Source: a virus
Lineage: Duplodnaviria; Caudoviricetes
Direction: 5' to 3' (one strand)
Length of the DNA: 30,636 bases
IMG/VR virus record: IMGVR_UViG_3300020414_000236
Coordinates: 1 to 30,636 of that record
Under the pieces are notes generated by a model. That model did no database searches and was not told the origin of the DNA. It saw nothing but the letters and a program-made list of their open reading frames with translations. The position numbers were made by a program, and so were the translations under genes. Below are positions 1-30,636 of the stretch, piece after piece (positions within the stretch are counted from its first letter, which is position 1; each line of letters opens with the position of its first letter).

Positions 1-55
1 TCCTGCAAAACAACGCACAGGTTTTCAAGCCAGTGACACAACATTTGGGTATTAA
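1..55 (+). CDS. 3' end of probable terminase large subunit (partial)
   Basis: Frame 2 reads PAKQRTGFQASDTTFGY-stop (TAA 53-55), 2 nt before the portal ATG. Position and the ..D.TFGY C-terminus resemble TerL of this phage group. Only 17 codons visible. Confidence 0.55.
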   Translation, partial: PAKQRTGFQASDTTFGY

Positions 56-57
56 GT

Positions 58-2178
58 ATGGCAGAAGAAATGTTTGAAACAGATGAAGTCGTAGCAGCAG
101 AGGACAGCAACGACAGTATTTTTGAACAAAAAGAAAGTGTGGTTACTTTTGTAGAGGATAGATACAAGAGGGCTGAAGATCATAGATATGCAGATGAGCA
201 AAGATGGCTTAGAGCATATCGTAACTATCGTGGCATCTATAGTTCAGATGTACAGTTTACAGATACAGAAAAGTCTCGTGTGTTTGTAAAAGTAACTAAG
301 ACAAAAACATTAGCAGCATATGGTCAAATAGTAGATGTACTGTTTGGTAATAATAAGTTTCCTCTATCTGTAAATCCATCTGTACTTCCTGATGGTGTTG
401 CTGAAAATGTTCACATTAATATAGACCCTAAAGCAGAGCAAGCAGGAGATGCTTTAAATCCTGTAACAGAAGCTTCTATACCTAAACCATATCTTATTGA
501 TGGTGATACTTCACTGCAGCCGGGTGAAACTCTTATGGACTTGGAGAACAGGCTTGCAGGACTTTCAAGTAAATTAGAGCCTGTTAGTGAAAAGATTATA
601 GAGGGTGCAGGTACTACTGCAACTAGTGTAACATTTCATCCTGCTATGGTTGCAGCCAAAAAGATGGAAAAGAAAATACACGATCAGCTACAAGAAAGTG
701 GCGCATCTACACACCTAAGAAGCATGGCATTTGAAATGGCATTGTTAGGTACTGGTGTTATGAAAGGTCCATTTGCTGTAGACAAAGAGTATCCTAACTG
801 GGGTGAAGATGGAGATTATGATCCTTTAGTTAAAACTGTACCTGAGTGTAGTCATGTAAGTGCATGGGATTTTTATCCTGACCCTGAAGCAAAGTCTATG
901 GATGATGCTGAGTATACTGTGCAAAGACACAAGATGTCACGCACACAGCTTCGTGCATTGAAAACACGTCCATACTTTATGGATGACTCAGTACAGAATG
1001 CTATAGATAAAGGACCAGACTATGTTCAGAAGTACTGGGAAATGTCTATGGAAGACGATGAGACACAACCTAGTTCAGAGCGTTGGGAAGTATTAGAGTT
1101 TTGGGGTTTTGTAGATACTAAGATATTAGAAGATCATGGTGTAAAGATACCTAGTGAACTTAGTAACTTAGATGAACTAAACTGTAACGTATGGATATGT
1201 AATGGTGAAGTACTACGGTTTGTATTAAATCCATTCAAGCCTACACGTATTCCATACTATGCTGTTCCATACGAGCATAACCCATACTCCTTCTTTGGCG
1301 TTGGTATTGCTGAAAATATGGATGATACTCAGACATTGATGAATGGCTTCATGAGAATGGCTATTGACAATGCTGCACTATCTGGTAATCTTATTATAGA
1401 AGTCGATGAGACTAACCTTGTACCTGGCCAAGACCTCTCAGTGTATCCCGGAAAAGTTTTTAGGAGACAAGGTGGTGCGCCAGGACAAGGAATTTTTGGA
1501 ACTAAGTTTCCAAATGTAGCCTCAGAAAACATGCAACTATTTGATAAAGCGAGGACTTTAGCTGATGAGTCAACGGGATTCCCATCATTCGCACACGGAC
1601 AAACAGGTGTTCAAGGTGTTGGTAGGACTGCTTCTGGTATTAGTATGCTTATGTCTGCTGCCAACGGAAGTATCCGAACTGTTGTTAAGAACGTAGATGA
1701 CTATCTAATTAGACCTATGGGCAAAGCATTCTTTGCATTCAATATGCAGTTTGACTTTGACGATGATATTCGTGGAGACTTAGAAGTACATGCATCTGGT
1801 ACAGAAAGCTTAATGGCTAATGAAGTACGTAGCCAACGCTTGATGCAGTTCTTACAGGTTGCACAAAATCCAGTACTTGCACCTTTTGCAAAAATGGATT
1901 ATATTATACGTGAGATTGCTAAGAGTATGGACCTTGATCCAGATAAGGTTACTAACTCTATGGCAGACGCAGCTATACAAGCTGAGATACTAAAAGGATT
2001 TCAAGCACCTGCACCAACGCCAGAACAAGGTGTAGCTAATCCTGAAAGTCCTGCAGGTCAAGGTCCACAAGGTGTAGCTGACACAACAGGAGGTGGAGGA
2101 TCACAAATAGGTACAGGTACAGCACCTTTACCAGATGAACAAGGATTCACAGGAAATGCACCTCAAGCAGCTAGTTAA
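58..2178 (+). CDS. Portal protein
   Basis: 706 aa, first gene of the head cluster. Podovirus portal motifs: WLRAYRNYRG, GTGVMKGP, WDFYPDP, PY..VPYE..PYSFFGVG, RMAIDNAALSGN, RTASGISML. Disordered Pro/Gln/Gly tail. Confidence 0.92.
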   Translation: MAEEMFETDEVVAAEDSNDSIFEQKESVVTFVEDRYKRAEDHRYADEQRWLRAYRNYRGIYSSDVQFTDTEKSRVFVKVTKTKTLAAYGQIVDVLFGNNKFPLSVNPSVLPDGVAENVHINIDPKAEQAGDALNPVTEASIPKPYLIDGDTSLQPGETLMDLENRLAGLSSKLEPVSEKIIEGAGTTATSVTFHPAMVAAKKMEKKIHDQLQESGASTHLRSMAFEMALLGTGVMKGPFAVDKEYPNWGEDGDYDPLVKTVPECSHVSAWDFYPDPEAKSMDDAEYTVQRHKMSRTQLRALKTRPYFMDDSVQNAIDKGPDYVQKYWEMSMEDDETQPSSERWEVLEFWGFVDTKILEDHGVKIPSELSNLDELNCNVWICNGEVLRFVLNPFKPTRIPYYAVPYEHNPYSFFGVGIAENMDDTQTLMNGFMRMAIDNAALSGNLIIEVDETNLVPGQDLSVYPGKVFRRQGGAPGQGIFGTKFPNVASENMQLFDKARTLADESTGFPSFAHGQTGVQGVGRTASGISMLMSAANGSIRTVVKNVDDYLIRPMGKAFFAFNMQFDFDDDIRGDLEVHASGTESLMANEVRSQRLMQFLQVAQNPVLAPFAKMDYIIREIAKSMDLDPDKVTNSMADAAIQAEILKGFQAPAPTPEQGVANPESPAGQGPQGVADTTGGGGSQIGTGTAPLPDEQGFTGNAPQAAS

Positions 2179-2347
2179 TGATAAAGAAGCTTACTCACAA
2201 TTTATTCAACACATAGACGATTTAATATACCTAAGACAACGTACAATGGAAACAGCTAATGATGCTGTGATAGTGTATAGGCAACAAGGTGCAATAGACG
2301 TACTAAGGAAGTTGAAGTTACTGAAGGAGACAGTAAACGGTGGATGA
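2135..2347 (+). CDS. Small conserved head-cluster protein (start may be ATG 2156)
   Basis: Helical 63-70 aa ORF with the YRQQG.I..LRKL pattern typical of the gene after the portal in such podoviruses. Overlaps both neighbours. Confidence 0.75.
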   Translation: MNKDSQEMHLKQLVNDKEAYSQFIQHIDDLIYLRQRTMETANDAVIVYRQQGAIDVLRKLKLLKETVNGG

Positions 2348-5300
2348 AAAGAGTCAGGGGTTGTTGGAGTTTCTAAACAAGTTCAATCCATTAACAGCAG
2401 AGTATCGTAAAAAAGAACCACTTAGTATAAAAGCTATTAAGGGTGCTACTGCTTTAACACCTCTTGACTCCGTTGTTGAAATAAGTAAAGAACTAAAGAA
2501 AGAAGAACCAGACTACAAAAAGATTGGATTGCTGACAGCTATGGAGGCAGCAGGTGCAGTAGCACCAGTGGCTAAACCTGCAATGACAGCAATAAAGGCA
2601 GGTAAAAAAGGCAAGACAGTAAAGGCATATAAGTTATTTGTAAAAGGCGAAGATGGTAAGTTATATCCTTTGTTTGTCGATGCGGATACAGAAGTACCCA
2701 TAGGCAAGACTTTAAAAGCTACGTTTCCTGAATATCGTTTTCAGGCAAAGAACGGTAACTTTTATGTACCATCACGTGGCCCTAAGAAAGCCAAAGGTAC
2801 AGGTGACATGATAGAAATACCTGACCAAGAAACTCGTGATATGTTAATTGAAGCAGGGTTTTTACCTAAAGGATCAAAAGCTAAATCAATTCGAGCAGTT
2901 GCGGCTAGACCAGGATGGCATGCAGGAGATACTCCTACTGCAAAACATATTGGTCCAGAGGTAACATTAGATGGTAAGAAGTATAAGATAAGAGGTGACA
3001 ATCAGGTATGGGCTGAAGTAGAAATGCCTGATGATGTGGATTGGCAAGCTATTGCAAACAGTAGAGCCGTTATGAAAAAAGACGGTACACCTAATGTAAA
3101 AACTGCACACATCACAGATGAGTTACCTTTCGGTGGACATTACCGATACAAGACCAATGCAAACATGGAAGGTGAATGGCTCATCAGTGGAGATATGAAA
3201 GTCATTCGTGAATTAGATAAAGATGAAGTAAAGCAGATAAATAAAGCAGCAGGTCGAGAAGACCTACCAACACTAGAAGAACTAAAAGAAAGATTAGGTT
3301 TCGCCTCTGGCGGCATAGTAGGAGAGAATATGTATAAAGGTATGGATGACTATTTAATGTCAGAGATGGCGAATGACGGTGAGCAAGGGGTTGATCTCAA
3401 TGCTACTAATATGGCTAGGGGTGGAGTCATGGGTGAAGCCGAACAAATGGAAATGAATTTTGGTGTACCTGATAATACTATAGGTCAAGACCCAGTGTCA
3501 GGTAATCCTATACCAATAGGTGCAACAGCAGAAAATGTACGAGATGATATACCTGCTAATCTTAGTGAGGGTGAAATAGTTGTACCTGCTGATGTGGTAA
3601 ACTACTGGGGTGTAAAACTGTTTGAAGACCTCAGAGCGCAAGCTAAGTTAGGCTATAATCAAATGGCACAAGATGGACGTATTGGTGGAGAGCCTATGGA
3701 CATGGTAGACAGTGAGCCTATGCCTAACGTTCCTTTTAGCATTGATGATTTGGAAGTTGTAGATGCACCAGAGGAAGCATTCTTTGGTGGTTTGTTTGGA
3801 GGCAATGACACTAGAAAGAAAAGCTCTGCGCCAAAAAGAGATAGGTCTATGAGTGCTGTTGTAAGCAGAGCGCAAGCAAATAAAAACAAGCCAAAGAATA
3901 GGGCTGAAGCAATAAGAAACTTTTTTAATGACTTGTTTCGTGATGATGATGATAACAAACCAAGTAAGCCAGTAACTGTAAGAAGAGATAATAACAAAAG
4001 TTCTACAATAGACTTTGGCTTTAGAGGCAATCCTATGGAACGTGCTTCACGTAAGTATGGATCACCTTCAACAGAAACAAAGAATGAATCACCTAGACGT
4101 GGCACTGCTGCACCTTCAGCTACTAAGGGGGCAGGAAAAGTAACACAGGCATACACAGGTATGGGTGACGGTGACGGTCAAACCTTTGCTGAGAAACTAA
4201 ACTTTCCAGGTTTTAATGTAGGTGGCTTTAGTATAGCACAAGAAGGACAGAAAGGTGGGTTTGGACAAGAGATAGGTCTTGATAATATGGGTGACCCCAA
4301 TGGTCAAATGGAAGCACGTACATATCAAAACGATGCAGGACATGAGATTATTATAATGTTTGTAAATGGGGAACCAATAACTCCAATCCCAGAAGGATAT
4401 TATCCAACAGGTGATGTTGCACCAGTAAATGCTGTAAGTTCTACACCAGTAAGTGATTCTATAGTAATGCCACAGCAATCGTCAGGTGGAGGAGGCGGTA
4501 GTGCGCCTATGCCACAACCACAGGCAGTAGACTATAAGAGCCTTTCTATAGATGAGTTAACAGATATGGTACAGTCTTCACAAAGTATGAAGGGTGACTT
4601 GATTGCAGGTGGTTTAGGTATAATTAATCCTATCATAGGCGGTGTAGTTAAGTACGCTATGTACGATCAAGCAAGAAAAACTAAAGAAGAGATTGCTCGT
4701 AGATTAGCAGAGAACGATGGTTCTATGTCAGCATCTGAAGTTGAAACACTTCAAGCATTACTAGATATAGCAGAGAAAGATAAACCAAGTCTGCTACAAA
4801 GACTATTTGGTAATGATGAAGAAGCTAAAGCAAAAGTTACTATGGGTGAAACAGAAGAGATCGTAATGGGTCTAGATGATGATGGCTCTGTACAGACAGG
4901 AGTAGGTGAGCAACCAGAAGTTACAGCAACAGAACTAGACACAGGTAAGCCATACTCACCCGGAAATAAAGCAGATGAAGCTATGACTACAGAAGAACTT
5001 ACCAATATGGTTAAGACTGCTATAGATACTTCTACTGATCCATACGTAGGTAAGCCTACTACATCTGAACCATACTCACCAACATTCAGTGATGAGATAG
5101 TAGAGGAAGCTAAGAAAGCATCTAGAGAAGCTTCTGACGCAGTATTCGAGCCTTCAGACTTTTCACCTGCACAGCAAATACAAAGACAAAGAGAAGATAC
5201 AAAAGCAGCAGGTAAGAAAGCTAGAGAAAGTTTTGAAGCATACAAGAATGATCCTGCCAACTCTAAAACTATTGCTAGGAATGCAGAAGCAATACAAAGA

Positions 5301-5486
5301 ACAGATAACGTTATTAGAGATATGGAAAGAGGTATACAACGAGGCTTCGATGAAGGTGGCTTAGTAGATAAGCCTAAAGTTAAAAAAGTAGTAAAGGGCT
5401 TGAAGAAAGCATCAAAGTCACATGCTAAACAAGCAGCTACATTAGAAGATGCATTAAAAGCTAGTAAGAAAAAGAAATCCAAATAA
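2340..5486 (+). CDS. Large modular virion cargo/ejection-like protein with N-terminal effector-like domain
   Basis: 1048 aa between portal and scaffold. Globular domain ~aa 90-310, repeated [F/M]xxGG motifs, DDIPANLSEGEIVVPADVV motif, low-complexity linkers, one hydrophobic Gly-rich segment, Lys-rich C-terminus. The ORF is solid; the function is inferred. Confidence 0.6.
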   Translation: MDEKSQGLLEFLNKFNPLTAEYRKKEPLSIKAIKGATALTPLDSVVEISKELKKEEPDYKKIGLLTAMEAAGAVAPVAKPAMTAIKAGKKGKTVKAYKLFVKGEDGKLYPLFVDADTEVPIGKTLKATFPEYRFQAKNGNFYVPSRGPKKAKGTGDMIEIPDQETRDMLIEAGFLPKGSKAKSIRAVAARPGWHAGDTPTAKHIGPEVTLDGKKYKIRGDNQVWAEVEMPDDVDWQAIANSRAVMKKDGTPNVKTAHITDELPFGGHYRYKTNANMEGEWLISGDMKVIRELDKDEVKQINKAAGREDLPTLEELKERLGFASGGIVGENMYKGMDDYLMSEMANDGEQGVDLNATNMARGGVMGEAEQMEMNFGVPDNTIGQDPVSGNPIPIGATAENVRDDIPANLSEGEIVVPADVVNYWGVKLFEDLRAQAKLGYNQMAQDGRIGGEPMDMVDSEPMPNVPFSIDDLEVVDAPEEAFFGGLFGGNDTRKKSSAPKRDRSMSAVVSRAQANKNKPKNRAEAIRNFFNDLFRDDDDNKPSKPVTVRRDNNKSSTIDFGFRGNPMERASRKYGSPSTETKNESPRRGTAAPSATKGAGKVTQAYTGMGDGDGQTFAEKLNFPGFNVGGFSIAQEGQKGGFGQEIGLDNMGDPNGQMEARTYQNDAGHEIIIMFVNGEPITPIPEGYYPTGDVAPVNAVSSTPVSDSIVMPQQSSGGGGGSAPMPQPQAVDYKSLSIDELTDMVQSSQSMKGDLIAGGLGIINPIIGGVVKYAMYDQARKTKEEIARRLAENDGSMSASEVETLQALLDIAEKDKPSLLQRLFGNDEEAKAKVTMGETEEIVMGLDDDGSVQTGVGEQPEVTATELDTGKPYSPGNKADEAMTTEELTNMVKTAIDTSTDPYVGKPTTSEPYSPTFSDEIVEEAKKASREASDAVFEPSDFSPAQQIQRQREDTKAAGKKARESFEAYKNDPANSKTIARNAEAIQRTDNVIRDMERGIQRGFDEGGLVDKPKVKKVVKGLKKASKSHAKQAATLEDALKASKKKKSK

Positions 5487-5492
5487 CTATAA

Positions 5493-5516
5493 GGCCACTC
5501 AGCTACGGCTGACCCC
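5493..5516 (+). promoter_or_regulatory. RNA hairpin with cUACGg tetraloop upstream of scaffold RBS
   Basis: GG-CCAC-TCAGC-TACG-GCTGA-CC-CC: perfect 5-bp stem, UNCG loop, asymmetric internal loop. Lies ~8 nt before SD AGGAGA (5525-5530). Confidence 0.65.
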
Positions 5517-5536
5517 AACATAAAAGGAGAATAAAT

Positions 5537-6508
5537 ATGGCTGAAGGTGGAACTATGCTTCATGAGAAGCAAAACATAAAGTCCGTTTACATGAACTCTG
5601 CGTCACATGCACGTAATGATGCACGTATAAAGCAGGATGAAGAAGAACTACAAGAACTGATGAAGCAAGCACGTGCTGCTAAAGGTATTACAGATGAAGA
5701 AGAAGAAACCACTGAAGCTGAACCCAGTAGCGAAGAGCCTGAAGCTGAACCAGTACAGGCAGAGAGTGATACCAAACAAGAAGAGAAACCAGAAGCCAAA
5801 GCACAAGAAGATGAGGCTGAGTTAAATCCTGAAGAAAAGAACTTCAAGAAACGTTATGGTGATCTTCGTAGACATCAACAAAAGAAAGAAGAAGAGTTCA
5901 ATGCTAAGATAGCAGCACTAGAAGCACAGCTAACTAAAGCTGCAAAGCAAGAACTTGTACTCCCAAAAACAGATGAAGAACTTGAAGCTTGGTCTAAAGA
6001 GTATCCTGATGTTGCAGGTATCATTGAAAGTATTGCTGATAAAAAAGCTAAGTCTTCAGCAGCAGAACTAGAAAAGCGAATGGCTGAGTTTGAAGAACTT
6101 AGGATAAATGCTCAGAAAGAAAAAGCAGAAGCAGAACTTGTAAAGATTCACCCTGACTTTATGGAGATACGTGCAGACGATACTTTTCATACATGGGCAG
6201 AAGCACAACCTAAATGGGTACAGGATGCTTTATACGAAAACATGGACGATGCAAAATCTGTAGCACGTGTAATTGACTTGTATAAAGTAGACAAGGGTAT
6301 GACAAAGAAAGCTGCAAAGAGCGAAGACAAAGCAGCAGCAGCATCAGTAAAGACAAAAGGTGCTACACCAGAAGCAGACGATAGTAAGAAGATGATACGT
6401 GAGTCTGAGGTAGCCAACATGTCAATAAGAGAATATGAGAAGAGGGCTGATGAAATTATGGAAGCCCAACGCTCTGGAAACTTTATTTATGATATGACTA
6501 GAAAGTAG
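5537..6508 (+). CDS. Capsid scaffolding protein
   Basis: 323 aa, acidic and helical (FKKRYGDLRRH, HPDF..I..D..F..W). Strong SD; directly upstream of the major capsid gene. Confidence 0.85.
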   Translation: MAEGGTMLHEKQNIKSVYMNSASHARNDARIKQDEEELQELMKQARAAKGITDEEEETTEAEPSSEEPEAEPVQAESDTKQEEKPEAKAQEDEAELNPEEKNFKKRYGDLRRHQQKKEEEFNAKIAALEAQLTKAAKQELVLPKTDEELEAWSKEYPDVAGIIESIADKKAKSSAAELEKRMAEFEELRINAQKEKAEAELVKIHPDFMEIRADDTFHTWAEAQPKWVQDALYENMDDAKSVARVIDLYKVDKGMTKKAAKSEDKAAAASVKTKGATPEADDSKKMIRESEVANMSIREYEKRADEIMEAQRSGNFIYDMTRK

Positions 6509-6536
6509 TTGACAATCTAATCATCATAGATAAAAC
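6509..6536 (+). promoter_or_regulatory. Putative sigma70-type promoter for the capsid gene
   Basis: Perfect TTGACA (6509-6514), 16-nt spacer, TAAAAC (6531-6536), at the start of the longest intergenic gap in the window. Confidence 0.55.
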
Positions 6537-6539
6537 TAT

Positions 6540-6568
6540 AGCATATACACAGCATTAGTGTGTATGCT
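6540..6568 (+). promoter_or_regulatory. 11-bp hairpin at the 5' end of the capsid leader
   Basis: AGCATATACAC-agcatta-GTGTGTATGCT, with one G-U pair. Just downstream of the putative -10 element. Confidence 0.65.
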
Positions 6569-6573
6569 TAATC

Positions 6574-6684
6574 AAGCACTAAGCCACACAAAAAGACTTA
6601 CCCAAAAGAATCGGCCCCTTATGGACTACCCGAAGACATTGGCCTCTTCATGGTGGATATGTAGTGTTACTTCAACGCCATATC
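6574..6684 (+). ncRNA. Structured cis-regulatory leader RNA of the major capsid gene (putative)
   Basis: Nested helices: AGCACTA/TAGTGTT, CCAC/GTGG, AAGA/TCTT, CCAA/TTGG, TCGG/CCGA, CC/GG. Alternative hairpin GATATG..GTGTT-ACTTC-AACGC-CATATC (6656-6684) abuts the SD TAAGGAGA. Confidence 0.5.
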
Positions 6685-6701
6685 TATAAGGAGAAACAAT
6701 T

Positions 6702-7775
6702 ATGGCTATAGCAGTTGCCTCTGGCAAAACAGGATTTGACGGCAATTTCAGCCCGATTATCTATTCTAAACAGGCACAGATTGCTTTACGTAAAGCAGCA
6801 GTTGCCAACGCAATCACAAACAACTCCTACTTCGGAGAGATTGCAAATCAAGGGGATGTTGTACGTATTCAAAAAGAGCCTGATGTAACAGTCAACGCTC
6901 TTGAGCGTAAAACAGCTATCTCTGTACAAGACCTAGATGACAGTGACTTCCAGTTAACCATTGACAAAGCTAACTACTTTGCTTTCAAAATGGATGACAT
7001 CGAAGATCAGTTTGCATCAGTTGATTTCGTAAGCCTAGCTGCAGACAGAGCAGCATACAAAATGGCTGACGCAATGGATGCAGATTTATTGTCTTATATG
7101 TCAGGTTATGACTCATCAGGTGCATTAATCACTACCGTATCAGGTACTGCACAGCACCCAACAGCAAACAATCTAAATGGTGAATTTTTAAAAGCTAACC
7201 AATTAGATGCTACTGACATGGGTCAACTAGGTTCTGCAGACTCTGCATCAACAGCTTACGCTACTGGTGACTCAATCCCACTAGCTGCACGTCTACCAGG
7301 TGCAACAACACTTTCATCAGATGTTGTATCACCACTAACAGTCGTAGCACGTATGGCACGAGTAATGGATGTTGCAAACGTTGATTCACGTGGACGTTGG
7401 TTGGTTGTTGACCCAGTATTCATGGAAATCTTGAAGGATGAGGACTCACGTCTTCTAAACTCAGATTACGGTGGATCAGGTCTACAAAACGGTCTAGCTG
7501 TTAACAACTTACACGGCTTCAGAGTCTATGTATCTAACAACCTACCTGCTAAAGGTACAGGTGCAGGTACATCAGGTTCACTAGCACAAGACGCAAACTA
7601 TGGTGTAATCTTGGGCGGTCAAGAAGACGCAGTTGCATCTGCAGAGCAGATCAGCAAAGTTGAGAACTACAGAGATCCTGACTCATTTGCAGACATTGTA
7701 CGTGGTATGCACCTCTATGGACGTAAAATTCTACGCCCAGAAGCATTGGTGTCAGCTATCTACAACGCTGCTTAA
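6702..7775 (+). CDS. Major capsid protein (HK97 fold, P22 coat-like)
   Basis: 357 aa: NFSPIIYSK, Y.GEI...GD.V.I, GRWLVVDP, GFRVYVSNNLP, SFADIVRGMHLYGRKILRPEAL. Strong SD; followed by a terminator. Confidence 0.95.
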   Translation: MAIAVASGKTGFDGNFSPIIYSKQAQIALRKAAVANAITNNSYFGEIANQGDVVRIQKEPDVTVNALERKTAISVQDLDDSDFQLTIDKANYFAFKMDDIEDQFASVDFVSLAADRAAYKMADAMDADLLSYMSGYDSSGALITTVSGTAQHPTANNLNGEFLKANQLDATDMGQLGSADSASTAYATGDSIPLAARLPGATTLSSDVVSPLTVVARMARVMDVANVDSRGRWLVVDPVFMEILKDEDSRLLNSDYGGSGLQNGLAVNNLHGFRVYVSNNLPAKGTGAGTSGSLAQDANYGVILGGQEDAVASAEQISKVENYRDPDSFADIVRGMHLYGRKILRPEALVSAIYNAA

Positions 7776-7790
7776 TTATAAAATAAACTT

Positions 7791-7824
7791 AGAGGCTGAC
7801 TTCGGTTGGCCTCTTTGTGTATGT
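7791..7824 (+). terminator. Rho-independent terminator after capsid gene, probably leaky
   Basis: AGAGGCTGAC-TTCG-GTTGGCCTCT: 10-bp stem with cUUCGg loop, followed by an interrupted U tract (TTGTGTATGT). Confidence 0.85.
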
Positions 7825-7848
7825 TAACCTACATAAGGACATTTCCAA

Positions 7849-8286
7849 ATGGCAATTACAACGGCAATGTGCAGCAGCTTCAAGCAAGAGCTTCTTGGAG
7901 GTGTTCACGACTTAGATACAGACACTATAAAAATAGCTTTGATAAAAGACTCACCATCAGGTACGTATGGTGCGGCTACTACAAACTATTCTGATGTTAC
8001 AGGTAACTCAGATGAGGCTAGTGGTACTGGTTATTCAGCAGGTGGTCAAACATTAGACTCTCCTGCTATTAGTTTATCAGGAACTACAGCTATTGTAGAC
8101 TTTGCAGACGAAGTATTTTCTACTCTAACATTATCTGCAGATGGTGCAATTATGTACAACGCATCACAGTCTAATAAAGCTATTGCAGTGTTTAATTTTG
8201 GCAGTACCATTAGTGCAACAAACGGTGACTTTACTGTTGTCTTCCCAACAGCAGACGCATCCAACGCAGTAATCCGTATCGCTTAA
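7849..8286 (+). CDS. Virion structural protein (putative fibre-base/adaptor subunit)
   Basis: 145 aa beta-rich; FKQELL.G.HD, GY.AGG, DFAD..F, GA..YN, GDFT..FP pattern common in marine phage structural modules. Confidence 0.65.
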   Translation: MAITTAMCSSFKQELLGGVHDLDTDTIKIALIKDSPSGTYGAATTNYSDVTGNSDEASGTGYSAGGQTLDSPAISLSGTTAIVDFADEVFSTLTLSADGAIMYNASQSNKAIAVFNFGSTISATNGDFTVVFPTADASNAVIRIA

Positions 8287-8308
8287 TTTTACATAAAGGT
8301 ATTTCGCA

Positions 8309-10153
8309 ATGGCATTCTTGTTAAAGGATCGTGTGAAGGAGACTAGTACCACTACAGGCACTGGTGCTTTCACATTAGGAGGCGCATCTGCAACATTCGA
8401 TACATTCTCTTCTGTTCTATCAGACGGAGATACAACATACTATGCTATTGTACATGCCGCTACAGGAACAGACGAATGGGAGGTAGGGCTTGGAACATTT
8501 GCTTCTAGTGGCTCTACCCTCACTCGTACTACTGTTCTTTCATCATCTAATAATGGAAGTGCAACAAACTTCTCTGCAGGTGATAAGGATGTGTTTATTA
8601 CATATCCTGCAGATAAAGCTATATTTAAAGACGGTTCTGGTAACGTTACAATTTCAGGAAACCTTACTGTAGATGGTACAACTACTACGGTAAATAGTAC
8701 TACAGTTACAGTTGATGATCCTATCTTTACTATCGGAGGTGACTCTGCACCTTCTTCAGATGACAACAAAGATCGTGGTATAGAATTTAGATACCATAAT
8801 GGCTCTGCTGCTAAAGTAGGGTTTTTTGGTTTTGATGATAGCACTGGTAAATTTACATTCATACCAGATGCAACAAACAATAGTGAAGTTTTCTCAGGTA
8901 CAGCAGGAACAGTCGTAGCTGCCTTAGAAGGAAACGTAACTGGTGACGTGACAGGAGATGTCACAGGTAATCTTACTGGCAATGTTACAGGAAATGTAAC
9001 TGGAGATGTCACAGGTGACGTTACAGGAAATTTAACTGGTAACGTAACTGGTAATGTTTCAGGTAGTGCAGGTTCTGCTACTGGTAATGCAGCAACAGCT
9101 ACAGCTTTAGCTACTGCACGTAACATAGGTGGTGTATCGTTTGATGGTAGTGCAGATATAACTCTGCCCGGAGTAAACTCAGCAGGTAACCAAGATACGA
9201 CAGGTAATGCAGCAACTGCGACAGCTTTAGAAACAGCTAGACAGATTGCAGGTGTAAACTTTGATGGTACTGCTAACATAGCTATTGCACCTACAGACTT
9301 AACTGGTGTCACATCTACTGCAGCAGAAATAAATATATTAGATGGTGCTACTCTTGATACTGCAGAACTAAACATATTAGACGGTGTTACAGCTACTACT
9401 GCAGAACTAAACATACTAGATGGTGTAACTGCAACCGCAACAGAATTAAATTACGTAGACGGTGTTACATCTGCAATACAAACACAGCTAGACGCAAAGC
9501 CACCACTGAACACCATAGCTGTTACTGTTGCAGGTGGCAAGTTTGTAATTGATGGTACATCACAACACTCTATGTCACTTGTACCTAACGTAACGTATCG
9601 TTTTGACCAGAGTGACTCGTCCAACGCCTCACACCCTATAAAATTCAGTACTACTTCAGATGGTACACATAACTCAGGTTCAGCTTTTACCACAGGAATT
9701 ACCTCTACAGGAACTCCAGGTTCGGCAGGAGCCTACTCAGATGTTAAGTTAGAAAATGACGCACCACAGGTATTATTTTACTATTGCCAAAACCACTCAG
9801 GCATGGGAGCCGAAATAAATGTAGGTAATTCTGCAATAGAAGATCATACTAGCTTGACAGCAGCAGGTTCAACCCTTACAATAGACCTAGCTGCTTCGAA
9901 GCATTTTATAGTAACGATGACAGCAAATACTACTTTTGCTTTTTCAAACATAGATGCAGGGCGTTCAGGTAATATTGTGATCAAAGAAGATTCAACTGGT
10001 GGTTATTCTTTTACTCTACCTTCAGAAGCTAAAACCCCTCTCAATGGTGCTACCATTACACAACAGACTGGTGCAAACAAAGTAAGTGTCTTATCTTATC
10101 ACGTATTAGACTCAAGTAATGTATTAGTAAACTACATTGGAGACTTTGCATAA
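8309..10153 (+). CDS. Fibre protein 1 (multi-repeat shaft, cupredoxin-like domain, C-terminal adaptor domain)
   Basis: 614 aa: N-terminal DRVKET.TT.GTG anchor, G[N/D][V/L]T repeats, GNAATATAL.TAR.I repeats, AELNILDG repeats, HP...YYCQNHSGMG motif. Confidence 0.85.
   Translation: MAFLLKDRVKETSTTTGTGAFTLGGASATFDTFSSVLSDGDTTYYAIVHAATGTDEWEVGLGTFASSGSTLTRTTVLSSSNNGSATNFSAGDKDVFITYPADKAIFKDGSGNVTISGNLTVDGTTTTVNSTTVTVDDPIFTIGGDSAPSSDDNKDRGIEFRYHNGSAAKVGFFGFDDSTGKFTFIPDATNNSEVFSGTAGTVVAALEGNVTGDVTGDVTGNLTGNVTGNVTGDVTGDVTGNLTGNVTGNVSGSAGSATGNAATATALATARNIGGVSFDGSADITLPGVNSAGNQDTTGNAATATALETARQIAGVNFDGTANIAIAPTDLTGVTSTAAEINILDGATLDTAELNILDGVTATTAELNILDGVTATATELNYVDGVTSAIQTQLDAKPPLNTIAVTVAGGKFVIDGTSQHSMSLVPNVTYRFDQSDSSNASHPIKFSTTSDGTHNSGSAFTTGITSTGTPGSAGAYSDVKLENDAPQVLFYYCQNHSGMGAEINVGNSAIEDHTSLTAAGSTLTIDLAASKHFIVTMTANTTFAFSNIDAGRSGNIVIKEDSTGGYSFTLPSEAKTPLNGATITQQTGANKVSVLSYHVLDSSNVLVNYIGDFA
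8930..9061 (+). repeat. G[N/D][V/L]T tetrapeptide tandem repeat (about 11 units)
   Basis: GNVTGDVTGDVTGNLTGNVTGNVTGDVTGDVTGNLTGNVTGNVS; 12-nt period with divergent third codon positions. Confidence 0.9.
9305..9470 (+). repeat. 13-aa (39-nt) repeat, AELNILDGVT type, 4 units
   Basis: GVTSTAAEINILD-GATLDTAELNILD-GVTATTAELNILD-GVTATATELNYVD; ACTGCAGAACTAAACATA occurs twice exactly. Confidence 0.9.
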
Positions 10154-10926
10154 TGCTTGATTTTTTAGATGGTATCTACCAGTACCAAGCTAATACAAGT
10201 ACTAGTAGAAACACAACACAAAGTACAACTCGGTCCACTACTAGAAGTACAACAAAAAGTACTAGTAGTACTGTAGATACTTCTAGCAATACCACTATTT
10301 CTACTACAGCTTCAACTACTAGAAGTACTACGACTACATTTAATACTACTTTTTCTACTTCTTATACTACTACTTATACTACTACTTATAATACTAGTTA
10401 TACAACTAGCTACAGCACCTCTATTCCAGTTACAAGAGAGCCTAGTTCTGGTTGGTATCATAACGGTGGTAATGGCAGTGGTACTCATTACTGGGATGTT
10501 TTTGTTGGCGTCCATGCGGTTTGGGGAGGAACAACTGTAATTGATATTTATTCAAATGGTGGCAATGGAGTTCCAGGCACAGCCACTTCTGCTACAGGAT
10601 ATGATGGAAAAACGTATCTAAGAGGACCAATAACTAACTCTGATATTGCTCTAAAAACTGATATTGCTCCTGCTAGAAACTATCTTGATACAGTTAATAG
10701 TATACCTGTACATACATTTAAATATAAATCAAACGTTGAAGATGAACCAATACTAGGGGTGATGGCACAAGAAGTAGAAGCTGTAGCACCTGAGTTGATG
10801 ACAAATGATACAGACAATGGTTTTAAAGCTGTATATCCACAACAAATACAATACGCAATGTTAAAAGCTATACAAGAACTAACTTCTAAAGTAGAAGATT
10901 TAGAAAATAAAATTAAGAGTATGTAA
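10153..10926 (+). CDS. Ser/Thr-repeat fibre-tip protein A with C-terminal peptidase S74 intramolecular chaperone
   Basis: aa 14-91 are 4-residue S/T repeats; aa 92-162 an aromatic/Gly tip domain; from aa 163 SDIALKTDI...F.YK...GVMAQEVE.V.PEL...MLKAIQEL (S74 signature plus coiled coil). TAATG-coupled to fibre 1. Confidence 0.8.
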   Translation: MLDFLDGIYQYQANTSTSRNTTQSTTRSTTRSTTKSTSSTVDTSSNTTISTTASTTRSTTTTFNTTFSTSYTTTYTTTYNTSYTTSYSTSIPVTREPSSGWYHNGGNGSGTHYWDVFVGVHAVWGGTTVIDIYSNGGNGVPGTATSATGYDGKTYLRGPITNSDIALKTDIAPARNYLDTVNSIPVHTFKYKSNVEDEPILGVMAQEVEAVAPELMTNDTDNGFKAVYPQQIQYAMLKAIQELTSKVEDLENKIKSM

Positions 10927-11231
10927 TGTCTGTTCCTACCAATTATAAAATTGCTAGACAATATGGTGGAGGTTCTCAAAACACTAGCCGTAGTACTAGT
11001 AGATCCACTAGTAGATCCACTAGCAGAAGTACTAGTCGTAATACTACCGTAAGTACAAGCGCATCCACCACTACTACATTTAATACTACTTTTGACACAA
11101 CGTTTGCTACAGGAACTACGTTTACAACTACTTTTGACACAACGTTTGACACAACGTTTGATACAACGTTTGACACTACATTTACTACAACCTTTAATAC
11201 ATCAACTACAAAAACGTTTTATAACACATGA
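10926..11231 (+). CDS. Ser/Thr-repeat protein B (putative return strand of the fibre needle)
   Basis: 101 aa, 54 of them Ser/Thr (hand count). Five SRxT units then TTF[D/N/T] repeats. TAATG overlap upstream and ATGA overlap downstream support real translation. Confidence 0.75.
   Translation: MSVPTNYKIARQYGGGSQNTSRSTSRSTSRSTSRSTSRNTTVSTSASTTTTFNTTFDTTFATGTTFTTTFDTTFDTTFDTTFDTTFTTTFNTSTTKTFYNT
10994..11180 (+). repeat. 12-nt tandem repeats (ACTAGTAGATCC-type and TTTGACACAACG-type)
   Basis: Near-exact 12-mers encode the STSR and FDTT units. Confidence 0.85.
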
Positions 11232-12133
11232 GCATGTTTACTGCTGCTTATATTGATAAGCACCTTGGCAACAAATTAGATTTTACAGCAGACTTGTATA
11301 GATACAAGAAATGTGAAAAAAGATTTAAAGAACTTTGTGAGATACATAACATAGAATCGGCACACGATTGTACTGCCTACGAAAATATTTACTTTAAAAC
11401 ATTAAGCTATACAACATATGCAAATATGTTTATGATGCATCCTTTAAATTTTATATCTTCATTTGATCAAGTACAAGACGCTAGAGCAGATGATGTAGTT
11501 GTTCACGATTATATGACTGCCATAAAAACAGCACAAGAAAAAAGGGGTGGTAAGTACAGAGCAGCCTTTTTGAAGGTGAAAAGGGATATGGATTCTGTAG
11601 CTGTACTTCCCGGTAGCAATAAGTTTGATGAACATTTATGTACTACAAAACTAAAACAATTAGTAGATGAAAATCCTAAATTAGTAGTAAAGCCACATCC
11701 TTTATCTGATAATCAGTTAATGAGTAGAATAAGAGAGTTGGTTCCTGCAAAACAATTAGCTTCACCTATGGAGGATTTATACTCACTGATAGAACAATCT
11801 GAAATAGTGTATAGTACACACATATCAGAAACAGCTTTAACTTCATTGGCACTAGGTAAAGAAATTGAACCGCTTGATAAATTTCAGATGCGTACTCTTG
11901 GTTCGTTTAGTCATGTAAACTATGTGATATATACAGCACTTGATCCTATAAAAGAGATGAATAAAATTTTCTCTTCTCCTAAATCTGGAATAATAAATCT
12001 GGACATTGACACAGATTGGGAGTATAAGATGGAACAATACTTCAAACATATAATGGCTAAAAGAGCAAAAGAAAAAGGTAGATACATATATGGACATGTC
12101 AAGCAAGCCGAGCATAGATCGAGCAATCTTTGA
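11228..12133 (+). CDS. GT-B glycosyltransferase-like protein (KpsS/KpsC- or TagF-like HP motif)
   Basis: VAVLPGS...LVVKPHPL...DLYSLIEQSEIVYSTHISETALTSLALGKEI matches the K.HP and (V.T..S..G.EA...GK.V) pattern of CMP/CDP-donor GT-B C-terminal domains. Confidence 0.6.
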   Translation: MSMFTAAYIDKHLGNKLDFTADLYRYKKCEKRFKELCEIHNIESAHDCTAYENIYFKTLSYTTYANMFMMHPLNFISSFDQVQDARADDVVVHDYMTAIKTAQEKRGGKYRAAFLKVKRDMDSVAVLPGSNKFDEHLCTTKLKQLVDENPKLVVKPHPLSDNQLMSRIRELVPAKQLASPMEDLYSLIEQSEIVYSTHISETALTSLALGKEIEPLDKFQMRTLGSFSHVNYVIYTALDPIKEMNKIFSSPKSGIINLDIDTDWEYKMEQYFKHIMAKRAKEKGRYIYGHVKQAEHRSSNL

Positions 12134-12539
12134 TGTACTATGTTTGTGTACAGATGTAGACACAGATAAAATAGCAGGTAAACTTACAATGAGGCAATTT
12201 GCCGAAAACGTAATAGAACCTATGCAACATGGAAAAGCACACTTAAGATATAGCGCAGATGGTGTACTATTATGGTTTTTTAGTTGGTTACCTATAAACG
12301 ATAATGACTTAAAATATATGAAAGAAAATGATTGCACCTTTCCAGATAGATTTGAAATACTACAAAGAAAAACTGCTGATCATGCTCTTATAACTTTATC
12401 CCTGAGTAGACCAAAAATGTTTATGAAAGATAAAGATATTTGTAAAGATATACTAAAACAAGTAACAACAAGAAACAGTGTTTATGCTTATAGGCCTGTT
12501 CAAGGAAAAACAAAGTTAAAAAAACTAAGGATTCTGTGA
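12090..12539 (+). CDS. Divergent HlyC/RtxC (toxin-activating acyltransferase)-like protein
   Basis: VIEPMQHGKAHLRY..DG.LLWFFSWLPINDND.KY aligns by eye with HlyC ILP.I..GQY...DG.PVAY.SWA.L..E.E.RY; similar size. Catalytic S/H/D not seen. Confidence 0.45.
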   Translation: MDMSSKPSIDRAIFDVLCLCTDVDTDKIAGKLTMRQFAENVIEPMQHGKAHLRYSADGVLLWFFSWLPINDNDLKYMKENDCTFPDRFEILQRKTADHALITLSLSRPKMFMKDKDICKDILKQVTTRNSVYAYRPVQGKTKLKKLRIL

Positions 12540-13102
12540 TGGAAGAAACATCATTTAAAATTAAATCTTACGGTAAAGACGGTGTTATAAAAAAAGTTGA
12601 ATGGTTAATGACCTTATCTGATGGTACAACAGAGTATCAACAGGGAGGAACAGTTCCTATTGAAACAACATTAAGTTCCTCTGCCTCAGAATCAGAAATA
12701 ATAGAAGCAACAAAAGCACAAATTGGTGCAGCATCTTTAGCACAAATACAAGCAGAGGCAAACCATTATAAAATAAATAAACAGTCAGAAGAAGACTCTG
12801 CTACTGAGTATGTAAAATCTACGCTTACAGCCGCAGAAGAAAAAGCAATGTCTCCTGTTATGACTGTAACAAATTTTGATTTTATAATGGCTCTTCAAGA
12901 TAAAGGTCACTATGATACAGTAAATAATTGGGTTACTAATTCTGGAACAGACAAGCAAAAACTCTTTTGGAAAATATCTCCTATGTACTCTTATTCTGCT
13001 CCTTTGAGTGAACAAATATTGGACGGTGCAGGTTTAAGTACAGCCCAACAAAAAGAATTATATCAACATGCTCTTAGTTTGAAAAACTACAGACCAGAAT
13101 AG
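12536..13102 (+). CDS. Putative fibre-assembly/chaperone-like protein
   Basis: 188 aa. C-terminal V.....F..AL...G..D.V.........W......PL.......GL...Q...L...A resembles domains found beside fibre genes. Start is GTG 12536 or ATG 12539. Confidence 0.45.
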   Translation: MMEETSFKIKSYGKDGVIKKVEWLMTLSDGTTEYQQGGTVPIETTLSSSASESEIIEATKAQIGAASLAQIQAEANHYKINKQSEEDSATEYVKSTLTAAEEKAMSPVMTVTNFDFIMALQDKGHYDTVNNWVTNSGTDKQKLFWKISPMYSYSAPLSEQILDGAGLSTAQQKELYQHALSLKNYRPE

Positions 13103-13111
13103 AGGTAGTAT

Positions 13112-14209
13112 ATGTTTGGTTTTAGCCCTTTTGGTGGAGGCCCATTAGGTAGTACAGGGGCTGATCCTAATTTAACTACAACTCTTGATGGTGTTTCAGC
13201 AACCTCCTCTGCAGGTTCTTTTTCCTTCACCACAGTAGTAAATCTTACTATCGGTTCTGCTACTGGTACAGGTGCTGCAGGTACACTGTTAGTTGCTCAA
13301 GGTTCAGCAACAGCTTTAAATGGTGTTTCTGGTACATCTGCTGTTAATGATGTAACACATACCTTAGATGCAGGACCAACTTTACCTAGTGCAACTTCTA
13401 CTTCTGCAGTAGGTACTATAACAGGTATTAATGGATCAGCAGTAAACCTACCTGCTGCTGCTTCTACTGCATCAGTTGGCACACTTACCATTGCATCCGA
13501 CTCTAGTGTTAGTGTAAGTGGTGTTTCTGGAACCACTGCTGTTGGTACTGTAGAGGGTTCTTTAAGAACAAATGTATTTATACCTAGTGTTTCTGCTTCT
13601 TCAGGTATAAATTCTCTTGCAATTTCTGCAAGTTCGAGTATAACTTTAGCCAAAGTAATAGCACAGCTATTAGGTAACCCACCACAGTTTTCACTAGACG
13701 GTGATAAAACACTAGTTGGTGTACAGGGTACAACAGGCGTTGGCCTTACATCAAGGGGTGATGCAAACACAACATTAGCGACACCTGCTACCTTAACTTC
13801 ATCAGTAGGAACAGTGTCGGCAAGCGGTCAAGCCAGAGTTGTAGACTTGACTGTATCAGCCATACTCTCAGCAGGAGGTGATCCCAGTAATCATGTAGGT
13901 GTCGCTAATGTCACCATACCTAGTGCAACTAGCACAATAACAGCATCAGACTTTGCTGATTTACTAAGTGTCAACAATGTTAATTTATTTAGTGTTGTTG
14001 CAGTCACAGCCGTAAACGTTTCTGCTACTGGCTTTCAGTTCGACTATGACGCTGTAAAAGATAATTTTAGTTTAGAACGAACTATCTTTATAAAGAAACA
14101 AGAATCAGAAGTACCGCCAATAGTGTATATACTAGAACAAGAACCTACAACAGTATTTATACGTGATGACACCAACGGCCTTGGTAACACGGTACATATA
14201 ACAAGTTAA
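13112..14209 (+). CDS. Repetitive Ser/Thr/Gly/Val-rich structural protein of the fibre module
   Basis: 365 aa, MFGFSPF N-terminus, ~19-20-aa repeats (GVS.TS.VG.); SD GAGG. Confidence 0.65.
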   Translation: MFGFSPFGGGPLGSTGADPNLTTTLDGVSATSSAGSFSFTTVVNLTIGSATGTGAAGTLLVAQGSATALNGVSGTSAVNDVTHTLDAGPTLPSATSTSAVGTITGINGSAVNLPAAASTASVGTLTIASDSSVSVSGVSGTTAVGTVEGSLRTNVFIPSVSASSGINSLAISASSSITLAKVIAQLLGNPPQFSLDGDKTLVGVQGTTGVGLTSRGDANTTLATPATLTSSVGTVSASGQARVVDLTVSAILSAGGDPSNHVGVANVTIPSATSTITASDFADLLSVNNVNLFSVVAVTAVNVSATGFQFDYDAVKDNFSLERTIFIKKQESEVPPIVYILEQEPTTVFIRDDTNGLGNTVHITS

Positions 14210-14219
14210 GGATGTATTC

Positions 14220-14543
14220 ATGTCTTACAAATGGCCTGATAAAGACCCAGATGAAATAGTAGATTACACAGTAGACTGGTCAAGGTTTCTTGGTACAGCT
14301 ACTATAACTGCATCTACTTGGTTTATCGAAGATGCCAATGGCAATAAAGAACAAGTGTCTGTTAATGAAATAGTTGATGGTCTTCAATTCTTATCTACCA
14401 CTATACCTACTGGTAACCAAGCTGTTACAGTAAGATTTGGTCAAGGCACAAACAATAAAAGATATAAAGTTACGTGTAGGATAGAAACAAATACAGGTCT
14501 TTTGTTTGAGCGTTCAATCTTCCTACGTGCCAAGGAGAGATAA
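14220..14543 (+). CDS. Fibre-tail adaptor-like protein (KDP.E..DY..DW family)
   Basis: 107 aa KDPDEIVDYTVDWS...G.....Y.VTC.I.T..G...ER; Ig-like small adaptor family recognised from memory. Confidence 0.6.
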   Translation: MSYKWPDKDPDEIVDYTVDWSRFLGTATITASTWFIEDANGNKEQVSVNEIVDGLQFLSTTIPTGNQAVTVRFGQGTNNKRYKVTCRIETNTGLLFERSIFLRAKER

Positions 14544-15227
14544 ATGGCATATGATTTTCTTTCATTAGTAAACGATGTTAACAATAGACTTAACGAAGTA
14601 GAACTTACAAGTAGTAATTTTGCTACAGCTACAGGTTACTTTAACTTTGCCAAGGATTCTGTTAACTCATCACTCAGACATATACAACAAGAAGAATATG
14701 AGTGGCCTTGGAACCATGTTGAACAGAGTGATGTTGTAATTGCAGGGCAGGTTAGGTACGCTATACCCTCAGATGCAAAGACTGTAAACTTTAATACATT
14801 TAGAATAAGAAGAGATGACTCTCTAAATGTAGGAACTATCCACCTTAAGAATATGGAATACGAAGAGTGGCTAGATAAGCATGTTGATAGTGAATATAAT
14901 ACAAACAGCAAGGGCTGTCCAACGCATGTAATAAGAACACCTAGCAGAGAATATATTCTGTATCCAAACCCAGACAAAGCATATGAAGTAGTATTTGAAT
15001 ACTTTAGAGTTGGCTATGATTTGGAACAGCCTACAGATATTCCAAACTTACCAGAACAATATAGATATGTAATTGTTGATGGTGCTATGTACTATGTATA
15101 TCAGTTTAGGGGTGACACACCTAGTGCAAACTTAGCTTTACAAAAGTTTCAGCAAGGTATCAAACACTTAAGAAGTCTACATATAAATCGTACAAATAAT
15201 CTAAGAGACACAAGAGTGCGCTTCTAA
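14544..15227 (+). CDS. Head-tail adaptor (tail tubular A-like)
   Basis: 227 aa: FL.LVN.V..RLNE, EWPW, G.P......LYP.PDKAY, LPEQY..VIVDGA. Directly precedes the nozzle gene. Confidence 0.8.
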   Translation: MAYDFLSLVNDVNNRLNEVELTSSNFATATGYFNFAKDSVNSSLRHIQQEEYEWPWNHVEQSDVVIAGQVRYAIPSDAKTVNFNTFRIRRDDSLNVGTIHLKNMEYEEWLDKHVDSEYNTNSKGCPTHVIRTPSREYILYPNPDKAYEVVFEYFRVGYDLEQPTDIPNLPEQYRYVIVDGAMYYVYQFRGDTPSANLALQKFQQGIKHLRSLHINRTNNLRDTRVRF

Positions 15228-16837
15228 TGGCTACACAATGGAATACCTTTCCCATCGAATTTAAAGGTGGGCTTATTTCTAACATGTCACCTTTGCAACA
15301 GGGTCTAAATGCTATAGGCTCTGCTACTAAGTTAGAAAATATGGAGCCTAATCGTAGAGGTGGCTACACAAAAATCAAAGGCTACGAAAAGTTTAGCTCT
15401 ACTCAAATTCCAGGTGAAGGAAAAATATTAGGACTTCACGTTGTGTCTAGTGGCAGGGCTGTTGTAGCTAGAAAAATAGACTCTGCTGCTGATACCGCAT
15501 ATGGCAGTATAGCTTCAGGTGACATAGGAAAGACTGGATACTATTGGGGTACTGGTACAAGTTGGAACCATATAGCTACCAGTGGTGATGTTGGTGGTGG
15601 TAAAGTATATAAAGCTACCTTTAACTTTGATGGTGATGATAAAACAGTATTTGTAGATGGTACAAATTACCCTGTTATTTATAATGCAGCAGGTAATACA
15701 GCGACAGTTCTTACCTCTAGTTCTACTAATATAAGTACTGATGTAGAAGGATCAGAACTAGTTTCAGTATTTAAGAACTCTGTGTTCTATGCAAAAGGAA
15801 CTACTGTAAACTTTACTGTTCCGTTTACTGCTCACGACTTTACAACAGGTAATGGTGCAGGGTCTATCTCTGTAGGTAATACAATTACTGGCATGATAGT
15901 TTTTCGTGAACAGTTAATTATATTTACACAAGACTCAATTAAACGACTAGTTGGTAACAGTTCTTCAGACTTTCAATTACAACCAATAACAGAAAAGATT
16001 GGATGTATCAGCCCTGATAGTGTTCAAGAGTTTGGTGGTGACGTTATTTACATGTCACCTGACGGTATCAGACTATTAAGTGCAACAGATCGTATTGGTG
16101 ACTTTGCGTTGGATGTTGCATCAAATAAAATATATGCAGACTCAGATGACTTTTTATCCTCGACAACACAGTTTGCTTCGGTTATACTACGAGAAAAAGG
16201 TCAGTATAGAATATTTGCATATATAGAAGCACAATCAACGGATGCAGCAAAAGGTTTAGCAGCTACAAAGTTTCTTGCTCAAGGTGCTGATGGTGTTCAG
16301 TGGTTTACAACAAAAGGTCTAAAAGTTTATATAGCAGATAGTGTATACTCAGGAACAGCAGAAGCTATAATGTTTGCCAACAATGATGGCTATCTGTATG
16401 AGATGGAACAGACTAATGCTTTTGATGGTGACAACATACAAACATTAGTGGAAACACCTTACATGCCAATCACTGACCCAGAGGTTAGAAAGACTGCATA
16501 TAAGCTTACTCTATATACAAACCCTACTGGGCAGATGAATTTAAAGTTTAGATTACTATTTAACTTTGATTCAGGTGGTGACAATAGAGTACAGCAACCA
16601 GAGGAAATTGACGTAGGTGGTGCAGGTAGTACGGTAGGTATCGTTTTATTTGGTTCTCCGCAATCAATATATGGTGCAACAGGTGTTACATATGGTGCTA
16701 AACTCAAGAAGGTATACGAAGAAAATTTAATCGGGTCATTTAAGACTGCAGCAATGAGGATTACTAGTGATAGTACAGACCCACCTTTTACTTTAGACTC
16801 AGCAGTATTACAATATAGACAAAACGATAGGCAATAA
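15227..16837 (+). CDS. Tail nozzle (tail tubular B / P22 gp10-like beta-propeller)
   Basis: 536 aa: F.GGL, ITGM..FREQLIIF, IGCISPDSVQEFGGDVIYMSPDGIR. Confidence 0.85.
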   Translation: MATQWNTFPIEFKGGLISNMSPLQQGLNAIGSATKLENMEPNRRGGYTKIKGYEKFSSTQIPGEGKILGLHVVSSGRAVVARKIDSAADTAYGSIASGDIGKTGYYWGTGTSWNHIATSGDVGGGKVYKATFNFDGDDKTVFVDGTNYPVIYNAAGNTATVLTSSSTNISTDVEGSELVSVFKNSVFYAKGTTVNFTVPFTAHDFTTGNGAGSISVGNTITGMIVFREQLIIFTQDSIKRLVGNSSSDFQLQPITEKIGCISPDSVQEFGGDVIYMSPDGIRLLSATDRIGDFALDVASNKIYADSDDFLSSTTQFASVILREKGQYRIFAYIEAQSTDAAKGLAATKFLAQGADGVQWFTTKGLKVYIADSVYSGTAEAIMFANNDGYLYEMEQTNAFDGDNIQTLVETPYMPITDPEVRKTAYKLTLYTNPTGQMNLKFRLLFNFDSGGDNRVQQPEEIDVGGAGSTVGIVLFGSPQSIYGATGVTYGAKLKKVYEENLIGSFKTAAMRITSDSTDPPFTLDSAVLQYRQNDRQ

Positions 16838-16839
16838 TC

Positions 16840-18618
16840 ATGGCAGGATATACACGTCAGGCAGCAGCAAATATAGTTACAGGTGGTGTTATTGATGCTG
16901 CAGATTTTAACGCAGAATATAATGCGATTGAAGCAGCATTTAATGCATCAACAGGCCATACACACGATGGTACTACAGGCAATGGTCCACCTATTGAAAA
17001 CATTGGACCTGCTGCTGACCTTGTTATTACAAGTTCTACAGTTCGTCCTAAGACAACCAATACATTGGACTTCGGTACTTCTACTGTTCAATGGAAAGAC
17101 GGTTTCTTTGATGGCACACTAAGAACAGACTTACTTGTAGTAGATGAAACTTCTACACTTACTGGTAATGTCACAGCAGCAGCAGACCTCTCTGTAGGAG
17201 GTAACCTAACTGTAACTGGTAATGCAACAATTAATGGAAACCTAACCTTTGGTGATGCAGCAACAGATACGGTTTCATTTGGTGCAGATATTGACAGTAA
17301 TATTATACCAGATGCTAATAACACATATGATTTAGGATCATCTACGCAGCAATGGAGAAACTTGTTTCTAGATGGACAAGCACAGATAGATGATCTTGTA
17401 GCTGACACTGCTGATATTGATGGTGGTACTATTGATGGAGCAGTAATTGGTGGAACTACTCCTGCAGCTATAACTGGCACAACTGTTACAGGTACTTCTG
17501 TTGTTGGTCCACTAACAGGGGATGTGACTGGTAACATAACAGGCAACGTAACAGGTGATCTTACTGGTGACGTGAAGGCTACAAACGGTACTACTGTTTT
17601 AGACTCTGGTACAAATGGATCAGATGCAACTATTACAGCTACAGTTACAGGAGATGTTACTGGTAACCTAACAGGTAATGTGACAGGAAATGTTACTGGC
17701 AACGTTACAGGAGATTTAACTGGTAATGCTGACACTGCTACAGCCCTAGCAACAGGACGTAACATAGCTTTGACAGGTGCTGTAACAGGTACTGCTACAG
17801 GTTTTGATGGTTCAGCAAATGCAACAATAGCAACAACATTTGGAACTATTACGCTAGGCACAGACACAACTGGTAACTACATGAGTGATGTGACAGCAGG
17901 TACTGGCATTACTGTAACTCACACTGCAGGTGAAGGTAGTAATGCTACCATCGCCCATGCTGATACATCTACTTTATCTGGTGCTACAAGCAACTCAAGC
18001 AATGACTTCATTCAAAACATTACAGTAGATGATAATGGACACGTAACAGCTATTACATCTGGTACTGCTACTGCCTCTGGTGGTAGTACTTATACTGCAG
18101 GTTCAGGTTTAGACCTAAGTGGCTCTAATGTGTTTAGTGTAGAGGCAGACTTAAGAGATGGTATAACTCACGTAGGCCGTGATAGTAACGATTACATTGC
18201 TATAAATGAGCAAAGTATTGACTTTGTTCTTGACGGTAACACAGATGTTCGTATTGAAAACGATGGTGACTTACATGCAGATGGTAATGTTATTGCATAT
18301 TCAACAACTATCTCTGATGAAAGACTTAAGACAGATATACAAAAGATAGACAATGCGTTGGACAAAGTATCTCAACTAAATGGATATACTTTTGAATATA
18401 AGCATGACGGTAAAAAATCTGCAGGGGTGATTGCACAAGAACTAGAAAGTGTAATGCCTAGTGCAATCGAGCAAAAACGTTTACCTCTTCAGACACATGA
18501 TGGTGAAGAGTACAAGATTGTACAATACGATCAACTTCACGGTTTACTTATCGAAGCAATAAAAGAACTAAAAGAAAAACTAGATGAGTGTAAATGCAAA
18601 AAGTGTGAGTGTGAATAA
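16840..18618 (+). CDS. Tail fibre 2 with C-terminal peptidase S74 chaperone
   Basis: 592 aa: N-terminal anchor (A.DFNAEYNAI..AF...GHTHDG), G[N/D][V/L]T repeats, SDERLKTDI...GY.F......AGVIAQE...LLIEAIKEL starting at 18313. Confidence 0.9.
   Translation: MAGYTRQAAANIVTGGVIDAADFNAEYNAIEAAFNASTGHTHDGTTGNGPPIENIGPAADLVITSSTVRPKTTNTLDFGTSTVQWKDGFFDGTLRTDLLVVDETSTLTGNVTAAADLSVGGNLTVTGNATINGNLTFGDAATDTVSFGADIDSNIIPDANNTYDLGSSTQQWRNLFLDGQAQIDDLVADTADIDGGTIDGAVIGGTTPAAITGTTVTGTSVVGPLTGDVTGNITGNVTGDLTGDVKATNGTTVLDSGTNGSDATITATVTGDVTGNLTGNVTGNVTGNVTGDLTGNADTATALATGRNIALTGAVTGTATGFDGSANATIATTFGTITLGTDTTGNYMSDVTAGTGITVTHTAGEGSNATIAHADTSTLSGATSNSSNDFIQNITVDDNGHVTAITSGTATASGGSTYTAGSGLDLSGSNVFSVEADLRDGITHVGRDSNDYIAINEQSIDFVLDGNTDVRIENDGDLHADGNVIAYSTTISDERLKTDIQKIDNALDKVSQLNGYTFEYKHDGKKSAGVIAQELESVMPSAIEQKRLPLQTHDGEEYKIVQYDQLHGLLIEAIKELKEKLDECKCKKCECE
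17506..17727 (+). repeat. Two blocks of G[N/D][V/L/I]T repeats in fibre 2
   Basis: GDVTGNITGNVTGDLTGDV ... GDVTGNLTGNVTGNVTGNVTGDLTGN. Confidence 0.9.
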
Positions 18619-19403
18619 TGGCTTTACCAAGTAGTGGACAACTTAGTTTAAATGAAATTCATATAGAAGCAGGTGGTACTACTGGTACTGAAGTTACTTT
18701 AAACGATAGTGATGTTCGTACTTTAATTAGTAAAGGCGCACAAGTAGAAAATAAAATCAGTGAATACTATGGTGCTTCTAGTACTCCTTCTTTTACTGTA
18801 GATGAAACTAGCACAGTAGGAACAAACTCAAACTTGATTGCGTACTTACAGACCTATCCTAATACGAGTGGAAACAACAACCTTAACTTAGGGGTTGCAA
18901 ACAATTCCTCCACAGTATCTCTCCGTATCCGAATGGGGGATGGTGGAACACCTGAATATTATACTCAGACAGGTTCTTCATATAGAATACAAAGCCCTGC
19001 AGTAGTAGCTGATGCATCAGGCCATAGACATGATCATATAGGTTTTGTTAGAGATGGTGGTGATGGGTATGGATTTACCTTATGTTATTGGTTTTGGGAA
19101 GCAGACTCTGGTGGTGCTTTATCAGGAACAAGTTGGGGTTCAATGAAGTACTATGATCAACTCCAAGATACGCAAGACGGTAGCATGGCAGGACCAACAG
19201 TAACCTCTGGTTCTTCTTCTGCCTATATAGATGCTATAGCGCATAGTGGTGGCGTTAATGTAACAAACCCTGACAACGATCCTTATACTTACGGTGACGT
19301 AGCAATGTTGTCGCAATTAACTAATGGTGCAATAACAAATGACCCCACAAATATATACACTTGGACTGGTGGGATTATATACATGGATTGTAATTTTAAC
19401 TAA
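18618..19403 (+). CDS. Putative fibre-tip adhesin / receptor-binding protein
   Basis: MALPSSGQLSL.EI..E.GG......LND...R.L.......ISEYYGAS N-terminus, typical of genes following S74 fibres; TAATG-coupled. Confidence 0.65.
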   Translation: MALPSSGQLSLNEIHIEAGGTTGTEVTLNDSDVRTLISKGAQVENKISEYYGASSTPSFTVDETSTVGTNSNLIAYLQTYPNTSGNNNLNLGVANNSSTVSLRIRMGDGGTPEYYTQTGSSYRIQSPAVVADASGHRHDHIGFVRDGGDGYGFTLCYWFWEADSGGALSGTSWGSMKYYDQLQDTQDGSMAGPTVTSGSSSAYIDAIAHSGGVNVTNPDNDPYTYGDVAMLSQLTNGAITNDPTNIYTWTGGIIYMDCNFN

Positions 19404-19993
19404 TGGCTAGAAAATTAACAGATACACAGTGGAAGATAGTACACAAAGCAGCTTACGCCTATCGTAACAGTGATACTTCTTTAATTGCAGGTTTACAAAA
19501 TAAACAACATGCAAAATATTTTTGTGAAGAATTTGGTTTTGATTATACTGCTAATATAGCAAATGATAATGCCTATCATTGGGTGGATGTAGATAGTCTT
19601 GGAACGAATGAGAACAGGATATATATTCAAAATGACCAAATGAATCCTCAATTTGGAAAAGGTTATTTTTTAGATGAGAATAATAATATTACAATAGTAA
19701 AAGAGTATAATATAAAAAGAACTAAGATATATCCTTACTTACCTTATTATGAAATAGTAAGAAAAACTTATGGTGGTGAACTTATAGATACTCAAAAAGA
19801 ATATTTTTCCGATGATAAAACAATTTGGAAAGGATCAAATGAGCCTTGGGATTTGTGTGAAAAATTAGGTTGTATTCCTCCTAGAATGTTTAGTTATAGA
19901 GAAGGTATGACACAAACTTATACTCACATACCAAACGTTTTAAATTCTTTTGACCCAGAACAATATCTTATTTCTATAGGTAAGGGCATGTAA
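19403..19993 (+). CDS. Hypothetical protein (AT-rich)
   Basis: 196-aa ORF with TAATG overlaps at both ends; no recognised motif. Confidence 0.7.
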   Translation: MARKLTDTQWKIVHKAAYAYRNSDTSLIAGLQNKQHAKYFCEEFGFDYTANIANDNAYHWVDVDSLGTNENRIYIQNDQMNPQFGKGYFLDENNNITIVKEYNIKRTKIYPYLPYYEIVRKTYGGELIDTQKEYFSDDKTIWKGSNEPWDLCEKLGCIPPRMFSYREGMTQTYTHIPNVLNSFDPEQYLISIGKGM

Positions 19994-20235
19994 TGATAAC
20001 CCCAGAAGAACTAGAAGATATGCTAGATCGTGCAGCCAAGCGTGGTGCTACAGCAGCATTGCGTGAGGTGGGGTTACATGATGATGATGCTCGTAAAGAT
20101 ATACTTGAGATGCGTAACTTATTAGAAACATGGCGTGATACACGAAGAGGCGTGTGGTCTACCATTGTAAAGATGTCAACTGTAGCAGTAATAACATTCA
20201 TTGCCGCATCACTGTGGATGCAAATAGGGAAATAA
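19993..20235 (+). CDS. Small C-terminally membrane-anchored protein (DUF6127-like, possible holin-type)
   Basis: ELE.ML.RAA.RGA..AL..VGL.D..A..DI.E.R.LL..WR followed by one TM helix. Confidence 0.65.
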   Translation: MITPEELEDMLDRAAKRGATAALREVGLHDDDARKDILEMRNLLETWRDTRRGVWSTIVKMSTVAVITFIAASLWMQIGK

Positions 20236-20239
20236 TAAT

Positions 20240-22045
20240 ATGGCTAAGAAATTTGCAGGGTTCAAACCTGATACAATAGCAAAAAAGATTTTACCATCTT
20301 TGGGCTACAATGGACCTACAGATCAAAAGTCTATAGCGGCTTTTCTTGCAGCTTCTCCTTCAGCAGCAGCTAAGATGGGTGAATACACTATGGTAGCTAG
20401 ACAGATGGTTGAGGGCAAAACTATTGGTGGTATGAATAGTGGTGGCATGGCTGATGAGATGACTAAAAAGATTACAGCCGATCCTACCTCTATCGTTACT
20501 CAAGCTCCAGTGGCATCGAACAGTGGTACAGGTACAACACTGCAGGGTCAAGAAGGTCAAGCAGGTGCTGCTACTCAAGCTACTGCTGCACAGACTGGTC
20601 CTGCTGCACAGGCTTCTGCACAACCACAACAACAAGCAGCAACTGTTCAAGCAGATACAGCAGCACAGCAAGTTGCTTCATCTACTGCAGGTGTTACTGG
20701 CGCAGTTGGTACAGTTAGCAATCAAGCAGACCCACAGGCTGCACAGGCAGACCCAACAAAAGCATCATCACTAGGATTACAAGCTGCTCAACAAGGTCAG
20801 GCACAACAAGTACAAGCCCCTGCTCCTATGCAGATGACAGCAGATCAAACAATCAGTGGTTCTACTGTTGATCAAGCAAAGGTAGATCAAACATTTGGTA
20901 CAGGCCAGGTGGAAGCTGCCTCTGTAAAAGATGAACTAGATGACTTGATGCAGGACTTTCAAGGTGGTAACACTCCTGCTTGGGCAGCAGGTGCTATGAG
21001 AGCAGCTAACGCAGCTATGGCTGCACGTGGATTGAGTGCATCATCAATGGCAGGGATGGCAGTTGTACAAGCTGCTATGGAATCAGCCCTACCTATTGCA
21101 CAGGCAGATGCATCTAACAAACAACAGATGGCTATGCTCAAGGCTGAACAACGTGCAGCTTTCATGGGCATGGAGTTTGATCAAAAGTTTCAAGCAAAAG
21201 TTAAGAATGCAGCACGTGTATCAGAGATTGCTAACATCAACTTTAGTGCAGAGCAGCAGGTAGCACTAGAGAATGCTAAGATGGCTCAGACTGTAGACCT
21301 AGCTAACCTGTCAAACAGACAAGCTAAAGTTATGGCTGATGCTGCTACTATGTCACAGATGGACATGGCAAATCTTGACAACAGACAAAGAGCAAACATG
21401 CAGAGAGCGCAGTCCTTCTTACAAATGGACATGGCTAACCTAGACAATGAACAACAGGCTGCTATGTTTAGAGCGCAAGAAAATGTTAATGCTATACTGA
21501 GTGATCAGGCTGCAGTAAATGCTGCACAGCAATTCAATGCTACATCTGAAAACCAAACTAATCAGTTCTTTGCATCCTTGGGAGCGCAAGTAGAACAGTT
21601 TAACACAGAACAAACTAATGCTATGGCTAGGTTCAATGCAGGTGAAGCCAATGCAATAGAACAGTTCAACGTATCTCAAGAGAATGCACGTGACCAGTTC
21701 AATGCACAGAACCATTTGGTTGTAGCACAGGCTAACGCTCAGTGGGCGCAGAGTGTAACTACTGCAGCTAATGCAGCAGCTAACCAAGCAAACAGAGATG
21801 CAGCACTTGCTGCTAACAATTTAACTATGACTGCATATAACAATGTTGTACAACGTGAGCGTGACGTATTAGCATGGGCATGGCAGTCAGCAGAAAATGC
21901 GAAAGAATTAGATGGCAATATTGCAGTGGCAAAAATTAGTGCGAGTGGGGGTTCTAACAGCCAAAGCTTCCTTAGTTCTGCTGCTGGTAAGTTCCTTGGT
22001 CAACTCGCAGTCAACGCAGCAGACATTATATTTACAGGTAGTTAA
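20240..22045 (+). CDS. Internal virion (ejection) protein, Gln/Ala-rich
   Basis: 601 aa; P.WA.GA.R.A...MAARGL..SS motif; 11/22-residue periodic helical region. Confidence 0.75.
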   Translation: MAKKFAGFKPDTIAKKILPSLGYNGPTDQKSIAAFLAASPSAAAKMGEYTMVARQMVEGKTIGGMNSGGMADEMTKKITADPTSIVTQAPVASNSGTGTTLQGQEGQAGAATQATAAQTGPAAQASAQPQQQAATVQADTAAQQVASSTAGVTGAVGTVSNQADPQAAQADPTKASSLGLQAAQQGQAQQVQAPAPMQMTADQTISGSTVDQAKVDQTFGTGQVEAASVKDELDDLMQDFQGGNTPAWAAGAMRAANAAMAARGLSASSMAGMAVVQAAMESALPIAQADASNKQQMAMLKAEQRAAFMGMEFDQKFQAKVKNAARVSEIANINFSAEQQVALENAKMAQTVDLANLSNRQAKVMADAATMSQMDMANLDNRQRANMQRAQSFLQMDMANLDNEQQAAMFRAQENVNAILSDQAAVNAAQQFNATSENQTNQFFASLGAQVEQFNTEQTNAMARFNAGEANAIEQFNVSQENARDQFNAQNHLVVAQANAQWAQSVTTAANAAANQANRDAALAANNLTMTAYNNVVQRERDVLAWAWQSAENAKELDGNIAVAKISASGGSNSQSFLSSAAGKFLGQLAVNAADIIFTGS

Positions 22046-22046
22046 T

Positions 22047-23318
22047 ATGACATACAATCCAAGCAGTATATTTTCACGAGAGTCCTACGCACAATATGGC
22101 AGATCACGTGGTGCTTCTAAGCCTACAAAGCCTAAGACTACTGGCTTGGGTTCTAGTCCAAGACCAAAGCCTAGACCATCTACAAGTACTCAAAATAAAA
22201 GTACGTGGGAACGTTTGAAAGAAAGAATATCTAATATCATTGGTGATTCTGGTGGGGATAACAAACCTAAATCTGCCCCTGTAGTTAAGCCTATAAAAGT
22301 ATACGAGAGAAGAGAGTTTAACATAAAGCCAGTAGACGTTTCAGTATCTACATTACCTGATGCACCTACTACACAATTAACAGGCTTTGAGGCTCCTGTC
22401 ATGCGGCCTCAGTCTCCTACTAATAGGCTAGACAAGCCACTAGGATTGTTTGACAGACCTACTCCACCTAGCAGACCAAATGTAAATATGTCCAAGCCTA
22501 TGGGTCTTATGTCACCACCTAACATGGGTACTGTTCCTAGTACATCAACAGGCACAATATACAAAATAAAAAGAGGTGACACTCTTTCAGAGATTGCTAA
22601 GAAGTATAATACGTCTGTTGAAATATTAGCACGAGACAATAACATCAAGGACATAAATAAAATACAAGCAGGTAAAACTTTAAAAGTTCCTTTGTATGGT
22701 ATGGATGATGATCCTGACAAAGAGTTCTATCAGTCTGGTGTACCTCTGGATCAAAGAGATTTTGCACCAGAAGGCCCAGAATATGTACCACTACCTGATT
22801 ACCAAGGTACATCTGACGAAGCAGCTATGGGTGCTGCAGGTAAGCATTCAGGAAAGTTCAGCAGTAAAGATGAGTTCTTAAAATCTATAATACCTGTAGC
22901 AAAAGTTGTTGCTTCACGAACAGGATTGGATTACAGACTAATTGTAGCACAAGCTGCAATAGAAACTGGATGGGGTTCTAAGGTTAAAGGTAATGCTTTC
23001 TTCGGAATAAAAGGACATGGTGCAGATAACACTATAGACTTTAAAACAACAGAAGAAGTAGACGGAAAGAAAGTATCACAGACAGATACCTTTAGAGCCT
23101 ACGAAAATATTGGAGATGCAGCTACTGATTATGGACAATTCCTACAGGATAATCCTAGATATTCAGAGTACTTAGCAGCAACTAATTTGGAAGATGCAGC
23201 AGCAGCTTTACAAGCATCAGGCTATGCAACAGATAGCAAGTATGGTGAGAAAGTATTGACTACTGCAAGGGGGAGAACATTGAGAAACTTTTTAGAAAGA
23301 AACCCAGAGTATAAATAA
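22047..23318 (+). CDS. LysM + GH73 (FlgJ-like) peptidoglycan hydrolase with disordered N-terminus
   Basis: LysM: YKIKRGDTLSEIAKKYNTSVE.LA..NNI.D.N.I.AG..LKVP. GH73: AQAAIETGWG, N.FFGIKG, FRAY, NPRY, GYATD..Y. Start placed at ATG 22047, just after the upstream stop. Confidence 0.9.
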   Translation: MTYNPSSIFSRESYAQYGRSRGASKPTKPKTTGLGSSPRPKPRPSTSTQNKSTWERLKERISNIIGDSGGDNKPKSAPVVKPIKVYERREFNIKPVDVSVSTLPDAPTTQLTGFEAPVMRPQSPTNRLDKPLGLFDRPTPPSRPNVNMSKPMGLMSPPNMGTVPSTSTGTIYKIKRGDTLSEIAKKYNTSVEILARDNNIKDINKIQAGKTLKVPLYGMDDDPDKEFYQSGVPLDQRDFAPEGPEYVPLPDYQGTSDEAAMGAAGKHSGKFSSKDEFLKSIIPVAKVVASRTGLDYRLIVAQAAIETGWGSKVKGNAFFGIKGHGADNTIDFKTTEEVDGKKVSQTDTFRAYENIGDAATDYGQFLQDNPRYSEYLAATNLEDAAAALQASGYATDSKYGEKVLTTARGRTLRNFLERNPEYK

Positions 23319-23764
23319 TGTTTGGATTACCCTTAGAACTAGTAACAATGCTTGGCTCTACAGTCTTAGGTGGAGTAATGTCCATCTGGGGTCAGAGCAT
23401 GAAGATGAAACAAGAGCAGAATAAGATGCTCATGGAACGTGCCAACGCTAATGCAAGCTTTGCAGCAGAAGCACGTAATGCAGGAAAGAACGATAAACAC
23501 TTTGCATGGACAAGAAGACTTATTGCATTATCTGCAGTCTTTGCTATAATAGTGTTGCCAAAACTGGTTGCTGTCTTCTATCCTGAAGTAGGTGTATACG
23601 TAGGCTACACAGAGATACAGGTAGGCTTCCTTGACTTCATCTTTGGCTCTGGTCCAGAGGTAGTTAAATGGCAGTATGCAGAAGGATTTGTAATAACACC
23701 ACTAGACACACACATTGTATCGGCTATTGTAGGCTTATACTTTGGTGCAGGATTTACTAAGTAG
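23318..23764 (+). CDS. Membrane protein (holin-like)
   Basis: 148 aa with 2-3 hydrophobic segments, WTRR.IAL and IVGLYFG motifs; TAATG-coupled to the hydrolase. Confidence 0.55.
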   Translation: MFGLPLELVTMLGSTVLGGVMSIWGQSMKMKQEQNKMLMERANANASFAAEARNAGKNDKHFAWTRRLIALSAVFAIIVLPKLVAVFYPEVGVYVGYTEIQVGFLDFIFGSGPEVVKWQYAEGFVITPLDTHIVSAIVGLYFGAGFTK

Positions 23765-23773
23765 GATAATAAC

Positions 23774-24298
23774 ATGGCTATAGCAGGACCATTCGATAGA
23801 CCGATTCCGGGTCAGTCTTTAACAGGAGAACCTAAGAATAATCCTTGGGAGCAACCACCTCAGATGGCTGAGATAGAAGACGTTACCAAGTATTACATAA
23901 ATAGATTGGCTAACCAAGATGTCATAGATGACTTCGCTGCTATGTGTGAAGCAGGTGTACCACTAAAGCCTATTGTTGAGTCTGTAACATCACAAGGCAC
24001 AGTAAGAGGTTTGCATACAGTAGATGCAGCTATGTTAGTTGGACCTGTCATACATCAGTTCTTGAAGCAAGCTATTGAAGCGCAGGGTACAGTAGTAGAT
24101 GATGATGGTATTGACTACCAGAAGAAAGCAGAAGCAAATGAAATGAATCGCTTCATGTTACTGGCAACAAAGTACCTTAATGAAAACCCTGATGACAACG
24201 ATCCTGGAAAAGAATTATTAAGTGATTTGGTTGAGGAGCAACCAGAGGAAGAAGATACACCCGAAGAGAAGCCAATGGGCTTGATGTCGAAAGGTTAA
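23774..24298 (+). CDS. Conserved virion-associated protein
   Basis: 174 aa, PIPGQSLT.EP...PWEQPPQ motif; acidic tail ending KPMGLMSKG. Confidence 0.7.
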   Translation: MAIAGPFDRPIPGQSLTGEPKNNPWEQPPQMAEIEDVTKYYINRLANQDVIDDFAAMCEAGVPLKPIVESVTSQGTVRGLHTVDAAMLVGPVIHQFLKQAIEAQGTVVDDDGIDYQKKAEANEMNRFMLLATKYLNENPDDNDPGKELLSDLVEEQPEEEDTPEEKPMGLMSKG

Positions 24299-24302
24299 AA
24301 GA

Positions 24303-25598
24303 ATGGCATTTGATTGGAAGATGTTTGCCGCCAGTTTCTTAGATCAAGTTTCTGAGGGCATCGAAGACAAAAGAGAAAAAGCAGAAGAGTATAAAGAACA
24401 ACAGGAGGCTGCTGCTGAAAGAAATGCTGCTCTAGTAAATCGAAGAAGGATGAATGCACAGAGTGCTGCACAGATTGGTAAACGTGCCATGCAGTTAGGT
24501 GCTTCTGAGGCACAGATACGTACAGCTATGTCATCAGGTATAGAGGGTATCAATGAACTGTATAATAAACTAAATGCAGCAGCCACACAAAGGGGTGTTA
24601 AGAAACTTGGTGTTGATGACATCGAGGCTATAGTAAACATGCCAAGTATTCCTAATGTAAGACAAGACTTGATGGACATGCCTCTTGAAGAGTTTGCCAG
24701 ACAAACATTTGGTGCTAGAGGATTACCTAAAAAACCAACAGAAGACAAAGAAAGAAATCTTCTTGGTAGCCTATTTGGTGTAGATGCTAAAGATAGAGTT
24801 AAGCAACAACTAAGAGAAACAGAGTACATGGATGGTATGTCTGTAGCTGACATCAATGAGATAGCTAGACAGACAGATTATCAATCCTTGATACCTAGTG
24901 CTACTATGACATTCTTAGATGTGCCTTTCTTTGATGCAGAGAAAGCGTTGGACTTCAGTGAGAAGCTAGTTGAAACTATGTCTGATGCTGTAACTAACAA
25001 CGAAGCAAAGATCAAAGCTGCTGTTGCTGATGCTGTAGAGGCAGGAGAAGATCCTGTTGCAGCAAGAAGCGAAGCTACAAGAACCGCACAGGAATTAGCA
25101 GCAGAAACTTTTATAGAAGCGTATGCACAAACATATCAACATGGAGGGTTCTTTGATAACGAAATCGCTATAAAACAAATTCGTGAAACTTTAGGTGATG
25201 ACTACTTAAGAAATTTAATGGAGTCATATAATTTAGAATTACCAGAATATCTGGAAAGGCCCACAGTTGACGAAGCAGCAGACAAAGTTAAAAACATTAT
25301 CGAAGAAGCTACCAAAGAGGAAAAGACCGATACAAAAACTAAAGAAGGCGAGGTATCTACAAAAGCTAGAATTGAAGCGAATGTATACTACATCAATGAT
25401 GACGGTGAAGTAGTAAGAGGCGTACCCCCAAGACCATCCCTAGAACTATTTGGTAACATACTGGGCGGTGCAGGTCTTGGTGGAGAGACAATAGAGCAAA
25501 TACTAAAAGGTGAGATAGGCGTACCAGATAACCTCCGTCCTGGCCAATGGGATGAGATATTTGGTGACTTTTACAAACCAGATGGAACACCCAAATGA
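24303..25598 (+). CDS. Internal virion (ejection) protein
   Basis: 431 aa; amphipathic N-terminus (FAASFLDQVSEGI) followed by coiled coil; located in the ejection cluster. Confidence 0.65.
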   Translation: MAFDWKMFAASFLDQVSEGIEDKREKAEEYKEQQEAAAERNAALVNRRRMNAQSAAQIGKRAMQLGASEAQIRTAMSSGIEGINELYNKLNAAATQRGVKKLGVDDIEAIVNMPSIPNVRQDLMDMPLEEFARQTFGARGLPKKPTEDKERNLLGSLFGVDAKDRVKQQLRETEYMDGMSVADINEIARQTDYQSLIPSATMTFLDVPFFDAEKALDFSEKLVETMSDAVTNNEAKIKAAVADAVEAGEDPVAARSEATRTAQELAAETFIEAYAQTYQHGGFFDNEIAIKQIRETLGDDYLRNLMESYNLELPEYLERPTVDEAADKVKNIIEEATKEEKTDTKTKEGEVSTKARIEANVYYINDDGEVVRGVPPRPSLELFGNILGGAGLGGETIEQILKGEIGVPDNLRPGQWDEIFGDFYKPDGTPK

Positions 25599-28500
25599 TG
25601 ACAAGAGAAGAGCGTAGAAAGAAGTACGGTAGTTACTTTACACGATCCTACGTACCAAGACAAACATCCTTCGATGATCCTATGCCAGATGATTTTGTTC
25701 TTGATACTAGCAAAACTCTGAAAAAAGATGATCTGAAAAAGTACCAGTATCTACAGCCTATTCGTGACTACATGATAGAGCGTAAAGGTGTAGACTACGC
25801 AGAGAAAAGTGCTGATGAAGTTGTTAATGACTTTGTTGAACACATGCGCTTCTTCAATGCTAACACTGTGTCTACTGCAGGTGAAGTTAGATTTGTTAGT
25901 AAAGCAAATGATAAACAAAAGGCAGCAACCAAGAAAGCATATCAGATATATGATCAGCTAGGTAATGTGTTTGTCAATGATGGTGCAATGGGTGCTGTTG
26001 ATGGTATATGGGATTATGTAAGTGCTGCTGCGCTAGACCCAACTAACTATCTTGGTATTTTGACAGGTGGTATTGCTCGTGCAGGTGCAGCAGGTGTGTC
26101 TCTTACAGGTAGGCAAGCAGTTAAAGCTGCTGTAAAAAAAGCAGGGATGGAAGCAGCACTAGGCGGTAAGGGTAAAGCAGAAGCAAAAGCTGCTGCAATA
26201 AAAGCAGGAAAAGAAGCTGCTGCTCGTGCCATCAAAGAGGGCATGACCAAAAAGCAAGCTGCAAAGTTAGATGATGTTGTTGCTAAGAGAGTAATGAAAG
26301 AAGGACGCAGTGCTTTGGCAATGGATGCCATGAAGAAAAAGCAAGGCGAACTATTTAAACAATACGGTAATTATTCCTTGGCTGCAACAACTGGCATAGA
26401 TGCGACTGCTGCAGTACTACAGGATATTCAAGCACAACAAGCATATCTAGAAGTAGGAGCGCAGAAAGATTACAACTATCTACAGACAGGCTTTTCTTCT
26501 TTGCTTGGTGGTGTAGCAGGTGCTGCACAGCTAGGCTTTGGTAAGTTTCGTGGTGCATCAGGCTTTGAAGAAACTGGTGATCCACTAGAAAAAGTTAGTA
26601 ACAGAGTTATAAAAGAAACTGCTCCACAGTTCAAGCCGCCTGAAGTAAAGAAAGCTGCAGACATAATCAAAAAAGAAATTGATGCTTGGAATACTAAAGT
26701 AGAACGTGGTGGTCTTTACAGTCAAGATGCTATGCCCGCTGATCTTGTTCATAACATAATGTTAGGTGAAGATAAGAAGGGTGGACTTGCTAAACTGTTT
26801 GCTGATAAAGGATACAAGCTTGGCAAAGAAAAGCATTTGTCTGACGTTATGACAAACTTAGCTAGGTTCATGGATGATACAACAATAAGTGAAATCAATG
26901 AAGGGATGTCTAAGTATACAGGTATAACTATTGGCGATCTGACTGAAGACAAAAGTGCTATCGGTGACTTCATGGCTAAGAAGATCAACGAAGCAGGTAA
27001 GACATTGAATGTAATGTCACAGGTTCGAAGGGTAACCAACGCAGGTATAGTTGCTTCTCAGAATAAACTGGCATCCACAATAAGTGAGATTGATGCTAAA
27101 GAAGCTATCACAAAAGAATTGAAGAATGCTAAGAAGTCACAGAAGTACAAGTATGGACAGTCTGTGTGGAAAAGATTACTTGTTTCTTCCCCTGCTACAA
27201 CAGCAGTAAACGTTGCAGGTTTCTCTCAGTTTTACATGGGTCAAACATTAGCAGACATATTCAATGCTACAACCCTAACAACTTTAGGATTAGGTCAGTT
27301 AGGCTTGGGTTTTAAAGGTGCTGCTGCTGAGTCTTTTAGAAAGGCAACTGCACTAACAAAGATACAAGGCCAAAAGTTCCGTAACTTGATGGACCCTTAC
27401 ACTACGTATGACGCTTACATGGAGTTCTTGGATGGTCATACTGATGTGCGTAAGACTTTGTTTGAAACTGTAGCAGGTGGTGTAGATGCTACTGCAGCAC
27501 GTTACAACATGAACCCTGACAATAAATTATTTCAAGGGATCGAAGCTACAACTATAGCAGCAGGACAAATATCTGGCGTTAAGATACAGGACAGCTTTAC
27601 TAAGTCTCAAATGTTTATGACTGAGTTAGATAAGTATCTTAGATTAGAAAAAGGTATCTCACTCAAGGAAGCTATGTTAGCTGACAATGCAGGTGATCTA
27701 ATTGATGAGGTTTCTTTGCAGGGTGCGCTAGATGGTACTCTGAAGTCTGTGTTTGCTAAAGACTACACAACAGATCAGACACCTGAACTTCTCAGAACGT
27801 TAGCCAAGACAACTGAGACTGTTTCAAACACACCAGTGCTAGGCACAATCATACCATTTGGTAGGTTCTTTAACAATGTTATTGCTACCACATATCAATG
27901 GTCACCCTTGGCTGCACCAGAAGTATTCATAGACTTTGTAAAAAGAATAGCAAAGAATGAAGGAAAAGATTTCTCTGAGGGTGAGGCGTTTGGACGTATG
28001 ATGGTTGGAACATCTGCCATACTTATGGCTGCTGACTATGATGAAGAAAGACGTAAGGATGGATTGGGTGTATATGAAGTACGCACACAAGGCGGTACAA
28101 TCATAGATGCAAAGAATACATTTCCTTTCTCTACCTTCTTGGTAGCAGGACGTATCTTTAACATGAAGAGAAACGGTGAGGATGTACCTCGTGAGTTACT
28201 ACAGGAAGCAGGAACACAGATAGGCGTTGGTCAGCTTGCTCGTGATGTACAGTTCGGTAACGATGTTAACAATCTACTAGACATTATGATTAACAATGAC
28301 GGTGCTAGTAGAGGCATGACAGTAGATGGATTGTACAAAGTAGCAGGTAACTTTGCAGCAGGTTTTACCAGACCTGTCGATGCAGTAAATAAAACTGTTG
28401 GCTTTGCTATGGGTACAGATGGAGCCAAGGATGTACGTCAAGCAGAAGGTATAAATGTATTCACACAGTCAGCTACAAAGTATGTAGATAATCTTTTCGA

Positions 28501-29077
28501 AGCATTGAAAGATAAAACAGATAGTATCACTGGTGAAGATTTAGCTGTAGCTACACGTGAAGGTGAAGTGTACGATGCCAATCCTTTTGCTCGTGTCTTT
28601 GGTATCACTGTCAAGAGAGGCAGAACAGCAACAGAGAAAGCATACTCAGTAGCAGAAATGTTTCCTTGGCAAGCTAACGAAAGAACTAATATCCCTGCCT
28701 ACGACAAGGCTTTGAACACACTGGTAGCACCACTACTAGAAAGACGTATGCAAATACTGACTAGGAGTTCAGGGTTTAAGAATGCTTCACTGACAGGTAA
28801 GCGTAGGATGGTGAAGAATATGTTGTCCGATACTAAGGCTCAACTTAGAGAGGACATGGGTAAAGGCTTCTATGGCGCAGAGCCAGAGCGATTACGTATT
28901 GCAGCTAGGGCATCAACCAAAGCTACAAAAGAGATACGTAAAGAAGCTATGGATATGATGAAAGAAAGGTTTGGAGTAGAGGGTGATCTAGAAGATTTCA
29001 ACTACAATGAACTAGATATTTTTCTGGAACTGGTAGAGTATCTGCAAGATATGTATGATGAAACATTAGCAGTATAA
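25595..29077 (+). CDS. Large internal virion (ejection) protein
   Basis: 1160 aa, last gene of the arm. DPTNYLG..GG Gly/Ala-rich membrane-like segments and a PFGRFFNN motif, as in T7 gp16-position proteins. Confidence 0.75.
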   Translation: MMTREERRKKYGSYFTRSYVPRQTSFDDPMPDDFVLDTSKTLKKDDLKKYQYLQPIRDYMIERKGVDYAEKSADEVVNDFVEHMRFFNANTVSTAGEVRFVSKANDKQKAATKKAYQIYDQLGNVFVNDGAMGAVDGIWDYVSAAALDPTNYLGILTGGIARAGAAGVSLTGRQAVKAAVKKAGMEAALGGKGKAEAKAAAIKAGKEAAARAIKEGMTKKQAAKLDDVVAKRVMKEGRSALAMDAMKKKQGELFKQYGNYSLAATTGIDATAAVLQDIQAQQAYLEVGAQKDYNYLQTGFSSLLGGVAGAAQLGFGKFRGASGFEETGDPLEKVSNRVIKETAPQFKPPEVKKAADIIKKEIDAWNTKVERGGLYSQDAMPADLVHNIMLGEDKKGGLAKLFADKGYKLGKEKHLSDVMTNLARFMDDTTISEINEGMSKYTGITIGDLTEDKSAIGDFMAKKINEAGKTLNVMSQVRRVTNAGIVASQNKLASTISEIDAKEAITKELKNAKKSQKYKYGQSVWKRLLVSSPATTAVNVAGFSQFYMGQTLADIFNATTLTTLGLGQLGLGFKGAAAESFRKATALTKIQGQKFRNLMDPYTTYDAYMEFLDGHTDVRKTLFETVAGGVDATAARYNMNPDNKLFQGIEATTIAAGQISGVKIQDSFTKSQMFMTELDKYLRLEKGISLKEAMLADNAGDLIDEVSLQGALDGTLKSVFAKDYTTDQTPELLRTLAKTTETVSNTPVLGTIIPFGRFFNNVIATTYQWSPLAAPEVFIDFVKRIAKNEGKDFSEGEAFGRMMVGTSAILMAADYDEERRKDGLGVYEVRTQGGTIIDAKNTFPFSTFLVAGRIFNMKRNGEDVPRELLQEAGTQIGVGQLARDVQFGNDVNNLLDIMINNDGASRGMTVDGLYKVAGNFAAGFTRPVDAVNKTVGFAMGTDGAKDVRQAEGINVFTQSATKYVDNLFEALKDKTDSITGEDLAVATREGEVYDANPFARVFGITVKRGRTATEKAYSVAEMFPWQANERTNIPAYDKALNTLVAPLLERRMQILTRSSGFKNASLTGKRRMVKNMLSDTKAQLREDMGKGFYGAEPERLRIAARASTKATKEIRKEAMDMMKERFGVEGDLEDFNYNELDIFLELVEYLQDMYDETLAV

Positions 29078-29110
29078 AGAAGGGGCCGCATTTAGCGGCC
29101 CTTTTCATTT
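29075..29110. terminator. Bidirectional Rho-independent terminator between convergent genome arms
   Basis: AAAGAAGGGGCCGC-ATTTA-GCGGCCCTTTTCATTT: GC stem flanked by A-rich and T-rich tracts, between convergent stops at 29077 (+) and 29092 (-). Confidence 0.85.
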
Positions 29111-29295
29111 ACATAGCTATGTCCTGCCCACATTTTACATTCAAGTAATTTGTCTCTGGCATGCTTGCGTTCTGGATTATCTTCTAAGTTATCTAGTAAG
29201 AATTTATCCACTGCCTGTGTAACATCCCTCAAGTCGTTCTTAAACTGTTCACGTTTAGCCTCCATATAATCTGTAGCTTCACGTTCTAGTTTCAT
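29092..29295 (-). CDS. Hypothetical small helical protein
   Basis: 67 aa; ATGA overlap with the upstream minus-strand gene; ER..A..KL.E..MWA pattern. Confidence 0.7.
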   Translation of the reverse strand: MKLEREATDYMEAKREQFKNDLRDVTQAVDKFLLDNLEDNPERKHARDKLLECKMWAGHSYVNEKGR

Positions 29296-29756
29296 AGGTC
29301 TACTAGTTCTGCCTCCGTGTAAGGGATGTGAAAGAAATACTCTTTACGTCTAGCATTACCTAGCCATATTTCTTTTACACAATCTTCTGTAAGTTGAAAA
29401 TCTTTTATTCTCCAGGCTTTCTTACAGTCTTGACGTATTACATAGAAGTTACAGTATGTATTTTCACCCTGCATTTTTTTATACTTATTTAAAAGCCTAA
29501 ACTTCCTGTATGGTATACGTATCTCTTTCCAGTTTGGATTCCAATCACCAGTCCACTGGTTCTTCATCTCTACTTCAGAGTAGTACATACCGTCATTCTT
29601 CTTGCTCTTTATATCAAATGAAAAGTCTTCTTCACTATCAATAATGTCGTGTCCATTACTAACTAAGTAATTTGTAATTACTGTCTTAGCTTTGTTGTCG
29701 TTCTCTGCATATGACTCAGGTTGAAATTTTCTGTAGTAACCTTTTGCTTTTAACAT
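29292..29756 (-). CDS. PD-(D/E)xK nuclease-like protein
   Basis: FDI........YYSEVEMK..W...W......IRIPYRK motif. Start moved to 29756 (MLKAKG), which has SD GGAGG and a TAATG overlap. Confidence 0.6.
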   Translation of the reverse strand: MLKAKGYYRKFQPESYAENDNKAKTVITNYLVSNGHDIIDSEEDFSFDIKSKKNDGMYYSEVEMKNQWTGDWNPNWKEIRIPYRKFRLLNKYKKMQGENTYCNFYVIRQDCKKAWRIKDFQLTEDCVKEIWLGNARRKEYFFHIPYTEAELVDL

Positions 29757-29953
29757 TATACCTCCTGTGGTATCTGTGTACACCATACCCAATATATGGC
29801 ATCTTTCATGTAGTCGGGTCTGGTAGCTTCAAGTATTTGTCTACGTACCTCAACTGCTTCCTGACATTTTTCTAGTTCGAAATATATCTTTTGATCACTA
29901 AGCACTGATGGCTGACCGTTAAACAAAAATGCTGCTACCATAACCCACATCAT
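29756..29953 (-). CDS. Hypothetical protein, hydrophobic N-terminus and Cys pair
   Basis: 65 aa MMWVMVAAFLF...F..LEKC...C; coupled to the downstream gene. Confidence 0.7.
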   Translation of the reverse strand: MMWVMVAAFLFNGQPSVLSDQKIYFELEKCQEAVEVRRQILEATRPDYMKDAIYWVWCTQIPQEV

Positions 29954-29956
29954 ATT

Positions 29957-30073
29957 CTATTCCTTTTCTTCGTAAAAAGATTCTACTTTATCGTTGACCC
30001 AAGGTTCAACATACTTCTCTGCTATATCACCTACTACGATGAAAGCAATTATTGCTGCCATAAATTCTGCCAT
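29957..30073 (-). CDS. Small membrane-anchored protein, 38 aa (not in ORF track)
   Basis: MAEFMAAIIAFIVVGDIAEKYVEPWVNDKVESFYEEKE-stop; SD GGAG overlaps the RNR stop (TAGGAG); fills the gap exactly. Confidence 0.75.
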   Translation of the reverse strand: MAEFMAAIIAFIVVGDIAEKYVEPWVNDKVESFYEEKE

Positions 30074-30081
30074 GATAACTC

Positions 30082-30636
30082 CTATGTTATATCGACTACT
30101 TCACACACGTCACCAGTACAAGCAAATGTCTGACTGGACTTAGTGTTATCTTCTTGTTCATACTCTGAAAGCTTATTCCAGTCAATCTTTTTCGGCATAG
30201 AACTAAGTAATTCTTCATACTGTTCTTTGCTGCAATCTTGATATGGTGCTTGCTGATAGGTATGATCTGAGTGTGGTAGAAAAGACACACCTGACATTTC
30301 ATCAAAGTGTTTATAGACAAAGGCTCCTACCTCAAGCCATTCATCATCACGAACTGATATTGTTACACTAGGTTTATGTTCACACCAATGGCGTTGGTAT
30401 GTAAGCCATGTCTCTAGCTGCTCAACAGCAGTCATGTCATTACGTGTCACAGCATTTTCTGGTGATTTTATAGGAAAGCTGAACACGGTTGTAGTATCAC
30501 CCTTAAATACACAAGGTTCATTAGGTACACCATTGTCTATCATAAACTGTGTAAGTGGGTCTTTATTATCACCTCGTACAGTACGGATGTAATATGGAGA
30601 GTGACGAGCATGTATACCACTGGCACTGTCCACCAA
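30082..30636 (-). CDS. nrdJ: Class II (adenosylcobalamin-dependent, monomeric RTPR-type) ribonucleotide reductase, C-terminal part
   Basis: SGIH.RHSPYYIR.VR, WCEHKPSVTIS, GVSFLP, YQQAPY and C-terminal redox pair ACTGDVCE. The ORF runs off the window edge. Confidence 0.9.
   Translation of the reverse strand: MVDSASGIHARHSPYYIRTVRGDNKDPLTQFMIDNGVPNEPCVFKGDTTTVFSFPIKSPENAVTRNDMTAVEQLETWLTYQRHWCEHKPSVTISVRDDEWLEVGAFVYKHFDEMSGVSFLPHSDHTYQQAPYQDCSKEQYEELLSSMPKKIDWNKLSEYEQEDNTKSSQTFACTGDVCEVVDIT

Follow-up and report, generated by a model that had tools for sequence, protein, structure and literature searches.

Organisation of the locus

Peptidase S74 domains are described as normally being the last part of a fibre gene (PMC12143355), and the locus analysed here raises the question of why one of them should end the first of two short genes that together resemble a single fibre. 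Both genes are on the plus strand of a virus record of 30,636 nt, which as a whole is referred to below as the window. Gene A (10153–10926, 257 aa) and gene B (10926–11231, 101 aa) are coupled by a TAATG stop/start overlap (10924–10928), which is replaced by an ATGA or GTGA overlap in the related loci L018–L020. The A protein carries an outgoing Thr/Ser-rich arm (A 9–94, 10177–10434), in which Arg-bearing 4-mers are followed by aromatic 4-mers adjoining the tip, and then the tip domain, which lacks its final strand (A 95–158, 10435–10626, from REPSSG to TYLRG), the centre of which is hypervariable. The first half of a loop follows (A 159–162, 10627–10638), with Asn162 as the predicted new C-terminus, and the protein ends with the S74 intramolecular chaperone (A 163–257, 10639–10926; Ser163 at 10639–10641, Lys168 at 10654–10656). 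The B protein supplies the second half of the loop (B 2–6, 10929–10943), in which Ser2 is a candidate acceptor, the tip domain's return strand (B 7–13, 10944–10964), and a returning Thr-rich arm (B 14–101, 10965–11228) that is the mirror complement of the A arm. The layout of genes, S74 domain and repeat reported in the first-pass annotation was borne out, and an identical A protein was found on 22 contigs. The sequence comparisons support well the reading that A and B would together form one fold-back fibre, the new aspect being that the split is placed inside a tip loop.

The tip domain in unsplit homologues

A resemblance to a contiguous tip domain of marine phage fibres had been noted, and the split-gene reading had been made to depend in part on finding such proteins. 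They are present: 11 unsplit homologues, eight gp38-like proteins and three Thr-rich fold-back fibres, have an uninterrupted tip (seven gp38-like proteins among 17 tip-search matches, plus P0004, P0005, L015 and L055; P0021, by appearance a frameshifted mis-call, and the near copies P0006 and P0007 were left out of the counts). In these homologues the RG motif is followed by a loop of 10–15 residues and then by a strand equivalent to the start of B, while all eight S74-bearing A proteins among the tip-search matches are split. Of all 9385 seven-residue windows from 25 window proteins, B 7–13 came first when scored against the return strand as it stands in 10 unsplit homologues, with 19.6 against 14.5 for the runner-up. 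The A tip was 40% identical to P0024 over 70 columns; comparisons of B with P0004 by BLASTP and with the unsplit alignment by profile were not significant. The gp38-like adhesins share the tip domain in unsplit form (the PF05268 label is precomputed for P0018–P0020 and P0022–P0025), but carry it on a Gly-rich body described as monomeric (PMC12032242), whereas here it is combined with a Thr-rich stalk and an S74 domain. The polyglycine body of gp38 is absent from A and B, and only the tip aligns.

No close unsplit relative was found. In the tip tree 2 of 20 branches are supported, too few to place split and unsplit forms in order; that the S74 was the inserted part is therefore a direction that we infer. 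Wider searches added little to the set. A single-sequence tip search of 1.84 billion representatives returned five matches, all unrelated repeats, and the tip profile gave none among PDB sequences. Against phage records, a tip query found one weak true match (Ochrobactrum phage ZX86, E 1), four further weak matches were obtained with the tip queries, and the L015 tip gave no match. The L019 A protein had no match among genome contigs, pattern scans of viral contigs returned either a single contig, matching the window exactly at this locus, or chance matches alone (7/7), and the ESM Atlas provided leads only, all under 0.9.

A structural view of the break was provided by an AlphaFold2 model of the unsplit P0004, a monomer of a homologue built from 15 sequences with a mean pLDDT of 62 (a single-sequence model, at pLDDT 35, was unusable). 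In this model the position of the break maps to a loop of lower confidence (pLDDT 66), flanked by strands with values of 91 and 85, the latter figure, approximately, also being that of the strand equivalent to B 7–13. Foldseek searches with the model against PDB and viral structures gave no match at E ≤ 0.001, although a gp38-domain protein was near the top of the viral search (E 0.02), and the best VIA-align match had a Z of 5.5 and an rmsd of 7.7. A lack of significant matches to a model of this kind does not show that the fold is new.

The split is conserved

Six metagenome loci were recovered, five of them informative, and all five were split alike at 57–100% identity; L021, which ends within the first 20 codons of A, was left out of the counts, as were L029 (self) and L042, whose match is that of L041. 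The half of the loop encoded by A is 3–4 residues long in 12/12 split A rows and ends in Asn in 11 of them. Each half varies in length, yet the two add up to 9, 9, 9, 10 and 9 residues in the five loci (3–4 plus 5–6). In the tip, 10498–10595 is swapped for 91–92 different letters in contigs from 4/4 runs.

These data bear on whether A could be an ordinary S74-terminated fibre followed by an unrelated neighbour, or the layout an assembly chimera. The usual terminal position of S74 (PMC12143355, as cited above) and the low complexity of both A and B would fit an unrelated neighbour, but the missing tip strand is what opens B, and the lengths of the A and B arms co-vary. By comparison, the return strand opens none of 21 genes listed downstream of other S74 loci (two of the 23 loci, which had no called downstream gene, were dropped). 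A chimera had been named as a possible source of the arrangement; since contigs from four independent studies bridge the A/B junction, it is not one. Both versions are thus largely refuted, and we regard them as very improbable.

The two arms match in length and in mirror order

The length of the A arm minus that of the B arm was −1 in all four complete pairs (86/87, 78/79, 82/83 and 82/83). The lengths shift jointly and crosswise in steps of four residues: in 5/5 loci, 4-residue units, one tip-distant and one tip-near, are gained or lost along with the crosswise unit in B. In a single 972-nt contig, 24 nt are missing from the A arm, as are two units of 12 nt from B; the indel evidence as a whole amounts to two events. 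Moreover, when B was reversed and laid without gaps against A, 10, 7, 9, 10 and 9 aromatic–basic pairs were formed, compared with 4–6 in the best parallel register. None of 300 shuffles per pair reached these values, in a control that disregards the periodicity of the arms. The unsplit P0004 carries the same mirror code within one chain (six pairs, 0/300 shuffles). Non-cognate A/B pairs scored equal to or above cognate ones, so the code indicates an antiparallel fit and not partner specificity.

Such an arrangement resembles the needle of T4 gp37, an out-and-back chain with a receptor-binding tip, whose D10 domain is described as comprising residues 811–881 and 1010–1026 (PMC6957217). The layout is out-and-back here too: the arms are equal, the tip is central (at 52% of chain length in the unsplit L015 and L055) and the register is antiparallel. 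In contrast, gp37 is a single chain with His-bound iron and the separate chaperones gp38 and gp57A, whereas the arms of A and B use an aromatic/basic and Thr/Thr code across two chains, and no His for iron coordination of the gp37 type was found in A 9–94 or in B. The folding back of the fibre on itself was absent from the first-pass annotation.

The split-gene, two-chain model proposed there is supported by the unsplit homologues, the conserved split relatives, the crosswise compensating indels and the mirror code. Register between the two halves is kept by matched repeat changes across two genes and, at 257 and 101 residues, the pair offers a small, expressible test case for mirror-coded Thr fibres.

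The S74 domain and a probable nicked two-chain fibre

Peptidase_S74 (PF13884) was the only domain found by Pfam in A, matching A 163–216 from Ser163 onwards (E 4.8e-13; 49.6 bits against a cut-off of 22), and it is the last domain of the chain, which ends 95 residues past Asn162. Among the 12 A rows the nucleophile at the scissile bond is Ser in nine and Cys in three, and Lys is present in all, so the dyad is intact; the Cys variant L020 scored 50.1 bits. With its Pfam match, Ser-x4-Lys dyad and chain-terminal position, the domain is like the CIMCD/ICA chaperones known from K1F endosialidase and from many tail fibres, in which the Ser–Lys dyad is described as cleaving before the Ser after trimerisation (PMC3828593, PMC8326128), and by analogy it is expected to trimerise and to cleave itself at the same place (PMC3828593, PMC8326128, PMC12143355). 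Unlike the usual case, it terminates only the first half of a fibre, closes a folding unit that lacks one strand, which a second gene provides, and has Cys in place of Ser in one lineage. Processing of a protein internally by an S74-type domain is also described for the MYRF/MrfA ICA (PMC3828593, PMC8326128), but there a single gene is involved, the products part and no second chain finishes a domain.

On the reading that we consider likely, the S74 forms a trimer, drives folding of the fibre starting at the distal tip and is then lost by self-cleavage, so that the remaining two-chain fibre is nicked and held together non-covalently. A and B would be the two halves of one fold-back fibre split in the loop of the tip domain. 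The S74, ending chain A at the break, would trimerise A and release itself by cutting before Ser163, the acyl bond presumably being resolved by hydrolysis and not by ligation. What remains would be a two-chain fibre, predicted to be A3B3, in which the arms pair antiparallel and the first strand of B completes the tip. A possible explanation for the broken gene follows from the fold-back: since it puts the tip in the middle of the chain, a terminal chaperone can reach the distal tip only if the gene is interrupted there. In the literature searched, no fibre was found whose fold-back chain is cut in the receptor-side tip to let a terminal chaperone act distally.

A related possibility is that A and B pair as above while the S74 stays on and caps the tip, or comes off only at host contact. 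[quoted passage not shown] Against this, nucleophile and Lys are kept in 12/12 rows, MyRF is described as cleaving despite few upstream contacts (PMC8326128), and the centre of the tip is hypervariable, which fits an exposed binding surface that may serve in host binding. Retention is accordingly an unlikely outcome in our estimate, and release of the S74 is preferred.

The TCTG repeat

TCTG does occur at both junctions (10639–10642 and 10929–10932, 290 nt apart), and deletion of 10639–10928 keeps A and B in frame, as first reported. The significance attached to the repeat did not hold, whereas the split-gene, two-chain part of the same interpretation did. The match does not exceed chance: TCTG consists of a Ser codon and one further base, and P is ~0.25 for two identical Ser codons in this genome; the 4-mer matches in 2/5 loci, and 10932 G>A abolishes the match in contigs from all four runs. 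It was rejected as a target-site duplication or hop signal, and no conserved direct repeat of the kind left by a mobile insertion was found at both ends in the five loci.

Skipping of the 290 nt at the RNA or ribosome level, by an intron or a translational hop between the matching TCT codons, would yield a single chain directly. In the window and in L017 the codons agree and the skip would keep the frame. The match is absent in 3/5 loci, the insert length varies between 275 and 290 nt, no intron family was found (Rfam gave two chance matches), the protein sequence of the S74 is conserved, and none of nine contig joints, in DNA contigs only, omits the stretch. We give skipping almost no credence.

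Could the S74 domain ligate the two chains?

A further alternative is that the S74 acts as a trans-acting ligase. Strand pairing would hold the N-terminus of B beside the Ser163 ester (a thioester in the Cys lineage), and the N-terminal Ser or Thr of B would resolve it, producing a traceless, continuous fold-back chain by a form of protein trans-splicing that does without a Hint domain. Split inteins and hedgehog Hint domains are self-processing domains within one protein that use an N-to-O/S acyl shift, and the downstream part starts with Ser or Thr. Here, too, a putative self-processing domain lies between two parts, and the downstream part begins with Ser, Ser, Thr, Thr and Thr in the five loci. 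The expectation that position 2 of B would keep Ser therefore stands only in part: a hydroxyl residue is retained in 5/5 loci, three of them with Thr. Unlike in those systems, the fold is another one; no Hint-fold domain was found by Pfam in A, which ends in the S74 tail; no intein C-terminal half with its His-Asn motif was found on B, which opens with fibre sequence; and ligation is hypothetical.

Several observations would suit ligation. Ser or Thr at position 2, present in B at 5/5 loci, is found in 2/24 other window genes and in 1/21 genes listed after other S74 domains; codon 2 of B is constant in contigs of 4/4 runs, while codons 3–6 each vary; and the near-constant loop total and the Cys nucleophile in 3/12 A rows are also compatible with it. 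In endoNF, cleavage is described as being set off once the upstream domain folds (PMC8326128), and since upstream folding here would need the strand of B, B could be in place before cleavage.

On the other hand, the five loci represent about two lineages, and the three Thr cases use ATGA or GTGA overlaps, which force A as the first base of codon 2. A-initial codons encode Ser or Thr in 35% of cases, and among the residues that they encode Ser and Thr alone permit Met removal. Ser or Thr also stands five residues ahead of the strand in 4/11 unsplit homologues, so that it may be inherited. Start-codon overlap, Met removal and ancestry can thus explain position 2. Freed Ser163 and the N-terminus of B would probably contend for one place, and with ~85 residues of paired arm a covalent link is unnecessary for holding the chains together. 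No report of acyl transfer by S74 was found in the literature searched. Ligation is compatible with the data but speculative, and we regard it as doubtful, with a small chance of being correct. If true, a widespread domain known solely for self-cleavage would have protein ligation as a second activity, which would interest enzymology and protein engineering.

Neighbouring genes

A companion gene (11228–12133, plus strand, 301 aa, phrog_26179) lies downstream of B in 5/5 split loci and is a candidate glycosyltransferase, a homologue from a Caulobacter phage showing a weak match to Capsule_synth (PF05159, E 6e-4, below the cut-off). Upstream, and joined to A by another TAATG coupling, lies a tail-fibre gene (8309–10153, plus strand, 614 aa) with PHROG tail-fibre matches. 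Its product is likely the proximal fibre and may carry A/B; its C-terminus also precedes A in L016–L018 and L021.

Genomic context of a probable split fibre gene

The window comes from a marine podovirus-like phage and constitutes its structural module, with proteins that include a portal and adaptor of SU10 type, a major head protein and several fibres; the window sequence occurs in marine metagenome runs. The A/B pair is flanked by a 614-aa fibre gene on one side and a 301-aa gene (phrog_26179) on the other. Gene A (10153–10926) encodes an outgoing Thr-rich arm, most of a tip domain and, at residues 163–216, a predicted self-cleaving chaperone (E 4.8e-13) with Ser163 and Lys168, which by profile and dyad is assigned to Peptidase_S74. 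Gene B (10926–11231), which starts by a TAATG overlap with A, encodes the last tip strand and the returning arm. The coordinates reported in the first-pass annotation for A, S74, B and the TCTG repeat were all correct on recheck. The TCTG present at both S74 junctions is nevertheless incidental, being retained in two of five loci; in each of the four runs with bridging contigs, a G>A substitution abolishes it. Nor is the layout an assembly chimera, as had been considered: the exact A protein was found on 22 contigs, and the S74 end and B were bridged by single contigs in four runs from four studies, none marked as a possible source. One 972-nt contig starts within the A arm, crosses S74 and reaches the B end, and none of the nine listed joints skipped the S74 stretch. 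The split A/B arrangement is real and conserved.

Unsplit homologues of the tip domain

Contiguous tip homologues had been predicted, and they exist in gp38-like proteins, in P0005 (a protein of Ochrobactrum phage ZX86) and in the Thr-rich fibres P0004, L015 and L055. A profile of nine tips, with 8000 candidates scored, gave 17 matches: eight S74-bearing A proteins, seven gp38-like proteins, P0004 and one mis-call. The PF05268 label on the gp38-like proteins is a precomputed annotation, and was absent from a Pfam scan of one of them (P0024). The unsplit tips share a motif ending in RG, a loop of 10–15 residues and an aromatic-x-Ile/Val-Ala/Ser/Arg-Arg strand, and to judge from the sequences this strand corresponds to the start of B. 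Using a score built from ten unsplit strands, residues 7–13 of B ranked first among 9385 stretches of the window's proteins, and the B proteins of four relatives scored equally high. An AlphaFold2 monomer of P0004, built from 15 sequences (mean pLDDT 62), showed strands at 96–100 and 110–135, with flanking blocks at pLDDT 91 and 85 and the loop between them at 66; in terms of this model, the low-confidence loop would be the position that S74 occupies in A.

Contigs of four studies have 91–92 unrelated letters in place of the tip centre (10498–10595), between nearly identical flanks, a pattern suggestive of a host-range cassette, and the hypervariable tip is probably host-binding. The searches found no close unsplit relative of the pair, and the tip tree was unresolved as to the direction of the event. 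The tip is, however, found unsplit in proteins of two other architectures, which favours a split. What the A/B case adds is that the break can be placed in a single loop of a domain found intact in other proteins; its likeness to a split intein is in layout only, as there is no Hint domain here.

Fold-back architecture

The tip lies at 52% of chain length in both L015 (1534 aa) and L055 (988 aa), and in P0004 it is flanked by arms of 46 and 46 residues. These fibres fold back on themselves, and A and B reproduce the same layout in two genes. A metagenome scan gave six loci, five of them informative and 57–100% identical. In all five, A with its S74 domain is followed by B and then by the 301-aa gene, and the A/B arm lengths of the four complete pairs are 86/87, 78/79, 82/83 and 82/83. 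A 4-residue unit distal from the A tip was gained or lost together with a unit near the B C-terminus, and a unit near the A tip together with one near the B N-terminus, in 5/5 loci, although these crosswise changes represent two events, not five. Parallel pairing would mismatch the split relatives L018–L020.

When B was reversed and laid ungapped against A, aromatics fell opposite Arg/Lys and Thr opposite Thr, giving 7–10 aromatic-basic pairs, a count reached by 0 of 300 shuffles in each A/B pair, while the best parallel register gave 4–6. The arms of P0004 carry the same matching internally. Because the arms are periodic and non-cognate pairs score as well as cognate ones, the test shows fit, not partner specificity. 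On the sequence evidence, binding between A and B is predicted, and the pair is small enough for expression. The out-and-back path is shared with the T4 gp37 needle (PMC6957217), though the A/B fibre lacks a His/iron core and consists of two chains.

Probable role of the S74 chaperone

S74 is a common C-terminal domain in tail fibres (PMC12143355). In endoNF, Ser911 loses its proton to Lys916 and attacks the peptide bond in front of it, and the chaperone, which assists trimerisation, is afterwards cut off (PMC3828593); S74 cleavage requires the trimer and, in endoNF, also correct upstream folding (PMC8326128). In the variants L020 1–660, P0013 and P0015, Cys takes the position of the catalytic Ser while Lys is kept, and all score above the Pfam cut-off.

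Since the C-terminus of a fold-back fibre would lie at its base, a terminal chaperone would be unable to nucleate the tip. A gene break in the exposed tip loop would place S74 at the distal end, where A could trimerise through it; coupled translation would provide B in equal amount, B would zip along A, completing the tip with the missing strand, and S74 would depart, leaving a nicked needle of A3B3 composition whose tip is hypervariable. We consider such a two-chain fibre, with S74 cut off by hydrolysis, to be the probable arrangement.

The first-pass annotation had also raised ligation of A to B by S74, which we regard as improbable. The Ser expected at position 2 of B was found in two of five loci and gave way to Thr in three (Ser, Ser, Thr, Thr, Thr). 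In favour of ligation, Ser/Thr occupies this position in just 2 of the 24 other genes in the window and in 1 of 21 that follow other S74 domains, and codon 2 is constant while codons 3–6 vary, but the sampled loci represent about two lineages, and the Thr cases use ATGA/GTGA overlaps that force an adenine-initial codon, 35% of such codons being Ser/Thr. That the A and B loop halves total 9–10 also speaks for it, yet Ser/Thr stands at the equivalent place in 4/11 unsplit loops. A Cys nucleophile in 3 of 12 A rows would suit ligation, whereas the Asn preceding the cut is not invariant (11/12 rows), attack by an amine would need no Ser, and a covalent link is unnecessary given the paired arms. 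The literature covered (few subscription journals) offered no precedent for S74 with protein splicing or inteins, split fibre genes with ligation, fold-back two-gene fibres or a chaperone with transpeptidation.

The 301-aa neighbour and other fibres

The 301-aa protein (11228–12133) is a candidate fibre-glycosylating enzyme, with homologues at L009 4886–5782, L052 6899–7864, L053 4641–5516 and L055 6016–6888. One homologue gave a weak Capsule_synth match (E 6e-4, below cut-off). Homologues adjoin a Thr-rich fibre gene on its 3' side in contigs of marine origin, in a SAR92 genome and in the Caulobacter phages Cr30 and Quill_5.2, which are cultured and could serve for tests; in Vibrio phage KVP40, the neighbours of the homologue are small genes that look non-structural. 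In Stenotrophomonas phage DLP6, the homologue of this candidate transferase is preceded by an unannotated 549-codon frame (L056 3–1652), free of Pfam matches, ending in what we take, by eye, to be a Hint-like stretch.

Similar single-chain Thr-rich fibres with no recognisable central tip domain occur at L009 3587–4765, L012 3587–4753, L052 6545–6895 and L053 3995–4549, and very long fold-back ones at L015 3575–8179 and L055 2941–5907, L055 probably being a prophage within a SAR92 clade genome. The window itself holds a second, ordinary S74-terminated fibre (16840–18618, 592 aa) with a Cys-rich tail at its end, followed by a 261-aa gene (18618–19403) whose N-terminus resembles, by eye, that of the gp38-like adhesins P0018 and P0025. 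In many viral contigs (L045–L051 and similar loci), S74-like domains terminate Gln-rich proteins, which resemble internal virion proteins more than fibres.

Follow-up and report, generated by a model that had tools for sequence, protein, structure and literature searches.

The window analysed here, a stretch of 30,636 nucleotides from a virus of the Caudoviricetes (IMG/VR record IMGVR_UViG_3300020414_000236), contains a marine podophage virion-gene block in which portal, major capsid, adaptor and fibre genes were recognized through Pfam and PHROG matches. The capsid protein shares 80% identity with its counterpart in Roseobacter phage CRP-2 and 61% with that in HMO-2011; judged from its annotation, the fibre region of CRP-2, a cultured relative, is arranged differently. 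Two small genes, termed A and B, sit between a 614-aa fibre gene and the 301-aa gene C, with overlapping stops and starts. The features of the region are as follows:

8309..10153, + strand: proximal fibre, 614 aa, with a conserved C-terminal domain at ~9836-10150 (PHROG tail-fibre matches)
10153-10926, + strand: gene A, 257 aa
10153..10191, + strand: A residues 1-13, base segment opposite the C-terminus of B, resembling the N-termini of single-gene forms; Y11 faces F98 (register 109, defined below)
10192..10428, + strand: A arm, residues 14-92, putative outgoing strand (register alignment and pair matrix)
10429..10638, + strand: A tip domain, residues 93-162, strain-variable (profile of single-gene tips)
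10639..10926, + strand: A residues 163-257, Peptidase_S74 intramolecular chaperone (Pfam PF13884), with Ser163 and Lys168 present
10926-11231, + strand: gene B, 101 aa
10926..10973, + strand: B residues 1-16, likely the last tip-domain strand plus a Gly turn (hhalign)
10974..11231, + strand: B arm, residues 17-95, putative returning strand, and C-terminal base motif (register alignment)
11228..12133, + strand: gene C, 301 aa, predicted KpsC/WbbB/KrkA-like glycosyltransferase fold (AF2, Foldseek, VIA)

The Atlas features of the proximal fibre (8309..10153) reach 0.90 to clusters in which 39-47% carry PF26209 (phiTE_241_C), and in 80 of 112 loci the gene preceding the first arm closes with the terminal motif of this protein. 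Elsewhere on the + strand of the window, a second fibre with an S74 domain is encoded at 16840-18618; its chaperone shares only 36% identity with that of A, so the two do not represent a recent copy within the genome. A LysM and glucosaminidase protein lies among the virion genes at 21912-23318 (+), and gene C is followed by two unannotated ORFs (12090-12539 and 12536-13102, both +) that are almost confined to close phage relatives. A likeness of the ORF at 12090-12539 to HlyC-type acyltransferases found no support in Pfam or PHROG and was dropped. Direct searches with B returned nothing beyond its own copy, whilst in the Atlas it matched unnamed viral clusters (under 0.9), with a model of low confidence; a Pfam hit of B to coronavirus nucleocapsid was below the cut-off, and was rejected as a compositional match.

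A preliminary description of this DNA had proposed that the arms of A and B are complementary in antiparallel register, with positions counted from the start of each arm summing to 80. This sum holds and is equivalent to A position + B position = 109 (register 109), which is the best among the A–B registers and gives 79 gap-free rungs, in keeping with the ~80 residues claimed. The five Tyr of A (Y71/75/79/83/87) face five Arg of B (R38/34/30/26/22); the mid-arm rungs F67/V42, F63/A46, R57/F52, A53/F56 and I49/F60 follow, and at the far end K35, R31, R27, Q23 and R19 of A lie opposite F74, 78, 82, 86 and 90 of B, all as had been described. The count of 10 cation–aromatic rungs was also correct, whereas the aromatic/non-aromatic rungs number 17 instead of 15, S39/F70 and T43/F66 having been missed. 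The stated prevalence of S, T, N and D is likewise seen, at 77% of A14-92 and 75% of B17-95. When the repeat units of B were shuffled, 0/1000 arrangements reached the observed score of 31.7 (null mean 6.6, maximum 19.9; matrix from 28 long relatives).

Each arm is roughly palindromic, and the A and B arms are alike when laid parallel (offset 3), so that the window alone shows a pattern and not a partner. Among close relatives, swapped B chains score no worse than the cognate B, and the two phase slips match in the A–A and B–B registers as well. It could be argued that each chain pairs with itself, as B–B and A–A dimers or fold-backs, and that similar, palindromic arms would produce the cross-gene match as a side effect: in the window B–B scores 29.3 with the matrix against 25.1 for A–B (A–A 18.8), and the self-pairing controls contain 10 (B–B) and 8 (A–A) cation–aromatic rungs. 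The best B–B register, however, is 108, off the chain symmetry centre of 112, and B–B pairing sets aromatics against aromatics where A–A pairing leaves the centre without any. Self-pairing would also give no need for the Tyr count of A to follow the Arg count of B across genes.

The question of partners was addressed through the wider family. Loci were gathered with a repeat-motif scan (76 loci) and with an alignment built on 35 of the 63 C-homologue hits; of the loci reached through C, the top 80 were used from each of two sets (219 viral and 423 metagenome loci). A C homologue is present in 211 of the 241 sequences examined, and an arm-like ORF accompanies it in 201 of those 211 (loose filter, redundant loci). 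The distinct, complete two-gene pairs number 52, with arms of ~80 to ~980 residues, and the lengths of the A and B arms are correlated at r=0.994; for 33 non-redundant pairs r=0.996 with a median difference of 12 residues, values that overstate independence because the pairs share descent and are not 33 independent events. The expectation that unit numbers in A and B change together is borne out at close range, where A arms of 80, 72, 76 and 76 residues (window, L162, L163 and L165) have matching B arms, and where a contig from another study shows 24 gap bases in the A arm and two 12-base deletions in that of B.

For long pairs, a single antiparallel register brings R/K opposite an aromatic in 103/103 (L238), 106/106 (L073) and 143/159 (L094) cases, and the A–A, B–B and parallel controls score far below antiparallel A–B. 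The cognate B was ranked first of 33 for 27 of the 33 A chains; the exceptions are L203 (3rd), L215 (15th) and four short pairs, that of the window among them (window copy L001 4th, L165 5th, L196 26th and L128 33rd). The global register was kept in 143 of 183 segments of 100 residues and another was preferred in 40 of 183, many of the off-register segments being displaced by 1-2 residues, as by a bulge, or moved onto an internal repeat. Inverted repeats were sought in the DNA of three regions, and the longest was only 22 nt, with no long repeat that would explain the arm match; an inverted duplication of DNA was therefore ruled out as its source, and the match lies at the protein level. These results also bear on the view that the glycosylated arms form disordered stalks of mucin type, with a match that is a statistical or DNA-level artefact. 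The composition of the A and B arms (45% Thr), the adjoining sugar-transferase fold and the low model confidence for the arms would suit such stalks, but the cognate ranking, the register held constant over ~900 residues and the two-sided changes described below need residue-level contact, and we regard this view as highly improbable.

The pairing code was learnt on 28 long pairs comprising 18,814 rungs, 5 of the 33 pairs having been dropped as short or unclear. Within these, R–aromatic rungs account for 1160/1304 Arg and K–aromatic rungs for 898/1074 Lys, a part of the code that is circular since the register was picked on R/K/H against aromatics. The preference of His for Tyr over Phe or Trp (H–Y, 468/509 His), Q–W (384/678 Gln) and N–S (1347/2595 Asn) are independent of the choice of register. 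The log-odds are 4.5 for H–Y, 4.0 for Q–W, 3.7 for F–R, 3.4 for F–K, 2.9 for R–W, 2.7 for K–W, 2.5 for K–Y, 2.0 for R–Y and 1.6 for N–S, and rungs that pair aromatic with aromatic or basic with basic are depleted in the 28 pairs. Successive coded rungs are spaced by 4 (1367), 6 (975), 8 or 10 residues, and the nearly always even spacing puts them on one face of a β-strand. Residues on the same face, two away from the coded rungs, are 95-99% Thr on both strands; the opposite face is variable, consists of 86-95% small residues (Val counted) and admits a few percent of E, Q, V, I, L and Y. Across 15 comparisons of relatives, 85 rungs were altered on both sides and 279 on one side with the coded pair kept, 110 lost the coded pair and 1267 were unchanged; the two-sided changes include cross-strand polarity swaps, for example from H–Y to R–F. 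The earlier suggestion of a cation–π ladder in place of HxH-bound iron agrees with the lack of His in A14-92 and in B, but cation–π pairing alone is too narrow a description, as H–Y, Q–W and N–S are used too.

Applied to 65 lone arm genes (up to 1701 aa), the matrix derived from two-gene pairs identifies 45 in which an end-to-end hairpin dominates, the remaining 20 failing the hairpin filter. Two very long arm genes, L032:377-4186 (Trp-rich, and almost without R/K) and L074:1646-6697 (probably with a large register shift), fail the global hairpin test. In L007 and L052 the end of an A-like arm runs through a six-residue Pro/Gly turn into the start of a B-like arm, with register 109, and in L084, L088, L174, L200 and others a tip domain lies between the two arms. 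Five long B-like genes (L107, L145, L160, L207 and L240), the partners of which lie off the fetched DNA, do not self-pair. Both the linkage of an A-type arm to a B-type arm in single-gene relatives and the behaviour of these long B chains count against self-pairing, which we consider improbable. Antiparallel pairing of A with B is, on the evidence of sequence, very probable. A code written across two genes, as originally proposed, is thus supported by the family, with the amendment that A and B would be the split form of a single-chain hairpin, likely one that was cut in its tip loop by insertion of the chaperone. B residues 6-11 were placed by hhalign on the last tip strand of the single-gene forms (probability 73%, partly repeat-driven), the N-terminal residues of B not being significant alone against the single-gene tip profile.

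Against a profile of 23 single-gene tips the A tip scores 20.0 bits without composition correction (0/500 shuffles), whilst with the correction the window's own A is unscored; the relative L163 matches the profile with E 4e-10 (10-sequence search). The A tip stops just past a conserved Y-x-R-G strand, and the S74 chaperone starts at that point. The segment 10497-10596 is swapped for other sequence in contigs of four runs in which the arms are retained, and the tip is variable in the alignment; exchange of the tip between strains while the arms persist is as for a receptor-binding part, which the A tip is likely to be. Residues 163-216 of A match PF13884 at 49.6 bits (cut-off 22), and A aligns with S16 gp37 (PDB 6F45; E 3e-6), mainly through the chaperone. 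S163 and K168 align with the cleavage motif of S16 gp37 (K in 5/5 and S in 4/5 aligned sequences), and we take this Ser–Lys pair to be the S74 cleavage-site residues. The S74 domain has been shown to promote oligomerization and to cleave itself (PMC12143355). Whilst the Pfam match and the aligned Ser163/Lys168 liken the domain to the chaperones of S16 gp37 (6F45) and endosialidases, S74 elsewhere normally ends a triple β-helix fibre, whereas here it lies inside the hairpin tip and coincides with the two-gene split.

Sorted by motif, the A-chain tails of the 52 pairs comprise 25 that are Hint-like, 18 short Gly/Cys tails, 7 S74 domains and 2 others. The ends replacing S74 in 25/52 (L071, L094, L098, L190 and others) are labelled Hint-like by a motif, and Pfam gave no match for the two Hint-like tails tested; if the label is right, two unrelated self-cleaving domains occur at one split point. 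A methyltransferase-like gene lies between the arm genes in 20 of the 52 pairs. Such SAM methyltransferase-like genes (for example L106:5373-6413, L124:4479-5510 and L108:5775-6329) are often fused to a Hint-like domain; those that intervene mostly adjoin A chains with a Gly-rich CxxGC tail and may resemble the GAMT/Rmt2 arginine methyltransferases.

The best explanation overall, to which we give a probability of roughly 0.8, is that A and B are the out and back halves of a split hairpin ribbon that is docked on the fibre and bears a tip. A would provide the outgoing half and B the returning half of what is a single chain in many relatives, the two forming a gap-free antiparallel two-stranded β-ribbon of ~79 rungs with a predicted length of at most 26 nm. 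At every fourth or sixth rung of one face an aromatic would stand opposite R/K/H/Q, with Thr/Thr rungs flanking it, and the irregular 4/6 spacing would fix a single register; the other face would carry small polar pairs such as N/S. The ribbon would dock on the upstream fibre, for which the C-terminal domain of the proximal fibre is the likely site, a placement that we infer, and would carry a variable, probably receptor-binding tip that the N-terminal strand of B completes. Because S74 has to end its chain, insertion of the chaperone into the tip loop would have split the hairpin into two genes; in assembly, the chaperone would gather three A tips before cutting itself off at N162/S163. The presence of S74 on A favours three copies per fibre in the window's phage, and we think this number fairly probable there from the domain content; most relatives are without S74.

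If there are three copies, the A:B hairpins may be wound into a closed six-stranded, gp37-like needle with a small polar core (S/N/T/A/G) and the aromatic ladder outside, an arrangement that would refine the split-hairpin reading and does not compete with it. The chaperone on A and an uncoded face made up so largely of small residues, as a tight core needs, point this way, as does the size of the gp37 needle itself (~150 by 25 Å; PMC3004832). The closed needle sits less well with the 45 of 52 A chains that are without an S74 tail, with a tip that folds confidently as a single chain (AF2), with the E, Q, V, I, L and Y found on the uncoded face and with the absence of His from the window's arms. 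The small-residue face suits a free ribbon or a polar core alike, and we hold the needle to be a possible but somewhat doubtful refinement.

An AF2 model of the single-gene form L200 (20 sequences) is confident for the tip (~64-142), whilst both arms have a pLDDT <50; Foldseek with the single-gene model gave no E under 0.001, and VIA with its tip gave a best Z of 4.1, with no clear match. The needle of gp37 contains iron-bound His pairs at His-x-His sites, and its strands reportedly run out and back in antiparallel fashion, as Bartual is said to have described in 2010. Cross-strand aromatic/cation and Thr/Thr pairs also occur in designed β-hairpins, which share their local chemistry with the arms but are synthetic and have few rungs, whereas the arms are natural, reach up to ~980 rungs and carry a register-setting code across two genes. 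A thin distal extension with a terminal head has been described for the fibre tips of gp37 and C24 (PMC3004832; bioRxiv 10.1101/2024.12.24.630238), and the sequence of A and B suggests an outline similar to that of the T4 gp37 needle (PDB 2XGF) and Bizionia C24 (6OV6). The gp37 needle, however, is ~15 nm long and is a His-metal homotrimer of one chain; the A:B arms have two genes, a repeating pair code, lengths of ~80-980 residues and, in the window, no His. Where His is found in the arms of relatives it faces Tyr in the great majority of cases, as counted above, unlike the gp37 metal sites. A:B in the window lacks the His-metal sites of the gp37 needle and is not, on present evidence, a member of that class.

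The AF2 model of gene C (pLDDT 92.8) has KpsC, WbbB and KrkA as its closest Foldseek matches (E ~1e-5), and VIA aligned 224 residues to KpsC 6mgc (Z 10.1, rmsd 4.1), the top 15 rows all belonging to the KpsC/WbbB group; sequence alignment of C found no relative in the PDB. The fold as modelled is CMP-sugar-transferase-like. Residues H157, P158, K109 and Y110 are present in 140/140 homologues, the KY equivalence being set by motif order and not by superposition. The QXXXD nucleophile motif is not conserved in the 140 C homologues, in which the loop, placed where we presume it to lie from the context of KpsC, reads G129-S-N131-K and 86 sequences have Lys, 5 Asp, at position 134; the sole invariant Asp is D47. 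The HP and KY motifs were named for KpsC (PMC10148158). The retaining β-Kdo transferases KpsC (GT107), WbbB (GT99) and KrkA share with C a reduced GT-B fold and the HP and KY motifs, but C is without a conserved QXXXD, is 10-16% identical to them and would have a protein, not a glycan, as its acceptor. C keeps HP and KY but not QXXXD, and is not classed here as a retaining β-Kdo transferase. Its co-occurrence with arm genes tips the balance slightly towards a role in glycosylating the arms, in which it would transfer an acidic sugar from a CMP-activated donor onto Ser/Thr and shield the free edges of the strands.

No description of such a paired-arm fibre was found in open-licence PMC and bioRxiv; PMC13730344 deals with a different, rope-and-dimer type of fibre. 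Long two-stranded β-structure with a readable partner code is absent from the phage fibre classes described in the searchable literature. More broadly, we lean, by a little, towards a modular protein duplex that is used in unrelated phage lineages and relies on a small alphabet (H–Y, Q–W, R/K–F/W/Y, N–S and T–T) for recognition resembling that of nucleic acids, in fibres from ~20 nm to >300 nm, with inserted self-cleaving assembly domains and finishing by a dedicated sugar transferase. If true, heterodimeric β-ribbons would have a programmable code of natural origin, and ~19,000 natural rungs would supply design rules for sequence-specific β heterodimers of chosen length. It would raise the evolutionary question of how repeats expand as mirror images across two genes, and would point to very long filaments, probably carrying glycans, by which common aquatic phages reach their hosts. 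The small size of the window's pair (162 + 101 residues) and the existence of a cultured member in KVP40 make these ideas testable now.

Among cultured phages, the model vibriophage KVP40 encodes a clear hairpin in KVP40.0254 (L241:4977-5570, +, 197 aa; 32.8 vs 12.6 for the next register). A C homologue lies two genes further on, and KVP40.0254 stands outside the block of annotated tail genes; 44 phage records share its N-terminal module. The N-terminal module of L073, L027 and KVP40.0254 was considered as a gp38-like monomer attachment, but it had no PDB match and only a PHROG of unknown function, and no conclusion on stoichiometry was drawn from it. Lullwater gp41 is weaker (19.0 vs 17.4) and fails the hairpin filter, and no clear arm adjoins the C homologues of Cr30 and DLP6; in DLP6 a long unannotated frame with a Hint-like end (L242:230-1664, +) is situated upstream of the C homologue. 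In Vibrio phage 6E35-1b an unannotated arm ORF of 177 aa (L245:2501-3034, +) lies under three short annotated ORFs, directly before the C homologue. Table S8 of PMC12028318 gives other short ORFs at this site, without a proteomic value, and the arm ORF is absent from that place in the annotation of Vibrio phage 6E35-1a. The 6E35-1b arm ORF pairs with itself at 39.4 vs 10.5, and contains a turn followed by the same start motif as the B arm.
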